Assembly: GCA_945952025.1 (NCBI GenBank)
Contig: CAMFGW010000011.1
Location: forward strand, 10,377-74,376
Reading direction: 5' to 3'
DNA length: 64,000 bases
From: an uncultured Rhodobacteraceae bacterium
Lineage (GTDB): Bacteria > Pseudomonadota > Alphaproteobacteria > Rhodobacterales > Rhodobacteraceae
Shown here one piece after another: positions 1 to 64,000 of this stretch. The translations under genes were made by a program, and so were the position numbers. The notes under the pieces were generated by a model. The model worked only from the letters and a program-made list of their open reading frames with translations. It was not told the DNA's origin and made no database searches. Every line of letters starts with the position of its first letter. Positions within the stretch are counted from its first letter, which is position 1.

Positions 1-1097
1 ATCGCGGCCGGCGCGAACCGGTCCTGCGCATACCAGAGAACGTCGGCCAGGACGAGCCGCCCCTCGGCGTCGGTATTGATGACCTCGATCGTGTCACCCT
101 TCATCGACCGCACCACGTCGCCCGGCCGCTGGGCCATGCCGTCGGGCATGTTCTCGACCAGGCCCACCAGCCCCACGACATGCGCCTTCGCCTTGCGCAG
201 CGCGAGCGTGCGCATGACCCCGGCCACGGTCCCGGCGCCGCCCATGTCCATGGTCATCGCCTCCATCCCCTCGGCCGGTTTCAGCGAGATGCCGCCCGTG
301 TCGAAGCAGACCCCCTTGCCGACCAGCGCGAGCGGCGCGCCCATGGCGCCCTTCCACTCCATCACCACGACCTTCGACGGGCTCGCCGACCCCTGCCCCA
401 CGCCCAGAAGCGCCCGCATGCCAAGGCGCGCGAGCTCTTCTTCCTCGATCACCTGCACGGTAACGCCCAGCTCGCGCAGATCGCTCAGGCGGCGGGCGAA
501 GTCGGTGGTTGTCAGGACGTTGGCGGGCTCGTTCACCAGGTTGCGGGTGAAGGTCACGCCCCCGGCCACGGCCCGGGCGCGGTCCAGCGCCGCCTGCGCG
601 CCCGTCGCATCGCCTTCGAGCCTCAGCGTCACCGGCCCCTTGCCACCCGCCTCGCCCCCCGCCTCACCCTCGGGTGGCGTCTTGTAGCGGTCGAAACTGT
701 AGGCCCTGAGCCATAGGCCCGTGGCCACATCCGCCGGACGCTGGCCCGCGTCCATGACGACCTCGGCGCCCGCAGCACCCAGCCCGCGTGCGATCGTCGC
801 CCCGGCCTTGCGCGCCTCGGCCAGCGTCGGTTCGGCGGGCAGCTTGACCAGGTGCAGCACCTCGGCCTGAAGGCCCGCAGGTGCCGGCACCTCGACCCCC
901 TCGCCCGCCTTGGCCTTGGCCCATGCGGACCCGGCCCGCACACGCGCGACCGCGCCCCCGGTCGCCGCGTCGATCCCGGCGGCGGCGGCGCCAAGCGCCC
1001 CTTCGGCCGGCAACAGAAGGGCCACCCGGCCCACGGCGCGGCCCAGCGCATCGGCATCAGCGACGCCCAGGGTGATCTCTAGCGGCAGATCGGTCAT
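1..1097 (-). CDS. pepA: Leucyl aminopeptidase (M17), 3' end runs off the window start
   Basis: Not in the ORF track because it is truncated. Manual minus-strand translation from ATG 1097 gives [31 protein letters not shown] and [12 protein letters not shown], which are M17 signatures. It is divergent from lptF, as is typical in alphaproteobacteria. Confidence 0.93.
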
Positions 1098-1263
1098 GAC
1101 GGTCCTTTCCGGCAGGTCGGGCGCCTGGCCAAGGGGGCTGGCGCGGTTCCGCCGGACCCTAGCCCCCGATCCGGTGCTTGGCCAGATAGGAGTTTTCCGC
1201 GCGCCTTTGATCGGTTAGGGAAGGAAAAAGCCGAAGACAGTCGGCAGGGACGAGGGCCGGGCG

Positions 1264-2421
1264 GTGATTTCCAGATTCGACAGATACATGCTGTCGCAGC
1301 TGATGATGGTCTTTGGCTTTTTCGCGCTCGTCCTCATTTCGATCTACTGGGTCAACAGCGCGGTCCTGCTTTTTGACCGGCTGATTTCCGACAACCAGTC
1401 GGTCTGGGTCTTCCTGGAACTGACCGCGCTCAGCCTGCCGAACGTGATCCGCCTGATGCTGCCGGTCGCGGGCTTTGCCGCCGTCCTTTACGCCACCCAG
1501 CGCATGGCGGGCGAAAGCGAGCTGGTCGTCATGCAGGCGACCGGCTTTTCGCCCTTCCGCCTCACCCAGCCGGTCCTTTACTTCGCGATCATCGTAGCCC
1601 TGCTGGTGGCGATCCTCGCCAACCTGCTGGTGCCCCTGTCACGCACCCGCCTGAACGAACGCAACGCCGAGATTTCGGACAATGTCTCGGCCCGGCTCCT
1701 GACCGAAGGCGCGCTTCTCCATCCTGCGCCAGGGCTCACGCTCTATATCCGCACCATCTCGCCGGATGGCGAGCTGTCGGACCTCTTCCTGTCGGACGCG
1801 CGCGCCTCTGCCGGCGGATCGACCATCTACACGGCCGCCAGGGCCTACCTGTCGCAGGGCACCTCGGGCCCGGTCCTCGTGATGTTCAACGGCATGGCCC
1901 AGCAACTGCGGACCGCGCCGGGCCAAAGCGGTGCGACCGGGCGGCTGTCGGTCACGCGCTTTGAGGATTTCACCTATGACATCGGCGCCCTGATCGCGCG
2001 CCAGGGCCCACGCACCCCCGCGCTGGACGAGCGGATGACATCCGCGCTCCTCCACCCCTCGCCCGGGCTTCTGGCAGAGACGGGCGCAACGCGGGCGCAG
2101 GCGCTTTTCACCGGCCATGACCGCATCGCCAAGCCGCTTCTGGCCGCGTCGGGCGTGCTCTTGGGCTTCGCCGCGATGTTGCAGGGGTCGTTCTCGCGCT
2201 TCGGCATGGGGCGGCAGATAGTGGGGGCTTCCGTCCTTTTCGTCCTGCTCTTCCTCCTGTCGAACCTCGCCGACAAGTCCGCCGTCGGCAATGAGAGCCG
2301 GGTCGCGCTCGTCTACCTGCCGCCGCTGGTCGGGGCCACCGTCGCGCTGGCGCTTCTGGCCTGGACCACGCGCCCGCGCTTGCGGGGCGCCCGCCCGGCA
2401 TTGAGCGGGGGATCGGCATGA
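1264..2421 (+). CDS. lptF: LPS export ABC transporter permease LptF
   Basis: YjgP/YjgQ-type membrane protein (RFDRYMLSQL..., ESELVVMQATGFS). First of the lptF-lptG-lptD run. Confidence 0.9.
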   Translation: MISRFDRYMLSQLMMVFGFFALVLISIYWVNSAVLLFDRLISDNQSVWVFLELTALSLPNVIRLMLPVAGFAAVLYATQRMAGESELVVMQATGFSPFRLTQPVLYFAIIVALLVAILANLLVPLSRTRLNERNAEISDNVSARLLTEGALLHPAPGLTLYIRTISPDGELSDLFLSDARASAGGSTIYTAARAYLSQGTSGPVLVMFNGMAQQLRTAPGQSGATGRLSVTRFEDFTYDIGALIARQGPRTPALDERMTSALLHPSPGLLAETGATRAQALFTGHDRIAKPLLAASGVLLGFAAMLQGSFSRFGMGRQIVGASVLFVLLFLLSNLADKSAVGNESRVALVYLPPLVGATVALALLAWTTRPRLRGARPALSGGSA

Positions 2422-3509
2422 GGCTCTCGCTCTATATCGGCCGGCGGTTCCTTGCGATGCTCGCGCTGGTCCTTGTCCTCTTCTTCGCCGTCCTCTTCTT
2501 CATCGACCTGATCGAAGAGGTGCGCCGCGTCTCGACCGGCGGTTTCGGCGCGGCGGCACGGCTCGCGCTTCTGAATACGCCCGGCACGCTTTACGGCATC
2601 CTGCCCCTGATCTTCGTCCTGGCCGCGATCGCGCTTTTCCTGCGGCTGGCCCGCACCTCGGAACTGGTGGCGATCCGCGCCGCCGGGCGGTCCGCGCTGC
2701 GCACCCTCGTCGCCCCCATGGTCGCGGCCTTCCTCTTCGGCATCATGGCGGTGGCCCTTCTGAACCCGATCGCCGCCGCGACGAACAAGCGCTACGACCA
2801 GCTTTCCGCCCGCGCGGACCAGCGCGCCGGCGCCACCGAAGCCTCGTTCGGCGGCGACGGCATCTGGCTGCGGCAGGGCGACGGCAGCGGCCAGTGGGTG
2901 ATCCATGCCGACCGGGCGAGCGTCGACGGATCGGCGCTTTACAACGTGACCTTCCTTGCCTTCGGGCCGACCGGCGGCCCGCACCTGAGGATCGAGGCGC
3001 AACAAGCCGACGCGAATGGCGGACGCTGGATTGCGAAAGACGCGAAGGAATGGCATTTCGATGTGGCGAACCCAGAGGAGGGCGCGACCCTGGCCGCCGA
3101 ACTGCCCCTGACCGCCGACCTGACGGCCGCCCAGATCCGCGACAGTTCCGGCGCGCCGCAGAACGTGTCGATCTGGGACCTGCCCGCCTATATCGCCGAC
3201 CTGGAACGCGCAGGGCTTTCGGCGCGCGCCCATTCGGTCTGGCTGCAGATGGAACTGGCGCTGCCCCTCTTGCTGCCCGCTATGGTGCTGATCGGGGCGG
3301 GCTTCACCATGCGCCACGCCCGCTTCGGCAACAGCGGCATTCTGGTCCTGGCCGCGCTCGTCTCCGGCATCGCCGTCTTCTTCGTGCGGAACTTCGCGCA
3401 GGTGCTGGGCGAAAACGGCCAGATCCCGGTCCTGCTGGCCGCATGGAGCCCGCCGATCGCCGCACTTCTCCTGTCCGTGAGCCTTCTCCTGCACCTGGAG
3501 GACGGCTGA
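2418..3509 (+). CDS. lptG: LPS export ABC transporter permease LptG
   Basis: YjgP/YjgQ paralogue (LSLYIGRRFL, SELVAIRAAGRS, LLLHLEDG end). ATGA overlap with lptF. Confidence 0.9.
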   Translation: MRLSLYIGRRFLAMLALVLVLFFAVLFFIDLIEEVRRVSTGGFGAAARLALLNTPGTLYGILPLIFVLAAIALFLRLARTSELVAIRAAGRSALRTLVAPMVAAFLFGIMAVALLNPIAAATNKRYDQLSARADQRAGATEASFGGDGIWLRQGDGSGQWVIHADRASVDGSALYNVTFLAFGPTGGPHLRIEAQQADANGGRWIAKDAKEWHFDVANPEEGATLAAELPLTADLTAAQIRDSSGAPQNVSIWDLPAYIADLERAGLSARAHSVWLQMELALPLLLPAMVLIGAGFTMRHARFGNSGILVLAALVSGIAVFFVRNFAQVLGENGQIPVLLAAWSPPIAALLLSVSLLLHLEDG

Positions 3510-5683
3510 TGGCCCGCGCCCGCCTTCGCAGGCTGACCGCAGCTCTCTTCCTGCTTCTGGCGCCGACGGCGCCCGCGCGGGCCGATGACACGGCCCCGCC
3601 GACGCTTGTCGCCGACCAGCTGACCGTCCAGCCCGACCAGTCACTGGTGGCCGAGGGCGCGGTCGAGGTGCGCTACAAGGGCCAGGTGCTGAAGGCCCGC
3701 CGCATCACCTACGACCCGAACGGCGAACAGCTGACCGTCGTCGGGCCCATGACCCTGACCGACGGGCGCGGCACCATCGTCCTTGCCGATCAGGGCCAGC
3801 TGTCGAAGGACCTGTCCGAGGGTCTTCTGACCGGCGCGCGCATGGTCCTGAGCGACAAGCTGCAACTCGCCTCGGCCGGCCTCCGGCGGTCGGGCGGGCG
3901 CTACACGGAACTGAGCCAGGTCCGCGCCTCGTCCTGCCAGGTCTGCCCGACGAACCCCCGCCCCTTGTGGGAACTCCGCGCCAGGCGCGTGCTCCATGAC
4001 CAAGTGGAGCGTCAGATCTACTACGAAGGCGCGCAGTTCCGCGTCGCGGGCGTGCCGGTCTTCTGGTCGCCGATCCTTCGGATGCCGGACCCGACGCTCA
4101 GCCGCGCGACCGGCTTCCTTCTGCCGTCGATGCGGGCGACATCGGCGCTCGGCTTCGGGGTCAAGATCCCCTATTTCATTGCCATCGGCCAAAGCCGCGA
4201 CCTGACCGTCACGCCCTATGTCTCGACGCGCGGCGGCAAGACGCTCGGCCTGCGCTACCGCGAGGCGATGGCGGCCGGAACGCTGACCATGACCGGCGCC
4301 GTGACCCGCGACCCGATCCGGCCCGGCTCGACGCGCGGCTATTTCTTCGCCAACGGCTCCTTCGCGCTGCCGGCGGACTTCGCCGGCGGCCTTCAGGTCC
4401 AGACGGCGAGCGACCGGGGCTACCTGCTGGACTACGGCATCACCGACACGGACCGGCTGGCAAGCGGCATCTGGGCCACGCGCACCCGCCGCGACGGCTA
4501 TGTCGATGCGCGGCTCTTCCGCTACCATTCGCTGCGCGCGGGCGACGACAACCTGGTCCAGCCCTCGCTCGTCGGCGACCTGTCCGTCGTCCGCCGCTTC
4601 ACCCCGCAAGCCATCGGCGGCGAGGGGCAGCTGTCGTTCGACCTGCACGGGATCGGTCGGCGATCCAACGTGAATTGGGACGCGAACGGCGACGGGGTGA
4701 CGGACGGCCGCGACGTGGCCCGCGCCTCGATCGGGCTGTCCTGGCGTCGCCAGACCGTTCTTGGCAACGGCCTGATCCTTGGCGGCGGCCTTGGTGTCAT
4801 CGCCGACTTCTATTCGATCCGCCAGGATGCGGCCTACCCCGGCACCGTCACGCGGATGACGCCCACCGCCTCGATCGACCTGGGCTGGCCGCTCGTCCGC
4901 CCCGCGACCACGCCCGGCGGCGCCACCTACACGCTCGAACCCGTCGCCCAGCTGGTCTGGAGCCGCGAGAGCCACAATGCCGTCCCGAACGAGGACAGCG
5001 CCCAGGTCGAGTTCGACGAGGGCAACCTCTACGCCTTCAGCCGCTTTCCCGGCTCTGACCTCTACGAGGCGGGCCTCCGCGCGAACGTGGGCCTGACCTG
5101 GGGGCGCCATGCGGCCGGCGGAACCGACCTGCGCGTCACCGCCGGCCGCGTCCTGCGGTCCGAGGACCTGCACCAGTTCTCGACCGGCTCGCGCCTGTCG
5201 GGCACCCGGTCCGACTGGCTGGTCGCGGCGCATCTCTCGACGGCCTTCGGCCTCAGCGCCACCAACCGGCTTCTGTTCGACGACAGCTTCCACCTCAACC
5301 GCGACGAGCTGCGCCTGGCCTATGGCCGGGGCGCCACGGCGGTGTCCGCAACCTACGTCTGGCTGAAGCCCGACACGGCCGCGAGCCGCCCGCTCGGCAC
5401 GTCGGAACTGACGCTCGCCGCCGCCTTCCAGCCGCGCACCGGCTGGACGCTGAACGGCACCGGGCATTACGATTTCATCGCCGACCGCACCACCAAGGCC
5501 GGGCTGGGCCTGAGCTGGCAGAACGAATGCGCCGTCGTCGATATTTCGCTCTCGCGTCGCTTCACGTCCTCGACTAGTGTGCGGCCGAGCACAGAACTCG
5601 GGCTCGAGGTCCATCTGGCGGGGATCGGCAGCGGCGACGGCAGTGCGTCCGGCGCAAGCTACCGGCAGACCTGCTCGCGATGA
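3509..5683 (+). CDS. lptD: LPS assembly outer-membrane protein LptD
   Basis: ATG at 3509 overlaps the lptG stop. Signal peptide, OstA-like N-terminus, SSCQVC..PLW motif, ATGFLLP, beta-barrel C-terminus with NEC. Confidence 0.92.
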   Translation: MARARLRRLTAALFLLLAPTAPARADDTAPPTLVADQLTVQPDQSLVAEGAVEVRYKGQVLKARRITYDPNGEQLTVVGPMTLTDGRGTIVLADQGQLSKDLSEGLLTGARMVLSDKLQLASAGLRRSGGRYTELSQVRASSCQVCPTNPRPLWELRARRVLHDQVERQIYYEGAQFRVAGVPVFWSPILRMPDPTLSRATGFLLPSMRATSALGFGVKIPYFIAIGQSRDLTVTPYVSTRGGKTLGLRYREAMAAGTLTMTGAVTRDPIRPGSTRGYFFANGSFALPADFAGGLQVQTASDRGYLLDYGITDTDRLASGIWATRTRRDGYVDARLFRYHSLRAGDDNLVQPSLVGDLSVVRRFTPQAIGGEGQLSFDLHGIGRRSNVNWDANGDGVTDGRDVARASIGLSWRRQTVLGNGLILGGGLGVIADFYSIRQDAAYPGTVTRMTPTASIDLGWPLVRPATTPGGATYTLEPVAQLVWSRESHNAVPNEDSAQVEFDEGNLYAFSRFPGSDLYEAGLRANVGLTWGRHAAGGTDLRVTAGRVLRSEDLHQFSTGSRLSGTRSDWLVAAHLSTAFGLSATNRLLFDDSFHLNRDELRLAYGRGATAVSATYVWLKPDTAASRPLGTSELTLAAAFQPRTGWTLNGTGHYDFIADRTTKAGLGLSWQNECAVVDISLSRRFTSSTSVRPSTELGLEVHLAGIGSGDGSASGASYRQTCSR

Positions 5684-5754
5684 TCCCCGTGACAACCACC
5701 GTGCCCCATTTGCAAAGCCCCGCCGGGGCCAAAGACAGACGAGAGCCGTAGCCC

Positions 5755-7071
5755 ATGCGTCCCACTTCCCGCCTGTTCCCGATCCTGACCGCCGGGTTTG
5801 CCGCCTTCGCGGCCCTGACCGGCCCGGCAAAGGCCCAGTCCACGGGCAATTTCTCGCCGGTCGTGATCGTGAACGATTCCATCGTCACGCGTTACGAACT
5901 CGACCAGCGCATCCGCTTCCTGAAGGTCCTGAATTTCCCCGGCGACCTCACGGCCGAGGCGGAAACCGGCCTGATCGAGGACCGCCTGCGCAGCCAGGCC
6001 GCCAAGGACATGGGCGTGACCGTCACCCCCGACGAGCTGAACGCCGGCATGGCCGAATTCGCCGGCCGCGCGAACCTGGATACCGAAACCTTCCTCAAGG
6101 CCATCGCCCAAGGCGGCGTCGACCCCGAAAGCTTCCGCGACTTCGTCCGTTCCGGCCTTGCCTGGAGGAACGCCATCCGCGCCCGCTTCGCCAGCAAGGT
6201 CGACGTGTCCGAGGCCGAGGTCGACCGCGCCGTGTCGGCCGACAGCGGCCAGGGCGACGGCCCGCGCGTCCTTCTGTCCGAGATCTTCATCCCCGCCCGC
6301 CAGGGCGAGGTCGGGCGCATCACCACCCTGACCAAGCGCCTGAAGGACACGATGAAGGGCGAGGCCGACTTCGCCCGCGCCGCCAAGGAAAAATCCGTGG
6401 CCGCTTCGCGCGCCGACGGCGGCCGGGTGAACTGGATCCCCCTGTCGAACCTGCCGCCGCAGGTGCGCGACGTGGTGACGAAGACCAGCCAGGGCCAGAT
6501 CACCGACCCGGTGCAGATGCCGGGCTATGTCGGCCTGTTCCTCGTGCGCGGCATGTCGCAGGGCGGCAAGGTCAGCCCCGCCGCAGTCGCGATCGACTAT
6601 GCCGCACTGCGCCTGCCCGCCGGTGCTTCGGCGGACGCCGCACGGATCGCGGGCACGGCCGAAACCTGTGACGACCTTTATGCGCTGGCCAAGGGCGGCG
6701 CGGTCAGCCGCCAGACCCAGCGCCGCAGCCAGATCGGCGGCGCGACCGGCGCCGCACTCGACAAGCTCGACGCGGGCGAGTCGACAGTCCTTTCGGCCGC
6801 CGACGGCACGCTGACGCTCCTGATGCTCTGCTCGCGCAACGCAACGCTCGCCGACGGGCCTATCCCGCCGAAGATGACCATCACCTACCCGGCCCAGCCG
6901 GTCCTGACCGCGGACGGCGACGTCGTTCCGGCTGTGGTCGATGGCGTCGGCCTTGGCCTTGGCGTGAGCCGCGACCAGGTGCGCGAGGATGTGGTGAACC
7001 GCAAGGTCGGCCAGATGGCCGACGCCTGGCTCGCCGAGTTGCAGGGCAACGCGATCATCACCAAGAAATGA
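5755..7071 (+). CDS. surA: Periplasmic chaperone/PPIase SurA
   Basis: Signal peptide, VNDSIVTRYELDQR N-domain and parvulin-like segment. Lies between lptD and pdxA. Confidence 0.85.
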   Translation: MRPTSRLFPILTAGFAAFAALTGPAKAQSTGNFSPVVIVNDSIVTRYELDQRIRFLKVLNFPGDLTAEAETGLIEDRLRSQAAKDMGVTVTPDELNAGMAEFAGRANLDTETFLKAIAQGGVDPESFRDFVRSGLAWRNAIRARFASKVDVSEAEVDRAVSADSGQGDGPRVLLSEIFIPARQGEVGRITTLTKRLKDTMKGEADFARAAKEKSVAASRADGGRVNWIPLSNLPPQVRDVVTKTSQGQITDPVQMPGYVGLFLVRGMSQGGKVSPAAVAIDYAALRLPAGASADAARIAGTAETCDDLYALAKGGAVSRQTQRRSQIGGATGAALDKLDAGESTVLSAADGTLTLLMLCSRNATLADGPIPPKMTITYPAQPVLTADGDVVPAVVDGVGLGLGVSRDQVREDVVNRKVGQMADAWLAELQGNAIITKK

Positions 7072-8072
7072 GCGGCGATCGCCCGCCGATCATCGCCCTG
7101 ACCGCCGGCGATCCGTCCGGCATCGGCCCCGAAATCGCGGTCAAGGCGCGCGCGGCACTTGGCGCCGAGCTGCCCTTCGTCTGGATCGGCGACCCCCGCC
7201 ACCTGCCCGCAGGAACTGCGGTGACAGAGGTTACGCACCCCGCCGCCGCCCGCGACGTGGCACCCGGCCACCTGCCGGTCCTGCCCCTGGCCTTCGCCGC
7301 CCCCGCAAGCCCCGGCCTACCCGACCCCGCGAACGCCGCCGGCACCATCGCCGCCATCGAAACCGCCGTCCGGCTCGCCCGGTCGGGCGAGGTCGCGGGC
7401 CTTTGCACCCTGCCGATCACCAAGAAGGCGCTGAAGGACGGCGCCGCCTTCGCCTTTCCCGGCCATACCGAGTTCCTGGCCCACCTCGCGGGCGGCGTCC
7501 CGGTGGTGATGATGCTGGTCGCGCCCGGCCTTCGCGCCGTGCCGGTCACGATCCATGAACCGCTGGCGCGGGTGCCCCAGCTTCTGACCGAGGCGCGTCT
7601 TGAAATGGTGCTGCGCGTGACCCACGCAGGCCTTCGCCGCGACTTCGACCTGACTGCCCCCCGCATCGCCGTCGCCGGGCTGAACCCCCACGCGGGCGAG
7701 GGCGGCCTCATGGGCAACGAAGAGGCGACGATCATCACCCCGGTCCTCGACCGGCTGCGGGCCGAGGGGATGGCGCTGGCCGGCCCACTTCCGGCCGACA
7801 CGATGTTCCACCCCGCCGCCCGCGCCCGCTATGACGCGGCGGTCTGCATGTATCACGATCAGGCGCTGATCCCGGTCAAGACGCTCGACTTTGCGGGCGG
7901 CGTGAACGTGACGCTGGGCCTGCCGTTCATCCGCACCTCGCCCGACCACGGCACCGCCTATGACATCGCGGGCCAGGGCATCGCCGACCCCGCGAGCCTG
8001 ATCGCGGCCCTGCGGCTTGCCGCCGACATGGCCCGCGCGCGGGCAGAGAACTGGGCGGGGGCGCGCGGCTGA
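7068..8072 (+). CDS. pdxA: 4-hydroxythreonine-4-phosphate dehydrogenase
   Basis: [36 protein letters not shown] and RTSPDHGTA motifs. Confidence 0.96.
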
Positions 8073-8935
8073 TGGCGGCGCTCGACGGGCTGCCGACCTT
8101 GCGCGAGGTCATCGCCGAACATGGCCTCAGCGCCAGGAAGTCCCTGGGCCAGAACTTCCTTCTCGACCTGAACCTGACCGCCAAGATCGCGCGGGCGGCC
8201 GGCGACCTGAAGGGCTCGGACATCCTCGAGGTCGGCCCCGGCCCCGGCGGGCTGACGCGCGGGCTGCTGATGGAAGGCGCTCGCAACGTCCTGGCCGTCG
8301 AAAAGGACCCCCGCTGCCTGCCCGCGCTGGCCGAGGTCGCGGCCCACTACCCCGGCCGCCTGACGGTGATCGAGGGCGACGCGCTGGAAATCGACCCGCT
8401 CGCCCACCTGACGCCCCCGATCCGCATCTGCGCGAACCTGCCCTACAATGTCGGCACCGAGCTTCTGGTCCGCTGGCTCTCGCCCCCCGCATGGCCGCCG
8501 GTCTGGACCAGCCTCACGCTCATGTTCCAGCGCGAGGTGGCCGAACGCATCGTCGCCCGGCCGGGGGACGGCGCCTACGGGCGGCTCGCAATCCTGGCCC
8601 ACTGGCGGACCGATGCGCGGATCGTGATGACGCTGCCGCCCGAAGCCTTCAGCCCGCCGCCCAAGGTCCATTCGTCGGTCGTCCACCTGACCGCGCTTCC
8701 GGCGCCGCGCTACCCGGCCGACGCCCATACGCTGTCGACGGTCGTCGCCGCCGCCTTCAACCAGCGCCGCAAGATGCTGCGCGCCGCACTGAAGGGGATA
8801 GCGCCGCCGGGCGGCATCGAGCCCCTGTTGCTGGAAGCGGGCATCCCGCCCACCGCACGGGCCGAAGAGATCGACCTGGAACGGTTCTGCGCCCTTGCGC
8901 GCGCGCTCGACGCGGCGCGGTCCGGCGCCACCTGA
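8072..8935 (+). CDS. rsmA: 16S rRNA m6(2)A dimethyltransferase
   Basis: [27 protein letters not shown] and [10 protein letters not shown] motifs. Confidence 0.96.
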
Positions 8936-9006
8936 CCCGGATCGCCCCTTGCCACCGCACCGGCACCTGTGCAGGATCGCGCCGCCCTGAACGGAAAGGA
9001 AAGCCC

Positions 9007-9426
9007 ATGAAGGCCACCGTCACCTGGACCGGAAACTACACCTTCGTCGGCCAGACCGAGAGCGGCCACGCCATCGCTTTCGGCGCACCGAAGGGCGACG
9101 CGCCGAAACCCGGCCCCTCGCCGATGGAGCTGCTGCTTCTGGGCGCGGGCGGCTGTTCGGCGGTCGATGTCGTCGGCATCCTGGAAAAGAGCCGCGAGGC
9201 GATCGAGGGCTGCGAGGTGCGCCTGACCTCGGAACGCGCACCGACCGACCCCAAGGTCTTCACCAAAATCCACATGACCTTCGTCGTGCGCGGCCGGAAC
9301 CTGAGCCTTGCCAAGGTCGAACGCGCCGTGGCCCTGTCGGCCGAAAAATACTGCTCGGCCTCGATCATGCTGGCCAGGACCGCAACGCTGACCCATTCCG
9401 TCGAACTGGTCGAAACCGGCGCCTGA
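9007..9426 (+). CDS. OsmC/YhfA family protein
   Basis: GPSPMELLLLGAGGC...KYCSAS two-Cys OsmC-family pattern. True start is ATG 9007 inside the longer ORF 8017-9426. Confidence 0.85.
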   Translation: MKATVTWTGNYTFVGQTESGHAIAFGAPKGDAPKPGPSPMELLLLGAGGCSAVDVVGILEKSREAIEGCEVRLTSERAPTDPKVFTKIHMTFVVRGRNLSLAKVERAVALSAEKYCSASIMLARTATLTHSVELVETGA

Positions 9427-9432
9427 GCCGCC

Positions 9433-9909
9433 TTACGCCTCGGGTGGCGCCCCCTGCCCCTCGAGGTCCAGATATTCGCGCAGGACGGCCAGCCGGTGAA
9501 GCTTCTCCTGCCCCTCGAGCGGCGCGTAGCTGACGCCCTCGGCCCCGGTCAGAAGGCCCGAGAGCCGCGCATGCATGAAGGCGCGCAGCACATCGGCCAT
9601 GCGGCGCGGGTAGCCCGCTCCGGTCGCGCGGAAGAATTTCACCACGTCGGCCTCAAGCGTGATCGTCACCTTCTCCTGCGGCTGCTCGCCCCGCTCGCGC
9701 GCAATCTCGTGCCATTCCTCGGGGATCAGGCCCGACTGGGCGATCCGGCCGTGCAGGTGAAACTCCAACTCGCGCAGGACCTCGGCCAGCCAGTGATAAT
9801 GCTGCCGCTCCTTCACCCCGCGCGGCGCCGCGACGCTGCCCGCGTGCGGCGCCCGCTCCGTGGCCCCGCCCCCTTTCGGCCTCCCCATCCGCGATGCAAC
9901 CCGTGCCAT
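9433..9909 (-). CDS. BrnA-antitoxin-like ribbon-helix-helix protein with N-terminal extension
   Basis: KVTITLEADVVKFFRATGAGYPRRMADVLRAFM resembles the BrnA/DUF4415 RHH consensus. Start chosen at ATG 9909. Confidence 0.65.
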   Translation of the reverse strand: MARVASRMGRPKGGGATERAPHAGSVAAPRGVKERQHYHWLAEVLRELEFHLHGRIAQSGLIPEEWHEIARERGEQPQEKVTITLEADVVKFFRATGAGYPRRMADVLRAFMHARLSGLLTGAEGVSYAPLEGQEKLHRLAVLREYLDLEGQGAPPEA

Positions 9910-10055
9910 TCCGCCCCCCTTAGCGCCTCCGACAGCCGCCTTCCTGCCAGCCGCGCGCAAAGAAAGCGTTGACCGGCCGCTCGCGGGGCCTTTCAGGGCG
10001 CGCCCGCACGCCTTAGGCTGGACCCGCGCCCCGAAAGGCCCGCGAAGGAATGACC

Positions 10056-10592
10056 ATGAGCCTGAAGACCGTCCGCGACTATATCCGGACCATCGCCGAC
10101 TTCCCGCACGAGGGTATCCTCTTTCGCGACGTGACCACCCTTTTCGCGGACGCGCGCGGCTTTCGCATGGCCGTCGACCAGCTTCTGCACCCGTTCGCCG
10201 GCCAGCCCATCGACAAGGTCGTCGGGCTCGAGGCGCGGGGCTTCATCCTTGGCGGCGCCATCGCCCACCAACTGACCGTCGGCTTCGTGCCGATCCGCAA
10301 GAAGGGCAAGCTGCCGGGCGCGACGCTCTCGCAGGCCTACAAGCTCGAATATGGCGAGGCGGTGATGGAGATCCACCAGGACGCGCTGCAACCGGGCGAG
10401 CGGGTCCTGATCGTCGACGACCTTCTGGCCACCGGCGGCACCGCCGAGGCCGGCATCAAGCTGGTCGAACGGCTCGGCGCCTCGGTCGTGGCCTGTTCTT
10501 TCGTCATCGACCTGCCCGACCTTGGTGGGCGGAAACTCCTGGAAGGGATGGGCATGACCGTCCACGCGCTGGCGGCCTTCGAGGGGGCGTGA
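10056..10592 (+). CDS. apt: Adenine phosphoribosyltransferase
   Basis: [23 protein letters not shown] and [14 protein letters not shown] motif. AAGGA RBS 6 nt upstream. Confidence 0.96.
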
Positions 10593-11428
10593 TGCTCAGG
10601 CTTCTGCTCGCGACCTTGCTGCTCTTCCATCTGGCGATAGCGCGGGCCGAGACGCCGGCGGACTACAGCGAGACGCTGGCGCTGATGCGGGATGCCTGTC
10701 TGGCCGAGGACGATGTAGCGACGGCCCTCATCAACACGGACGACCGGTCGCTCGTCGTGACGATGAAGGATGGGCTCACGCTGACGGCCTATCCCGACAA
10801 TCTTCAGCTGCTACTCCGCACCGCAACGACCCCGGCCGAACGCGCGAGCCTCATCCAGAAGCACACCAACGCCCTTCTGGAAACCGCGCGCCGCGAGGGT
10901 AGCAAAAAATGGTACGATTCCAAGGACTTGCTGGCGGTTGTTCGACCCGCTTCCGCTGTGCCGACCTCCGCGACGTCACCTCCGGCCCGTCTTCCCTTCG
11001 TGGCCGGCCTGTCGATCTTCTTCGCCTTCGATACACCTGGCAATATCCACTACGCGTCACAAAAGGCTGTCGCCAACCTCGCCCCAAGCAACGAGGCGCT
11101 GCTCGCCTTCGCGATGAAGAATTTCGCAGCCAAGGGCCTGGCCGCCAAGATCGAGGGCAAGGATCCCTATTTCGTGATCATCGACGGCAATTACGAGGCC
11201 ACGGTCCTTCTCGACCGGGCCTTCTGGGACCAGCAGGATGAAAAGCTTGGCGTGGTAATCGTGGCGCCGATTGCGCGTGACCTCATCATCTTCGCTGACC
11301 GGTGGGTTCCCGGAAAGGAACAGGTCCTGCGCAAGGTTGCGGATAAGTATTTCGGTCAGGTGCCCTATCCGCTGACCGACAAGTTGCTCATGTGGGTGAA
11401 CCACCGCTGGGTCGAGCTGCCCGAGTAG
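10592..11428 (+). CDS. Exported hypothetical protein, possibly DUF1444/YtpQ-like
   Basis: ATG overlaps the apt stop (TGATG). Signal peptide [20 protein letters not shown]-terminal DGNYEATVLLD..FW...VVIVAPIARDLIIF is reminiscent of DUF1444. More AT-rich codons than its neighbours. Confidence 0.6.
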   Translation: MLRLLLATLLLFHLAIARAETPADYSETLALMRDACLAEDDVATALINTDDRSLVVTMKDGLTLTAYPDNLQLLLRTATTPAERASLIQKHTNALLETARREGSKKWYDSKDLLAVVRPASAVPTSATSPPARLPFVAGLSIFFAFDTPGNIHYASQKAVANLAPSNEALLAFAMKNFAAKGLAAKIEGKDPYFVIIDGNYEATVLLDRAFWDQQDEKLGVVIVAPIARDLIIFADRWVPGKEQVLRKVADKYFGQVPYPLTDKLLMWVNHRWVELPE

Positions 11429-11429
11429 C

Positions 11430-12842
11430 TCAGCCCAGCACCGCCCCCGGGTTCATGATCCCCAAGGGGTCGAGCGCCGCCTTGATCGACCGCATGGCCT
11501 GAAGCCGCGCCGGGTCGGCCCAGCGGGCCAGGTCAGCGACCTTCAGCCGCCCCACGCCATGTTCGGCGCTGAAACTGCCGCCCCGCTTCACGACCTCGGC
11601 ATGGATCGCTTCCTGGATCGCCGGCGCCTCGGCCAAGTAGGCGGCCCGCGTCTGGCCCTTTGGCGGAAAGACGTTCGTGTGCAGGTTGCCATCACCCAGA
11701 TGGCCGAAGGCGTTGAGCCGCAAGGGGCCGAAGCCCCCGACGATGGCGGCCGCGCGGTCGAGGAAGGCCGGGATTTCCGACAATGGCAGCGAGATGTCGT
11801 GCGACGAGATGGCGCCGATCCGCCGGTTTGCCTCGGGGATCGCCTCGCGCAGTGCCCAGAAGCCGGCCGCCTGAGCCTTTGTCGTGGCAAGGACGGCGTC
11901 GCTTACCAGGCCCCGCGCCTCGGCGGCGGCATAGAGCGCGGCCATCGCCCCGTCGGCATCCGCGCCTTCGGGCAGCGATGCCTCGACCAGCACCACCCAG
12001 CCGGGCGCGGTCGCAAAGGGCTGGCGGACCTCGGGCATCGTCTCGGACAGGAACGCGAGCCCCTGCCCCGAAATCAGCTCGAACGCCGTGAGCCCGCCCA
12101 GAAGCTGCGCCTGCGCCACGGCCAGAAGATCAAGCGCCACGGTGGGCGAGGGCACGACCATCAGCGCGACGGCGACGGCACCCGGAACGGGGAAGAGCTT
12201 CAGGCTCGCCGCCGTCAGGATGCCAAGCGTGCCTTCGGAGCCGACCAGCAGATCCCGAACATCATAGCCGGTGTTGTCCTTCCGAAGCCGCCGCAAGCCA
12301 TTCAGAATCGAACCATCAGCCAGAACCGCCTCGACCCCCAGGCACAGATCGCGCGCATTGCCATAGCGCAGCACATGGACGCCCCCCGCATTGGTCCCGA
12401 GCAAGCCTCCGACCCGCGCCGATCCGCCCGACGCGAGCGACAGCGGGAAGAGCCGCCCAGCATCGCGGGCCGCCGCCTGAAGGTCGGCCAGGATCACCCC
12501 CGCCTCGGCAATCACCACGTTTTCGGCAGGCCAAATCCCCCGCACCGCCGTCAGCCGCTCGACCGACAGGATCAGGGGCGCCGGCCCCTCGGGCATCAGG
12601 CTGCCAAGGACAAGCCCGGTCCCCCCGGCGCGCGGCACGATGCCGACGCGGGCCGAGCCGCAGGCGCGCACCACCTCGGCCACCTCTTCGGTGCTGCGCG
12701 GGGTGGCGACGAATAGCCCCTGCCCCGTGACGCGCCCGCGCGGCTCGTCCAGGTCACGCGCCTCGGCAGGCCGGACACGTCCGGGCGGCAGGCGGGCGGC
12801 CAGCGCCTCGGCGAAGGCCGCATCGGCGGGGTTCAGGCTCAT
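11430..12842 (-). CDS. FAD-linked oxidase (GlcD / D-2-hydroxyacid dehydrogenase family)
   Basis: PRAGGTGLVLG, GGLLGTNAGG, GSEGTLG, FGHLGDGNLH, SAEHGVG and LDPLGIMNPG motifs. Confidence 0.9.
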   Translation of the reverse strand: MSLNPADAAFAEALAARLPPGRVRPAEARDLDEPRGRVTGQGLFVATPRSTEEVAEVVRACGSARVGIVPRAGGTGLVLGSLMPEGPAPLILSVERLTAVRGIWPAENVVIAEAGVILADLQAAARDAGRLFPLSLASGGSARVGGLLGTNAGGVHVLRYGNARDLCLGVEAVLADGSILNGLRRLRKDNTGYDVRDLLVGSEGTLGILTAASLKLFPVPGAVAVALMVVPSPTVALDLLAVAQAQLLGGLTAFELISGQGLAFLSETMPEVRQPFATAPGWVVLVEASLPEGADADGAMAALYAAAEARGLVSDAVLATTKAQAAGFWALREAIPEANRRIGAISSHDISLPLSEIPAFLDRAAAIVGGFGPLRLNAFGHLGDGNLHTNVFPPKGQTRAAYLAEAPAIQEAIHAEVVKRGGSFSAEHGVGRLKVADLARWADPARLQAMRSIKAALDPLGIMNPGAVLG

Positions 12843-13378
12843 GCGCCGACCTTCCCGGCCAGATCGGCCAGGGCGCGCACGGTCTTGAGGTTGCGCATGG
12901 TCGCGTCGACCGGCAGTGCCATCAGGCGATGCGCGAGTTTCGAGCGCGCCAGCCCCCCCGGCAGGTGCAGCCACAAGAGCCGCCCGCGCCAGACCCACCG
13001 CTCAGCCGGCGCGGCAACCGCCTTCAGGAAATCCCCGGCCTCTCGCGGCAGGTCGCGGCCCAGAAAGACGGCATGGACCTCAGCCTCTGGCGCGGCGCCA
13101 TAGGGGCAGAAGTCGAGTGCCGCCGCCAGATCGCCGCCCGTGCGGATCAGGACCGGCGGCCGGAACCCCGCGCGCGCCAGGACCCCGTCGGCGATCGCCG
13201 CCGCAAGCTCGGGGCCCGCGCGGTCAGACCGAAAGACCACATTGCCGCTTTGCAGGTAGGTGCGGGCGCCCGTGCCCCCGGCCCCGGCCACCACGGCGCG
13301 CAGGTCGGCCATCGGCAGGACGTTCTTGCCGCCCACGTTTACCGCCCTGAGAAGCCCCACCTGGACTGTCACCGCCAC
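12839..13378 (-). CDS. DUF1697 family protein
   Basis: LLRAVNVGGKN.LPMADLR, TYLQSGNVVF and TMRNLKTV are the DUF1697 hallmarks. GTG start at 13378. Confidence 0.8.
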   Translation of the reverse strand: MAVTVQVGLLRAVNVGGKNVLPMADLRAVVAGAGGTGARTYLQSGNVVFRSDRAGPELAAAIADGVLARAGFRPPVLIRTGGDLAAALDFCPYGAAPEAEVHAVFLGRDLPREAGDFLKAVAAPAERWVWRGRLLWLHLPGGLARSKLAHRLMALPVDATMRNLKTVRALADLAGKVGA

Positions 13379-13400
13379 TCCTTCACCGACAAGGGCCCCG

Positions 13401-13988
13401 TCAGGCGCCCGCGTCCGTCCGCCCTCGCCGGTCCGCCCTGAGATTGGCGTAAAGCACGTGATTGCGCCAGCGGCCGTTGATCTGCAGGTAGGACTGCGCG
13501 ACGCCCTCATACTTGAAACCGGTCTTTTCCAGGACCCCGCGCGAGGCGCGGTTTTCCGGCAGGCAGCCCGCCTCGAGCCGCGAAAGGTCCAGCTCGGCAA
13601 AGGCGTAATGCACCAGCGCCTCGAGCGCCTCGCGCATGTAGCCCTGCCGCGCGAAGGGCGCGCCGACCCAGTAGCCAACCGTGCCCGCCTGCGCCGGCCC
13701 CCGCCGGATATTGTCGAGCGTCACGCCCCCGATCAACATGCTGTCCGCCCGCCGGACCAGGAACAGCGGCACCGCCGTCCCCGCGGCCTCCGCGCGCGAG
13801 GCCCAATAGACCCGCGTGGTGAAGGCCCGGCGCGACAGGGCCTCTGGCGACCAGACCGGGTCCCACGGCGTTAGGAAGTCGCGGCTTTCCTCGCGAAGCG
13901 TCGCCCAGGCACGGTGGTCGGAATGGGTCGGCAGCCGCAGGCTCAGCCGCTCGGTTTCCAGCCGGACCTTGCGCCGGATCAGCCCCAT
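13401..13988 (-). CDS. RimJ/RimL family GNAT N-acetyltransferase
   Basis: LETERLSLR, IGGVTLDNIRRG, GYWVG...GYMREAL, ENRASRGVLEKTGFKYEG. Confidence 0.9.
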   Translation of the reverse strand: MGLIRRKVRLETERLSLRLPTHSDHRAWATLREESRDFLTPWDPVWSPEALSRRAFTTRVYWASRAEAAGTAVPLFLVRRADSMLIGGVTLDNIRRGPAQAGTVGYWVGAPFARQGYMREALEALVHYAFAELDLSRLEAGCLPENRASRGVLEKTGFKYEGVAQSYLQINGRWRNHVLYANLRADRRGRTDAGA

Positions 13989-15250
13989 CAGCCCGCGAGC
14001 CGTGCTTTCAGCGCCGCCAGATCCGGCGCCGCCTCGACCGGCCCGTAAAGCGCGAGTGCTGCGTCGGTGTCGGCGACGACGCCCGCACCATAGGCCCGGA
14101 CAGCGGCGACCGACACATAGTCGATCTCGGCCGTTGCCTCGCGCAGGCCGGGGACGCGCCCCCAGATCGCCAGATAGCGCGCCATCCTTTCGGCCCGCGC
14201 CGACGGGCTTTCAAGCCCCATCAGCAGGCCCGCCTTCAGCTGCGCCTTGGCCCGCGCCACCTCTGCCTCTGACAGGTCCTCGGCAGCGCGCTTCAACTCG
14301 TCCATCGTCAACGTGGCCAGATCGTCGATCTCTTCGGCCGAGGTGCCGGCATAGATCGTCAGCATCCCCGTGTCGTCATAGCTGCCGGCCTGGGAATAGA
14401 TCGAATAGCACAGGCCCCGCTCTTCCCGGATCTTCTGGAAGAGGCGCGAGGACATGCCGCCGCCAAGTGCGGTCGCATAGACCTGTGCCGCATGCATGTC
14501 GCGGTCGCGGTAGGCGGGCGCGCGGAAGCCCATGGCGAAATGGACCTGCTCCAGCTCCTTGACCTCGCGCCGCTCGCCGCCCTGCCAGCGCGCGGCTTCG
14601 GGGTCGGGACCGGGCGGATGCGTCAGGGTGCCGAACAGGTCCTCGGCCAGCTTCACCAGTGCATCATGGTCGACGGCACCGGCAGCAGCCAGGATCATGC
14701 GCTCGGGCCCGTAATGTTCGGCCACGAAGCCTTCAAGGTCGGCGCGGTCAAAGGACGACACACGCTCGGCCGGGCCAAGGATGGTGCGGCCCATGGCCTG
14801 ACCGGGATAGGCCGCTTCCTGCAGCCAGTCGAAGATGATGTCGTCCGGCGTGTCGACCGCCTGGCCGATTTCCTGCAGAATGACGTTGCGCTCGACCTCG
14901 ATCTCGCGCGCGTCGAACAGCGGGTTCAGCACGATGTCAGCCAGCACGTCGAGCGCCATCGGCACGTCGGGTTCCAGCACGCGGGCATAGAAGGCCGTCA
15001 TCTCGCGCGAGGTATAGGCGTTGATGTAGCCGCCCACATCCTCGATCTCTTCCGCGATCCGAAGGGCCGAGCGGCGCTTGGTGCCCTTGAAGGCCATATG
15101 TTCCAGAAAATGCGCAATGCCGTTCTGCTCGGGCCGCTCATGCCGCCCGCCGGTCGTGATCCAGAGGCCGACCGAGGCCGACAGAAGGCCCGGCATCGCC
15201 TCGGTCACGATCCGAAGCCCGTTCGGGAGTGTCGTGAGCCGGGTCAGCAC
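13988..15250 (-). CDS. M16 family zinc peptidase (pitrilysin/MPP-like)
   Basis: Inverted zinc motif HFLEH (GIAHFLEHMAFKGT), NAYTSRE, and GGGMSSRLFQ.IREERGLCY. Confidence 0.93.
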   Translation of the reverse strand: MLTRLTTLPNGLRIVTEAMPGLLSASVGLWITTGGRHERPEQNGIAHFLEHMAFKGTKRRSALRIAEEIEDVGGYINAYTSREMTAFYARVLEPDVPMALDVLADIVLNPLFDAREIEVERNVILQEIGQAVDTPDDIIFDWLQEAAYPGQAMGRTILGPAERVSSFDRADLEGFVAEHYGPERMILAAAGAVDHDALVKLAEDLFGTLTHPPGPDPEAARWQGGERREVKELEQVHFAMGFRAPAYRDRDMHAAQVYATALGGGMSSRLFQKIREERGLCYSIYSQAGSYDDTGMLTIYAGTSAEEIDDLATLTMDELKRAAEDLSEAEVARAKAQLKAGLLMGLESPSARAERMARYLAIWGRVPGLREATAEIDYVSVAAVRAYGAGVVADTDAALALYGPVEAAPDLAALKARLAG

Positions 15251-16635
15251 GCGCGCCGCCTTTCGCGGACCATCGCCTGCAGGGCCGCCAGGTCGTTCGG
15301 CACGCGCGTCACCCGCTCGTCGCGCGCGAAAAGGGTGGCCATGTGGGGCGGCAGTTCCGGCGAAACGCCGGTTGCGCGCTCGACCGCATCGGGGAACTTC
15401 GCCGGATGGGCGGTCGCGAGCGTCACCATCGGCACCCGGCCAAGATGCGCCTCGGCCACCTGGACGCCGACCGCCGTGTGCGGGCAGATGGCGCGGCCAG
15501 TCGTGTCCCAGACGCGGGCGATGGTTTCCAGCGTCTCATCCTCGGACACCCGGCCCGAGGCGAAGCGTTCGCGCAGCGCCTGCAGCGCGCCCTGGCTGAC
15601 GGTGAAGCCGCCCGTCGCGCGCAGCTCGTCCATCAGCGCCGCCACCGCCCGGCCGTCGCGGCCATAGGCGTCGAAGAGTGCGCGCTCGAAATTGGACGAG
15701 ACCTGGATGTCCATCGATGGGCTGATCGAGGGCGCGACCGCCCCCATCTGGTAGCGCCCAGTCGTCAGGCAGCGGTCCAGGATGTCATTCTGGTTGGTCG
15801 CGATCACCAGCCGGTCGATCGGCAGGCCCATGGCCTTGGCGATGGACCCCGCGTAGATGTCGCCGAAATTGCCGGTCGGCACGGTGAAGCTGACCGGCCG
15901 GTGCGGCGCGCCAAGCGAGACGGCGGCGGTGAAGTAATAGACGACCTGCGCCAGGACCCGCGCCCAGTTGATCGAATTGACCCCCGCCAACCCGACCTCG
16001 TCCCGGAATGTGAAGTCGTTGAACATGTCCTTGAGCCGCGCCTGCGCATCGTCGAACGTGCCGTCGATGGCCAGCGCATGGACGTTCGCCTCGGACGGCG
16101 TGGTCATCTGGCGGCGCTGCACGTCCGAAACCCGGCCATGCGGGTAAAGGATCACCACATCCACGTTTTCCAGCCCGCGGAAGGCCTCGATCGCCGCCGA
16201 TCCGGTGTCGCCCGAGGTCGCACCGACGATGGTGATGCGCCGCCCGCCGCGCGCCAGCGCGATCTGGAAAAGCTGGCCGATCACCTGCATCGCGAAATCT
16301 TTGAAGGCAAGCGTCGGCCCGTGGTAAAGTTCCAGGAGGAAGTGGTTCGCGCCGATCTGGCTCAGGGGCGCACGGGCCGCATGGTCGAAGCCCGTATAGG
16401 CCCGCAGGATGGCGCCCTGCAACTCGGCATCGGTGAAGGCACCGCCGACGAAGGGCCGCATGACGCGAAAGGCGATGTCCTCGTAGCTGTGGCCCGCAAG
16501 GGCGGCAATATCATCCGCCGTCAGGCGGGGCAGGCTTTCGGGAACATACAGGCCGCCGTCGCGCGCCAGGCCGGTCAGCATGGCTTCGTCGAAGCCCAGA
16601 ACGGGGGCCGTTCCCCGCGTGGACACATACCGCAT
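15244..16635 (-). CDS. thrC: Threonine synthase
   Basis: YVSTRG, LELYHGPTLAFKD (PLP Lys), GATSGDTG, NSINWAR and VPTGNFG motifs. Confidence 0.96.
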   Translation of the reverse strand: MRYVSTRGTAPVLGFDEAMLTGLARDGGLYVPESLPRLTADDIAALAGHSYEDIAFRVMRPFVGGAFTDAELQGAILRAYTGFDHAARAPLSQIGANHFLLELYHGPTLAFKDFAMQVIGQLFQIALARGGRRITIVGATSGDTGSAAIEAFRGLENVDVVILYPHGRVSDVQRRQMTTPSEANVHALAIDGTFDDAQARLKDMFNDFTFRDEVGLAGVNSINWARVLAQVVYYFTAAVSLGAPHRPVSFTVPTGNFGDIYAGSIAKAMGLPIDRLVIATNQNDILDRCLTTGRYQMGAVAPSISPSMDIQVSSNFERALFDAYGRDGRAVAALMDELRATGGFTVSQGALQALRERFASGRVSEDETLETIARVWDTTGRAICPHTAVGVQVAEAHLGRVPMVTLATAHPAKFPDAVERATGVSPELPPHMATLFARDERVTRVPNDLAALQAMVRERRRAC

Positions 16636-16645
16636 TCGGCCTCTC

Positions 16646-17326
16646 CTAGCTCGCTCGACGTCTGATACGCCACAGGAACGCCACTGTCATCCCCGCCCAG
16701 ACCACGGCGAGTGAAAACCAGGTAATGGCATAGTTCAGATGGTTGTTCGGGATGGCCGACGTGTCGACCGGCACCGGCGTGATCCCCGGCTCTTCCCCCG
16801 CGACCTCGCGCGCGATGACCAGAACAGGCTCGGTGCCGAGCGCCTGGGCGATGGGGCCGGCATCGCGCGCAAAGAAGATATGGGTCTTGGGGTCCGGCGG
16901 CGGAGTGTAGCCGTCGCTGTCGTGCGGCCAGGCCAGGTTTCCGGTCACGCTGAGAGCCACCGGCGGGCGTTCCTTGGTCCGGGCCGCCTCTGGCACGAAG
17001 CCCCGGTCCAGAAGGATCATGCGGCCCGTGTCGGTCTGAAAGGCTGAAATGACCTCATACCCCGCCCCCGCCATCGTCTGGCCCGAGATGACCAGCGCCT
17101 CCGGCCCCGTGGTGCGGCCGCTGACCGTGACGGCCCGGTAGCGGTGCGCCTCTTCCTTCAGCGCCCCAAGTCTGTCGAGCGGGACCGCGGGTGCCACGAT
17201 CTGGGCATTGATCTCGGCGAGGATCGCTTCCTTCCAGGCCAGCCGCCGGACCTGCCAGATGCCAAGCGACAGAAGGATCGCGCAGCCGCCAACACCGACG
17301 ATCAGCAGGAACAGAAGTCGCCGCAT
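16646..17326 (-). CDS. surf1: SURF1/Shy1 cytochrome oxidase assembly protein
   Basis: LSLGIWQVRRLAWKE, LLDRGFVP and NNHLNYAITWF motifs. Confidence 0.92.
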   Translation of the reverse strand: MRRLLFLLIVGVGGCAILLSLGIWQVRRLAWKEAILAEINAQIVAPAVPLDRLGALKEEAHRYRAVTVSGRTTGPEALVISGQTMAGAGYEVISAFQTDTGRMILLDRGFVPEAARTKERPPVALSVTGNLAWPHDSDGYTPPPDPKTHIFFARDAGPIAQALGTEPVLVIAREVAGEEPGITPVPVDTSAIPNNHLNYAITWFSLAVVWAGMTVAFLWRIRRRAS

Positions 17327-17340
17327 GGGCCCCCCAAAGA

Positions 17341-17370
17341 AAAAGCGCGGGGAACCTGCGCCCCCCGCGC
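17341..17370 (-). terminator. Probable intrinsic terminator after cox3
   Basis: GCGCGGGG/CCCCGCGC 8-bp stem (17345-17352 and 17363-17370), followed by a T-run on the minus strand. Confidence 0.5.
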
Positions 17371-17393
17371 CCTAAACCACGGCCGCGCTGAAA

Positions 17394-18197
17394 TCAGGCG
17401 CTGCCCCAGATGTAGATCGTGGCGAAGAGGAAGAGCCAGACCACGTCGACGAAGTGCCAGTACCAGGCCGCATCCTCGAAGCCGACATGCTTTTCGGGCG
17501 TGAAGGCCCCGCGCGTCGCCCGCACATAGCAGACCAGAAGGAAGATCGTGCCGATGATGACATGCGCGCCGTGGAAGCCCGTCGCCATGAAGAACGAGGC
17601 GCCGTAGATGTTGCCGGCGAAGCTGAAGCCCGCATGGGCATATTCGTAGGCCTGGAAGACCGTGAAGAGCGCACCGAGCATCACCGCCAGCAGAAGGCCG
17701 TTCCTCAGGTCCTTGCGGTTGTTTTCGTGCACCAGCGCATGGTGCGCCCAGGTGACCGCCGCGCCCGAGCACAGCAGGATCAGCGTGTTGATGAGCGGCA
17801 GGTGCCAGGGATCGAAGGTCTGGATGCCCGCCGGCGGCCACTTGCCGTCGACCAGGGGCGAGTCCGGCCCCATCGGATAGAGCGCGTTCTTGATGAAGTT
17901 CCAGAACCAGGCCGAGAAGAACATCACCTCTGAGATGATGAAGAGGATGAAGCCGTAGCGCAGGCCCAGCTGCACGACCGGAGTATATTCCCCGTCGTCG
18001 CCTTCGCGCGCCATGCCGCTCCACCAGCCGACCATGACGTAAAGGACGATCGCGAGCCCGATCGCAAAGCCCCACGGCGCCGAGCCGTGCAGCCAGAGGA
18101 CCAGGCCGAACAGCATGATGAACGCCCCGACGGCGCCAAGGAACGGATAGATCGAGGGCGGAAGGATATGGTAATCGTGGTTCTTTGCGTGCGCCAT
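17394..18197 (-). CDS. ctaE: Cytochrome c oxidase subunit III
   Basis: [33 protein letters not shown] and [13 protein letters not shown] motifs. Confidence 0.96.
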
Positions 18198-18224
18198 GGT
18201 CTGTCCCGGTAGGTCCCTGTTTCG

Positions 18225-18809
18225 TCAGTTATAGGCGGGCTTTTGCGCGGGCGGAAGACTCGCCTGCGGCTGGGGCGCCGCCTTTTCGTAAAAGGTGTAG
18301 GAGAGAGCGATTTCATGTACCCGCGACGTATCGGGGTCGCGCTTGATCTGTGGGTCGACGTAGAAGACGACCGGCATCGACACCGTCTCGCCCGGCTGGA
18401 GCGTCTGTTCGGTGAAGCAGAAGCACTCGATCTTGGTGAAATAGGCGCCCGCGACATCGGGGGCCACGTTGAATACGGCGCTGCCGGTCACCGGCCTGTC
18501 GCTGTGGTTCGTCGCCTCGTAGGTCGCCATCACCGTATCGCCGATCTTCACCGTCATCTGGTTCTGCGTCGGCTTGAAGGTCCAGGGCAGGCCACCGCCC
18601 ACATTGGCGTCAAAGCGGATCGAGATGGTCTGGTCCAGGACCTCGCCCGTCGATTTCTCGGCGACCTGCGGGGTTCCGGCAAAGCCGGTGGTGCGACAGA
18701 ACCAGGTATAGAAGGGGACCGCCGCGAAGCTGAGCGCGCCCATTGTCAGAACAAGGCCGATCAGCGCCAGCGCCATGCGGCCGTTGCGGGGGGTCGCAGA
18801 ACCGCTCAT
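18225..18809 (-). CDS. ctaG: Cytochrome c oxidase copper chaperone CtaG/Cox11
   Basis: WFCRTTGFAG and KIECFCFTEQTL Cu-binding motif. Confidence 0.95.
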   Translation of the reverse strand: MSGSATPRNGRMALALIGLVLTMGALSFAAVPFYTWFCRTTGFAGTPQVAEKSTGEVLDQTISIRFDANVGGGLPWTFKPTQNQMTVKIGDTVMATYEATNHSDRPVTGSAVFNVAPDVAGAYFTKIECFCFTEQTLQPGETVSMPVVFYVDPQIKRDPDTSRVHEIALSYTFYEKAAPQPQASLPPAQKPAYN

Positions 18810-18985
18810 GGCGACACCGGCGCGGTCATGCCCGGCGGCTGCCCGTCAGCTGTCTGCCGCGACACCTTCACCACCGTCAGGCCGAAGATCAGGATGGCGA
18901 AGGCCAGCAGCACGGCGCCAAGCCCCATGTTCCGGCTCCGGCGGCGCTGGTGCAGCTCATGGTCCGGGCGGATCGGCGCTACCAT
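18806..18985 (-). CDS. Small single-TM protein of the cox operon
   Basis: MVAPIRPDHELHQRRRSRNMGLGAVLLAFAILIFGLTVVKV. Overlaps both ctaB and ctaG, the usual position for this small ORF in alphaproteobacterial cox operons. Confidence 0.75.
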   Translation of the reverse strand: MVAPIRPDHELHQRRRSRNMGLGAVLLAFAILIFGLTVVKVSRQTADGQPPGMTAPVSP

Positions 18986-19923
18986 GCCGCCCACCCCATG
19001 CCATGCAGGACCGTCTCGGCCAGGATCGCGGCGAAATGGCCGAAGAGGTAAAGGAGCGAGAAGCGGAAGAAGCGCCGCTCGGCCACGTAATTGTCGGCGA
19101 CCGCGACCTCTTCGTCGCGCCGCCAGAGCCGCAGGCCGCCCAGGATGAAGAGCGCGTTCAGGACCACCGCCACCGCCAGATAGACCGGGCCGCCGACCGA
19201 GGTCAGGCCCAGCGCCAGCGCCACGGGCGCGAGGATCAGCGTATAGGCCAGGATATGGCGCCGCGTGACCCGGCGGCCGTGCGTCACCGTCAGCATCGGC
19301 ACCCCGGCGCGCGAATAATCGTCCTTCATGAAGAGCGCGAGCGCCCAGAAATGCGGCGGCGTCCAGAGGAAGATCAGCGCGAACATCAGGACCGGCGGCC
19401 AGGCGATGGTGCCCGTCGCCGCCATCCAGCCGATCACCGGCGGAAAGGCCCCGGCCGCGCCGCCGATGACGATGTTCTGCGGCGTCCAGCGCTTCAGCCA
19501 CATCGTGTAGATGACGACGTAGAAGAAGATCGTGAAGGCCAGAAGGCCCGCCGCCGCGAAATTGGTCGCAAGCCCCAGCATCAGGCAGGAGATGAGCCCG
19601 AGCCCGAGCCCGAGCCCCGCCGCCTCGCCCCCGGTGATCCGCCCCGCCGGGATCGGCCGCGACTGGGTGCGGCGCATGATCCGGTCGATGTCGGCGTCAT
19701 ACCACATGTTCAGCGCGCCCGAGGCCCCGCCGCCAAGCGCGATGAAAAGGATCGCGGCAAAACTTTCCAGGGGATGCAGCGACATGGGCGCGGCCAGAAG
19801 CCCGACAAGCGCCGTGAAGACGACCAGCGACATGACGCGCGGCTTCAGAAGCTGCACGAAATCGCCGAACCCGGCATCGTGCTCGCCCATGGCGCCGTCA
19901 TCGAGGGACCGTGCGTCCGTCAT
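18979..19923 (-). CDS. ctaB: Protoheme IX farnesyltransferase (heme O synthase)
   Basis: LLKPRVMSLVVFT, NMWYDADID..M.RT..RP, WLKRWTPQNIVIGG and WTPPHFWAL motifs. Confidence 0.95.
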   Translation of the reverse strand: MTDARSLDDGAMGEHDAGFGDFVQLLKPRVMSLVVFTALVGLLAAPMSLHPLESFAAILFIALGGGASGALNMWYDADIDRIMRRTQSRPIPAGRITGGEAAGLGLGLGLISCLMLGLATNFAAAGLLAFTIFFYVVIYTMWLKRWTPQNIVIGGAAGAFPPVIGWMAATGTIAWPPVLMFALIFLWTPPHFWALALFMKDDYSRAGVPMLTVTHGRRVTRRHILAYTLILAPVALALGLTSVGGPVYLAVAVVLNALFILGGLRLWRRDEEVAVADNYVAERRFFRFSLLYLFGHFAAILAETVLHGMGWAAW

Positions 19924-20028
19924 TGTCGCTTTCACCGTCGCAATCATCTCGGGGCCCGAAGGCCATTTCCCCAGTAGACCAGGCGGCCGCGTCACCGCCG
20001 GCCGCCCGAAGCGCCCCCGAAAGGCGTC

Positions 20029-20967
20029 TCAGTTCGACGCCACCTGAACCGCCGCCGGGCCGGTCTGGTTCGCGGCCGACTTGAAGCGCGCGACCCAGGC
20101 GTCATAGGTCGGCTGGTCCACCACCTTCACCACGATCGGCATGTAGGCATGGTCCTTGCCGCAGATATTGGTGCACTGGCCGAAATAGACCCCGACCGTA
20201 TCGGTCTTGAACCACATCTCGCCCGTGCGGCCCGGCACGGCCGAATGCTGCTGGGCAAGGGCCGGAACATACCAGCCATGGATCACGTCCGCGCCGGTGA
20301 CGTGCATGACGATCGTCTTGCCGACCGGCACGACCATGGCATTGTCGACCGCCAGCAGGAACTGGTCTGGCGTGTAGCCCAGCGCCTTCAGCTTCATGTC
20401 GGCGATGTCATTGTGGATCTGCGGATCGCCCATCGGCTGGTCGGCCCCGAGCGACGCGACCTTGGTCGTCCCGTCGACGCGCATCGAATCGAAGGACACG
20501 CCGAGGTCGGGATATTCATAGGACCAATACCACTGGTTGCCCGTGATCTTGACCAGCACGTCGGCCTTCGGAATCTCGAGCTGCTTGAAGAGAACCGGCA
20601 GCGAGAACGAGCCGAGCGTCACCAGAATCAGGATCGGCACCAGCGTCCAGACGATTTCCAGGGGCGTATTGTGGGTGAAGCGCGCGGGCGTGGGGTTGGC
20701 GCGCTGGTTGAAGCGCAGGATCACGAAGGCCAGAAGCAGCATGACCAGGGCCACAACGCCGAAGCAGATGTAAAGCAGCATGCCGTCCAGCCAGTGCTGG
20801 TCGGTCGCAATCACGCCCGAGGCGGTCTGAAGGGCGATTCCCTCCAGATGCGGCGCGCCGATGACCGGCAGGCCCGTGATGCCGTCTTCGGCCCGCGCGA
20901 GCCCGGTGAGCCCGCCCAGGGCAAGAAATCCAGCCGCAAGGCCCGTAAGAAGTCTGGAAGTGCGCAT
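20029..20967 (-). CDS. coxB: Cytochrome c oxidase subunit II
   Basis: HNTPLEIVWT, GNQWYWSYEY, DVIHGW and CuA motif GQCTNICGKDHAYM. Confidence 0.95.
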   Translation of the reverse strand: MRTSRLLTGLAAGFLALGGLTGLARAEDGITGLPVIGAPHLEGIALQTASGVIATDQHWLDGMLLYICFGVVALVMLLLAFVILRFNQRANPTPARFTHNTPLEIVWTLVPILILVTLGSFSLPVLFKQLEIPKADVLVKITGNQWYWSYEYPDLGVSFDSMRVDGTTKVASLGADQPMGDPQIHNDIADMKLKALGYTPDQFLLAVDNAMVVPVGKTIVMHVTGADVIHGWYVPALAQQHSAVPGRTGEMWFKTDTVGVYFGQCTNICGKDHAYMPIVVKVVDQPTYDAWVARFKSAANQTGPAAVQVASN

Positions 20968-21165
20968 GTCCTGTTCCCGTTCTTGCCGCGGCGCCCCCGC
21001 CGCGCCGGCCCGCTGGCGCTTCTGGCCGGGGGCTGGTTGTATCTGGCCTTTCTAAAATCATATTGTCTGGCATGGAACAAGCAAAACCGATGCCGACCGG
21101 ACAGGTTCCGGGTCCGGCATCCTGCCCCCCGCCCCACGCGCCCTTTCGCCCCTTCGGAGCCTGAC

Positions 21166-22585
<1,420 letters not shown>

Positions 22586-22587
<2 letters not shown>

Positions 22588-22657
22588 AAATCGGTGGCCC
22601 GAAAATCGGTGGCCCGAAAATCTGCGGCCCAAAAATCTGCGGCCCGAAAATCGGTGG
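22586..22657. repeat. 15-bp tandem repeat (VNTR), ~4.8 copies
   Basis: GAAAATCGGTGGCCC x2, GAAAATCTGCGGCCC, AAAAATCTGCGGCCC, GAAAATCGGTGG. It starts within the tldD stop codon. Confidence 0.95.
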
Positions 22658-22692
22658 ATCGGGTGAAATAAAGTGAAGGGAGGGGGCGAATC

Positions 22693-22708
22693 GTAACGGA
22701 CCGTTAAC
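22693..22708 (+). promoter_or_regulatory. CtrA-like binding site upstream of dprA
   Basis: GTAA-CGGACCG-TTAAC has one mismatch to the CtrA consensus TTAA-N7-TTAAC and lies 27 bp before the dprA start. dprA is CtrA-dependent in Rhodobacter capsulatus. Confidence 0.65.
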
Positions 22709-22735
22709 CTTTGCGGGTCCATGGTGGCCCTGCGA

Positions 22736-23980
22736 ATGAGCGGGCGCCACGAAGGTTACGGTTTGTTTTCTCTCCACACCCCCTTCACCCCACCCACCAC
22801 GGAAGAGGACAGGCTCGCATGGCTCCGTCTCATTCGCTCCCGTCGCGTCGGACCGGCCACCTTCTGGCGGCTCCTGGCGGAACACGGCTCGGCGCTGGCG
22901 GCCATCGCCGCCCTGCCGGGCCTCGCGCGGGACGCAGGCCTTTCCAGTTATGACGCCTATGGCGAAGAAGCCGCACGGGCCGAACTGCGCGCCGGAACGC
23001 GCACCGGCGCCCGGCTGATCTTTCGCGGCGCGACCGACTACCCGCCGCTTCTGGCCCAACTTGGCGATCCGCCGCCAGTCCTCTGGGCCCTCGGCCAGCC
23101 CGCGCTCGCAGCGCGGCCGACCGTGGCCCTTGTCGGCGCGCGCAACGCCTCGTCGCTTGGCCTGCGCATGGCCCGCGCACTGGCCGAAGGCCTTGCGGCC
23201 GCGGGCGTGACCATCGTTTCGGGCCTTGCGCGCGGCATCGACGCCGCGGCGCATCAGGCCGCGCTCGAAGGCGGCACCGTCGCCGTCGTCGCGGGCGGCG
23301 TCGACATGTCCTGGCCGGTCGAAAACGCAGGCCTTGCGGCGCGGATGCGGACCGAAGGGCTGATCCTGTCGGAACAACCCATCGGCATGGACCCCCAGGC
23401 CCGCCATTTCCCCCAGCGCAACCGCCTGATTTCCGGTCTCGCCCGCGCGACCGTGGTGGTCGAGGCCGCGCCCCAGTCCGGCAGCCTCATCACCGCCCGC
23501 GCCGCCCTCGACCAGGGGCGTGAGGTCATGGCGGTGCCCGGCCACCCCTTCGACGGACGCGCCGGCGGCTCGAACCTGCTTCTGCGCGACGGCGCGACGC
23601 TCGTCCGGGGCGCCGCCGATGTGCTGGCCGCCCTTGGCCTTGTGCCCGAAGCCGCACCAGCCGCCAAGCCGGCGCAAGCCGGAGACGGAGAGCGCGCCCG
23701 GCACGACGCGCCTCCGCAGGCGCGGCCCGCAACGGCCCGCCGCCTGCCCGCACAGCCCCCGGCCGCACCGCTTCCCGCCAGCGACAGTCCGGCAGCCGGT
23801 CCCGACCGCCGGCCCCTGTCGCGCCGCATCCTCGACCTTCTGTCGGCAAGCCCGGTGGCCGAGGACCAGCTTCTGCGCGACCTCGCCGTCAGTCCGGCCG
23901 ACGCCGCCCCCGACATCCTGGCCCTGGAGCTCGACGGCCACCTGCGCCGCCAGCCCGGCGGACTTCTGTCGCGCATCTGA
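22736..23980 (+). CDS. dprA: DNA processing protein DprA
   Basis: LIRSRRVGPATF, VALVGARNAS, VSGLARGIDAAAH, HFPQRNRLISGL, SGSLITA and AVPGHP motifs, plus a C-terminal winged helix. Confidence 0.95.
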   Translation: MSGRHEGYGLFSLHTPFTPPTTEEDRLAWLRLIRSRRVGPATFWRLLAEHGSALAAIAALPGLARDAGLSSYDAYGEEAARAELRAGTRTGARLIFRGATDYPPLLAQLGDPPPVLWALGQPALAARPTVALVGARNASSLGLRMARALAEGLAAAGVTIVSGLARGIDAAAHQAALEGGTVAVVAGGVDMSWPVENAGLAARMRTEGLILSEQPIGMDPQARHFPQRNRLISGLARATVVVEAAPQSGSLITARAALDQGREVMAVPGHPFDGRAGGSNLLLRDGATLVRGAADVLAALGLVPEAAPAAKPAQAGDGERARHDAPPQARPATARRLPAQPPAAPLPASDSPAAGPDRRPLSRRILDLLSASPVAEDQLLRDLAVSPADAAPDILALELDGHLRRQPGGLLSRI

Positions 23981-24120
23981 CCCCGGGGCGCCCTGCCCTT
24001 TCCCTGGCGCGTCGCCGACGGCAAGAACGGCCCGCAGCGCCTGCTCGCGATGGTGATCGCCACATTTCCGGCGCACGGGGGGCCCGACCCACCGGCCCTT
24101 CACGGCGGGCTGTGAAACCG

Positions 24121-24570
24121 CTTCGCACAAATCGGTCCGCCCGAGGCTGCGACTGGACAATACTCCGTGCCCGCCAACGACCACTCTTCACACAAATCGG
24201 CCCACCCGACGCCGCGACTGGCCCCACCTGCTCCTGGCGACGACAACCATTTACACAGATCGGCCCGCCCGGGGCGGCGACCGGACGCCCTTCCGCCTGC
24301 CGACCACCACCCTTCACCCAGATCGGCACGCTCAAAGTCTCAACCTGACAGCCCTCCGCGCACGCCGCCGACCAACCGTCACGCAGATCAGCCCGCCCGA
24401 AGTCACGACCGGAAGTCCCCTGCACCCGCCAATGACCGCCCTCCGCATGAATCGGACCGCTAGAAGTCGCGACCGGACAAACACCCGCACCTGCCGACAA
24501 CCACCCTTCGCTCAACCCAGTCCACGCGCCGCATCACTCGGACAGCCTTTCCTGCCCGCCGCCGACCCAG
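24121..24570. repeat. Degenerate ~63-65-bp tandem repeat array (6 clear units plus 1 degenerate)
   Basis: The ATCGG/ATCAG core recurs at 24131, 24196, 24259, 24322, 24387 and 24451. Approximate consensus CTTCACACARATCGGCCCGCCCGAAGTCGCGACCGGAC-N~12-CCGCCGACAACCACC. Confidence 0.8.
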
Positions 24571-24736
24571 CCCCAACGATCAGCCCCCCGCGACCGCCCA
24601 CCGGGACGACCCTCCGCCACCACCCGCGACAGCACCAAGGCCATGCCTCACCCCTTCGACCGGGCCGGACCATCTCCGCCAAAGCCCCGCGTGGCGCCGA
24701 TCGGCCACCCTTTCGCGGCGTCGGTTGCGCCCCTCA

Positions 24737-24765
24737 TTGACAGCCCCACCCTTCCCCCCCATGTT
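24737..24765 (+). promoter_or_regulatory. Candidate sigma70 promoter for topA
   Basis: TTGACA (24737-24742)-N17-CATGTT, 40 bp upstream of the topA ATG. Confidence 0.4.
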
Positions 24766-24805
24766 CCGCGATCGAACCCGAACCCCCCGGAGCAGCGTTG
24801 TAGTC

Positions 24806-27412
24806 ATGGCCGTCGTCGTCGTAGAATCCCCCGCCAAGGCCAAGACAATCAACAAATATCTTGGGCCCGACTATACGGTCCTTGCCTCTTATGGCCATGT
24901 CCGCGACCTGCCGCCGAAGGACGGTTCCGTCCAGCCCGACGATGGTTTCCACATGATCTGGGAAGTCGCGGCTGATTCGAAAAAGCACCTGCGCGCCATC
25001 GCCGACGCCCTCAAGACCGATGACACGCTGATCCTCGCGACCGACCCCGACCGCGAGGGCGAGGCGATTTCCTGGCACCTGAAAGAGGCGCTCGCCCCCT
25101 CGCTCAAGAAGGGCAAGGAGGTGCGCCGCGTCACCTTCAACGCCATCACCAAATCGGCCGTGACCGAAGCCATGGCCGCCCCCCGCGACATCGACATGGA
25201 GCTGGTGGACGCCTACCTGGCCCGCCGCGCGCTCGACTACCTGGTGGGCTTCAACCTCTCGCCGGTCCTCTGGCGCAAGCTGCCGGGCGCCCGCTCGGCC
25301 GGCCGGGTGCAGTCGGTCGTCCTGCGCCTTGTCGTCGAGCGCGAGCTGGAGATCGAGGCCTTCCAGGCCCGCGAATACTGGACCGTCGGCGCCCGGCTCG
25401 CGACGCCGCGCGGCCAGGAATTCGACGCCCGCCTCACGGTCTTCGCCGGCAAGAAGCTGGAAAAATACGACCTGCCGAACGCCGAAGCGGCCGAACTTGC
25501 CGTCCGGGCCATCACCTCGCGCCCCCTCTCGGTCGCCCGGGTCGAAGCCAAGGGGGCAGTGCGCAACCCCTACCCGCCCTTCATGACCTCGACCCTGCAA
25601 CAGGAAGCCAGCCGCAAGTTCGGCATGGGCGCGAAGGCCACCATGCAGGCCGCCCAGCGGCTCTACGAGGCCGGGCACATCACCTACATGCGGACTGACG
25701 GCATCGACATGGCGCCCGAAGCGGTCATGGCCGCGCGCGACGAAATCCGCCGCCGCTTCGGCGCCGACTACGTGCCGCCGAGCCCGCGCATGTACAAGAA
25801 CAAGGCCAAGAACGCGCAAGAGGCGCATGAATGCATCCGCCCGACCGACATGGGCGCCTCGCCCGAGAAACTCCGGCTCGAGGATGACCAGCGCAAGCTC
25901 TATGACCTGATCTGGAAGCGCACCCTGGCCAGCCAGATGGCGGCGGCGCGGCTGGAACGCACGATGGTCGACCTGGCCAGCCCCGACGGCCAGATCGAAC
26001 TCCGCGCGACGGGTCAGGTCGTGCTCTTCGACGGCTTCCTCAAGGTCTATGACGAAAGCCGCGACGACGAGGATGGCGAGGACAGCGCCCGCCTGCCCCA
26101 GATCATGGAAGGCGAGCCGGTCGACAAGCGCCAGATCACGCCGGAACAGCATTTCACCCAGCCGCCGCCGCGCTACACCGAAGCCACGCTCATCAAGCGG
26201 ATGGAGGAGTTGGGCATCGGTCGGCCCTCGACCTACACCTCGGTCGTCACCACGATCCAGGACCGCGACTATGTGCGCAAGGAAAAGAACCGCCTGATCC
26301 CCGAGGACAAGGGCCGGCTTGTCACGGCGTTCCTCACGAACTTCTTCCGCCGCTATGTCGAGTATGATTTCACCGCCGACCTTGAAACCGAGCTTGACGA
26401 GATTTCGGCCGGGGACCTGAACTACAAGGACGTCCTTGCCCGCTTCTGGCGAGATTTCGCGGCGGCGGTGGCGGAAACGTCCGACCTGAAGATCAGCGAG
26501 GCCATCGCCAAGATCGACGAGTTCCTGGCGCCGCACCTTTATCCGCCCAGGGCGGACGGGTCGGACCCGCGCGTCTGCCAGGTCTGCGGCACCGGGCGGC
26601 TGTCCTTGCGGACCGCGCGGTCCGGCGGCGCCTTCATCGGTTGCAGCAACTACCCCACTTGCCGCTACACCCGCCCCCTTTCGGCGCCGAACGGCGACGA
26701 GGCGGTGGTGGACGGCAAGGTGCTGGGCCAGGACGAGGCCGGCGAGCCGATCTCCTTACGCGCCGGGCGCTTCGGACCCTACGTCCAGCGCGGCGAGGCG
26801 ACCGAGGAACGCCCGAAACCCGACCGCGCCAGCCTGCCCAAGGGCTGGGCACCCGATGGCGTGACGCTCGAACGCGCGCTCGACCTTTTGGCGCTGCCGC
26901 GCCTCGTCGGCCCCCACCCCGACGACGGCGCCCCGGTCGAGGCCGGGATCGGCCGCTTCGGTCCTTATGTGAAGCACAACGCGACCTACGCGAACCTGCC
27001 GGAGGTCGAGGAGGTCTTCACCCTCGGCATGAACCGCGCGGTCGAGGTTCTGGCCCTGAAAGCCGCCCGCGGCCCCCGCGCCTCGGCCGCCGCCCCCCTG
27101 CGCACGCTCGGCGACCACCCGGACGGCGGCCCGATCCAGGTGATGGCGGGGCGCTATGGGCCTTATGTGAAGTGGGAAAAGGTCAACGCGACCCTGCCGA
27201 AAGAACTCGCCCCCGAAGCCGTGACGATGGAAGAGGCGCTTGCCCTGATTGCCGAGAAGGCCACAAAGGGCGGCAGAGGCAAGACGCCGCGCAAGGCTGC
27301 GGCGGCCAAGACCGCGAAGGCCGCCAAGCCCAAGGCGGCAAAGGCGACCGCCAGCAAGGCAAAGGCCACGAAGCCCGCGACGAAGGCGAAGAAGGCAGCG
27401 ACGGCGGAGTGA
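24806..27412 (+). CDS. topA: DNA topoisomerase I
   Basis: VVVESPAKAKTINKYLG, ATDPDREGEAI, SAGRVQS and catalytic ITYMRTD motifs, a Zn ribbon, and an Ala/Lys-rich tail. Confidence 0.97.
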   Translation: MAVVVVESPAKAKTINKYLGPDYTVLASYGHVRDLPPKDGSVQPDDGFHMIWEVAADSKKHLRAIADALKTDDTLILATDPDREGEAISWHLKEALAPSLKKGKEVRRVTFNAITKSAVTEAMAAPRDIDMELVDAYLARRALDYLVGFNLSPVLWRKLPGARSAGRVQSVVLRLVVERELEIEAFQAREYWTVGARLATPRGQEFDARLTVFAGKKLEKYDLPNAEAAELAVRAITSRPLSVARVEAKGAVRNPYPPFMTSTLQQEASRKFGMGAKATMQAAQRLYEAGHITYMRTDGIDMAPEAVMAARDEIRRRFGADYVPPSPRMYKNKAKNAQEAHECIRPTDMGASPEKLRLEDDQRKLYDLIWKRTLASQMAAARLERTMVDLASPDGQIELRATGQVVLFDGFLKVYDESRDDEDGEDSARLPQIMEGEPVDKRQITPEQHFTQPPPRYTEATLIKRMEELGIGRPSTYTSVVTTIQDRDYVRKEKNRLIPEDKGRLVTAFLTNFFRRYVEYDFTADLETELDEISAGDLNYKDVLARFWRDFAAAVAETSDLKISEAIAKIDEFLAPHLYPPRADGSDPRVCQVCGTGRLSLRTARSGGAFIGCSNYPTCRYTRPLSAPNGDEAVVDGKVLGQDEAGEPISLRAGRFGPYVQRGEATEERPKPDRASLPKGWAPDGVTLERALDLLALPRLVGPHPDDGAPVEAGIGRFGPYVKHNATYANLPEVEEVFTLGMNRAVEVLALKAARGPRASAAAPLRTLGDHPDGGPIQVMAGRYGPYVKWEKVNATLPKELAPEAVTMEEALALIAEKATKGGRGKTPRKAAAAKTAKAAKPKAAKATASKAKATKPATKAKKAATAE

Positions 27413-27512
27413 CCCGCCGCCGCCCTGCGGCCCCGCCCAACCCCGTTGCCCGATGGCGCTGCCAGCGCTAGCCTCGCGCAAAACGGGTGCCCGAAACGGG
27501 TGATGGGGGGCT

Positions 27513-27905
27513 ATGATGGACAATGTCGCGTTTTTTGTCGCGGGCCTGTTTCTGGGCGTTCCCTTCATCATCTGGGGCTATCTGAAACTCAGGGGCGGCG
27601 AGGCGAAGCTCGTGCCCTTCCTCGTGGCGCTCGGCCTGCCCGACGCGACCGTGCTCGCCTACCTCGTGGGCCTCTGCGAATTCGTGGGCGGCCTTGCCGT
27701 CGTCATCGGCTACCCCGCCCGCCTCGCCGCGATCTTGCTCGGTCTCTGGTGCCCTGTGACCGGCTCTCAGGCGCACATTGGCGATACGAACGCGCTCATG
27801 TCGCACGTGACCATGGCCGGTGGCTTCTTCCTTCTGGCCATCGCCGCAACCGGAACGCTTGCGCTTTTCGGCGGCGTGCCGCCCGGCCATTTCGGCGACA
27901 TCTGA
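27513..27905 (+). CDS. DoxX family membrane protein
   Basis: Four hydrophobic segments: FIIWGYLKL, LCEFVGGLAVVIGYPARLAA..L, HVTMAGGFFLLA. Confidence 0.75.
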   Translation: MMDNVAFFVAGLFLGVPFIIWGYLKLRGGEAKLVPFLVALGLPDATVLAYLVGLCEFVGGLAVVIGYPARLAAILLGLWCPVTGSQAHIGDTNALMSHVTMAGGFFLLAIAATGTLALFGGVPPGHFGDI

Positions 27906-27923
27906 AGGGCGCTCCTCAAGCCC

Positions 27924-28511
27924 CTATGCCCCCCCTTCGGGCGCCATCAGCAGCTTGCGCACCAGCTCGAAACTGTTCCTGACCTGCAGCTTGCGGATCA
28001 TGTTGGCGCGGTGCCCCTCGATCGTGCGGTGCGAACAGGCCAGCGCCAGCGCGATTTCCTTGCTGGTGAAGCCGTTGACCAGATAATGCGCGATGCGTTT
28101 TTCGGCCGGCGTCAGCAGATCGAACTGCCCAGCCCTCCGGTCCGCCGGCCGGTAGGTCCAGATCGCCAGCCGCTCGGGGTCGGTCCGGTCGAGCGCGGCG
28201 CCGCTGCCCTTCATCCAGACCACCTGTCCGTCCTTCCGGCGCATGAAGCGTTCGTCGTGGTAGACCGGCTGTTCGCGCAGCGCGCGCCGGGCGCGGTCGC
28301 CGATCACCTCAAAATCGCTCTGGCCGGGATAGAGCATGCGGATCGACTGGCCCTCGACCTCCCCCGGCGTCCAGCCGAAAACCTCGGCGACGCGCAGGCT
28401 CGCGCGCAGGATCACCCGGTCCGACAGGATCAGCGTGGCGTCCGGCGCATGCAGGAACGCCAGCCGCTCATAGTCCCGCCCCGACGCCATTGGTCCCGAT
28501 GGGTTGGTCAT
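27924..28511 (-). CDS. PAS + LuxR-type HTH transcriptional regulator
   Basis: PAS motif ([19 protein letters not shown]; RRKDGQVVW) plus LTPAEKRIA...[25 protein letters not shown]. Confidence 0.88.
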
Positions 28512-28518
28512 TTGTGCC

Positions 28519-28546
28519 TCTACGTATCCTTCTACGTATTTTTACG
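28519..28546. promoter_or_regulatory. Tandem TCTACGTAT boxes in the regulator/scoA divergent intergenic region
   Basis: TCTACGTAT at 28519-28527 and 28531-28539, plus TTTACG at 28541. AT-rich patch in GC-rich DNA. Confidence 0.4.
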
Positions 28547-28639
28547 GATGGTGGCCGCCCCGACAATCCGTCACGTTTCCGCCGGTCAGCGGCCCCGCCA
28601 TCCGGCGCCCGCGCCAACGTCATCGGAAGGAGGATGCCG

Positions 28640-29344
28640 GTGAAAAAGGTCTACCCGGACGCGAAATCTGCCCTGGACGGGCTACTTTTCGACGGAATGT
28701 TCATTGCGGCGGGCGGCTTCGGCCTCTGCGGCATCCCCGAGCTGTTGATCGCGGCGATCCGCGACGCGGGCACGAAGAACCTGACCATCGCCTCGAACAA
28801 TGCGGGCGTCGACGGGTTCGGGTTGGGCGTCCTGCTTCAGACCCGACAGGTCAGGAAGATGATCTCGTCCTACGTGGGCGAGAACGCGGAATTCATGCGC
28901 CAGTACCTGTCGGGCGAACTGGAGCTTGAGTTCAACCCGCAAGGCACGCTCGCCGAACGGATGCGGGCGGGTGGCGCGGGCATCCCCGGCTTCTACACCA
29001 AGACCGGCGTCGGCACCGTGATCGCCGACGGCAAGGAAGTGAAAAGCTTCGACGGCCAGGACTATATCCTGGAACGCGGCATCGTTTCCGACCTGTCGAT
29101 CGTCAAGGCCTGGAAGGCCGACCCGTCGGGCAACCTCGTCTTCCGAAAGACCGCGCGCAACTTCAACGGCCCGGCCGCGACCTGCGGGCGCGTCTGCGTG
29201 GCCGAGGTCGAGGAGATCGTCCCCCTTGGAGCGCTCGACCCCGACAAGATCCATGTGCCCGGCATCTACGTCCACCGCCTGATCGCCGGCCCGCACGAAA
29301 AACGCATCGAACAGCGCACCGTCCGCAAGAGGGAGTCCGCCTGA
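28640..29344 (+). CDS. scoA: 3-oxoacid CoA-transferase subunit A
   Basis: [35 protein letters not shown] and FRKTARNFN motifs. GTG start after GGAGG (alternative ATG at 28634). Confidence 0.92.
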
Positions 29345-29973
29345 TGGCCTGGGACCGCAACCAAATGGCCGCGCGCGCGGCGCAAGAGCTTCAGGACGGC
29401 TGGTATGTGAACCTCGGGATCGGCATCCCGACGCTGGTGTCGAACTACATCCCCGAGGGGGTCGAGGTCACGCTCCAGTCCGAAAACGGCATGCTCGGCA
29501 TGGGCCCCTTCCCGTTCGAGGGCGAAGAAGACGCCGACCTTATCAACGCCGGCAAGCAGACCATCACCGAACTGCCCCAGACCGCCTATTTCGACAGCGC
29601 CCAGAGCTTCGCCATGATCCGCGGCGGCAAGATCGCCATGGCGATCCTGGGTGCCATGGAAGTGGCCGAAAACGGTGACCTGGCCAACTGGATGATCCCC
29701 GGTAAGCTCGTCAAGGGCATGGGCGGCGCGATGGACCTGGTGGCGGGCGTCGGGCGCGTGGTCGTGGTCATGGACCACACCTCGAAGCACGGCGAATCGA
29801 AGGTGCTGAAGGCCTGCACCCTGCCCCTGACCGGCAGGGGTGTCGTGAACCGCATCATCAGCAACCTCGGCGTCCTCGACGTGGTGCCCGGCGGGCTTAG
29901 GATCGTGGAACTGGCCGACGGCGTCACCGAGGCCGAGCTGCGCGCCGCGACCGAGGCGACAATTGTCAACTGA
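29344..29973 (+). CDS. scoB: 3-oxoacid CoA-transferase subunit B
   Basis: VNLGIGIPTLV, LQSENG (catalytic Glu) and GMGGAMDLV motifs. Confidence 0.93.
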   Translation: MAWDRNQMAARAAQELQDGWYVNLGIGIPTLVSNYIPEGVEVTLQSENGMLGMGPFPFEGEEDADLINAGKQTITELPQTAYFDSAQSFAMIRGGKIAMAILGAMEVAENGDLANWMIPGKLVKGMGGAMDLVAGVGRVVVVMDHTSKHGESKVLKACTLPLTGRGVVNRIISNLGVLDVVPGGLRIVELADGVTEAELRAATEATIVN

Positions 29974-30061
29974 CGGAGCCCACGCGGCCTTGCCTGACCG
30001 GGTGCCCGCCCCTTAATGTGGCGGCGCCCGGGACGGCCGGGCGCCCCTTCGCAGGTAGCCC

Positions 30062-30796
30062 ATGGACGACCACGCCCGGACCGAAGAGCCGCTCGATGGA
30101 GCAGAGGGGCCCCGGATCGAGCGCAAGCGCGGCTCGGGCGTCCAGTTCGTCTATGACACATTGCGCGCCGAGATCCTGGACCTGACGCTCGCCCCCGGCA
30201 GCCCGGTCGATGAAATCCAGATCGCCGAACGGCTCGGCATGTCCCGGACGCCGGTGCGCGAGGCGCTGGTGCGGCTTGCCGCCGAAGGGCTGGTCAGCAC
30301 GCTGCCGAACCGCTCGACCATCGTCGCACCCATCGACTTCCTGAACCTGTCGCCCTTCTTCGACGCCCTGACGCTCATGTATCGCGTCACGACCCGCCTT
30401 GCCGCCGATCAACACGAGCCCGCCGACCTGCCCTTGATCCGCGCCCGCCAGGCGGATTTTGAGCGTGCGGCCCTGGCCCGCGATGTCGTCGGCATGATCC
30501 TGACCAATCGCGACTTCCACGTCACCATCGCCGAAGCCGGTCGCAACCCCTACTACACCGCCCTCTTCGTGCGGCTGCTGGACGAAGGGCGGCGCATCCT
30601 GCGGATCTATTATTCGTTCTATCAGGACATCTTGCCACAAGAGTTTATCGCGGAACATGAAGAGATGATCGCCGCCATCGCCGCCCGCGACACCGCCCGC
30701 GCCGACCGCGTGGCGACGGCCCACGCCGACCAGATCGTGCGCCAGATTCAGGCGGTCATTGCCCGGGACCGGCGACAATCTGTGCCGCTCGGCTGA
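30062..30796 (+). CDS. GntR/FCD transcriptional regulator (HypR-like)
   Basis: wHTH SRTPVREAL plus FCD domain (NRDFH..I...GRNPY; EHEEMI). Directly upstream of the hydroxyproline genes. Confidence 0.85.
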   Translation: MDDHARTEEPLDGAEGPRIERKRGSGVQFVYDTLRAEILDLTLAPGSPVDEIQIAERLGMSRTPVREALVRLAAEGLVSTLPNRSTIVAPIDFLNLSPFFDALTLMYRVTTRLAADQHEPADLPLIRARQADFERAALARDVVGMILTNRDFHVTIAEAGRNPYYTALFVRLLDEGRRILRIYYSFYQDILPQEFIAEHEEMIAAIAARDTARADRVATAHADQIVRQIQAVIARDRRQSVPLG

Positions 30797-30811
30797 TTTC
30801 AGTCGACTAAA

Positions 30812-30830
30812 AAAATACTTCCTGTATTTT
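30812..30830. promoter_or_regulatory. Inverted repeat AAAATAC-N5-GTATTTT, candidate GntR operator
   Basis: Perfect 7-bp inverted repeat between the regulator and the DHDPS-family gene, with AGTCGACT at 30801-30808 next to it. Confidence 0.45.
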
Positions 30831-30865
30831 CTGGACAGAATCGAAGCCCCTCACAGGAGACACCG

Positions 30866-31828
30866 ATGAATCCCCAGATCTTCTCCGGCTGCATTCCCGC
30901 CCTTCTGACCCCCTGCGGCCCCGACCGCACGCCGGACTTCGACGCGCTGGTCAAGAAGGGCAAGGAGCTGATCGCCGCCGGCATGTCCGCCGTGGTCTAT
31001 TGCGGCTCGATGGGCGACTGGCCCTTGCTGACCGACGAACAGCGGATGGAGGGCGTCGAGCGCCTGGTCAAAGCCGGCGTGCCGGTTATCGTCGGCACCG
31101 GCGCAGTCAATACCGCGACCGCCGTGGCCCATGTCCGCCATGCGGCCAAGGTTGGCGCGCAGGGCCTGATGCTGATCCCCCGCGTCCTGTCGCGCGGCTC
31201 GTCCGTTTCGGCCCAGCGCGCGCATTTCAAGGCGCTGCTGTCCGCCGCGCCCTCGCTTCCGGCGGTCATCTACAACAGCCCCTACTACGGCTATGCGACC
31301 CGCGCCGACCTCTTCTTCGACATCCGCAAGGACCACCCGAACCTCGTCGGCTTCAAGGAGTTCGGCGGCGCCGCCGACCTGCGCTATGCGGCCGAAAACA
31401 TCACCTCGCGCGACAAGGACGTGATCCTGATGATCGGCGTCGACACGCAGGTCTTCCACGGCTTCGTCAACTGCGGCGCGATCGGCGCCATCACCGGCAT
31501 CGGCAACGTCCTGCCGCGCGAAGTCCTGCACCTGTGCGCGCTGAGCCGGGCGGCCGCGGCCGGCGATGTCGAGGCCCGCGCGCGGGCGCTGGAGCTCGAC
31601 GCGGCGCTGAATGTGCTGTCGTCCTTCGACGAAGGGCCGGATCTGGTCCTTTACTACAAGTATCTGATGACCTTGAAGGGCGAGGCGGCCTATACGCTGC
31701 ACTTCGTCGAAAGTGACGGGCTGAGCGACAGCCAGCGCGGCTATGCCAAGGCGCAGTTCGAACTTTTCACGCGCTGGTATGCCGACTGGTCCAAGCTTCC
31801 GGGCGCCGTGTCGCGCCATGCCGCCTGA
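30866..31828 (+). CDS. DHDPS-family enzyme, probable delta1-pyrroline-4-hydroxy-2-carboxylate deaminase
   Basis: GCIPALLTP, YCGSMGDW, VIYNSPYY and GFKEFGG (Schiff-base Lys) motifs, together with the operon context. Confidence 0.8.
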   Translation: MNPQIFSGCIPALLTPCGPDRTPDFDALVKKGKELIAAGMSAVVYCGSMGDWPLLTDEQRMEGVERLVKAGVPVIVGTGAVNTATAVAHVRHAAKVGAQGLMLIPRVLSRGSSVSAQRAHFKALLSAAPSLPAVIYNSPYYGYATRADLFFDIRKDHPNLVGFKEFGGAADLRYAAENITSRDKDVILMIGVDTQVFHGFVNCGAIGAITGIGNVLPREVLHLCALSRAAAAGDVEARARALELDAALNVLSSFDEGPDLVLYYKYLMTLKGEAAYTLHFVESDGLSDSQRGYAKAQFELFTRWYADWSKLPGAVSRHAA

Positions 31829-33053
31829 GGCGACGGCCGACCTGATCGTCATTGGCGCGGGCGTCGTCGGCCTGTCGGCGGCGCTCGCGGCGCAGGCGCG
31901 CGGGCTCCGCGTCACCGTCATCGACCGCGAAGGCCCCGCCGCCGGCGCCTCGGCCGGCAATGCCGGGGCCTTCGCCTTCACCGACATCTTCCCGCTGGCC
32001 AGCCCCCGCATCATCCGGCAGGCGCCGAAATGGCTTCTGGACCCGCTCGGCCCCCTGACCGTGCCGCCCCGCTACGCGCTGAAGATCGCGCCCTGGATGT
32101 GGCGCTTCTGGCGGGCCAGCCACCCGGCGCAGGTCCAGGCCTCGACCGTCGCGCAGACCGCGCTCATGGACCTGTCGCGGGCCGCGCTTCTTGAGTTTCT
32201 GGAGGCACAGGACCTGACCCCGTTCCTGCGCCGCGACGGCCAGTTGCAGGTCTATGAGGGCGAGCGCGAGTTCCGCCGGAGCCTGCCCGGCTGGGAGGCG
32301 CGCGACAGCGCCGGGATCGAGTTCCGCCATCTGGCGGGGGACGAGATTTCCGAGCTGCAGCCGGGACTTGCCCCCCGTTTCACCCACGCCACCTTCACGC
32401 CGGGCTGGTGGTCGGTCACCGACCCGAAGCTCTACACGCTGGCGCTTGCCGACCGCTTCCGTGCCAAAGGAGGCACCCTGCGGATCATCGAGGCGACGGC
32501 CCTGACCGACAGCGGCGTCCAGACCCGCGACGGCCTGCTGACCGGCCGCGTCCTGCTGGCCGCCGGCGCCTTTTCCCATCGGCTGGCCCGCACCGCCGGC
32601 GTCCGCATCCCGCTCGAAACCGAACGGGGCTACAACACGACGCTGCCAAGCGATGCCTTCGACCTGCGCACGCAGTTGACCTTCGGCGGCCACGGCTTCG
32701 TCGTCTCGCGCCTCTCGACCGGCATCCGTGTCGGTGGCGCGGTCGAACTAGGGGGCCTCGACCTGCCCCCGAACTACGCCCGCGCCGACGCCATGCTGAA
32801 GAAGGCCGCCGCCTTCCTGCCCGGCCTGCGCACCACCGGGGGCACGCAATGGATGGGCTTTCGCCCCTCGCTCCCCGACAGCCTGCCCGCCATCGGGCCG
32901 CTCCCCGGCCTGCCGAACACGCTCTGCGCCTTCGGGCACGGGCACCTTGGCCTGACCCAGTCGGCCGGCACCGCGCGCCTCATCGCGGACCTGCTGACGC
33001 GGCGGGCCCCTGCCCTGAACCTTGCGCCCTTCTCCCCCGCCCGCTTCGGATAG
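31818..33053 (+). CDS. FAD-dependent D-amino acid (D-hydroxyproline) dehydrogenase
   Basis: VIGAGVVG, ASAGNAG, ERGY, WMGFRPSLPDSLPAIG and FGHGHLGLT motifs. Confidence 0.82.
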   Translation: MPPEATADLIVIGAGVVGLSAALAAQARGLRVTVIDREGPAAGASAGNAGAFAFTDIFPLASPRIIRQAPKWLLDPLGPLTVPPRYALKIAPWMWRFWRASHPAQVQASTVAQTALMDLSRAALLEFLEAQDLTPFLRRDGQLQVYEGEREFRRSLPGWEARDSAGIEFRHLAGDEISELQPGLAPRFTHATFTPGWWSVTDPKLYTLALADRFRAKGGTLRIIEATALTDSGVQTRDGLLTGRVLLAAGAFSHRLARTAGVRIPLETERGYNTTLPSDAFDLRTQLTFGGHGFVVSRLSTGIRVGGAVELGGLDLPPNYARADAMLKKAAAFLPGLRTTGGTQWMGFRPSLPDSLPAIGPLPGLPNTLCAFGHGHLGLTQSAGTARLIADLLTRRAPALNLAPFSPARFG

Positions 33054-33057
33054 ACCC

Positions 33058-34059
33058 ATGTCAAACCACGCCTTCCCCTGCATCGACGGCCATACCTGCG
33101 GCAATCCGGTCCGGCTCGTCACCGGCGGCGCGCCGGTCCTGAAGGGCGCGACCATGCTGGAAAAACGCGCGCATTTCCTGGCCGAATACGACTGGATCCG
33201 CACCGGCCTCATGTTCGAGCCGCGCGGACACGACCAGATGTCGGGCTCGATCCTCTACCCGCCGACGCGGGACGATTGCGACGTGGCGGTCCTTTTCATC
33301 GAAACGTCCGGCTGCCTGCCCATGTGCGGGCACGGCACCATCGGCACGGTCACGATCGCACTGGAAAACGGCCTGATCCGGCCCGAAACACCCGGCACCA
33401 TCCGCCTCGACACGCCCGCCGGCCGCGTCGACGTAACCTACCGGCAAGAGGGCCGCTTCGTCGAGGAGGTGCGCCTGACGAACGTCCCCGCCTACCTTCA
33501 CGCCGAGGGGCTGACGGCCGAAGTCGAGGGGCTGGGCGAGGTCGCGGTGGACGTGGCCTACGGCGGCAACTTCTATGCCATCGTCGAGCCGCAGCGCGCC
33601 TTCCGGGACATGGCCGACCACAGCGCGGGCGAACTCGTGGGCTTCAGCCGCAAGCTGCGGGCGGCGCTCAACGAAAAATACACCTTCGAGCACCCCGAAA
33701 TAGCCGCCATCCGCGGCCTGTCGCACATCCTCTGGACCGGCGCACCGCGCCACCCCGAGGCCGATGCCCGCAACGCCGTCTTCTACGGCGACAAGGCCAT
33801 CGACCGCTCGCCCTGCGGCACCGGCACCTCGGCCCGGATGGCGCAACTGGCGGCCAAGGGGCGGCTGAAGGTCGGCGACGATTTCGTCCACGAAAGCATC
33901 ATCGGCTCGCTCTTCAAGGGCCGGGTCGAGGCGGCGGCGGTGGTGGCGAACCGCCCCGCGATCATCCCCTCGATCGCCGGCTGGGCGCGTGTCACCGGAT
34001 TCAACACCATCTTCATCGACGACCGCGACCCCTTCGCCCACGGCTTCGTCGTCGCCTGA
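33058..34059 (+). CDS. 4-hydroxyproline 2-epimerase (proline racemase family, Cys/Cys)
   Basis: IDGHTCGNP, PMCGHGTIG and DRSPCGTGT motifs; both catalytic Cys are present. Confidence 0.88.
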   Translation: MSNHAFPCIDGHTCGNPVRLVTGGAPVLKGATMLEKRAHFLAEYDWIRTGLMFEPRGHDQMSGSILYPPTRDDCDVAVLFIETSGCLPMCGHGTIGTVTIALENGLIRPETPGTIRLDTPAGRVDVTYRQEGRFVEEVRLTNVPAYLHAEGLTAEVEGLGEVAVDVAYGGNFYAIVEPQRAFRDMADHSAGELVGFSRKLRAALNEKYTFEHPEIAAIRGLSHILWTGAPRHPEADARNAVFYGDKAIDRSPCGTGTSARMAQLAAKGRLKVGDDFVHESIIGSLFKGRVEAAAVVANRPAIIPSIAGWARVTGFNTIFIDDRDPFAHGFVVA

Positions 34060-34110
34060 AAGGTGCGCAAACAAGGTCGTCGCCTGACGCCGAAAACAGG
34101 AAGGCTGCGC

Positions 34111-34144
34111 AAACAAAAAGGCCGCGCACCAGGCGCGGCCCTTT
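34111..34144. terminator. Intrinsic terminator between the convergent epimerase and rpsD
   Basis: GGCCGCGC (34120-34127)/GCGCGGCC (34133-34140) stem, with a T-run on the minus strand and CTTT on the plus strand. Confidence 0.7.
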
Positions 34145-34161
34145 CGGTGATCTTCGCCAGA

Positions 34162-34782
34162 TCAGTTCTTGGCGTAGAATTCGACGACGAGGTGCGGTTC
34201 CATCTGCACCGGATAGGGCACGTCGCCCAGCGCCGGCTGGCGCACGAAGGTCGCGGTCATCTTGTTGTGGTCGACTTCCAGGTAGTCCGGCACGTCACGC
34301 TCGGCCAGGCCCACGGCCTCGAGCACGATGGCAAGCTGGCGCGACTTGTCGCGGACGGCGATCACGTCGCCTTCCTTGACGCGGTAAGAGCCGATGTTGA
34401 CCCGCTGGCCGTTCACTGTGACATGGCCATGGTTCACGAACTGGCGGGCGGCAAAGACGGTCGGGACGAACTTGGCGCGGTAGACCACGGCGTCCAGGCG
34501 GCGTTCCAGAAGGCCGATCAGGTTTTCACCCGTGTCACCCTTCACGCGCTCGGCCTCGCCGTAGATCTTGCGGAACTGTTTTTCGGTCAGGTCGCCGTAA
34601 TAGCCCTTCAGCTTCTGCTTGGCGCGCAGCTGCGTGCCGAAGTCCGAGAGCTTGTTCTTCCGGCGCTGGCCGTGCTGGCCGGGGCCGTACTCACGCTTGT
34701 TGACCGGGGATTTGTCGCGGCCCCAGATGTTTTCGCCCATCCGGCGGTCGATCTTGTACTTGGCAGAGGTGCGTTTGGTCAC
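34162..34782 (-). CDS. rpsD: 30S ribosomal protein S4
   Basis: [31 protein letters not shown] and [13 protein letters not shown] motifs. GTG start, AAGGAG SD. Confidence 0.97.
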
Positions 34783-34900
34783 CGCTGATCTCCTTTTGCG
34801 TCTTCAAAAGGGCGTTGTCCTTTCCCCTTTCGGGGCGACAGGCTTCCCCTTGCGGGGTCCACCAACACCAATGATGCCCGGGGCCCAAAGGCCCGGACGG
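34783..34900 (-). ncRNA. Structured 5' leader of rpsD (candidate S4-responsive r-leader)
   Basis: Multi-stem fold with two GNRA hairpins (CCCC-GCAA-GGGG and CCCC-GAAA-GGGG), an enclosing GGUGUUG/CAACGCC stem, and a CCUUUUG/CAAAAGG hairpin covering the SD. Confidence 0.55.
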
Positions 34901-34904
34901 GCGG

Positions 34905-34932
34905 CTTATACAGGGGCGGAAGGGGGAGTCAA
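34905..34932 (-). promoter_or_regulatory. sigma70 promoter of rpsD
   Basis: Minus strand TTGACT (34932-34927)-N16-TATAAG (34910-34905). Confidence 0.7.
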
Positions 34933-34973
34933 GGGCGCCTCGGGGCAAGGCACGGACGGGATCAGGAAACGCC

Positions 34974-35143
34974 CCGCGTTTCCCCCGACCCCCGTGGGAA
35001 CGGTTCCGCTGGACCGTCCGTGTCACAGATCAACGAAGGCCAGCGCCCGCCGATGGCGGGGCGGGCGCTGGCCGATGGCCATTGGGCCACCGGCGGGGAC
35101 AGGGGGGAGAGGACTTCGCATGGCAGGGTCAACGGCCCCTGCC
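34974..35143 (+). repeat. Dispersed palindromic intergenic element, copy A
   Basis: Shares CCGCGTTTCCC...TGTCACAGA...GGCCAGCGCCCGCCGATGGCGGGGCGGGCGCTGGCC...GCATGGCAGGGTCAACGGCCCCTGCC with copies B and C. Confidence 0.88.
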
Positions 35144-35153
35144 CCACCCCGGC

Positions 35154-36182
35154 CTAGCGCGCGCCCCAGGTATCGCTCAGCCGATAGCCCTCCGGCCAGG
35201 GGTCCGAGGGGTCGAGCATGTGCTGGTGGATCCCCGTGATCCAGCCGCGCCCGCTGATTTCGGGCAGGATCGCCGGCACGTCGCCCACCCGGGTCGTCCC
35301 GACGATCCGGCCCGCGAAGGTCGAGCTGATCAGCGACACGGTCGTCAGCCGGTCCGCCCCGCTCATCTGCCCCCGCGCGTGCAAGACCGCCATCCGCGCC
35401 GAAAGCGCCGTCCCGGTGGGCGAGCGGTCGACCTTGCCCGGCTGGATCGCCACCGCCGACCCGGCGCGCAGCTCGTTCCCCTGTCGTGACAAGGGCCCCG
35501 CGAAGAGGCAGAAGGAAAAATGCCGCCAGTCCGGGTTGGTCGGGTGGTGAAAGCCCAGCTGCTCGGTCCCCGCCCGGGTGATCCTTGCCCCGAGCTTCGC
35601 AATGTCATGCGCCTCGTCCGGCGTGAGCTGGAACCCCAGCGCCCGGGCATCGACAAAGACGAAACTGTCACCGCCGAAGGCCGTGTCGACCTTCAGCGTG
35701 CCCAGCCCCTCGACTTCGAGCGTCGCATCGAGTTTCTGCGCAAAGCTCGGCAGGTTCTGGACGAAGATGCGCTCGGCCTTGCCGTCCCGGCACTCCGCCC
35801 GCACCTTCACCAGACCCCCGGGCGCTTCCAGCAGGAACTCGGTCACCGGCTCCTGCATGGGGATGATGCCGCCGTCCAGGAGGACAGTCGAGACGCAGAT
35901 CGAGTTCGAGCCGGACATGGGCGGCGTGTCCTCCGGCTCCATGATGATGAAGGCCGCGGCCGCGCCCAGCGTTTTGGGCGGCACCAGCAGGTTCACATGC
36001 CGAAAGACCCCGCCCCGCGGCTCGTTCAGGACGAAATTGCGCAGGGTCTGATCGCGGGCGATGAAACGGCTCTGTTCCCAGACCGTCTCACCCGGCGGCG
36101 GCGCCACGCCCCCGACGATGACATCGCCGACCTCGCCCTCGGCATGGGCCGAAATCACATGGACGGTGCGGCTGCTGCGCAT
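35154..36182 (-). CDS. Proline racemase-family protein with Ser/Thr catalytic pair, probable trans-3-hydroxy-L-proline dehydratase
   Basis: [19 protein letters not shown] and DRSPTGTA: both canonical Cys are replaced (Ser, Thr). Confidence 0.75.
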
Positions 36183-36489
36183 GGGGGTATCGGTCGATTA
36201 GGGTTGCGGTTAGGCACGCGGACCTTTCTCGCGGGCCTTTTATGTTTGCTATAAAGCCGGGGCGTCGACAGGGGAGTCAAGGGCGAAGGTTGCTACCAGT
36301 ATCAGCCCTGCCACGGAGGGCAGATCGCCTACTTGCAGTCTCCCTCGTCGCGACGATCTGGCGCGCTGTCGGTCGCTGTATACGCGATGCCTGAAGCGTA
36401 CTTACCTAAATTGCCATGTGAAGATCACACACAACTATCAGGCCTTTGAGCCAAAATCACAGCCCGACGGCAAACGCTCGCATTCCACC

Positions 36490-37497
36490 TCATTTATGAG
36501 AAATAGCGTTCTCAAGAAGTTCAACGAAATCCTCTGGATTTGTAAGATAATTTCGATATGAGCTACGGATCGATCGCGGCGTTGACGCCCGAACATACAC
36601 AACGTTCGCGCAGGTTTCGTCGTCAAGCAGCTCTCTTTCCTTTTCAACAGCCCTCGATGCCTTCGTATATCCGTAAATATCCACGGTGTCATCGAACCTA
36701 AATGCAAGCACTGTATGTTGTTTAATGTTGCTGACATCGCCTTGCTCCCGAAGTCGAGCGAGCCGATCCAGCAGGCCAATTTTGCCTTCAAGCTCCCGAA
36801 ATTCCGCAAGTAGCTCATCATCCGAAATATCTGGGAGGCAACTGCGCATACCCTCGTGATATCTGGCAATAAGTTCACTCGCCAGACTGAAGAATCTTCC
36901 GTATTCGCTGGTCCCGTCCTCGAATTTAATTCGCGTGTCCGAAACGAGGTCAGCGATCTCCACCGCAGTAGCCCATGCGTGTTGTGCGCTGGTTCTTAAT
37001 TGAACCTCTATCTTAAGGCCTCTGAGGTCCGCTCTATCACCGGCCGATGGCGAGTAGCCATAAACATAGTGCACTCCACGATAGCCAGATAGTTTTGGGT
37101 TGGCGATATAGTCATATTTTTCTGGATCATAGAGAAGCTTATGACGGGCCCTGCTCCTATGTTCCAAGTAGCCCCTAAATTCATTTAACGTGTCGATGGT
37201 TGGAAATATCAACCTGCACCCACCGAGGTCATGCATCGTTGATGCATCTTTTGCACGACCAGTTATTATTTTGTCGAGCAAGGTATCGCGACGCTTTAGC
37301 CGCTGCGCAGGTGCCAGCCCAGTAAACTCAAGGGAGGGCTTCCGCAACCACATTGCAATAGCCGAAAGAGGTCGAAGATGCGCTCTGCGCCAGTCGTCCA
37401 ATATCTCCAGATCCGCCCTTGCCACCTTCGATACCGATCCGGCACGGGCAGCATTCTTGCCAGCAGTCCTAACTGAATTTTTGGTAGGAAGACTCAT
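36490..37497 (-). CDS. RelA/SpoT-domain small alarmone synthetase-like protein, CapRel-type fused toxin-antitoxin
   Basis: AQRLKR (aa64-69), MHDLGGCR (88-95), SGYRGVH (137-143), IEVQLRT (163-169), QHAWATAVE (172-180), and C-terminal NVVYV...SYRNY (YxxY at 314-317). GC ~40-50% in lines counted by eye versus ~70% around it. Confidence 0.8.
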   Translation of the reverse strand: MSLPTKNSVRTAGKNAARAGSVSKVARADLEILDDWRRAHLRPLSAIAMWLRKPSLEFTGLAPAQRLKRRDTLLDKIITGRAKDASTMHDLGGCRLIFPTIDTLNEFRGYLEHRSRARHKLLYDPEKYDYIANPKLSGYRGVHYVYGYSPSAGDRADLRGLKIEVQLRTSAQHAWATAVEIADLVSDTRIKFEDGTSEYGRFFSLASELIARYHEGMRSCLPDISDDELLAEFRELEGKIGLLDRLARLREQGDVSNIKQHTVLAFRFDDTVDIYGYTKASRAVEKERELLDDETCANVVYVRASTPRSIRSSYRNYLTNPEDFVELLENAISHK

Positions 37498-37504
37498 AGA
37501 ACCC

Positions 37505-39769
37505 TCACCCGCACTTCGAATACCCGCAGTTCGGGCAGGTCATGCAGCCCTCGATCTTCTGCAGGCCGAACTGGCCGCAGCTTGGGCAGGCCGGCCCGCG
37601 CGGCATCTCGCCAACCGCGACCGCGACGGCCTTGGGGTCGGACTTCAAGCCCATCCCCTCGCCCTTCAGGAAGCCGATCGCGATCATGTGGCGCTCGATC
37701 ACGCCGCCGATCGCCGCGAGGATCGAGGGGATGTAGCGCCCCTCCATCCAGGCGCCGCCGCGCGGATCGAAGACGGCTTTCAGCTCTTCGACGACGAAGC
37801 TCACGTCGCCGCCCCGCCGGAACACGGCCGAGATCATGCGCGTCAGCGCCACCGTCCAGGCGTAATGCTCCATGTTCTTCGAGTTGATGAAGACCTCGAA
37901 CGGCCGCCGGTGGCCGCCCTGCACAATGTCGTTGATCGTGAGGTAGATCGCATGTTCGCTGTCCGGCCACTTCAGCTTGTAGGTCGCCCCGTCCAGCGCC
38001 TGCGGCCGGTCGAGCGGTTCGGACAGGTAGACGACCTCGGCGCCCTGATCCGCCTCGGGCGCGCGGTCGGCGCCCTCGCTCACGGTCAGCACGCTTCCGG
38101 TGACGGCATTCGGCCGGTAGGTGGTGCAGCCCTTGCAGCCCTGGTCCCAGGCGGCGAGGTAGACATCCTTGAAGGCCTCGAACGAGATGTCCTCGGGGCA
38201 GTTGATGGTCTTCGAGATCGAGCTGTCGACCCAGCGCTGCGCCGCCGCCTGCATCTTCACATGGTCAAGGGGCGGCAGGGTCTGGGCGTTGACGAACGTG
38301 TCCGGCAGGGGCGCGTCGCCATGAAGCTCGCGCCAGAGGTGGACGGCATAATCGACCACCTCTTCCTCGGTCCGGCTGCCGTCCTTCTGCAGGACCTTGC
38401 GGCTGTAGGCATAGGCAAAGACCGGCTCGATCCCGGAACTGACGTTGCCCGCGAGCAGGCTGATTGTCCCCGTCGGTGCAACAGACGTGAGCAGAGCATT
38501 GCGGATCCCGTGTTCCCTGACCGCCTCGCGCACGTCGGCATCCATCCCCTTCATCGTGCCCGATTGCAGGAACTTCACGGCATCGAACAGCGGGAAGGCG
38601 CCCTTTTCCCGCGCCAGGTCGACCGAGGCGAGGTAGGCCGCCCGCGCGATCCGCTTCATCCAGCCCTCGGTCGCCGCCGCCGCCTCGTCCGAGCCATAGC
38701 GCAGCCCGATCATCAAAAGCGCGTCGGCAAGCCCCGTGACCCCCAGCCCGATGCGCCGCTTGGCATCCGCCTCGCGCTTCTGTTCGTCCAGGGGAAAGCG
38801 GCTCTCGTCGATCGTATTGTCCATCATCCGCACGGCGACGCGCACCAGGTCGTCCAGCGCCCCGGCGTCCAGATGCGCCTTCGGCCCGAACGGATCGCGC
38901 ACCAGCCGCGCCAGGTTGAGGCTGCCCAGTAGGCAGGCCCCATAGGGCGGCAGGGGCTGTTCGCCGCAAGGGTTGGTGGCCGCAATCTCTTCCGCATACC
39001 AGAGGTTGTTCATCCGGTTGATGCGGTCGATGAAGATCACGCCGGGTTCGGCATAGTCGAAGGTCGCGCGCATGATCTTGTTCCACAGATCGCGCGCCGG
39101 CAGCGTGCGGTAGACCCGGCCCCCGTACTGCAGGTCCCAGGGCCCGTCGGCCTTCACCGCCGCCATGAACGGGTCGCTTACCAGGACCGAAAGGTTGAAC
39201 ATCCGCAGCCGCGCCGGGTCCTGCTTGGCCTCGATGAAAGCCTCGATGTCGGGGTGGTCACAGCGCATGGTCGCCATCATCGCGCCCCGGCGCGAGCCCG
39301 CCGACATGATCGTACGGCACATCGCATCCCACACGTCCATGAAGCTGAGGGGGCCGGAAGCGTCGGCGGCCACCCCCCTGACCTCGGCCCCGCGCGGGCG
39401 GATGGTCGAGAAGTCGTAGCCGATGCCGCCGCCTTGCTGCATGGTCAGCGCCGCCTGCTTCAGCGCCTCGAATATGCCCGCCATGCTGTCGGGAATGGTT
39501 CCCATGACGAAACAGTTGAAGAGCGTCACCGACCGCCCCGTGCCCGCCCCGGCGATGATCCGGCCCGCGGGCAGGAACTTGAAGCCCTCGAGTGCCGCAT
39601 AGAAGCGCGGCTCCCACGCCGCCGGGTCCGCCTCGGGCGCGGCGAGCGCGCGGGCGATGCGGCGCCAGGTATCCTCGACCGTGCGGTCGACGGGCGTGCC
39701 GTCCGCCTGTTCCAGCCGGTATTTCATGTCCCAGATCGATTGGGCGATGGGGGCGACGAAGGCTGACAT
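37505..39769 (-). CDS. nrdJ: Class II (adenosylcobalamin-dependent) ribonucleotide reductase
   Basis: FLPAGRI, LFNCFV, GGGIG, SRRGAMM, ATNPCGEQPL, SVAPTGTISL and KGCTTYR motifs, plus a C-terminal CPSC..CPNC Zn ribbon. Confidence 0.95.
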   Translation of the reverse strand: MSAFVAPIAQSIWDMKYRLEQADGTPVDRTVEDTWRRIARALAAPEADPAAWEPRFYAALEGFKFLPAGRIIAGAGTGRSVTLFNCFVMGTIPDSMAGIFEALKQAALTMQQGGGIGYDFSTIRPRGAEVRGVAADASGPLSFMDVWDAMCRTIMSAGSRRGAMMATMRCDHPDIEAFIEAKQDPARLRMFNLSVLVSDPFMAAVKADGPWDLQYGGRVYRTLPARDLWNKIMRATFDYAEPGVIFIDRINRMNNLWYAEEIAATNPCGEQPLPPYGACLLGSLNLARLVRDPFGPKAHLDAGALDDLVRVAVRMMDNTIDESRFPLDEQKREADAKRRIGLGVTGLADALLMIGLRYGSDEAAAATEGWMKRIARAAYLASVDLAREKGAFPLFDAVKFLQSGTMKGMDADVREAVREHGIRNALLTSVAPTGTISLLAGNVSSGIEPVFAYAYSRKVLQKDGSRTEEEVVDYAVHLWRELHGDAPLPDTFVNAQTLPPLDHVKMQAAAQRWVDSSISKTINCPEDISFEAFKDVYLAAWDQGCKGCTTYRPNAVTGSVLTVSEGADRAPEADQGAEVVYLSEPLDRPQALDGATYKLKWPDSEHAIYLTINDIVQGGHRRPFEVFINSKNMEHYAWTVALTRMISAVFRRGGDVSFVVEELKAVFDPRGGAWMEGRYIPSILAAIGGVIERHMIAIGFLKGEGMGLKSDPKAVAVAVGEMPRGPACPSCGQFGLQKIEGCMTCPNCGYSKCG

Positions 39770-39938
39770 GGCGAACCTCTGGCAGGATGGGGCGCGACCG
39801 GGCGTCGCGGGTGCGCGTGTGCGTCGCGCGTCGGCAGGGGTCCGACCTTAGCGCGCGCGCGCCCCTCCGGCAAGCGGCGCGCCGAAGGCCCTTGCGGGTG
39901 GCCCCCGGGGGCCTATCTTGGGGCCAGCGGGGGGCACC

Positions 39939-40370
39939 ATGACGGGCCATGTCAACATCCTGAAACTCTGCGTCGGCTGCGATGCGGTGGAAGAGCTGAT
40001 CGCCTGGCAGGCGGCGCACCCGTCCGGCCTGCCGGGGGGCGAGCGGCGCCATGTGACCCGCATGTGGCCCAAGCGCGCGGCCGAGGTCCTGGCCGGCGGC
40101 TCGCTCTACTGGGTGATGAAGGGGCTGGTGCTGGCGCGCCAGCGCATCATCCGGCTGGACGAGATCCGCGGCGCGGACGGCATCCTGCGCTGCGGGCTGG
40201 TGCTTGACCCGGCGGTGATCCGCACCGAACCGGCCGCCCGGCGCCCCTTCCAGGGCTGGCGCTACCTTGACCCCGCCGACAGCCCGCGCGACCTGCCAGA
40301 GGGACGCGCGGCCGACACGGCGCTGCCGCCCGCGCTGGCTCTGGCGCTGGCCGACATCGGGCTGAGGTAG
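39939..40370 (+). CDS. DUF1489 family protein
   Basis: LKLCVG, TRMWPKR, GGSLYWVMKG and RRPFQGWRYL are DUF1489 hallmarks. Confidence 0.85.
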   Translation: MTGHVNILKLCVGCDAVEELIAWQAAHPSGLPGGERRHVTRMWPKRAAEVLAGGSLYWVMKGLVLARQRIIRLDEIRGADGILRCGLVLDPAVIRTEPAARRPFQGWRYLDPADSPRDLPEGRAADTALPPALALALADIGLR

Positions 40371-40411
40371 AAGGGCAGCGGCTGCCTCGGTCGGGACCAA
40401 GGAACCGCGAC

Positions 40412-40604
40412 CCGCGTTTCCCCCTGCCGTGTGGGAACGTCTCCGCTGGACCGCCCATGTCACAGAACCAACAAAGGCCAGCGCCTGCACCGGTGGGCGC
40501 GGAAGCGCCCGCCGATGGCGGGGCGGGCGCTGGCCGATGGCCTTTGGGCAATCGGCGGGGACAAAGGGCAAAGCCATCGCATGGCAGGGTCAACGGCCCC
40601 TGCC
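40412..40604 (+). repeat. Dispersed palindromic intergenic element, copy B (internal ~24-bp insertion)
   Basis: Homologous to 34974-35143, with extra TGCACCGGTGGGCGCGGAAGCGCC inside the left arm of the main hairpin. Confidence 0.88.
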
Positions 40605-40613
40605 ACCCGGGGC

Positions 40614-41405
40614 TCAGGTGGGTTCGCGCAGGATCTCCGACAGCGGCCCGAACAGCTCGGCGTTCGCCGCGATGACAGATCCGCTTTCCAGGATCTCGCG
40701 GCCAGCGCGCACGGCCGAGGTAAAGCCACCCGCCTCTTTCACCAGCAAAATCCCGGCCGCCATGTCCCAGGCGCCAAGCTCACGCTCCCAGTAGCCGTCG
40801 AGCCGGCCGCCCGCGACATAGGCCAGGTCGAGCGACGCCGCACCGAAGCGGCGCAAGCCGGCGGTCGCGGGCATCAGCCGCGCCAGGTCGCGCATGGTCG
40901 CAGGCAGGGTCTTCTTGGTCCCGAAGGGCACCCCCGTCGCCAGAAGCGCCTCGGCCATGTTGCGGCGGGCCGAGACGCGGATGCGCCCCTCGTTCATCCA
41001 GGCGCCCGCGCCCTTTTCGGCCCAGAAGAGCTCGTCCTTGGCCGGATCGTAGACCACGGCCGACACGATCTCGCCCTTGTGCTCGAGCGCGATCGACACC
41101 GCCCAGTGCGGCAGGCCGTGCAGGAAGTTCGTCGTCCCGTCGAGCGGGTCCACGATCCAGCGCCGCGTCGGGTCCGCCCCCGCCGTCTCGCCGCTTTCCT
41201 CGCCCAGCCAGCCGTAGGTCGGCCGCGCGCCCATCAGCTCTTCGCGGATCAGCTTTTCGGCCATGATGTCGGCGCGGCTGACAAAATCGCCCGCCCCCTT
41301 GATCGAGACCTGAAGGTTCTCTACCTCTCGGAAGTCCTTCACGAGGCTGCGCCCGGCCTTGCGGGCGGCCTTGATCATCAGGTTCAGGTTGGCGCTGCCT
41401 TGCAT
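40614..41405 (-). CDS. suhB: Inositol monophosphatase family protein SuhB
   Basis: LGEE, WIVDPLDGTTNF, RRFGAASLDLAYVA and WDMAAG motifs. Confidence 0.92.
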   Translation of the reverse strand: MQGSANLNLMIKAARKAGRSLVKDFREVENLQVSIKGAGDFVSRADIMAEKLIREELMGARPTYGWLGEESGETAGADPTRRWIVDPLDGTTNFLHGLPHWAVSIALEHKGEIVSAVVYDPAKDELFWAEKGAGAWMNEGRIRVSARRNMAEALLATGVPFGTKKTLPATMRDLARLMPATAGLRRFGAASLDLAYVAGGRLDGYWERELGAWDMAAGILLVKEAGGFTSAVRAGREILESGSVIAANAELFGPLSEILREPT

Positions 41406-41622
41406 TGCGGGCTCCTATGGGTCGCGCCCCGGCCTATACGCAAGCGGGGCGCGGTTGTGAAGGTGGCGTCGATGGGGTGGCCGTGGGGCGACCCCCCGCC
41501 GATTTTTCCGCAAGGGGCTTCAAACCCCGCGCAAAACCTCTAGACTGGCGTGCCTGAATCGGATCGCGCCGCCCGCTGCGCCCCGATCCAGACCGGACAG
41601 ACAGACCAAGGCCCAAGACCGC

Positions 41623-42249
41623 ATGACCAAGAGCGACCCATTCGGCTTCGACATTTCCGCTGCTTCGGACAAGAAGCGGCGATTGAAGGGCAAGCGCGCC
41701 ATGTCCGGCGCCTTTGAAACCTCGTCGCGCCGCTGCGAGCACAAGGGCTGCGACCAGCCCGGCCAGTTCCGCGCGCCGAAGTCGCCCGACAACCTGGACG
41801 ACTATTTCTGGTTCTGCCGCGAGCATGTCCGGGAATACAATCTGAAATGGAACTTCTTCCACGGCACGACCGAGGACGAGTTCGAGAAGTTCATCGACAA
41901 GGACCGGGTCTGGGGCCGCGAGACGCGCCCCTTCGGCAAGGCGGGCGTCGAGGATCAGGCCTGGCAACGGCTCGGCATCGCCAACCCGATGGAGGTTCTG
42001 GGCGCGAACGCCACCATGAACCCCGGCCGGTCCGCGGGCCGCAAGCTGCCGCCGACCGAACGCAAGGCGCTCGAGATCCTCGAGGCGCGCGACACCTGGA
42101 CGAAACCGGAAATCCGCCAGCAATACAAGAGCCTGGTCAAGGATCTTCACCCCGACATGAACGGCGGCGACCGCAGCGACGAGGCCCGCCTGCAAGAGGT
42201 CGTCTGGGCCTGGGACCAGATCAAGGACAGCCGCAACTTCCGCGATTAA
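41623..42249 (+). CDS. J-domain (DnaJ-like) protein with C-terminal J domain
   Basis: CEHKGC..., WFCREHVREYN..WNFF and C-terminal LVKDLHPDMNGGD (HPD motif). Confidence 0.88.
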   Translation: MTKSDPFGFDISAASDKKRRLKGKRAMSGAFETSSRRCEHKGCDQPGQFRAPKSPDNLDDYFWFCREHVREYNLKWNFFHGTTEDEFEKFIDKDRVWGRETRPFGKAGVEDQAWQRLGIANPMEVLGANATMNPGRSAGRKLPPTERKALEILEARDTWTKPEIRQQYKSLVKDLHPDMNGGDRSDEARLQEVVWAWDQIKDSRNFRD

Positions 42250-42255
42250 CGGCGC

Positions 42256-43917
42256 TCAGAACCGCCGCGCCAGCGCGTATTTCATCAGCCAGATCACCGC
42301 GCGGCGGACCATCATCGGCCGCAGGCCGGTCGCGCCCGTGAGATCGGCGATCGTCACCCCCGCCGCGCCCCCGCTCGCCACCACCTGCAGGACGGCGGTC
42401 AGCTCGGCCTCGGTCTGGACCGAACGGCCGATCCGCTTCAGGTCGCGCGCGGCAAAGATCGCAGCCACGCCCGGCCCGGGAACGGCGACGATCCGGTCGC
42501 GGGCGAAATCGACCTGCTGGCTGGGCCAGGCCGCGAACAGCCGGAAGGGCGATGGCGCGACCGGCAGCGCATCGGCGGCAAGCCGGATCGCCCCCGTCCC
42601 CTCGCGCTGGCGCCGCGCCGACAGGTCGGCAAAGACCGCCTGCATCTGCGGCACGACCGCCGCCCAGTCGTAAAGCGCCCGCGCCCGCGCCTGCCCCGCC
42701 GCCCCCATCTTGCGGCGCAGTCCGGGATTGACCGCCAGGTCGACGATCCGGTCGGCAAGGGCCGGCACCTCGACCTCGGTCAGGCCCGACACGGCGCCGA
42801 CGTAGCGCGGATAATTGTCGATCTCGGCATGCAGGCGCAGCGCCTCTTCCGCCGCATCCGCGGCCCGAAGCGTGCGCGTCGGCACGCGGAAGCCCACCTC
42901 GGGCGTTACCGTGTCGCGCATCCCGTCCCAGTCCGACGTGATGACCGGCAGCCCGGCCGCCATCGCCTCGACCGGCGCGAGGCCGAAGGTTTCCTGCACA
43001 TTGTCGATCGGAAAGACGAAGACATCCGCCGCCGACAGGGTGGCGAGACGGTCCTGGGGCAAGGCGCCATCCAGGAAGGTCACCGCCCCCTCGCCCAGAA
43101 GTGCGATCGCCCCGTCCTGGAACACGCGCTTGGCGTGCCCGCTGTCGAAGACGCCGCAGACCGCCAGGTGCAGCCGCCGGTCGCCGACACGCTGCCTGGC
43201 ATCGGCGATGGCAAGGTAAAGCGGCAGCGGGTCGAACTTCACGTTCGGGCTGAGCCGCGCCAGCGTCGCAAGCAACACATCGCCCGCACCAAGCCCGATC
43301 TGCGTCCTGAGGTTCGCCCCCGCCTCGGGGTCTGGCTCAAAGGCCGCCGTGTCAAGGCCGAGCGGCACCACCGGCGTCTGGAAACACGCAGGCCGGGTCG
43401 CGCCCAGATGCCGCGCCAGGTAGTCGTCGATCAGGTCGACCTGCGCCCGGACCGAGGCGCGGACGGTCGTCGAGGTGCAGATGACCGCGTCCCATTCGCC
43501 ATGGGGCGCCGTGCAAAGGTCGAAAAAACCCTGCATGACGCCGAGCGAGGCCGTCGTATGCGTCAGGCCGCAGATCGAATAGGCGCCAGCCCCGTGCCGC
43601 ACCCGCCGCCAAACTTCTGGCGCGAAGTTGGGGCTGGGATAGAAGATCGTGTCGAGGGGCGCCATGCGCAGCGGGAAGTGCCGCGACAGGCTGCGGACCG
43701 GGCGGTCCGGCGCAACCGACGCGACGGCCTCGGCAAAGGTCCCGGCCTCGGCATCGGACCCGACAAGGGCCACCAGTTCGTCCGCCACGGCATGCTGCGC
43801 ATAGCCGCGCAGGAACGAGGCACCGGCCACCCGGCGGCCGTTGATTCCATGCTTTTCCGGCAGGAACCCGTCATCGGCATACCACAAGGCGGCGTTCGCT
43901 GCCGGCCCGCTGCTCAC
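42256..43917 (-). CDS. Glycosyltransferase family 4 (GT-B)
   Basis: GLTHTT, DAVICTS, VVPLGLD, ETFGLAPVEAMAAGLPVITSDWDG and YDWAAVVP motifs. GTG start at 43917 overlaps the upstream stop. Confidence 0.88.
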   Translation of the reverse strand: MSSGPAANAALWYADDGFLPEKHGINGRRVAGASFLRGYAQHAVADELVALVGSDAEAGTFAEAVASVAPDRPVRSLSRHFPLRMAPLDTIFYPSPNFAPEVWRRVRHGAGAYSICGLTHTTASLGVMQGFFDLCTAPHGEWDAVICTSTTVRASVRAQVDLIDDYLARHLGATRPACFQTPVVPLGLDTAAFEPDPEAGANLRTQIGLGAGDVLLATLARLSPNVKFDPLPLYLAIADARQRVGDRRLHLAVCGVFDSGHAKRVFQDGAIALLGEGAVTFLDGALPQDRLATLSAADVFVFPIDNVQETFGLAPVEAMAAGLPVITSDWDGMRDTVTPEVGFRVPTRTLRAADAAEEALRLHAEIDNYPRYVGAVSGLTEVEVPALADRIVDLAVNPGLRRKMGAAGQARARALYDWAAVVPQMQAVFADLSARRQREGTGAIRLAADALPVAPSPFRLFAAWPSQQVDFARDRIVAVPGPGVAAIFAARDLKRIGRSVQTEAELTAVLQVVASGGAAGVTIADLTGATGLRPMMVRRAVIWLMKYALARRF

Positions 43918-44717
43918 CCTTTTGCCTCCATCCACAGCCAGGGCGTGGGCCCCATCCGCCATTCCCAGACCGCAAGCAGCCGGTCCAGGTCCGAAAGCGC
44001 GTTCATCCAAGGCGGCAGCGGCGCGTCGGGCGCCCCACGGTCCAGTCGCGTGACGCGGTGGGTGGAGGCGAAGCGGTCCGCCAGCCGCTGTGACAGGCCC
44101 GGCACGAAGCAGTCGTGCGCCTCGACCAGAATGTCGACCGAAGCCAGCACCGGCGCCTCGGCGGGGTCCAGAAGCGTTTCCTCGGCGCCTTCGATGTCGC
44201 ACAGGACCAGTGCGCGATGGCCCGCGCAGCAGTCGAAATCGGCGTGCGTGGCGGTGCCCATGACCGTGACCCGGTCCGCGACCCCGTTCCGCTCGGCCAT
44301 GGCCTGGCAGCGCGCCCGCGCCACCCGGTCGCTGTCGAAGGCCAGGACCCGCGCCCCCGGCAGCCTGAGCGCGAGGCCGACGGCATAATAGCCCTCGGCC
44401 GCACCCAGATCGAGGATCAGGTCGGGCGCGCGGGCGATGATCGCCTCGATCACCGGATGAAGCGCCGGCTCATAGACGCCAAGGAGCCGCGCCGCCCCGG
44501 CCCCTTCGCTCGCCCCGCCGTAATCCATGCCGGCGAAGGGGCCGGACAGCACCCGTTCGCCCGACCGCTCGCGCAGCGTCGCCTCGATCAGGGCCGCGCG
44601 CCATTTCGCCAGATGCCGCAGGGCCTGCGCCAGCCGGCCGGCGTCCGGCTCTGCCGCCAGCAGCGCGCGCAGATCCGCTGTCACCTTTTCCGTCAGCGCC
44701 GAAGGACGGGCAGCCAT
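43914..44717 (-). CDS. Class I SAM-dependent methyltransferase (FkbM-like)
   Basis: LILDLGAAEGYYAVG SAM motif I, LAFD and CDIEGAE. Start at ATG 44717. Confidence 0.75.
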   Translation of the reverse strand: MAARPSALTEKVTADLRALLAAEPDAGRLAQALRHLAKWRAALIEATLRERSGERVLSGPFAGMDYGGASEGAGAARLLGVYEPALHPVIEAIIARAPDLILDLGAAEGYYAVGLALRLPGARVLAFDSDRVARARCQAMAERNGVADRVTVMGTATHADFDCCAGHRALVLCDIEGAEETLLDPAEAPVLASVDILVEAHDCFVPGLSQRLADRFASTHRVTRLDRGAPDAPLPPWMNALSDLDRLLAVWEWRMGPTPWLWMEAKG

Positions 44718-44830
44718 ACACGCTCCCTGACGAGCTACCATTCGGGCGACCGTGCCCGTTTAAGGGTGGTAGCCGCCCTTTGCGGCCCTGTCCACGCTGC
44801 TGTCCACGCTTCTGTCGCGCGGCATGCGCC

Positions 44831-45334
44831 TCAGGCTGCGGTGAAGGTCAGCGCCAGCCCGTTCATGCAGTAGCGCTTGCCGGTCGGCGCCGGGCCGTCA
44901 TCGAAGACATGGCCCAGATGGCCGCCGCACCGGCGGCAGTGGACCTCGGTCCGGGTGAAGATCCAACCCTTGTCGGCCTTGGTCCTGACCGCATCGGGCA
45001 GGGGCGCGGTGAACGAGGGCCAGCCCGTGCCGCTGTCGAACTTGGCGTCCGAGGCATAGAGCGGCAACTTGCAGCCGGCGCAATCGAAGGTGCCGGCGCG
45101 ATGTTCGTTGTTCAGGGGCGACGAGCCCGAGGGCTCTGTCGCCGCCTCGCGCAGGACGGCATAGCGGTCGGGCCCCAGAAGCGCGCGCCATTCCTCGGGG
45201 CTGTGCGTGACCTCGAACACCTCACCCGCCGCCTCGTCGGCCCGCGCCCGCGCCATCCGCAGCAGCGCCAGCGCCCCGCTCCCGAGGATGAGCCCGCGCC
45301 GGCCGATCTTGGAATTCAGTCGAAAGCTCTTCAT
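44831..45334 (-). CDS. msrB: Peptide-methionine (R)-S-oxide reductase with Tat-like signal
   Basis: [33 protein letters not shown] and RYCMNG motifs. N-terminal RRGLILG twin-arginine-like leader. Confidence 0.93.
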
Positions 45335-45432
45335 CGCCACGCCCTCTGGATCAGGGCCAGAGAATGCCACAGCGCGCCGGCAAAGGGCAATCACACCTGC
45401 GTGCGACGCCCTTTACCGGTCACGAACCAAGG

Positions 45433-46728
45433 TCACTCGTCATCCAGTGTCTTGAGGAAGGCGACCAGTTCGGCCTCTTCCTTGCCGGTCAGTTTCAGGT
45501 TGCCCAGCTCGTCCTTGTTCATCGTCGCAGCATATTCGGGCGCGGGCCAGCACTTCTGGGCCATCGCCTCGGCCTCGCTGGCCAGCGGATCGGCGCAGGC
45601 CGGCAGCACGTCGCGGGTGTTGTAGAAATGGACGACCCCTTCGAGCGTCTTGAAATAGCCGTTGTGCATGTAGCCCTTCACCGACCCCGGCGTGGCGACC
45701 TTGGTCAGGTTGCGCAAGGTCGGCACCTGCTGGCGGGCCACGTTCGCTTCGGCATAGGGCTTGAAGACCGGATCGGTCGCCAGATAGCCGCCAAGGCCCG
45801 CATCATACCAGTCCTTGCCCTCCGTGTTCGCCGCGTCCTTGTAGAAGGGATTGTCGCGGTTGCGCGGCACGCCGAGGTTGTCGAAGGTCCAGTCGGTCAG
45901 AACCGCCGGGCCGCCTTGCGTGTTCGGCGTCAGCACATGGCAGGCCGCGCAATTGCCCTTGTCCTCGGCCTTGAAGACCTCGAGCCCCGCCAGTTCCTCG
46001 TCCGACAGCGTGCCCTCGCCGCGCGTCCACTTGTCGTAGCGCGAGCTGAAACGGTTGACCTCATGCGATTGCTCGAAGGCCGAGAGCGAGAGCGCGATCC
46101 GGCCGAAGGCTGCGTCGATCGCATCGGCCATCTCGCCTTCCGGGATCTCGATCTTGGCGTCTGGGTTCTTGCACGCCTCCTCGAGCCCGGCCGGGAAGGT
46201 CACGTCCGCGACATCCCTGCCCCAGACATCGGTCAGCCTGACCGGATAGTGCGCGGGGTCGGCCGGGTGAAGGACGCGGTAGACGACGCAGGCCGCCGAC
46301 GGCATGGCCATTTCCTTGGGGTTGAGGAACGGCCCCTCGGCCTGGTCGGCGATCGGCACCCCCAGCTTGCCGCCGGTGGCCCGGCCGTCGAGGAAGGCCC
46401 CGCCGACGAAGGTCACGTCGCCGTCGTCGATGATGTGGCTCAGGACCGGCGAGAAAGAGGCATAGGCGGCGGACGGCGGCTTGCGGTTGCCGAACCGGCC
46501 CGGAACAGCGCCCTCGATGACGGCGCCCGCCTTGTTGAACGCGTCATGCGCGCTGGTGAAGCCCTGGCCCGGATCATGGCAGAAGCTGCAGGACTGCGCC
46601 CCGTTCGCCGAGAGGTTGCCATCGGTGAAGATCGACTTGCCCAGTCGCTCGATGGGCGAAAGGTCGTCGGCAAGGGCCGGAACGGCAAGCAACGGCAAAC
46701 ACGTCAGTGCAAAGGAGAGGCGGCGCAT
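45433..46728 (-). CDS. Di-heme cytochrome c peroxidase / MauG-family protein
   Basis: Signal peptide, two CxxCH (CSFCH, CAACH), FLDGRA, QAEGPF.NP.EM, VPTLRN and YMHNG motifs. Confidence 0.88.
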
Positions 46729-46761
46729 CGGGGACCCTTTATCGCAGTATTTTTATCAGGA

Positions 46762-46789
46762 ATTAGCTTTCGCCCAGTCTTTCTGTCAA
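46762..46789 (-). promoter_or_regulatory. Candidate sigma70 promoter for the CCP/MauG gene
   Basis: Minus strand TTGACA (46789-46784)-N16-GCTAAT (46767-46762) in an AT-rich patch. Confidence 0.35.
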
Positions 46790-47103
46790 CAAGATCTTTT
46801 TGCGCGCGGCAAGGCAACGACGCCATTTCCCTGCGCGCCACCAGACAGGCGTTAGACCGGGTCCGACTGCCGGGCAACCAGAACCGCCCGCCCCCAGGAA
46901 CCCGGCCGAAAATCCGGCCTTACCGTTTCCCGCAAATCTCTCGTTGGTCGCGCCGCAGCACATTGTCGCCGGGCGGAAACAATGGACATTCGCGCGCCCG
47001 CCCTCCGCCAGGGCCCCGCTTGTCGCCCCCGCCCCTTGCACCCTCCCGCGATCTCCTTCATCAAGGCGCGGTGGCGCCCGGTAGGGTTCCGGGCCAAAGA
47101 ACG

Positions 47104-48090
47104 ATGGCGGACCCAATGCTCGACCAACATGCGAAACCGACCGAAGAAATCTCCGTGCGCGATCTGTTCGGCATCGACAGCGAGATGAAGGTCAAGGCAT
47201 TCGCCGAAAAGACCGACCGCGTGCCAGAGCTCGACTTGACCTACAAGTTCGACCCGGACACGACGCTCGCCATCCTTGCGGGCTTCGCCTACAACCGCCG
47301 CGTCATGATCCAGGGCTACCACGGCACCGGCAAGTCGACCCATATCGAACAGGTCGCCGCCCGCCTCAACTGGCCCTGCGTGCGCGTGAACCTCGACAGC
47401 CACATCAGCCGCATCGACCTGATCGGCAAGGACGCGATCAAGCTGCGCGACGGCAAGCAGGTCACCGAATTCCACGAAGGCATCCTGCCCTGGGCGCTGC
47501 GCAATCCCGTCGCCATCGTCTTCGACGAATATGACGCGGGCCGGGCGGACGTGATGTTCGTCATCCAGCGCGTGCTGGAACATGACGGCAAGCTGACGCT
47601 TCTCGACCAGAACGAAATCATCACCCCCCACCCGTCCTTCCGCCTTTTTGCGACGGCGAACACGGTGGGCCTGGGCGATACGACCGGCCTTTACCACGGC
47701 GTCCAGCAGATCAACCAGGCCCAGATGGACCGCTGGTCGCTGGTCGCGACGCTGAACTACCTCAGCCACGACGCCGAAACCGCGATCGTCCTGGCCAAGA
47801 GCCCGCACTACAACACCGAGAAGGGCCGCAAGATCATCAGCCAGATGGTCACCGTCGCCGACCTGACCCGGACCGCCTTCATGAATGGCGAGCTTTCGAC
47901 CGTCATGAGCCCGCGCACCGTCCTGAATTGGGCCGCCAACGCCGAGATCTTCCGCAACGTCGGCTACGCCTTCCGCCTGACCTTCCTGAACAAGTGCGAC
48001 GAGCTGGAACGCCAGACCGTCGCCGAGTTCTACCAGCGCTGCTTCGACGAGGAACTGCCCGAAAGCGCCGCCAGCCAGAGCATCAGGTGA
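47104..48090 (+). CDS. cobS: Cobaltochelatase subunit CobS (MoxR-type AAA+)
   Basis: GYHGTGKST Walker A, RVNLD, VFDEYD Walker B, NQAQMDRW and MSPRT motifs. Confidence 0.95.
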
Positions 48091-48398
48091 TGGGCCGGTC
48101 CGCGACCCGGCTGGGACTGGGTGCCACGCTTCTGGCTCTGACCTCCTGCGTGGCGACCGGGGTTCCTCACCACAAGCGGATGAACCGGGGGCGCGCCTGC
48201 CAGGAAAGGCGGACGATCTACGGCGATATGGTGCAAATGAACTGCGGCAACGGCCGCATGAAGATGCGCCATATGGACGACGAGGATCAGCCCGCCTTCT
48301 TCGTGCCCCGCTGCGCCGACGAGCGGGGACGCGGCAATGCCCGAGGCCACGGTCACGGCCACGGCAAGCATCAGACCTGGTGTGCGGCGGGGGACTGA
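48090..48398 (+). CDS. Small predicted lipoprotein, Cys/His-rich
   Basis: 102 aa. Lipobox LTSC (aa17-20), four further Cys and a GHGHGHGKH tail. GC-rich third codon positions. Overlaps the cobS stop and ends 1 bp before cobT. Confidence 0.6.
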
Positions 48399-48399
48399 G

Positions 48400-50268
48400 A
48401 TGACCCAACGCTCCGACAATCCCGCCGATCCGTTCAAAAAAGCCCTGGCCGAGGCGACGCGCACCATGGCGGACGCGCCGGACCTGACGGTGACCTATTC
48501 GGTCGACCCGCCCGGCATGACCGGGGACACGATGCGCCTGCCGCAGGTGAGCCGCCGGCTGACCCGCGACGAGGTGCTGATCGCGCGCGGCACGGCCGAT
48601 TCGCTGGCTCTGCGCCACCGCTACCACGACAATGCCATCGCCGCCCGCTACGCCCCGCAAGGCCCCATGGCTCGCGACCTGTTCGAGGCGATGGAGATCG
48701 CCCGCGCCGAGGCGCTCGGCGCCCGCGACATGCCGGGCACGCTGGGCAATATCGACGCCAAGATCGGGGCAGAGGCCGAACGCCGCGGCTACAGTCAGAT
48801 CCGCTCGACCGAAGAGGCGCCGCTGGCCCAGGCCGCGGGCTACCTGGTGCGCCATCTGGCCACGGGGCGCCCCATGCCGGGCGGCGCGGGCCATGTGATG
48901 GAGCTTTGGCGGCCCTATATCGAGGGCCAGGCGGGCGAGGCACTGGACCATATCCGCGAAAATCTGGGCAACCAGGCGGCTTTTGCCCGCCTCGCCCGCC
49001 AGATCATCAAGGATCTGGGCTACGGCGACCAGCTGGGCGATGACCCCGACGAAGCGCCAGAAGATGACGGCGAAGGCCAGGACGCCGAGGACCAGCCCGA
49101 CACCGCCGACAGCGAGGAACAGAGCGAAGGCCTGGAAGAAGAGGCCACGCCCGAGGAAAGCCAGGACAAGGAAGAGGACCCGAGCCAGTCCAAGGTCACG
49201 TCCGACGACATGGCCGACATGGAGGAGGGCGAAGAGGCAGAGCTTCCCGAAAGCGACGCCCCGCTCGACCCGCCGCCCCCCGCGCCCCATTCCGACGCCG
49301 ACCCGAACTATGCCGTCTATACAACGGACTACGACGAGGAAATCCGCGCCGAGGAACTGGCCGAGCCGGCAGAGCTTGAACGGCTGCGCGCCTACCTCGA
49401 CCAGCAACTCGAACCGCTGAAGGGCGCCGTCTCGCGGCTCGCGAACAAGTTGCAGCGCCGGCTTCAGGCCCAGCAGAACCGCAGCTGGGAGTTCGACAAG
49501 GAAGAGGGCATCCTGGACGCCGGCCGCCTGGCGCGCGTCGTGGCGAACCCGACGACGCCCCTGTCCTTCAAATGGGAAAAGGACACAGAGTTCCGCGACA
49601 CCTGTGTGACACTCCTTCTGGACAACTCGGGCTCGATGCGTGGACGCCCGATTTCCATCGCGGCGATCTGCGCCGACGTTCTGGCCCGCACGCTCGAACG
49701 CTGCCAGGTCAAGGTCGAGATCCTGGGCTTCACCACCCGCGCCTGGAAGGGCGGCCAGTCGCGCGAACGCTGGCTCGCCTCCGGCCGGCCGAGCCATCCG
49801 GGCCGGCTGAACGACCTGCGCCACATCGTCTACAAGTCCGCCGACGCGCCCTGGCGGCGGGTCCGGCCGAACCTGGGCCTGATGATGAAGGAAGGGCTTC
49901 TGAAGGAAAACATCGACGGCGAGGCGCTGGAATGGGCGCACCGGCGCACGATCCACCGCCCCGAACAGCGCAAGATCCTGATGGTGATCTCGGACGGCGC
50001 GCCGGTCGACGACAGCACCCTGTCGGTCAACCCGGCGAACTACCTGGAAAAGCACCTGCGCGACGTGATCGCCATGGTCGAGAAAAGGAAGCTTGTCGAA
50101 CTGATCGCCATCGGCATCGGCCATGACGTGACCCGCTACTACCAGCGCGCGGTCACGATCACCGATGTCGAACAGCTGGCCGGCGCCATGACCGAACAGC
50201 TGGCGAGCCTCTTCGACGCCAACCCCCGCGCCCGCGCGCGCGCGCTCGGCCAGCGCCGGGTCGCGTGA
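48400..50268 (+). CDS. cobT: Cobaltochelatase subunit CobT (vWA domain)
   Basis: [11 protein letters not shown], acidic linker, [18 protein letters not shown] motif, [10 protein letters not shown] and [10 protein letters not shown]. Confidence 0.95.
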
Positions 50269-50302
50269 CAAGGGGCTGACCCAGCCGACGAAAGGCAGGC
50301 CC

Positions 50303-52111
50303 ATGTTCCAGTCATTCGAGACGACAGCCGACCCCAGCCAGGGTGCCGGGCGGCTGGCGGCGCTGCGCCAGGAAGTGCGGCGCGAGGGGTTGGCGGGCGT
50401 GATCGTGCCGCGTGCCGACGTGCATCAGGGCGAAAACGTCGCCCCCCGGGACGAAAGGCTGGCCTGGCTGACCGGCTTCACCGGGTCCGCGGGCTTCTGC
50501 ATCGCCCTTCTGGACCGCGCCGGCGTCTTCGTCGATGGCCGCTACCGCACGCAGGTCAAGAGCCAGGTCGACCTGGCGGCCTTCACCCCCGTCGACTGGC
50601 CCGAGGTCAAGGCGGGCGACTGGCTGGCCGAGGCGCTGCCGTCAGGCGGCCGCATCGCCTACGACCCCTGGCTTGCCACAGTGCGTGAGGTCGAAGAGAT
50701 CGAGGTGCGGCTCAAGGGCACCGGGATCGAACTGGTGGCGCAAGAGAACCTGATCGACCGCATCTGGACCGACCGCCCGGCGCCGCCCGTCGGGCAGGTC
50801 TCTGTCCACCCCCTGTCGCTCGCGGGCGTCTCGTCGGCCGACAAGCGCGACCGGATCGCGACGGACCTGCGCGCGGGCGGCCAAAGGGCGGCGGTCCTGA
50901 CCCTGCCGGAAAGCCTGTGCTGGCTTTTGAACATCCGGGGCGCCGACATCGCCCATACGCCGGTCGTGCAGGCGCTTGGGCTCATCCGCGATGACGGGTC
51001 GGTCGACCTGTTCATCGACGAAGCCAAGGTCGGGACAGAGGCGCGCGCGCATCTGGGGCCGGATGTCAGGCTGCACCCGCCCGGCAGCTTTGCCGACCAT
51101 CTGGCGACCCTGACCGGCCCGGTGCGCGTCGACCGCGCGACGGCACCCACCGGCGTCACGGATCGCCTGAAGGCGGCGGGAATCGAGGTCATCCATGCCC
51201 CCGACCCCTGCCTTGCGCCCAAGGCGCGCAAGAACGCGACAGAGGTTGCGGGCATGGTCGCGGCGCACCTGCGCGATGGCGCGGCGGTGGCCGAGTTCCT
51301 GGCCTGGCTCGATGCAAACCCCGGGGATAAAACGGAAATCACACTGGTCGAGAGGCTGGAACAGGCGCGCCGCGCCACGAACGCGCTCCGCGATATCAGC
51401 TTCGACACGATCAGCGGCGCGGGGCCGAACGGCGCCATCATGCATTACCGCGTGACCCGCGACACCGACCGCGCCATCGGGCCGGGCGACCTGGTCGTCC
51501 TCGATTCCGGCGCGCAATATCCCGACGGCACCACCGACGTGACCCGCACCCTGATCCCCCTCGGCACCCCCTCGCCCGACGCGCGCGCCGCCTTCACCCG
51601 CGTCCTGCAAGGCATGATCGCCATGAGCCGCCTGCGCTGGCCGAAGGGGCTCGCTGGCGCACACCTCGACGCCATCGCGCGCGCGCCGCTCTGGATGGCG
51701 CATCAGGACTACAACCACGGCACCGGCCATGGCGTCGGCGCCTTCCTGGGCGTGCATGAAGGCCCGGCCGGCCTCTCGCGCCGGTCCGACACGCCGATCG
51801 AGGCCGGCATGATCCTGTCGAACGAGCCCGGCTACTACCGCGAGGGCGCTTTCGGCATCCGCATCGAAAACCTGGTGCTGGTCGAAGAGGCGCCCCCACT
51901 GCCCGGCGGCGATGCAGAGCGTGAGATGCTGATGTTCCGCACCCTGACGCTGGTGCCGATCGACCGCCGCCTGATCGAGGCGCCGATGCTGACCCGGGCC
52001 GAGGTCGACTGGATCGACGCCTATCATGCGCAGGTCCTGGCCCAGATCGGGCCGCGCGTCAGCCCCGCGACACGTGACTGGCTGACGCGGGCCTGCGCGC
52101 CCCTAGGCTGA
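50303..52111 (+). CDS. Xaa-Pro aminopeptidase (M24B)
   Basis: MFQSF, LTGFTGSAG, DSGAQYPDGTTDVTRT, HGTGHGVG.FLGVHEGP, SNEPGYY and GIRIEN motifs. Confidence 0.93.
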   Translation: MFQSFETTADPSQGAGRLAALRQEVRREGLAGVIVPRADVHQGENVAPRDERLAWLTGFTGSAGFCIALLDRAGVFVDGRYRTQVKSQVDLAAFTPVDWPEVKAGDWLAEALPSGGRIAYDPWLATVREVEEIEVRLKGTGIELVAQENLIDRIWTDRPAPPVGQVSVHPLSLAGVSSADKRDRIATDLRAGGQRAAVLTLPESLCWLLNIRGADIAHTPVVQALGLIRDDGSVDLFIDEAKVGTEARAHLGPDVRLHPPGSFADHLATLTGPVRVDRATAPTGVTDRLKAAGIEVIHAPDPCLAPKARKNATEVAGMVAAHLRDGAAVAEFLAWLDANPGDKTEITLVERLEQARRATNALRDISFDTISGAGPNGAIMHYRVTRDTDRAIGPGDLVVLDSGAQYPDGTTDVTRTLIPLGTPSPDARAAFTRVLQGMIAMSRLRWPKGLAGAHLDAIARAPLWMAHQDYNHGTGHGVGAFLGVHEGPAGLSRRSDTPIEAGMILSNEPGYYREGAFGIRIENLVLVEEAPPLPGGDAEREMLMFRTLTLVPIDRRLIEAPMLTRAEVDWIDAYHAQVLAQIGPRVSPATRDWLTRACAPLG

Positions 52112-53746
52112 CAGAAGCGCCTTGGCCGCCGCGCGGGCGGCCTCGGTGACAGTCTCGCCGGCCAGCATCCGCGCCACCTCGTCCAGCCGCGCCTCGGACG
52201 ACAAGGGCACGACGGTCGAGCGTGTCTCGCCCCCCGTCACCCGCTTTTCCACCCGCCAATGGTGCGCCCCCCGCGCCGCGACCTGCGGCGAATGGGTCAC
52301 GACCAGGATCTGCGCACTTTCCGCCAGCCGCTCGAGCCGTCGCCCGACCGCATCCGCCGTCGCCCCGCCCACGCCCCGGTCGATCTCGTCGAAGATCATC
52401 GTCACCGCCTCGCCCCCGCGCGCCAGCGCCACCTTCAAGGCCAGAAGGAAGCGCGACAGCTCGCCCCCCGACGCGATGCGGTTCAAGGCGCCGGCAGGCG
52501 CGCCGGGGTTGGTCGCGACGGTGAATTCCACCATGTCGATCCCGTCAGGGCCCGGATCAGTGGGCGAAAGGACCGTCTGGAAATGGGCGCGCTCCATCTT
52601 CAGGGGCGCAAGCTCGGCGGCGATGGCCTTGTCGAGCCGCCCGGCCGCCTTCTGCCGTGCCGCGCGCGCCTCAGCCGCAAGCCTGTCATAGCCGGCCCGG
52701 GCCTCTGACACCGCCGCCTTCAGCCCCTTCTGGCCGCCAAGCGCTGTATCCAGCGCCGCCAGCCGCTCGGCAAAGCGCGCCGCCGTCTCGGGCAGGTCAT
52801 CCGCCGCCACCCCATGCTTGCGCGCCAGCGCCCGCAGCGCAAAGAGCCGCTCTTCCACCCGCTCCAGCTCGGCCGGATCGAAGGCCAGCGCCTCGATCGC
52901 CGCATCGAGCCCCTGGGTCGCCTCGCCAAGCTCGGTCAGGGCACGCGACAGGGCGGCAAGGGGCGCGTCGAGCGGCCCCTCGACCTTGGCCGCAGCGCCC
53001 TCGAGCCAGCGGGTCGCGTCGATCATCAGCCCCTCGGCCCCGTCGGACCCCAGCGCCTGCGCGGCGCGGCCCAGATCCTCGCTGACCCGGGCGCCCGCCT
53101 GCATGGCGCGCCTACGGGCGTCGAGCGCCTCTTCCTCGCCAGCGACCGGCGCGAAGGCCGCAAGCTCTGCCCCGGCATGGCGCAGATATTCCTCGTCCGC
53201 GCGCAGCCGCGCCTCGTTCGCCTGCGCCTCGTCCAGCGCGCGCTGCACCTCTGAGAGCCGCGCCCAGGCGGTGCGCAACGGCAGAAGCGGCAAGTCGGCG
53301 AAGGCGTCCAGAAGCAGGCGATGGCCGCGCGCGTTCAGAAGGCCGCGGTCGTCATGCTGGCCGTGAAGCTCGACCAGCCGGTCCCCCAGATCACGCAACA
53401 CCTCTGCGGTGACGCGCCGGTCGTTGACCCAACCCGTCCGCCGCCCGTCCGCCGTCACCACCCGCCGCAGGATCAACTCACCCCCGGTTTCGATCCCGGC
53501 GTCCGTCAGGACGGCGCCCACAGGATGACCGTCCGGCAGGTCGAACACCGCCGCCACCTCGCCCTGCGCGGCACCCGCCCGGACCAGATCGGCCCGCCCG
53601 CGCCAGCCCAGCACGAAGCCCAGACAGTCCAGAAGGATCGACTTGCCCGCGCCCGTCTCGCCTGTCAGCACGTTCAGGCCCGGCTGAAACGCAAGGTCCA
53701 GCCGCTCGATCAGCACCATGTCGCGGATTTCGAGCGTGCGGAGCAT
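52103..53746 (-). CDS. recN: DNA repair protein RecN
   Basis: LTGETGAGKSILLD, LHGQH, IASGGELSRF, IFDEIDRGVGG and VTHSPQVAA motifs. Confidence 0.96.
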   Translation of the reverse strand: MLRTLEIRDMVLIERLDLAFQPGLNVLTGETGAGKSILLDCLGFVLGWRGRADLVRAGAAQGEVAAVFDLPDGHPVGAVLTDAGIETGGELILRRVVTADGRRTGWVNDRRVTAEVLRDLGDRLVELHGQHDDRGLLNARGHRLLLDAFADLPLLPLRTAWARLSEVQRALDEAQANEARLRADEEYLRHAGAELAAFAPVAGEEEALDARRRAMQAGARVSEDLGRAAQALGSDGAEGLMIDATRWLEGAAAKVEGPLDAPLAALSRALTELGEATQGLDAAIEALAFDPAELERVEERLFALRALARKHGVAADDLPETAARFAERLAALDTALGGQKGLKAAVSEARAGYDRLAAEARAARQKAAGRLDKAIAAELAPLKMERAHFQTVLSPTDPGPDGIDMVEFTVATNPGAPAGALNRIASGGELSRFLLALKVALARGGEAVTMIFDEIDRGVGGATADAVGRRLERLAESAQILVVTHSPQVAARGAHHWRVEKRVTGGETRSTVVPLSSEARLDEVARMLAGETVTEAARAAAKALLSA

Positions 53747-53783
53747 CAGCCCCCCCAAGGGCCCCGGATGATCCGAGCCACGT

Positions 53784-54626
53784 TCAGAGCCACTTGCCCT
53801 GGACCGTCTGCCGGTAGATCTCGCTCAGCCAGCCGGTGGCCGAGGCCTTGGGCGCCAGCCCCTGCCCGGTCAGGACGCGGTAGCCGTCGCGGTACCAGAC
53901 CGTCGACTGGAAGTTGTGCCCCAGGATAGCGCCCGCCGTCTGCGCCTGGTCCGTGATGCCCAGCGAGAGGTAGCATTCGATCAGCCGGTAAAGCGCCTCG
54001 GGCGTCTGGGTCGTGGTCTGGTATTGCTCGACCACCACGCGGAAGCGGTTGATGGCGGCGGTATAGTCGCCCTGCTTCAGATAGTAGCGTCCGACCTCCA
54101 TCTCCTTGCCGGCCAGATGGTCGAAGGCCAGGTCGAACTTCAGGATCGCCGACTTGGCATATTCGCTGTCGGGATAGTCCTGGATGACAGCCCTGAGCGC
54201 CTGAAGCGCGTCATAGGTCATCTTCTGGTCGCGGCCGACATCGTCGATCTGGTCGTAGTAGGTCAGAGCGATGATGTATTTCGCATAGGCCGCATCCTCG
54301 TCACCCGGATAGGTGTCGATATAGCGCTGCGCGGTCGTGCGCGCATCGTCGAACTTGCGGGCGCGGTGCTGGCTGACCGCTTCCTGGATCAGCGCGCGGC
54401 GCGCCCAGATCGTATAGGGATACTGGCGCTCGATCTCGGCAAAGACCGTCACGGCCTTCTTCGGATCGCGGTCGACGGTCAGAGTGCGCTGTCCGATCTG
54501 GTAGATCTGTTCGGGCGGCACGCCGTCCAGGGCGAGCTTGCTGCTCGACCCGCCGCCGCATGCCGCGAGCGCCGCGATCAAGGCTGCCTGACCGACAAGG
54601 ACTGCCGCTTTCCTGCCTTGCACCAT
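53784..54626 (-). CDS. bamD: Outer membrane assembly lipoprotein BamD
   Basis: Lipobox LAAC, EIERQYPY, YYDQIDDVGRDQ, HLAGKEMEVGRYY and PEALYRL motifs. Confidence 0.92.
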   Translation of the reverse strand: MVQGRKAAVLVGQAALIAALAACGGGSSSKLALDGVPPEQIYQIGQRTLTVDRDPKKAVTVFAEIERQYPYTIWARRALIQEAVSQHRARKFDDARTTAQRYIDTYPGDEDAAYAKYIIALTYYDQIDDVGRDQKMTYDALQALRAVIQDYPDSEYAKSAILKFDLAFDHLAGKEMEVGRYYLKQGDYTAAINRFRVVVEQYQTTTQTPEALYRLIECYLSLGITDQAQTAGAILGHNFQSTVWYRDGYRVLTGQGLAPKASATGWLSEIYRQTVQGKWL

Positions 54627-54792
54627 AGTCTCGCGCCCCCGTCCTGCCTGTCCGTTTTCCGGTGGCGCATCCGGCGGGGTTTTCCCCGCAACGGCATCAA
54701 GTCCGACCGTGCGTGAACGTCCTAGCACAGAAGAAACGGGCGCGCAAAACGCCTTTGCCGGCTTTGGACGGTGAAAATGAAAGCCTGGCCGA

Positions 54793-55713
54793 TCAGACCA
54801 GCGCGGGGATTTCGTCGGCATGGACGCCAACGCCCGGCAGGACCTCGCGCTGGGCATCGTCGCATTCGACATAGCGCCAGGCGCCCGGCGTGGCAAAGAG
54901 CGTGCGCAGCAGCCAGTTGGTCATCGCATGGCCGGCGCGGTTGCCGACATAGCGGCCAAGGATCGGCGCGCCCGCGACCGCAAGATCGCCGACGGCGTCA
55001 AGCATCTTGTGCCGCACCGGCTCGTCCGCGCGGCGCAGGCCGCCGGGCGACAGGACATCGGCGCCGTCAAACACGACCGCGTTGTCATAGGTGCCGCCGA
55101 GCGCCAGCCCGTTCGCCTGCATTGTTTCCACATCCGCCTGCCGGCAGAAGGTGCGGCAGTCGCTGAGCTCACGCACGAAGCTGCCGTTCGCAAGGGTCAA
55201 CCGCTTGCGCTGCCGGCCGATGGCCGCATCGGCGAAGTCGATGGCGAAGTCGATTTCCAGCGCCTTGGCCGGTTCCAGCCGCGCCCAGGCCTCGCCCTCG
55301 CGCACTTCGACCGCGGCCAGCACTTCGATGCAGCGCACGGGTGCGTCCTGCTCGACAAGGCCGGCCTTCAGGATGCGCGCGACGAAGGGGCGCGACGAGC
55401 CGTCCAGGATCGGCGCTTCCGGCCCGTCGATCGAAATCAGGGCGTTATGGATGCCGCAGCCCGCAAGAGCGGCCATGACATGCTCGATGGTCGAGACGCC
55501 GACACCATCGTCATTCTCGACTTCCGTGCAGAGCTTCGAGGGCTTCACCAGATCCCAGCGCGCCGGGACGAGAGGGTTGCGGCCGATGACGTCGGTGCGC
55601 AGGAACAGGATACCCTGATCGCGGTCCGCCGGGCCAATCGTCATCCGCACGGGCTCTCCCTTGTGGAGCCCGACCCCCGTGAAGGTCACTGCGTGTTTGA
55701 TGGTGGTCTGCAC
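54793..55713 (-). CDS. lpxC: UDP-3-O-acyl-GlcNAc deacetylase
   Basis: QTTIK, GVGLHKG, STIEHVMAAL, PILDGSS and RHKMLDAVGDL motifs. GTG start at 55713. Confidence 0.95.
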   Translation of the reverse strand: MQTTIKHAVTFTGVGLHKGEPVRMTIGPADRDQGILFLRTDVIGRNPLVPARWDLVKPSKLCTEVENDDGVGVSTIEHVMAALAGCGIHNALISIDGPEAPILDGSSRPFVARILKAGLVEQDAPVRCIEVLAAVEVREGEAWARLEPAKALEIDFAIDFADAAIGRQRKRLTLANGSFVRELSDCRTFCRQADVETMQANGLALGGTYDNAVVFDGADVLSPGGLRRADEPVRHKMLDAVGDLAVAGAPILGRYVGNRAGHAMTNWLLRTLFATPGAWRYVECDDAQREVLPGVGVHADEIPALV

Positions 55714-55845
55714 CGTCTTGCCCCATTTATCGGCCCTTGGGTTGGGCCTTCGGTCGTGACGATGAGGTACTGCCTGGCCCAACCAGAAACAATTCACTCT
55801 TTGCAACGGTCTGAAACATAGGCTGATGGCCACTCAAGCCATTGA

Positions 55846-55879
55846 TAAAAAAGAAAAAGCCGGGGGCGACCCCGGCTTT
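55846..55879 (-). terminator. Intrinsic terminator after ftsZ
   Basis: AAAGCCGGGG-GCGA-CCCCGGCTTT 10-bp stem followed by a long T-run on the minus strand. Confidence 0.8.
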
Positions 55880-55901
55880 CCCCGTGGTAAATTGTCCGTT
55901 C

Positions 55902-57674
55902 TCAGTTGGCCTGACGGCGCAGGAAAGCCGGGATTTCGATGCGTTCATGGTCCGGATCGGTGGCCTGATCCTCGTCATAGGCGACCGCGACACGGGGCTG
56001 CTGGCGCATCTGCGGCTGCGCCCGTTCGGCCGGCGCGTGACCCGGCTGGGCCGCCGTGCCGCCCGTCATCCGGTTCAGAAGCGAGTTGATCCCGAAGCGC
56101 GGCTTTTCGGCGGCCGGGGCCTGCTCACGCGCGGGCTGCGGCGCTGCGGCGCGCTGGCCCTGGTTCTGCGGCGCATGGGCCACAGCGGCACGAAGCCGGG
56201 CGAGCGCCTCGGGCGTCGGCGTGCCAGCGGGGCGCGGCCGGGGGGCGACGAAGCTCGCCTCGTCCTCGACGTGCAGGTCGCGGGCCGAAGGGGCCTGCGC
56301 CTGCGGACGGTAGGCCGGGGCCGGCAGGTCGTCGGCGATCTGCGGACGCTCGGCATAGCGCGGCTGTTCGGCATAGCGCTGCGCCTCGGCGCGCGGGTCG
56401 ATCTGCGGCTCGAAGAGCGACGGCTCCTGCACCGGCGCTTCATGCCAGGCCTGCTGCTCGGGCGCGCGGGCGGCTTCGCGGAAAGCCTCACGGGGCGCCT
56501 CACGGGGCGCCTCGCGCATGTCGCGCATCTGCGGCTCGGGCTCGCGCCGCATTTCCTGACGCATGGGCTCCTGCCGCATGGGTTCGGGCTGCGGCTGGTA
56601 GGCGGCGCGCTGCGGCTGCTGGGGCGCGGCGCGCGGCGCCTCGACCGGCTGCTGCGACAGGGGCTCGGCCATGCGGCGACGCGCCACCGGCATGTCGGCC
56701 TGCGCCTGCGCCGCGTCGATGCCGGTCGCCACGACCGACACGCGCATCATGCCCTGCAGCCCCTCGTCCAGCGTCGAGCCGACGATGATGTTGGCGTCCT
56801 GGTCCACTTCCTCGCGGATGCGGTTCGCCGCCTCGTCCAGTTCGAACAGCGTAAGGTCCGAACCGCCGGTGATGTTGATGAGGACGCCCTTGGCGCCCTT
56901 GAGGCTGATTTCGTCCAGAAGCGGGTTGGCGATGGCCTTTTCCGCCGCCTGGATGGCGCGGTCGTCGCCCGAGGCTTCGCCCGTGCCCATCATCGCCTTG
57001 CCCATCTCGTCCATCACGGCGCGCACGTCCGCGAAGTCCAGGTTGATGAGGCCCGGCCGGACCATCAGGTCGGTCACGCCCTTGACGCCCTGGTAGAGCA
57101 CGTCGTCGGCCAGCGCGAAGGCTTCGGTGAAGGTGGTCTTTTCGTTCGCCAGACGGAACAGGTTCTGGTTCGGGATGATAATGAGCGTATCGACGACCTT
57201 CTGCAGCGCGTCGATCCCCTCGTTCGCCTGGCGCATCCGCTTGGCGCCTTCGAACTGGAAGGGCTTGGTCACGACGCCGACGGTCAGGACGCCCAGCTCA
57301 CGCGCGGCCTGCGCTATGATCGGCGCAGCACCGGTCCCGGTGCCGCCGCCCATGCCGGCGGTGATGAAGCACATGTGCGCGCCGGCCAGGTGGTCGACGA
57401 TCTCTTCGATGGTTTCTTCGGCGGCGGCGGCCCCGACCGACGGGCGCGCGCCGGCACCCAAGCCTTCGGTCACCTTGACACCGATCTGCACCTTGGTCTG
57501 GGCCAGGCTCTGCGCCAGCGCCTGGGCGTCGGTGTTGGCCACGACGAAAGTGACACCCTCAAGCTCTTTGGCGATCATGTTGTTGACGGCATTGCCGCCC
57601 GCCCCGCCCACGCCGAAGACCGTGATGCGCGGCTTCAGATCGTCCGCTTCGGTGATCGTCAAATTCAGTGCCAT
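55902..57674 (-). CDS. ftsZ: Cell division protein FtsZ
   Basis: [27 protein letters not shown], a long Q/P/E-rich linker and C-terminal [10 protein letters not shown]. Confidence 0.97.
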
Positions 57675-57844
57675 CGGTATCCGCCTGTCAATGATTGGGC
57701 CGAAAAAGGCCAGTCCCCCACATGCCCGGGAATTTACCGGCAGAATCACGCAAGGTCACGCGAAAAACGTGTTTTCCCCACAAAATATGGGGGAACGGCC
57801 GCCTGCGCTCGGCGGCATCTTGCCGACCCAACAGAATCTAGTGG

Positions 57845-59176
57845 TTACCAGTTGTCCTTAAACCAACGGACAGCGCGCCGGAGCGATCGGGCCGGGTAGC
57901 GTTCGGCCGGAATCTCGAAATCCCACCATTCATCCTGGGGGTGCGCGGCAAAGAGGCAGAGCCCTACGGCCGACGAAAATGCGGCACCCGTTGCAGCTTG
58001 CGGCAGGCCCTGCACGCGCAGGGGCCGGCCAAGGCGCACGCTCTGGCCAAGGATTCGCGCCGCGAGCCCGTCAAGGCCGGGGATGAGGCTCGCGCCCCCC
58101 GTCAGGACGATCTGCTGGCTCGGCAGCTGGTCGAAGCCAGCGGCGTCGAGCATGGCGCGGGTTTCCTCGAGGATCTCCTCGACGCGCGGGCGCATGATGC
58201 CGATCAGCTCGGCCCGGCTGACCAGCCGCCGGTCATGTTCCCAGTCGCCGCTGTCGCCGCCGATCTCGATCATCTCGCGATCGTCCATGCCGGTCGCATA
58301 GACGCCGCCGTGCATGGTCTTGATCCGCTCGGCGTTCGCGGTCGAGACGCGCAGGCCCTTGGCGATGTCGGCCGTCACATGCTCGCCGCCAAGCCGCACG
58401 GCGTCGGTGAAGATCATGTGCTTCTTGATGAAGATCGACAGGCCCGTGGCACCCCCGCCCATGTCGATGCAGGCCGAGCCGAGTTCCTGTTCGTCCTCCA
58501 CGAGTGCCGCAACGCCCGACACATAGGCCGACGAGGCGATCCCGGCGAGTTCCAGGTCGCAGCGCTTGATGCAGTAGAGCAGGTTCTGCAGCGCCGTCAT
58601 GTCGATCGTGACCAGGTGCATGTCCGCGGCCAGCCGGTTGCCGACATGGCCGCGCGGGTCCGACAGGCCGCTCCGGTGGTCGATCGCGAAGTTGACCGGG
58701 TGGGCGTGCAGCACCTCGCGCCCCTCGCCAAAGTCCGGCACGTCGCAGGCGGCCAGCACGCGCCCCACGTCGCCCTCGCTCGCCCGGCCCTGCGCCAGCG
58801 TGATCTCTCCGGCCAGCCCGTAGCTTTTCGGCCGGGCGCCCGACAGGCAGGCGATGACGTGATCGACCCGCACGTCGGCCATCTTCTGCGCGGCCTGGAC
58901 AGCGGTGCGGATGGCGCGCTCCGTTTCCGGGATCGCATCAATCTCGCCGAAGCGGACGCCCCGCGACTGGGTGGTTGCCGCGCCGATCACGCGGAACTGC
59001 GACTGCCCGGCCATCGAACCAAGCCCATCCTCGCGCGGCGGCGCCTCGCCGTCGAAGCGCAGGACAAGGCAGGCGACCTTCGAGGTGCCCACGTCGAGGA
59101 TCGCCACCACGCCCCGCTGCATCGCGGCCCGCCGCATGTTCCGCATCGCGCGCTGCATCTGGTAAAGGTCGGTCAT
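57845..59176 (-). CDS. ftsA: Cell division protein FtsA
   Basis: LDVGTSKVAC, IDMGGG, GGEHVTADIA and VLTGGAS motifs, plus C-terminal amphipathic VRWFKDNW. Confidence 0.95.
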   Translation of the reverse strand: MTDLYQMQRAMRNMRRAAMQRGVVAILDVGTSKVACLVLRFDGEAPPREDGLGSMAGQSQFRVIGAATTQSRGVRFGEIDAIPETERAIRTAVQAAQKMADVRVDHVIACLSGARPKSYGLAGEITLAQGRASEGDVGRVLAACDVPDFGEGREVLHAHPVNFAIDHRSGLSDPRGHVGNRLAADMHLVTIDMTALQNLLYCIKRCDLELAGIASSAYVSGVAALVEDEQELGSACIDMGGGATGLSIFIKKHMIFTDAVRLGGEHVTADIAKGLRVSTANAERIKTMHGGVYATGMDDREMIEIGGDSGDWEHDRRLVSRAELIGIMRPRVEEILEETRAMLDAAGFDQLPSQQIVLTGGASLIPGLDGLAARILGQSVRLGRPLRVQGLPQAATGAAFSSAVGLCLFAAHPQDEWWDFEIPAERYPARSLRRAVRWFKDNW

Positions 59177-60333
59177 TGGTCTTCTACCTTCGGTTGGCTG
59201 TCGCCGGGGCTGGCGGTCGTCGGGGAGGCGCCGTCGGGATGTTCGGCGGCCATGGCGGCCGCGCCGAGCCGAAGCGTCGGGCGGTCCGCGTTGCGGAAAT
59301 CAATCTGGGCGATGTCGCGCGACAGAAGGTCCTGCGACTTGTCGAGCGCGATTGCCTCTTCAACGGCCGGGATCGGCCGGTCCTGCGGCAGAAGGATGCG
59401 CCGGTCGCCGTCAAGGACGATGTCCCAGCGCCGGTCGCCGACGCGGACGAGCCCGCGCACCTTGGACAGGATCGGACGGGCGGCCGACAGGATCGCCATC
59501 GCCTCGGGCACCGCGGCCTCGGCGCCCTCGCCCGCGATCACCGGCAGGTCGGGGCGCGCGGCGCGTTCCAGAAGCGTCGCGACCCGGTGCCCGGTTGCAT
59601 CCAGCATCTCGAGCGAATTGCCGTTCCGCCACAGGACCGTGGGCTTGCGCTCCACGACCGTCGCCGTCAGGACGCCGCCCGACCGGACCTTCAGCATCAC
59701 CGTTTCGACCGCATCCATGCGCGCGATGGCGTCGTGAAAGCCCGCCAGGTCGATCTTGAAGGACGACACCGGCAGCGTCGCGGGCATCATCGCGCGGACG
59801 GCATCGGCGACCGGCGGGCTCGCCCCGTCGATCTCCAGTAGCCGCACCATGAATTCCGGCCGGTTCTCCACCACATCGCGCAGCGTGGTCACCTGGCCCA
59901 TGATCGCCGCACGCCGGTCGGCGCTGGCAAGGATGCCGCCCGTGACGGCGGCGACCAGAAGGACCGGCAGGCCATAGCGCAGGAAGATCCGCACCGTCGG
60001 CGTCAGCCGCAGCCGCTCGATCCGGTAGGCAAGGCGCGAGGGCGCGCGGTCGCGCGGCACCTGGGTCCGGGCGCTGGTTTGGGCACTGGAGTGAGCCTTG
60101 GTCTGGGCCACCGCAGGCTTCGGCAGCGCCGCAACCGGCCGCTTCAGAAGCGTCATCGTCCTCAGCATCGCATCGCCCGGCGCGTCGGACGTGGTGCGCG
60201 CGGCGCGCGTCAACTCTGGCTCGGCCGCGCGCGCCGCACCGGCCTTCAGCCGCAGGACGAACGTCGGCCAGGCCCGCGCCGCGGGCTTCGGTGCCCGCCA
60301 GGCGGGCCGCTCCGGGGCGCTCAGCGTGGACAT
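59173..60333 (-). CDS. ftsQ: Cell division protein FtsQ/DivIB
   Basis: [16 protein letters not shown], one TM segment, POTRA region, [12 protein letters not shown] and [13 protein letters not shown]. The start could also be internal. Confidence 0.88.
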
Positions 60334-61244
60334 GAGGCGTCCTTCACCAGCCAGTCGCAGAGGTCGGCAAAGCTCATCCCCACCATCGCGGCCTGTTCGG
60401 GCGAGAGCGAGGTGGGCGTCATCCCCGGCTGGGTGTTTGTTTCCAGAATGATGAGTCCAGCAAGTCCCCTGGCATCATCCCAACGGAAGTCCGACCGGCT
60501 CAGCCCCCGGCACCCCAGCGCCCGGTGCGCCGTCAGCGCATGGTCCATCGCCGCGCGCTCGATTTCGGGTGGCAGGATGGCGGGGCAGATGTGGGTCGAG
60601 CCGCCGGGTGCATATTTCGCCTCATAATCATACCAGCCCGAGGTGAGGATCTCGGTCACGCCCAGCACCCGGTCGCCAAGGACCGAAACCGTCAGCTCGC
60701 GCCCCGGCACATAGGCCTCGACCATCACCTCGGCCGGCATGTCGGGGCCAAGGCGCGGCGGGCTGTTCGCCCCGTCGCGCACGATGACGATCCCGACCGA
60801 CGAGCCTTCGTTGTTCGGCTTGACGACGTAAGGCGCGGCCATGACATGGGCCGCCTCGACGTCGGCGCGCGGCAGGATGCGGCTTTCGGCGACAGGCAGG
60901 CCGGCCGCGCGGTAGATGTCCTTGGCGCGCGTCTTGTCCATGGCGAGCGCCGAGGCAAGCACGCCGGAATGTGTATAAGGAATGCCCAGCCATTCGAGCA
61001 GGCCCTGGACGGCACCGTCCTCACCCCAGCGGCCATGAAGGGCATTGAAGCAGACATCGGGGGCAATGGCGGCAAGACGCGCGGCAAGGTCGCGGCCGGC
61101 ATCGACCTCGACCACCTCATATCCCGCCTCCCGCAGGGCCCGGGCGCAACCGCGCCCCGTGCTGAGAGAAACCTCCCGCTCGGCGGAAAGGCCACCCATC
61201 AGAACTGCCACTTTGGGGGCGCGTCTGCTCGACCTGCCCGCCAC
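60321..61244 (-). CDS. ddl: D-alanine--D-alanine ligase
   Basis: [42 protein letters not shown] and ETNTQPGMT motifs. Confidence 0.96.
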
Positions 61245-61348
61245 GTCCGCCTGCTTCCGGGGCTTTTCGCCCCTGTTATTGCCGGGAATGTCCCGGCCTT
61301 CGTCGCCTCAACGACCGGACAAGCCGGCCAACTCTTTGTTTCTTCCAG

Positions 61349-62299
61349 CTATTTTGCCGGTTTATCCGCGCCCGGTTCACCCACGCGCATGATTTCCCAT
61401 TCTAGCTCTATTCCGCTGGCTTGGAAAACCCTTTTTCTCACCTCTTCGCCCAGACCTTCCAGGTCGGCCGCCGTGGCACCCCCTGTATTCAGAAGGAAAT
61501 TGGCGTGCAGCTCGCTCATCTGCGCGCCCCCGCGCCGCGCGCCGCGCATGCCCGCATCGGAAATCAGCTTCCAGGCCTTCAGGTCGTGGCGGTCGTCGGC
61601 CCGCCCCGTTGAGGAAAAGCCCGCCGGGTTGCGGAAGGTCGACCCGGCGCTGCGGTCCTTGACCGGCTGGCTCGCATCGCGCCTGGCCAGTTGCTCGGCC
61701 ATCCGCTCGGCCAGGGCGCCCGGATCGGCCAGCGCCCCGCTGAAGGTCGCACCCGTGACGACGGCACCCTCGGGCAGGCGCGACGAGCGGTAGGCCAGGC
61801 CCAGGTCGGCGGCGGACAGCGTGACCGGCGTGCCGTCGCGCAAGGTTGCGGTGACGCTTTCCAGGTGATCGGCGACATAGGAGCCATAGCAGCCCGCATT
61901 CATCCGGACCGCGCCGCCAACCGAACCCGGAATGGTGCGCAGGAAGGTCAGGTCCACCCCCGCCTCTGCCGCCCGGCGCGCGACATGGGCATCAAGCGCC
62001 GCCGCGCCCGCCGTGACGCGCGTCCCTTCGACCGTGATCTCGCTGAACCCGCGCCCGAGCCGGATGACGACCCCCCGCAAGCCGCCGTCGCGCACGATCA
62101 GGTTCGAGCCCACGCCCATCGGAAAGACCGGGACGGAAGCATCAAGGGCCGCCAGGAACGCCCCCAGGTCCGCCGCATCGGCAGGCTGGAAAAGCCAGTC
62201 GGCCGGCCCCCCGACCCGCAGCCAGGTCAGGTCCGACAGCGGTCGGTCGGCGCTCATCGTTCCGCGCACGGGCGGCAGGTCTTGAAGCGTCAGCATCAT
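61349..62299 (-). CDS. murB: UDP-N-acetylenolpyruvoylglucosamine reductase
   Basis: [40 protein letters not shown] and HANFL motifs. Confidence 0.95.
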
Positions 62300-62439
62300 G
62301 ACGCCCTTCTGCCGAACCCCCCCGCCCCGTGCAAGTCCGCATCGCGCAAGAGCGCATCGCGGGCCCCCTCGTCCAGTTGCGGCAGGACGCCCTTTCGGCT
62401 AGACCCCGGCCCGAGTTCCGGAAAGCCAGGGAGAGTTCC

Positions 62440-63759
62440 ATGTCCGACCCCCAGAAGTTGGGCCCCCAGAAGTTGGGCCCCCTCAGACTGGGCATCGCCG
62501 GGCTGGGAACCGTTGGCGTGGGCGTCGTCCGCATCATCCAGACGCAGGCCGATCTTCTGGCCCGCCGCGCCGGCCGGCCGATCACCATCACCGCCGTCTC
62601 GGCCCGCTCGAAGACGCGCAACCGCCCGGTCGACCTGTCGGCCTATGCCTGGGAAGACGATCCCGTGGCGCTGGCCCGCCGCCCCGACGTGGATGTGCTG
62701 GTCGAGGTGATGGGCGGATCGGACGGCCCCGCGCTCACCGCGACCGAGGCCGCGATTGCCGCCGGCAAGGATGTGGTGACCGCGAACAAGGCGTTGCTAG
62801 CCCACCACGGTCAGCGCCTTGCCGAAGAGGCAGAGGCCAAGGGCCGCGCCATCCGCTTCGAGGCAGCGGTCGCGGGTGGCATCCCGGTCATCAAGGCCCT
62901 GACCGAGGGGCTGGCCGCCAACCAGATCCGCCGCGTCATGGGCGTGATGAACGGCACGACGAACTACATCCTGACCCGCATGGAAAATGCCGGCCTGCCC
63001 TATGACCAGGTGTTCGAAGAGGCGCGCCAGCTCGGCTACCTAGAAGCCGATCCGCAGCTTGACGTGGGCGGCATCGACGCCGGCCACAAGCTGTCGCTAC
63101 TCGCGGCCATCGCCTTCGGCACCAAGGTCGCCTTCGACGCGGTCGAGCTGGAAGGCATCGACCGCATCTCGATCGACGACATCCGGCTGGCCGCCGACAT
63201 GGGCTTCCGCATCAAGCTTCTGGGCGTGGCGCAGATGACGGGCCGCGGGCTCGAGCAGCGCATGAGCCCCTGCCTCGTCCCGGCCGACAGCCCCCTCGGC
63301 CAGTTGCAGGGCGGCACGAACATGGTGGTGCTGGAAGGCGATGCCGTCGGGCAGATCGTCATGCGCGGCGCGGGGGCAGGCGAAGGGCCGACGGCCTCGG
63401 CCGTCATGGCCGACGTCATCGACCTGGCGCGCGGCACCCGGCTGTCGACCTTCGGCCAGCCGGCCGCGACGCTGGTCGAGCCGACCCCGGCCCGCGCCAC
63501 CGCGCCCGCGCCCTTCTACCTGCGCATGGCGCTGGCCGACAAGCCTGGCGCCCTGGCCAAGGTGGCGGCAGTCCTGGGCGACGAGGGGATCTCGATCGAC
63601 CGGATGCGCCAGTATGCGCATGAGGACCGCTCGGTCGCACCCGTCCTGATCGTGACCCACAAATGCACGCCCGAGGCGCTCGCCCATGCGCTGAAGCGCC
63701 TGCCTGCGACGGGCGTCCTGACCGGCGAGCCGGTCGCGATCCGCATCGAGAACGTCTGA
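62440..63759 (+). CDS. hom: Homoserine dehydrogenase with C-terminal ACT domain
   Basis: GIAGLGTVG, VVTANKA, FEAAVAGGIP, NGTTNYIL and GAGEGPTASAV motifs. ATG 62440 follows GGAGAG. Confidence 0.95.
   Translation: MSDPQKLGPQKLGPLRLGIAGLGTVGVGVVRIIQTQADLLARRAGRPITITAVSARSKTRNRPVDLSAYAWEDDPVALARRPDVDVLVEVMGGSDGPALTATEAAIAAGKDVVTANKALLAHHGQRLAEEAEAKGRAIRFEAAVAGGIPVIKALTEGLAANQIRRVMGVMNGTTNYILTRMENAGLPYDQVFEEARQLGYLEADPQLDVGGIDAGHKLSLLAAIAFGTKVAFDAVELEGIDRISIDDIRLAADMGFRIKLLGVAQMTGRGLEQRMSPCLVPADSPLGQLQGGTNMVVLEGDAVGQIVMRGAGAGEGPTASAVMADVIDLARGTRLSTFGQPAATLVEPTPARATAPAPFYLRMALADKPGALAKVAAVLGDEGISIDRMRQYAHEDRSVAPVLIVTHKCTPEALAHALKRLPATGVLTGEPVAIRIENV
62449..62478 (+). repeat. Exact in-frame 15-bp tandem duplication in the hom 5' end
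   Basis: CCCCAGAAGTTGGGC x2, encoding PQKLG-PQKLG. Confidence 0.9.
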
Positions 63760-63775
63760 GACGGCCACATCGGCT

Positions 63776-63944
63776 GGCAGGGGCCATAGACCCTGCCATG
63801 CGAAGGCTTTGCCTTTGGTCCCCGCCGATGGCCCCAAAGGCCATCGGCAAGCGCCCGCCCCGCCATCGGCGGGCGCTGGCCTTTGTCGGTCTGTGACACA
63901 GGCGGCCCAGCGGCGGTGCCCCGCTGCGGGCGCGGGAAACGCGG
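63776..63944 (-). repeat. Dispersed palindromic intergenic element, copy C (inverted)
   Basis: The reverse complement matches copies A and B, including TGTCACAGA, the GCGCCCGCC/GGCGGGCGC hairpin and GGCAGGG-N-CCCTGCC. Confidence 0.88.
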
Positions 63945-64000
63945 GCCGCGTTTCCTTTTACCGCCCTGCCCGACGAGCCCGGCCGTCAACCGACCGCGTG

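Follow-up and report, generated by a model that had tools for sequence, protein, structure and literature searches.

Does the stretch between the promoter and the GTG start codon of rpsD in this uncultured Rhodobacteraceae bacterium form an RNA through which ribosomal protein S4 could regulate its own translation, and if so, is it of a kind already described? Knowledge of how ribosomal proteins (r-proteins) autoregulate through mRNA leaders is good for E. coli and Bacillus and patchy elsewhere, and no alphaproteobacterial leader for S4, which helps to nucleate assembly of the 30S subunit, is reported in Rfam 15 or in the literature that we searched. The window, i.e. the whole 64,000-nucleotide stretch of DNA analysed here, had received a first-pass annotation that proposed such a leader, drawn as a 5' hairpin, a multi-helix junction and a hairpin over the Shine–Dalgarno sequence (SD). 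Every complementary segment that it listed is indeed present, on the minus strand and in position.

A stand-alone rpsD and its leader

The gene is identified as rpsD by its open reading frame and by NCBIfam equivalogs (NF003717, 271.5 bits; TIGR01017, 241.5 bits), and in clustering the proteins closest to the window's own S4 are those of Gemmobacter, Frigidibacter and Paracoccus. It is monocistronic, with its own promoter, its own intrinsic terminator (34140–34111) and a convergent gene downstream, and was thus rightly described before as standing alone. The promoter named earlier (34905–34932, ahead of the GTG) can be read directly in the sequence as TTGACT, a 16-nt spacer and TATAAG; a simple promoter scan skipped it for the sole reason that it demands a final T in the −10. 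Of 133 family members, 120 have a recognisable rpsD promoter in the corresponding position, and the transcription start used below, near 34898, is the one predicted from this putative promoter. Among those 120 the promoter is very uniform: the −35 is TTGAC followed by T, A or G, the spacer is 16 nt in 111 and 17 nt in nine, and the −10 is TATAAG in 102, with G instead of the usual final T.

Two paralogous genes of the proline racemase family flank rpsD on either side. The downstream neighbour (33022–34059, plus strand, i.e. opposite to rpsD) encodes a 4-hydroxyproline epimerase (NF010578, 595.8 bits), and the upstream one (35154–36182, minus strand, ending at 35154) a trans-3-hydroxy-L-proline dehydratase (NF047722, 622.4 bits).

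Between promoter and start codon, the minus-strand leader consists of a three-way junction followed directly by a helix that pairs the SD with an anti-SD strand. Its features, and those of the gene, are as follows.

34932–34905, minus strand: promoter; −35 TTGACT 34932–34927, 16-nt spacer, −10 TATAAG 34910–34905, read from the sequence
34902–34876, minus strand: optional 5' hairpin, GCCCG..GGGCC-UUUG-GGCCC-CGGGC; folds in the minimum free energy (MFE) and centroid structures
34869–34863 with 34817–34811, minus strand: P1, junction closing helix, GGUGUUG/CAACGCC
34862–34858, minus strand: J1/2 junction strand, GUGG(A); its G, G, G nearly invariant
34857–34846, minus strand: P2 hairpin, CCCC-GCAA-GGGG
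34842–34840 with 34821–34819, minus strand: likely base of P3, CCU/AGG
34839–34836 facing 34823–34822, minus strand: P3 internal loop, GUCG opposite AA
34835–34824, minus strand: P3 variable stem-loop, CCCC-GAAA-GGGG
34818, minus strand: J3/1, A; invariant in 92/92 sequences
34810–34805 with 34798–34793, minus strand: P4, anti-SD/SD helix, CUUUUG/CAAAAG, loop AAGACG
34795–34780, minus strand: translation initiation region; SD AAGGAG 34795–34790, AUCAG 34789–34785, CG, GTG 34782–34780
34782–34162, minus strand: rpsD (30S ribosomal protein S4), GTG start 34782–34780; open reading frame and NCBIfam equivalogs
34140–34111, minus strand: intrinsic terminator after rpsD, GGCCGCGC-CUGGU-GCGCGGCC followed by a U-run; terminator scan and sequence

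Across the upstream regions of the family, an almost invariant core emerges that reads, in order, CAUUGGUGUUGGUGG, a 4-bp GNRA hairpin, A-N-N-CCUGUCG, a variable hairpin, ARAGGACAACGCC, CUUC, a variable loop, GAAGGAGAUCAG, 2–3 nt and the start codon.

Evidence for the fold

Folded as a single sequence, the 136-nt leader reaches −55.9 kcal/mol, compared with −52.2 ± 4.0 kcal/mol for dinucleotide shuffles (z = −0.93), a stability that 37 of 200 shuffles also reach. Single-sequence folding is not better than chance, and the support for the leader is comparative. When 92 sequences were aligned to the model, 99.0% of cells held standard pairs and both-side changes were found in 14 of the 21 pairs. 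None of 500 shuffles matched the observed values on any of five measures, and sliding the 3' partners by 1–3 columns left pairing at only 50–61%. Because this alignment had been fitted to the model, we also ran RNAalifold on a plain, unfitted MAFFT alignment, where it found the same five helices independently. Together, these comparisons argue strongly that selection acts on the fold of the leader at the level of RNA.

Could the conservation instead belong to the DNA, as in a transcription-factor operator or promoter-proximal element, or mark an independent small RNA? The element starts only ~5–30 nt past the predicted transcription start and is very conserved in sequence, as these readings would have it. 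However, the compensatory changes are strand-specific and include G-U intermediates, and helices are kept while their sequences change completely between families. Furthermore, the element ends at the start codon, and a terminator scan of the mRNA strand between it and the start codon found no terminator. We regard both readings as extremely unlikely.

The individual helices draw on this variation to different degrees. The 5' strand of P1, GGUGUUG, is invariant in typical members, and its compensatory changes come from divergent Rhodobacteraceae (four of seven pairs) and from comparison across families in a joint alignment (five of seven); the junction closed by GGUGUUG/CAACGCC, as first drawn, is thereby borne out. 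The junction strand J1/2 is GUGGN in 80 of the 92 sequences and G[C/A/G]GGN in the others, and is kept in Parvibaculaceae too (see below). All four pairs of the CCCC-GCAA-GGGG helix (P2), also part of the original drawing, covary, and its loop is a GNRA tetraloop in 91 of 92 sequences (GCAA in 77, GCGA in 13, GUAA in one).

The third arm needs redrawing in part. The first-pass annotation had placed an outer helix, UGUC/GACA, around a CCCC-GAAA-GGGG stem. The inner stem stands, since all three modelled pairs covary, while its length varies among the sequences. The outer helix is contradicted by the variation: it has two bases (CA) in common with CAACGCC, which makes it mutually exclusive with P1, and it is broken in all eight sequences in which the first C of CAACGCC (34817) has changed. 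In the same eight, the P1 pair 34863–34817 goes from G-C to C-G (four) or U-A (four). Because C34817 covaries with G34863 rather than with the G of UGUC, the base of P3 is more likely CCU/AGG, the pairing that RNAalifold also predicts; these six bases are invariant in the 92 sequences and across families, and covariation speaks neither for nor against them. The internal loop above is GUC[G/A], in the 92 sequences, opposite mostly AA or AG. A kink-turn reading of this CCU-GUCG/AR-AGG loop was set aside: the kink-turn consensus requires GA on the 3' strand, and the strand here is AR.

P4 adjoins P1 with no spacer (C34811–G34792 offers an alternative register) and covers the AAG(G) of the SD AAGGAG. 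A hairpin pairing SD bases had been proposed from the start, and it covaries (three of four modelled pairs, with 98% of cells paired), is recovered by RNAalifold and is kept across loop lengths of 3–105 nt, some of the loops bearing extra hairpins. From this pattern of substitution, the SD-pairing helix appears to be firmly under selection.

The spacer between SD and start codon is unusually conserved in its own right: it is GAGAUCAG in 67 of 92 sequences, and its CAG is nearly invariant, occurring in Parvibaculaceae as ACAGCGAUG. No pairing partner for the conserved AUCAG/CAG (34789–34785) is supported by variation among the sequences, and the spacer may be a contact for a protein or for the ribosome. 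An outer helix between AUCAG and UUGGU at the 5' end fails, as U changes to A in at least six genera without compensation, and it would compete with P1. UUGGU pairing with ACCAA of codons 2–3 was likewise rejected, the wobble base of the Thr codon being free among ACC, ACG, ACA and ACU.

The 5' hairpin was only half right as a part of the leader. It is real in this sequence, where both the MFE and the centroid structures contain it, but it lies outside the conserved element. Spacing between the −10 and P1 is bimodal, with 12–13 nt in 65 of 120 genomes, which therefore have no room for the hairpin, and 27–47 nt in the other 55; in three relatives inspected, the longer stretch folds into a hairpin whose sequence differs. 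The 5' hairpin is an optional module outside the conserved core.

These features bear on whether the leader might be a constitutive structured 5' UTR without feedback, one that sets a fixed low translation efficiency, stabilises the mRNA or serves as an RNA thermometer. Nearest-neighbour pairing probabilities over 77 orthologues, which are unreliable in GC-rich sequence and deserve little weight, have a predicted median of 0.85 for P4 and 0.03 for P1; P4 would then form without any ligand, and inhibition by the RNA could be constitutive. A short helix holds the SD, as might be expected of a thermometer, about half of the genomes carry the extra 5'-terminal hairpin, which is of an mRNA-protecting kind, and the single-sequence folding energy is unremarkable. 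Yet a hairpin alone would suffice for a stability element or a thermometer, and the 5' hairpin is dispensable in the 65 genomes just mentioned. Here ~30 nucleotides of the junction do not vary in more than 90 genera and are kept between families although every helix changes in sequence, a pattern that points to a specific partner. We consider a purely constitutive role unlikely. That P1 is selected yet, in the model, weakly populated unaided is a weak hint in the same direction, as it fits a helix that needs a bound partner.

Distribution and a diverged form

In BLASTN searches, the leader matched 87 of 101 genera of the same family, and in all 30 fetched loci derived from these matches it lay directly upstream of rpsD. 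A covariance model built from 18 BLAST-derived sequences and a hand-drawn structure (R1) matched 143 of 144 Rhodobacteraceae genomes, each exactly once. Among 80 named loci fetched by S4 similarity, R1 matched 79, and 77 of these matches end at the start codon; the sole unmatched locus has merely 5 nt of contig upstream. The named loci place the family as Rhodobacteraceae in the broad sense, with genera that include Paracoccus, Cereibacter, Gemmobacter, Roseobacter, Ruegeria, Sulfitobacter, Yoonia and Dinoroseobacter. In all loci checked, the leader's linkage to rpsD is exclusive and single-copy. It is thus near-universal in a family that includes abundant marine roseobacters and the models Cereibacter (Rhodobacter) sphaeroides, Paracoccus, Ruegeria and Dinoroseobacter. 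Conservation and covariation in relatives, the check that the first-pass annotation had put forward, proved strong (143/144 genomes; 14/21 pairs).

Outside the family R1 finds little. It matched none of six genomes of a sister family (f2) in the same order, and in one genome from each of ~150 alphaproteobacterial families it gave only two weak matches (L062 and L063), both false positives, as rpsD is absent from either locus.

The leader had been supposed to be lineage-specific. This holds insofar as it is carried by 143 of 144 Rhodobacteraceae, but a diverged homologue occurs in Parvibaculaceae and in a third family. Among the rpsD upstream regions of 40 other families, one (G250, whose S4 is named Parvibaculaceae by NCBI) contained the same junction strings; a broader model (R2) scored it at 20.7 bits, with the match ending at the start codon. 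BLASTN with the G250 leader found matches in 35 of 41 Parvibaculaceae genomes, and R2 aligned 17 of 20 fetched Parvibaculaceae loci (L230–L249), all ending at the rpsD start. A further model built from the joint alignment (R3) identified the third family, f84 (G322, L250:1501–1622, minus strand; 54 bits), again directly upstream of rpsD. An R3 match in genome G245 was discarded as a false positive, since the rpsD of that genome is on another contig. The fold was thus found in three of the ~150 alphaproteobacterial families sampled. A fourth is possible: the upstream region of G275 (SAR116 or Paracoccaceae, according to its sources) contains GUGG, CCUGUCG and AAAGGAG, at a score of only 7.6 bits.

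In Parvibaculaceae and f84, P1 is rewritten as CGCACCC/GGGCGCG and the anti-SD/SD helix as UUUCC/GGAAA; an A-C opposition within P1 is conserved in all 17 aligned Parvibaculaceae sequences. GUGG, CCUGUC[G/A] and ARAGGA remain unchanged while the closing helix has exchanged nearly all of its base pairs. This contrast between rewritten helices and a frozen junction amounts to natural mutational data that point to the likely contact nucleotides. The Rhodobacteraceae and Parvibaculaceae may have the element in common by descent or by transfer.

Proposed function and relation to known S4 leaders

The leader has the general marks of an r-protein leader: it lies in the 5' UTR, its structure covaries and the ribosome-binding site is involved. 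We think it probable (roughly 0.7), judging from the sequence comparisons, that it is an autoregulatory translational operator for S4. We infer S4 as the ligand because the element is exclusively linked to monocistronic rpsD, and likewise infer that the effect is repression and that it comes about by occlusion, not entrapment. Where a single r-protein gene stands behind a leader, that protein is the likely, default ligand (the rule of Eckert and Weinberg; PMC7247131), and for S4 itself autoregulation is established in E. coli (PMC3616713) and Bacillus (PMC7247131), through leaders that are unrelated in structure.

In the mechanism that we propose, S4 in excess of free 16S rRNA would bind the three-way junction and stabilise P1. 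As no spacer separates them, P1 and P4 could stack as one continuous helix, and bound S4 would hence stabilise the P1–P4 stack. The SD would then be withheld from the 30S subunit and S4 synthesis would fall. In an alternative sub-mechanism, the 30S subunit might instead bind but be held in a non-productive complex, as at the alpha operator of E. coli.

The junction might also bind something other than S4, be it a protein (a different r-protein, an assembly factor, a global regulator) or a small molecule, for instance a growth-rate alarmone; S4 synthesis, and with it 30S assembly, would then be gated by that ligand. In favour of such a ligand, the leader resembles neither the S4 site of 16S rRNA nor any known S4 leader. 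The known S4 leaders of E. coli, Bacteroidia and Flavobacteria lack rRNA resemblance too, however (PMC3616713, PMC7247131), and we identified no features in the leader like those of a ligand pocket. Moreover, the element occurs before rpsD only, once per genome, whereas a signal that controls ribosome synthesis should turn up on several operons for r-proteins. We judge such a ligand quite unlikely, and it would be a still bolder conjecture that the junction senses an alarmone, other small molecule or assembly factor and, by gating S4, sets ribosome production in Rhodobacteraceae and Parvibaculaceae.

Mimicry of the protein's rRNA site, common among r-leaders though not obligatory, provides no argument for S4 at the level of sequence, as the leader has no sequence similarity to the S4-binding 5' domain of the organism's own 16S rRNA above that of shuffles (18 versus 17.5 ± 2.3). 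The comparison covered the 5' domain because the 16S copy is cut by a contig end: the sole copy in the assembly (G000 contig C30, minus strand, last ~600 bases) stops at about E. coli position 590.

How does the leader compare with S4 leaders described elsewhere? The first-pass annotation named no Rfam family for it, and Rfam 15 indeed gave none at gathering score anywhere in the 64-kb window; at E ≤ 10, the 301-nt region 34700–35000 yielded only noise, with no S4 family and no RF00140. Full-text literature searches on an rpsD or S4 leader in Rhodobacter, Rhodobacterales and Alphaproteobacteria returned nothing relevant. The E. coli alpha-operon operator (RF00140, Alpha_RBS) is likewise a target of S4 feedback that includes the ribosome-binding site and acts at translation (PMC3616713). 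It is, however, a nested double pseudoknot that overlaps the start of the rpsM coding sequence in the rpsM-rpsK-rpsD-rpoA-rplQ operon and works by 30S entrapment, whereas the element here combines a three-way junction with an SD helix before a stand-alone rpsD, has no supported pseudoknot and does not match the RF00140 model.

The leader of Bacillus and other Firmicutes, reportedly that of Grundy and Henkin, with an alignment by Deiorio-Haggar et al., likewise precedes a monocistronic rpsD and mediates autogenous regulation by S4. Its conserved GUAA imitates 16S rRNA (PMC7247131), whereas the tetraloop here is GCAA or GCGA, with GUAA in one of 92 sequences; there is no similarity to 16S, and the secondary structure is unrelated. 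Eckert and Weinberg (2020) reported S4 leaders in Bacteroidia, Clostridia, Flavobacteria and Fusobacteriales, and none for Alphaproteobacteria (PMC7247131). The evidence for those candidates is of the same kind as ours, a covarying structure before rpsD or its operon with the ligand deduced, but they come from other phyla and have hairpin or other folds, and their Rfam models find no match here at E ≤ 10. The leader would work as an r-leader, yet belongs to no described S4 leader family.

If the S4 reading is correct, the leader would bring to four or five the number of structurally unrelated RNAs that S4 may recognise. Such a new target would help in studying how a single protein can read RNAs of many different folds, whether or not these mimic rRNA. 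The element is compact (95 nt), and its covariance model can be used in genome annotation.

A second type of rpsD leader came to light in at least eight of the 40 other alphaproteobacterial families, 45–65 nt before a stand-alone rpsD (a further locus, G280, is left out of all counts and claims about this type). It consists of UUCC(C)GRGAAWG, two variable hairpins and ACUAYCGGGACAAS, with a closing helix that covaries (CCGA/UCGG, CCGG/CCGG, CCAA/UUGG), at the following loci.

L114:46–140, minus strand: second leader type
L125:170–245: second leader type
L126:170–248: second leader type
L129:174–243: second leader type
L130:171–244: second leader type
L134:153–233: second leader type
L137:181–244: second leader type
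L139:46–113, minus strand: second leader type

Like the Rhodobacteraceae leader, it stands before a lone rpsD and has an apparent multi-helix junction, with GGACAA at the 3' side of the junction in both. It differs in its other junction sequences and helix layout, its SD does not adjoin the closing helix, and none of R1–R3 matches it. With no Rfam match at gathering score either, the second type is probably another undescribed class of S4 leader.

The sister family lacks the element and other alphaproteobacteria have a different leader; the Rhodobacteraceae element is therefore not essential to S4 control. In that sister family (f2; L146–L149), the rpsD leaders are ~150 nt long behind a TTGA...GATAAGG-like promoter and belong to neither type; they have a string AGGAUU(C/U) in common, which may mark a third leader.

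Follow-up and report, generated by a model that had tools for sequence, protein, structure and literature searches.

A CapRel-type fused toxSAS toxin-antitoxin gene directly behind nrdJ in the core chromosome of a Rhodobacteraceae/Paracoccaceae bacterium

Described systems and how the gene compares

The closest described system is CapRel-SJ46, known from Salmonella phage SJ46 and E. coli prophages and available as PDB entries 7ZTB and 9ERV (PMC9712102; PMC11578894). In this protein, R79 and R116 coordinate adenine, Y155 is the G-loop tyrosine, Y352 and Y355 are the tyrosines of the YXXY motif, and A77, V338, L339, A341 and A351 are interface residues (PMC9712102). Its pseudo-zinc-finger domain has a beta-beta-alpha-beta topology, and relatives with the CapRel architecture defend E. 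coli against phages (PMC9712102). Helix alpha9, which is the Gp54-binding site, is hypervariable (PMC11578894).

The gene described here shares this architecture. Indeed, a single polypeptide carries an N-terminal toxSYNTH domain, helical anchors, a C-terminal part predicted to be a pseudo-zinc-finger, and a YXXY helix; it has no partner gene, and both proteins have prophage-borne relatives. The two proteins differ in that the one encoded behind nrdJ is only about 25-34% identical to CapRel-SJ46, is 38 residues shorter and has a partly changed interface, and in that its gene is chromosomal and promoterless and does not lie in a prophage. In enterobacterial CapRel the pseudo-zinc-finger domain (pseudo-ZFD) and helix alpha9 are hypervariable, whereas both parts are relatively conserved in the present family.

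[quoted passage not shown]

Gene, reading frame and family membership

The gene and its parts, in the 64-kb stretch of DNA that was analysed as a whole (hereafter the window), are the following:
36490..37497, minus strand: CapRel-type fused toxSAS toxin-antitoxin gene, 335 aa plus stop, ATG start (ORF call, PADLOC, profile and Foldseek)
36853..37497, minus strand: toxSYNTH (RelA/SpoT synthetase) domain, aa 1-215 (Pfam PF04607 and residue mapping onto CapRel-SJ46)
36733..36852, minus strand: helical linker, equivalent to anchor-1, aa 216-255 (DSSP helices 226-240 and 242-252)
36583..36732, minus strand: pseudo-zinc-finger-like core, putative antitoxin/sensor, aa 256-305 (AF2 secondary structure; aligned to about 283-341 of 7ZTB)
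36547..36558, minus strand: YXXY motif, putatively autoinhibitory, Y314-R-N-Y317 (aligned to Y352-P-N-Y355 of CapRel-SJ46)
36400..36489, minus strand: low-GC 3' tail of the acquired segment, about 90 nt, non-coding (50-nt GC profile; spurious short ORFs only)

The original prediction, made from the letters of this DNA, had pointed to a 335-aa ORF with a GC content far below that of its flanks, which is borne out (0.496 versus 0.687). The GC3 value is 0.48, versus 0.90 in the adjacent nrdJ, and the tract from about 36400 to 37499 is the sole low-GC patch of the window. All of the motifs that had been listed are present, namely RLKR (66-69), DLGGCR (90-95), GYRGVH (138-143), EVQLRT (164-169), QHAWATAVE (172-180), NVVYV (298-302) and YRNY (314-317), although the spacer between the last two is 11 residues long and not 12. 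RelA_SpoT (PF04607, 8.4e-15) is the single Pfam domain of the protein, and the Pfam search found no hydrolase domain, as had been expected. The 300-bp gap downstream of the gene contains no credible small ORF.

The protein matches the PADLOC model PDC-S33 over its full length (aa 5-332; 2.7e-80, 268 bits). The CapRel-SJ46 chain, with the sequence taken from its PDB alignment, matches the same model at 6.6e-86 (287 bits), so that PDC-S33 is in effect a model of the fused CapRel family; a literature search for PDC-S33 found no paper mentioning it. A PDB search with the single sequence retrieved 7ZTB and 9ERV at 3.6e-27 over aa 20-243. With the profile of 62 family members (alignment A1), the match to the same two entries extended over residues 14-370 at 8.5e-49, thus including the C-terminal domain, and the alignment sets AYRNY opposite AYPNY of CapRel-SJ46. 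Identity to CapRel-SJ46 is 34% in the catalytic domain and about 25% overall. The protein is thus a full-length member of the fused CapRel-type toxSAS family, an assignment about as firm as computation allows, and the gene is an ordinary new member of a known, catalogued family.

Predicted structure and functional residues

The AlphaFold2 model built on alignment A1 has a pLDDT of 88.6 and a pTM of 0.81. The top Foldseek matches are 7ZTB (TM 0.82/0.81) and 9ERV (0.78), both over the full length. These entries are 'Salmonella tRNA pyrophosphokinase CapRel' and 'CapRel bound to Bas11 Gp54', respectively. SAS1, SAS2 and RelP match the N-terminal half only (TMq 0.34-0.43), and FaRel2 (8PU3) reaches a TMq of 0.29. 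HMM and structure searches had been proposed as a check in the original prediction; CapRel came first in both, and clustering with housekeeping SAS, the contrary outcome named there, was not seen, such enzymes covering only the N-terminal half.

According to DSSP, the C-terminal domain of the model consists of strands 261-267 and 272-277, helix 280-291 and strand 296-303, and is followed by helices 307-318 and 324-333. It contains one cysteine (C296) and no Cys4. In the model, this domain matches the CapRel pseudo-zinc-finger fold, and the predicted structure as a whole fits the open crystal form of CapRel-SJ46 well.

[quoted passage not shown] The 62 aligned sequences show no variation at R66, R95, Y139, A64, V300, Y301, R315, N316 and Y317, and 61 of them have Y314. 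Conservation thus extends to the catalytic machinery and the plug, whereas the scaffold interface is in part specific to the family. Net charge is +6 in the N-terminal helices and +5 in the catalytic core.

Within the close clade, the most conserved segment is the YXXY helix (entropy 0.44). The original prediction had placed a variable sensor at about aa 250-300, which does not hold: the predicted beta-beta-alpha-beta core (aa 256-305) is nearly as conserved as the catalytic core (entropy 0.84 versus 0.77). The entropy of the linker (aa 216-255) is 1.29 and peaks at 1.8 over aa 221-235; within the C-terminal half of the protein, variability in this family is greatest at about aa 211-245, and aa 11-35, aa 101-125 and the last helix are variable as well. 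The counterpart of CapRel-SJ46 helix alpha9 (about aa 248-257) is also conserved in the close clade. Since both the pseudo-ZFD and the alpha9 equivalent are fairly conserved, a sensor shaped by an arms race fits this family less well.

Distribution and acquisition

None of 15 other species of the genus has the gene, and almost all of 40 relatives lack it as well. Family matches were found in the genomes of 210 species. The closest relatives (64-76% identity) belong to the Rhodobacterales/Paracoccaceae and to the Xanthomonadales (Dokdonella, Xanthomonas), and a larger group with 35-44% identity is spread across the Alpha-, Beta- and Gammaproteobacteria. Single cases occur in Acidobacteriota, Gemmatimonadota, Bacteroidota and Leptospira, and viral or prophage contigs account for 37 relatives. 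The label of an alphaproteobacterial CapRel, as first proposed, is therefore too narrow. The GC content of the gene is below that of the flanks in nearly all family loci, typically by 0.10-0.25, so that low GC is a trait of the mobile family and not of the window. The gene is recently and horizontally acquired foreign cargo.

Conserved partner genes were sought by clustering the flanking ORFs within 2.5 kb on each side of about 85 loci. None was found; the widest neighbour cluster occurs in 6 loci and looks like generic ABC-type paralogues. As regards an activator of the PANGU kind, no gene for a nucleoid-associated protein adjoins the gene. The gene is thus a single-gene system with neither a separate antitoxin nor a separate activator. 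The reading of the locus as a fused CapRel-type toxSAS standing alone in the core chromosome, which the original prediction had put forward, passed every sequence and fold test that was available.

Locus, junctions and expression

The upstream junction is composed of the following features:
37505..39769, minus strand: nrdJ, class II (B12-dependent) ribonucleotide reductase (Pfam Ribonuc_red_lgC, 1.2e-123, and TSCPD)
37498..37507, minus strand: stop codon TGA of nrdJ and the 7-nt spacer GGGTTCT before the ATG of the CapRel-type gene (sequence reading)

The nrdJ gene has a DNA identity of 82-89% to its congeners, and its 3' end is 89% identical to that of a congener. At its stop codon, the sequence TGAGGG provides a Shine-Dalgarno-like site, GAGGG, 4 nt ahead of the ATG of the CapRel-type gene. 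The same TGAGGG follows nrdJ in the closest congener (L003), which indicates that the foreign DNA starts within about 5 nt of the ATG and that the native GAGGG serves it as ribosome-binding site. Between nrdJ and the CapRel-type gene, neither a promoter-like nor a terminator-like site was found on the coding strand, and the coding strand of the 36400..36489 tail likewise showed no terminator-like site.

The immediate neighbours of the gene are a proline-racemase-family gene and nrdJ. All genes up to about 9 kb away on each side are housekeeping or catabolic, including a hydroxyproline-type cluster that has two proline-racemase paralogues, rpsD, nrdJ, a DUF1489 gene, an inositol monophosphatase and a glycosyltransferase, and no integrase, transposase or other defence gene was found over the same distance.

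The ends of the insert were inspected for traces of the acquisition. Only short, chance-level repeats were found when target-site duplications and terminal repeats were sought (the D5 pair scores 22, versus a shuffle maximum of 29). Direct repeats of 165-190 bp at 34980-35143 and 40417-40604 were rejected as island boundaries, being a dispersed repeat with at least 58 copies genome-wide. A 23-nt stretch at the 3' end of nrdJ that is identical in the window and in Dokdonella was rejected as a recombination anchor; it encodes the conserved GYSKCG plus stop, and there is no sign of an imported tract. An Rfam scan of the window found no family at threshold.

Metagenome contigs from several independent studies (freshwater, fish gut, activated sludge and sludge) carry the stretch. 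The junctions are spanned by three of these contigs, from X1 (35900-37560, 0 differences), X2 (35922-37871) and X9 (37145-37544). Because independent contigs run across both junctions, the arrangement is not an assembly artefact or a chimera. In a metatranscriptome, the only one with matching words, two exact contigs of read length (151 nt) lie over 37193-37502, neither of which bridges into nrdJ, and which could stem from DNA carry-over. Since the CapRel-type gene lies 7 nt behind nrdJ and has neither its own promoter nor a mobility gene, co-transcription with nrdJ is most likely the way in which it is expressed.

The spot behind nrdJ

The sequence 3' of nrdJ differs among members of the genus, as listed below:
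Source genome: the CapRel-type gene
G004: tgt directly
G010: a small secreted protein, then tgt
G007 (sister species): a low-GC HEPN_AbiU2 gene (PF18734, 7e-10), then a small protein as in G010
G009: a convergent GMC oxidoreductase

In other strains from metagenomes X1 and X9, the nrdJ stop joins a different, lower-GC sequence (loose ends 37500-37504). The spot behind nrdJ is thus variable in the genus and holds abortive-infection cargo in a relative. A clean empty site was not found in the congeners, where nrdJ is followed by tgt, the small secreted protein, the GMC oxidoreductase or rpsD; since synteny 3' of nrdJ is not conserved, only the 5' junction of the insert can be placed.

Some other members of the family occupy a similar position. 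The Dokdonella homologue (67% identity) lies directly behind a (split) class II RNR, and another member lies behind the B12-dependent IcmF, so that the first five contexts comprised nrdJ twice and IcmF once. At 11 of about 54 loci in high-GC hosts, a host-type gene in the same orientation ends no more than 200 bp upstream. This gene encodes an RNR in four cases (the nrdJ of the window, that of Dokdonella, a B12-RNR of an alphaproteobacterial MAG and nrdB of Luteimonas), and the others are lepA (3), icmF, aconitase, enolase and hemY (1 each). The four RNR cases, out of about 85 loci in the genome set, come from different subclades and are far above chance by naive expectation. At 67 independent metagenome loci, RNR was found 0 times, lepA 2-3 times and icmF once. 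The LepA proteins of the genome-set and metagenome cases are 82-86% identical, so the lepA cases probably represent one lineage. A conserved link of the family to nrdJ or B12 enzymes was rejected in view of the metagenome loci; RNR adjacency is recurrent and not a family rule. It is concluded that family members are often tail-end passengers of conserved housekeeping operons.

A rather unlikely idea is that the position at the tail of nrdJ or nrdAB is adaptive. Shortage of dNTPs and replication stress are conditions that phages create. If the RNR promoter answers to them, a sensor-toxin read from it would rise at the onset of infection. Were this true, it would explain the four members, in different subclades and hosts, that adjoin class II or class I RNR genes, as well as the AbiU2 gene at the same spot in the sister species.

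Proposed mechanism and alternatives

With a probability of roughly 0.8, the gene is proposed, by analogy, to encode a single-chain CapRel-type tRNA pyrophosphokinase that is autoinhibited by YRNY, triggered by a phage protein and acts by abortive infection, and, as acquired cargo, to be co-transcribed with nrdJ. [quoted passage not shown] This mechanism is drawn from homology to CapRel-SJ46 (PMC9712102; PMC11578894). At the identity of only 34% (catalytic) and about 25% (overall) given above, the substrate and the trigger could differ, and as other toxSAS make (pp)pApp or pppGpp, the output of the enzyme is the main uncertainty.

This uncertainty is the basis of the alternative that survives best, which is nevertheless considered unlikely. 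It retains the fused and autoinhibited build, and supposes that the enzyme is a toxSAS directed at metabolism, making (pp)pApp or (p)ppGpp and so depleting ATP or GTP in the manner of FaRel, Tas1 or the GRel effector of PANGU. Both kinds of output occur among toxSAS enzymes (PMC11782079; bioRxiv 10.64898/2026.04.06.716658), and a catalytic domain just 34% identical to the tRNA-modifying reference leaves room for either. However, among solved relatives the tRNA pyrophosphokinase CapRel is by far the nearest in sequence as well as in fold, with FaRel2 a long way behind (TMq 0.29), and the positive charge of the N-terminal helices and of the core is compatible with RNA binding.

It is improbable that the gene is a selfish or decaying fused toxin-antitoxin with no role in phage defence here, that is, a passenger kept by addiction or drift, or silenced in place. 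Such a passenger could well look like an isolated single gene outside any defence island for which no promoter of its own is detected, but the reading frame is unbroken and retains every functional residue, the allele recurs with identical junctions in metagenomes from several studies and habitats, and a toxin and antitoxin joined in one polypeptide offer no obvious route to addiction. In addition, relatives of the same architecture protect E. coli from phages (PMC9712102). A housekeeping SAS of the RelP/RelQ kind, adding (p)ppGpp to the stringent response, is effectively refuted: a RelA_SpoT domain lacking a hydrolase and a weak match to the NCBIfam model YjbM (33 bits versus a cut-off of 320) could suggest one, but known SAS match only the N-terminal half (TMq about 0.4) and lack the additional C-terminal domain of about 120 aa with YXXY, and the gene is missing from the 15 congeners, is foreign in composition and has relatives on prophage contigs.

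Implications

The CapRel-type reading thus adds a well-supported gene, putatively for defence, from a member of the Rhodobacteraceae/Paracoccaceae found in freshwater and activated sludge; the gene belongs to a clade shared with the Xanthomonadales. To our knowledge, no CapRel trigger is known in the Rhodobacteraceae/Paracoccaceae. The unusual conservation of the sensor part in this clade may make the clade usable for seeking new triggers. A capsid of a gene-transfer agent had been suggested as one such trigger. The only HK97-type capsid of the genome sits in an RcGTA-like cluster (terminase, portal, capsid, tail tube, GTA-gp10 and GTA_TIM), but nothing ties this capsid to the gene and the suggestion is pure speculation; most hosts of the family fall outside the groups known for RcGTA.

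The only unusual feature of the gene is its placement, in that it sits 7 bases behind the essential nrdJ and brings neither a promoter nor a mobility gene with it. This context is more instructive than the gene itself: a foreign gene of 1.1 kb, with no mobility gene, promoter or partner, has been spliced, to within about 5 nt of its start, behind an essential gene. Single-gene defences can hide in this way in the core chromosome, outside recognisable islands, and searches based on islands would miss them.

Genes located directly behind nrdJ

The position immediately behind nrdJ, the class II ribonucleotide reductase (RNR) gene, which is taken by the CapRel gene in the window, is occupied by a different gene in G007, a sister species of the same genus. 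Indeed, the following gene is encoded there immediately 3' of the nrdJ stop:
L006:2462-3199, + strand, low-GC HEPN_AbiU2 gene, about 245 aa (PF18734, 7e-10)

A PADLOC search with this gene returned no match. Furthermore, contigs of other strains in metagenome runs X1 and X9 share the 3' end of nrdJ and continue right after the stop (window 37500-37504) into different sequence of lower GC, which is further cargo at the same spot, beyond CapRel.

Relatives of CapRel are located 3-150 bp behind co-oriented housekeeping genes at eleven loci (L069, L072, L042, L043, L096, L118, L129, L090, L053, L015 and L101), the upstream genes being a B12-dependent RNR, nrdAB, lepA (several), aconitase, enolase and icmF (twice). 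The family was found next to an RNR at four genome loci, versus none of the 67 metagenome loci. A CapRel homologue lies 45 bp past the RNR of Dokdonella fugitiva, which is split:
L009:1530-5955, class II RNR in two pieces: catalytic (715 aa) and TSCPD (265 aa)

Between these pieces lie ORFs of 180 aa and 129 aa, neither of which matched Pfam. The two ORFs may represent a mobile insertion into nrdJ.

C-terminal domain and expression of CapRel

Residues 278-321 (window 36535-36666), in the pseudo-ZFD/YXXY region with the putative antitoxin/sensor core and autoinhibition motif, weakly matched the PADLOC candidate PDC-S05 (E 0.0013), a 104-position model that may describe a stand-alone protein resembling an antitoxin and related to this domain. 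In the wastewater metatranscriptome X21, the 5' third of the CapRel gene (window 37193-37502) is covered by two RNA-seq contigs of 151 nt, both exact matches, which end at the nrdJ stop codon. They hint at expression of the gene, and could also stem from DNA carry-over.

A gene-transfer-agent (GTA) capsid had been proposed speculatively as the CapRel trigger. The genome has a single PF05065 capsid gene, which lies in the following cluster:
L216 (G000:C4:11000-29000), RcGTA-like gene cluster: large terminase, portal, HK97-type capsid, tail tube, GTA-gp10 and GTA_TIM/Rcc01698-like genes

Genomic surroundings

The window includes a catabolic cluster and copies of a dispersed intergenic repeat:
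30059-36182, hydroxyproline-type catabolic cluster: GntR regulator, DHDPS-like gene, FAD oxidoreductase and two proline-racemase-family paralogues, interrupted by rpsD between the paralogues
34980-35143, repeat copy
40417-40604, repeat copy
near 63776-63943, another repeat copy

The repeat is G+C-rich and occurs in a form of about 170-190 bp and a shorter one of about 100 bp, and at least 58 copies (74-94% identity) are present in the contigs of the genome. An Rfam scan of the window matched no family to it; the element is possibly MITE- or REP-like. The first two copies flank a block comprising a proline-racemase gene, CapRel, nrdJ and DUF1489, and the repeat could contribute to the scrambled synteny near nrdJ.
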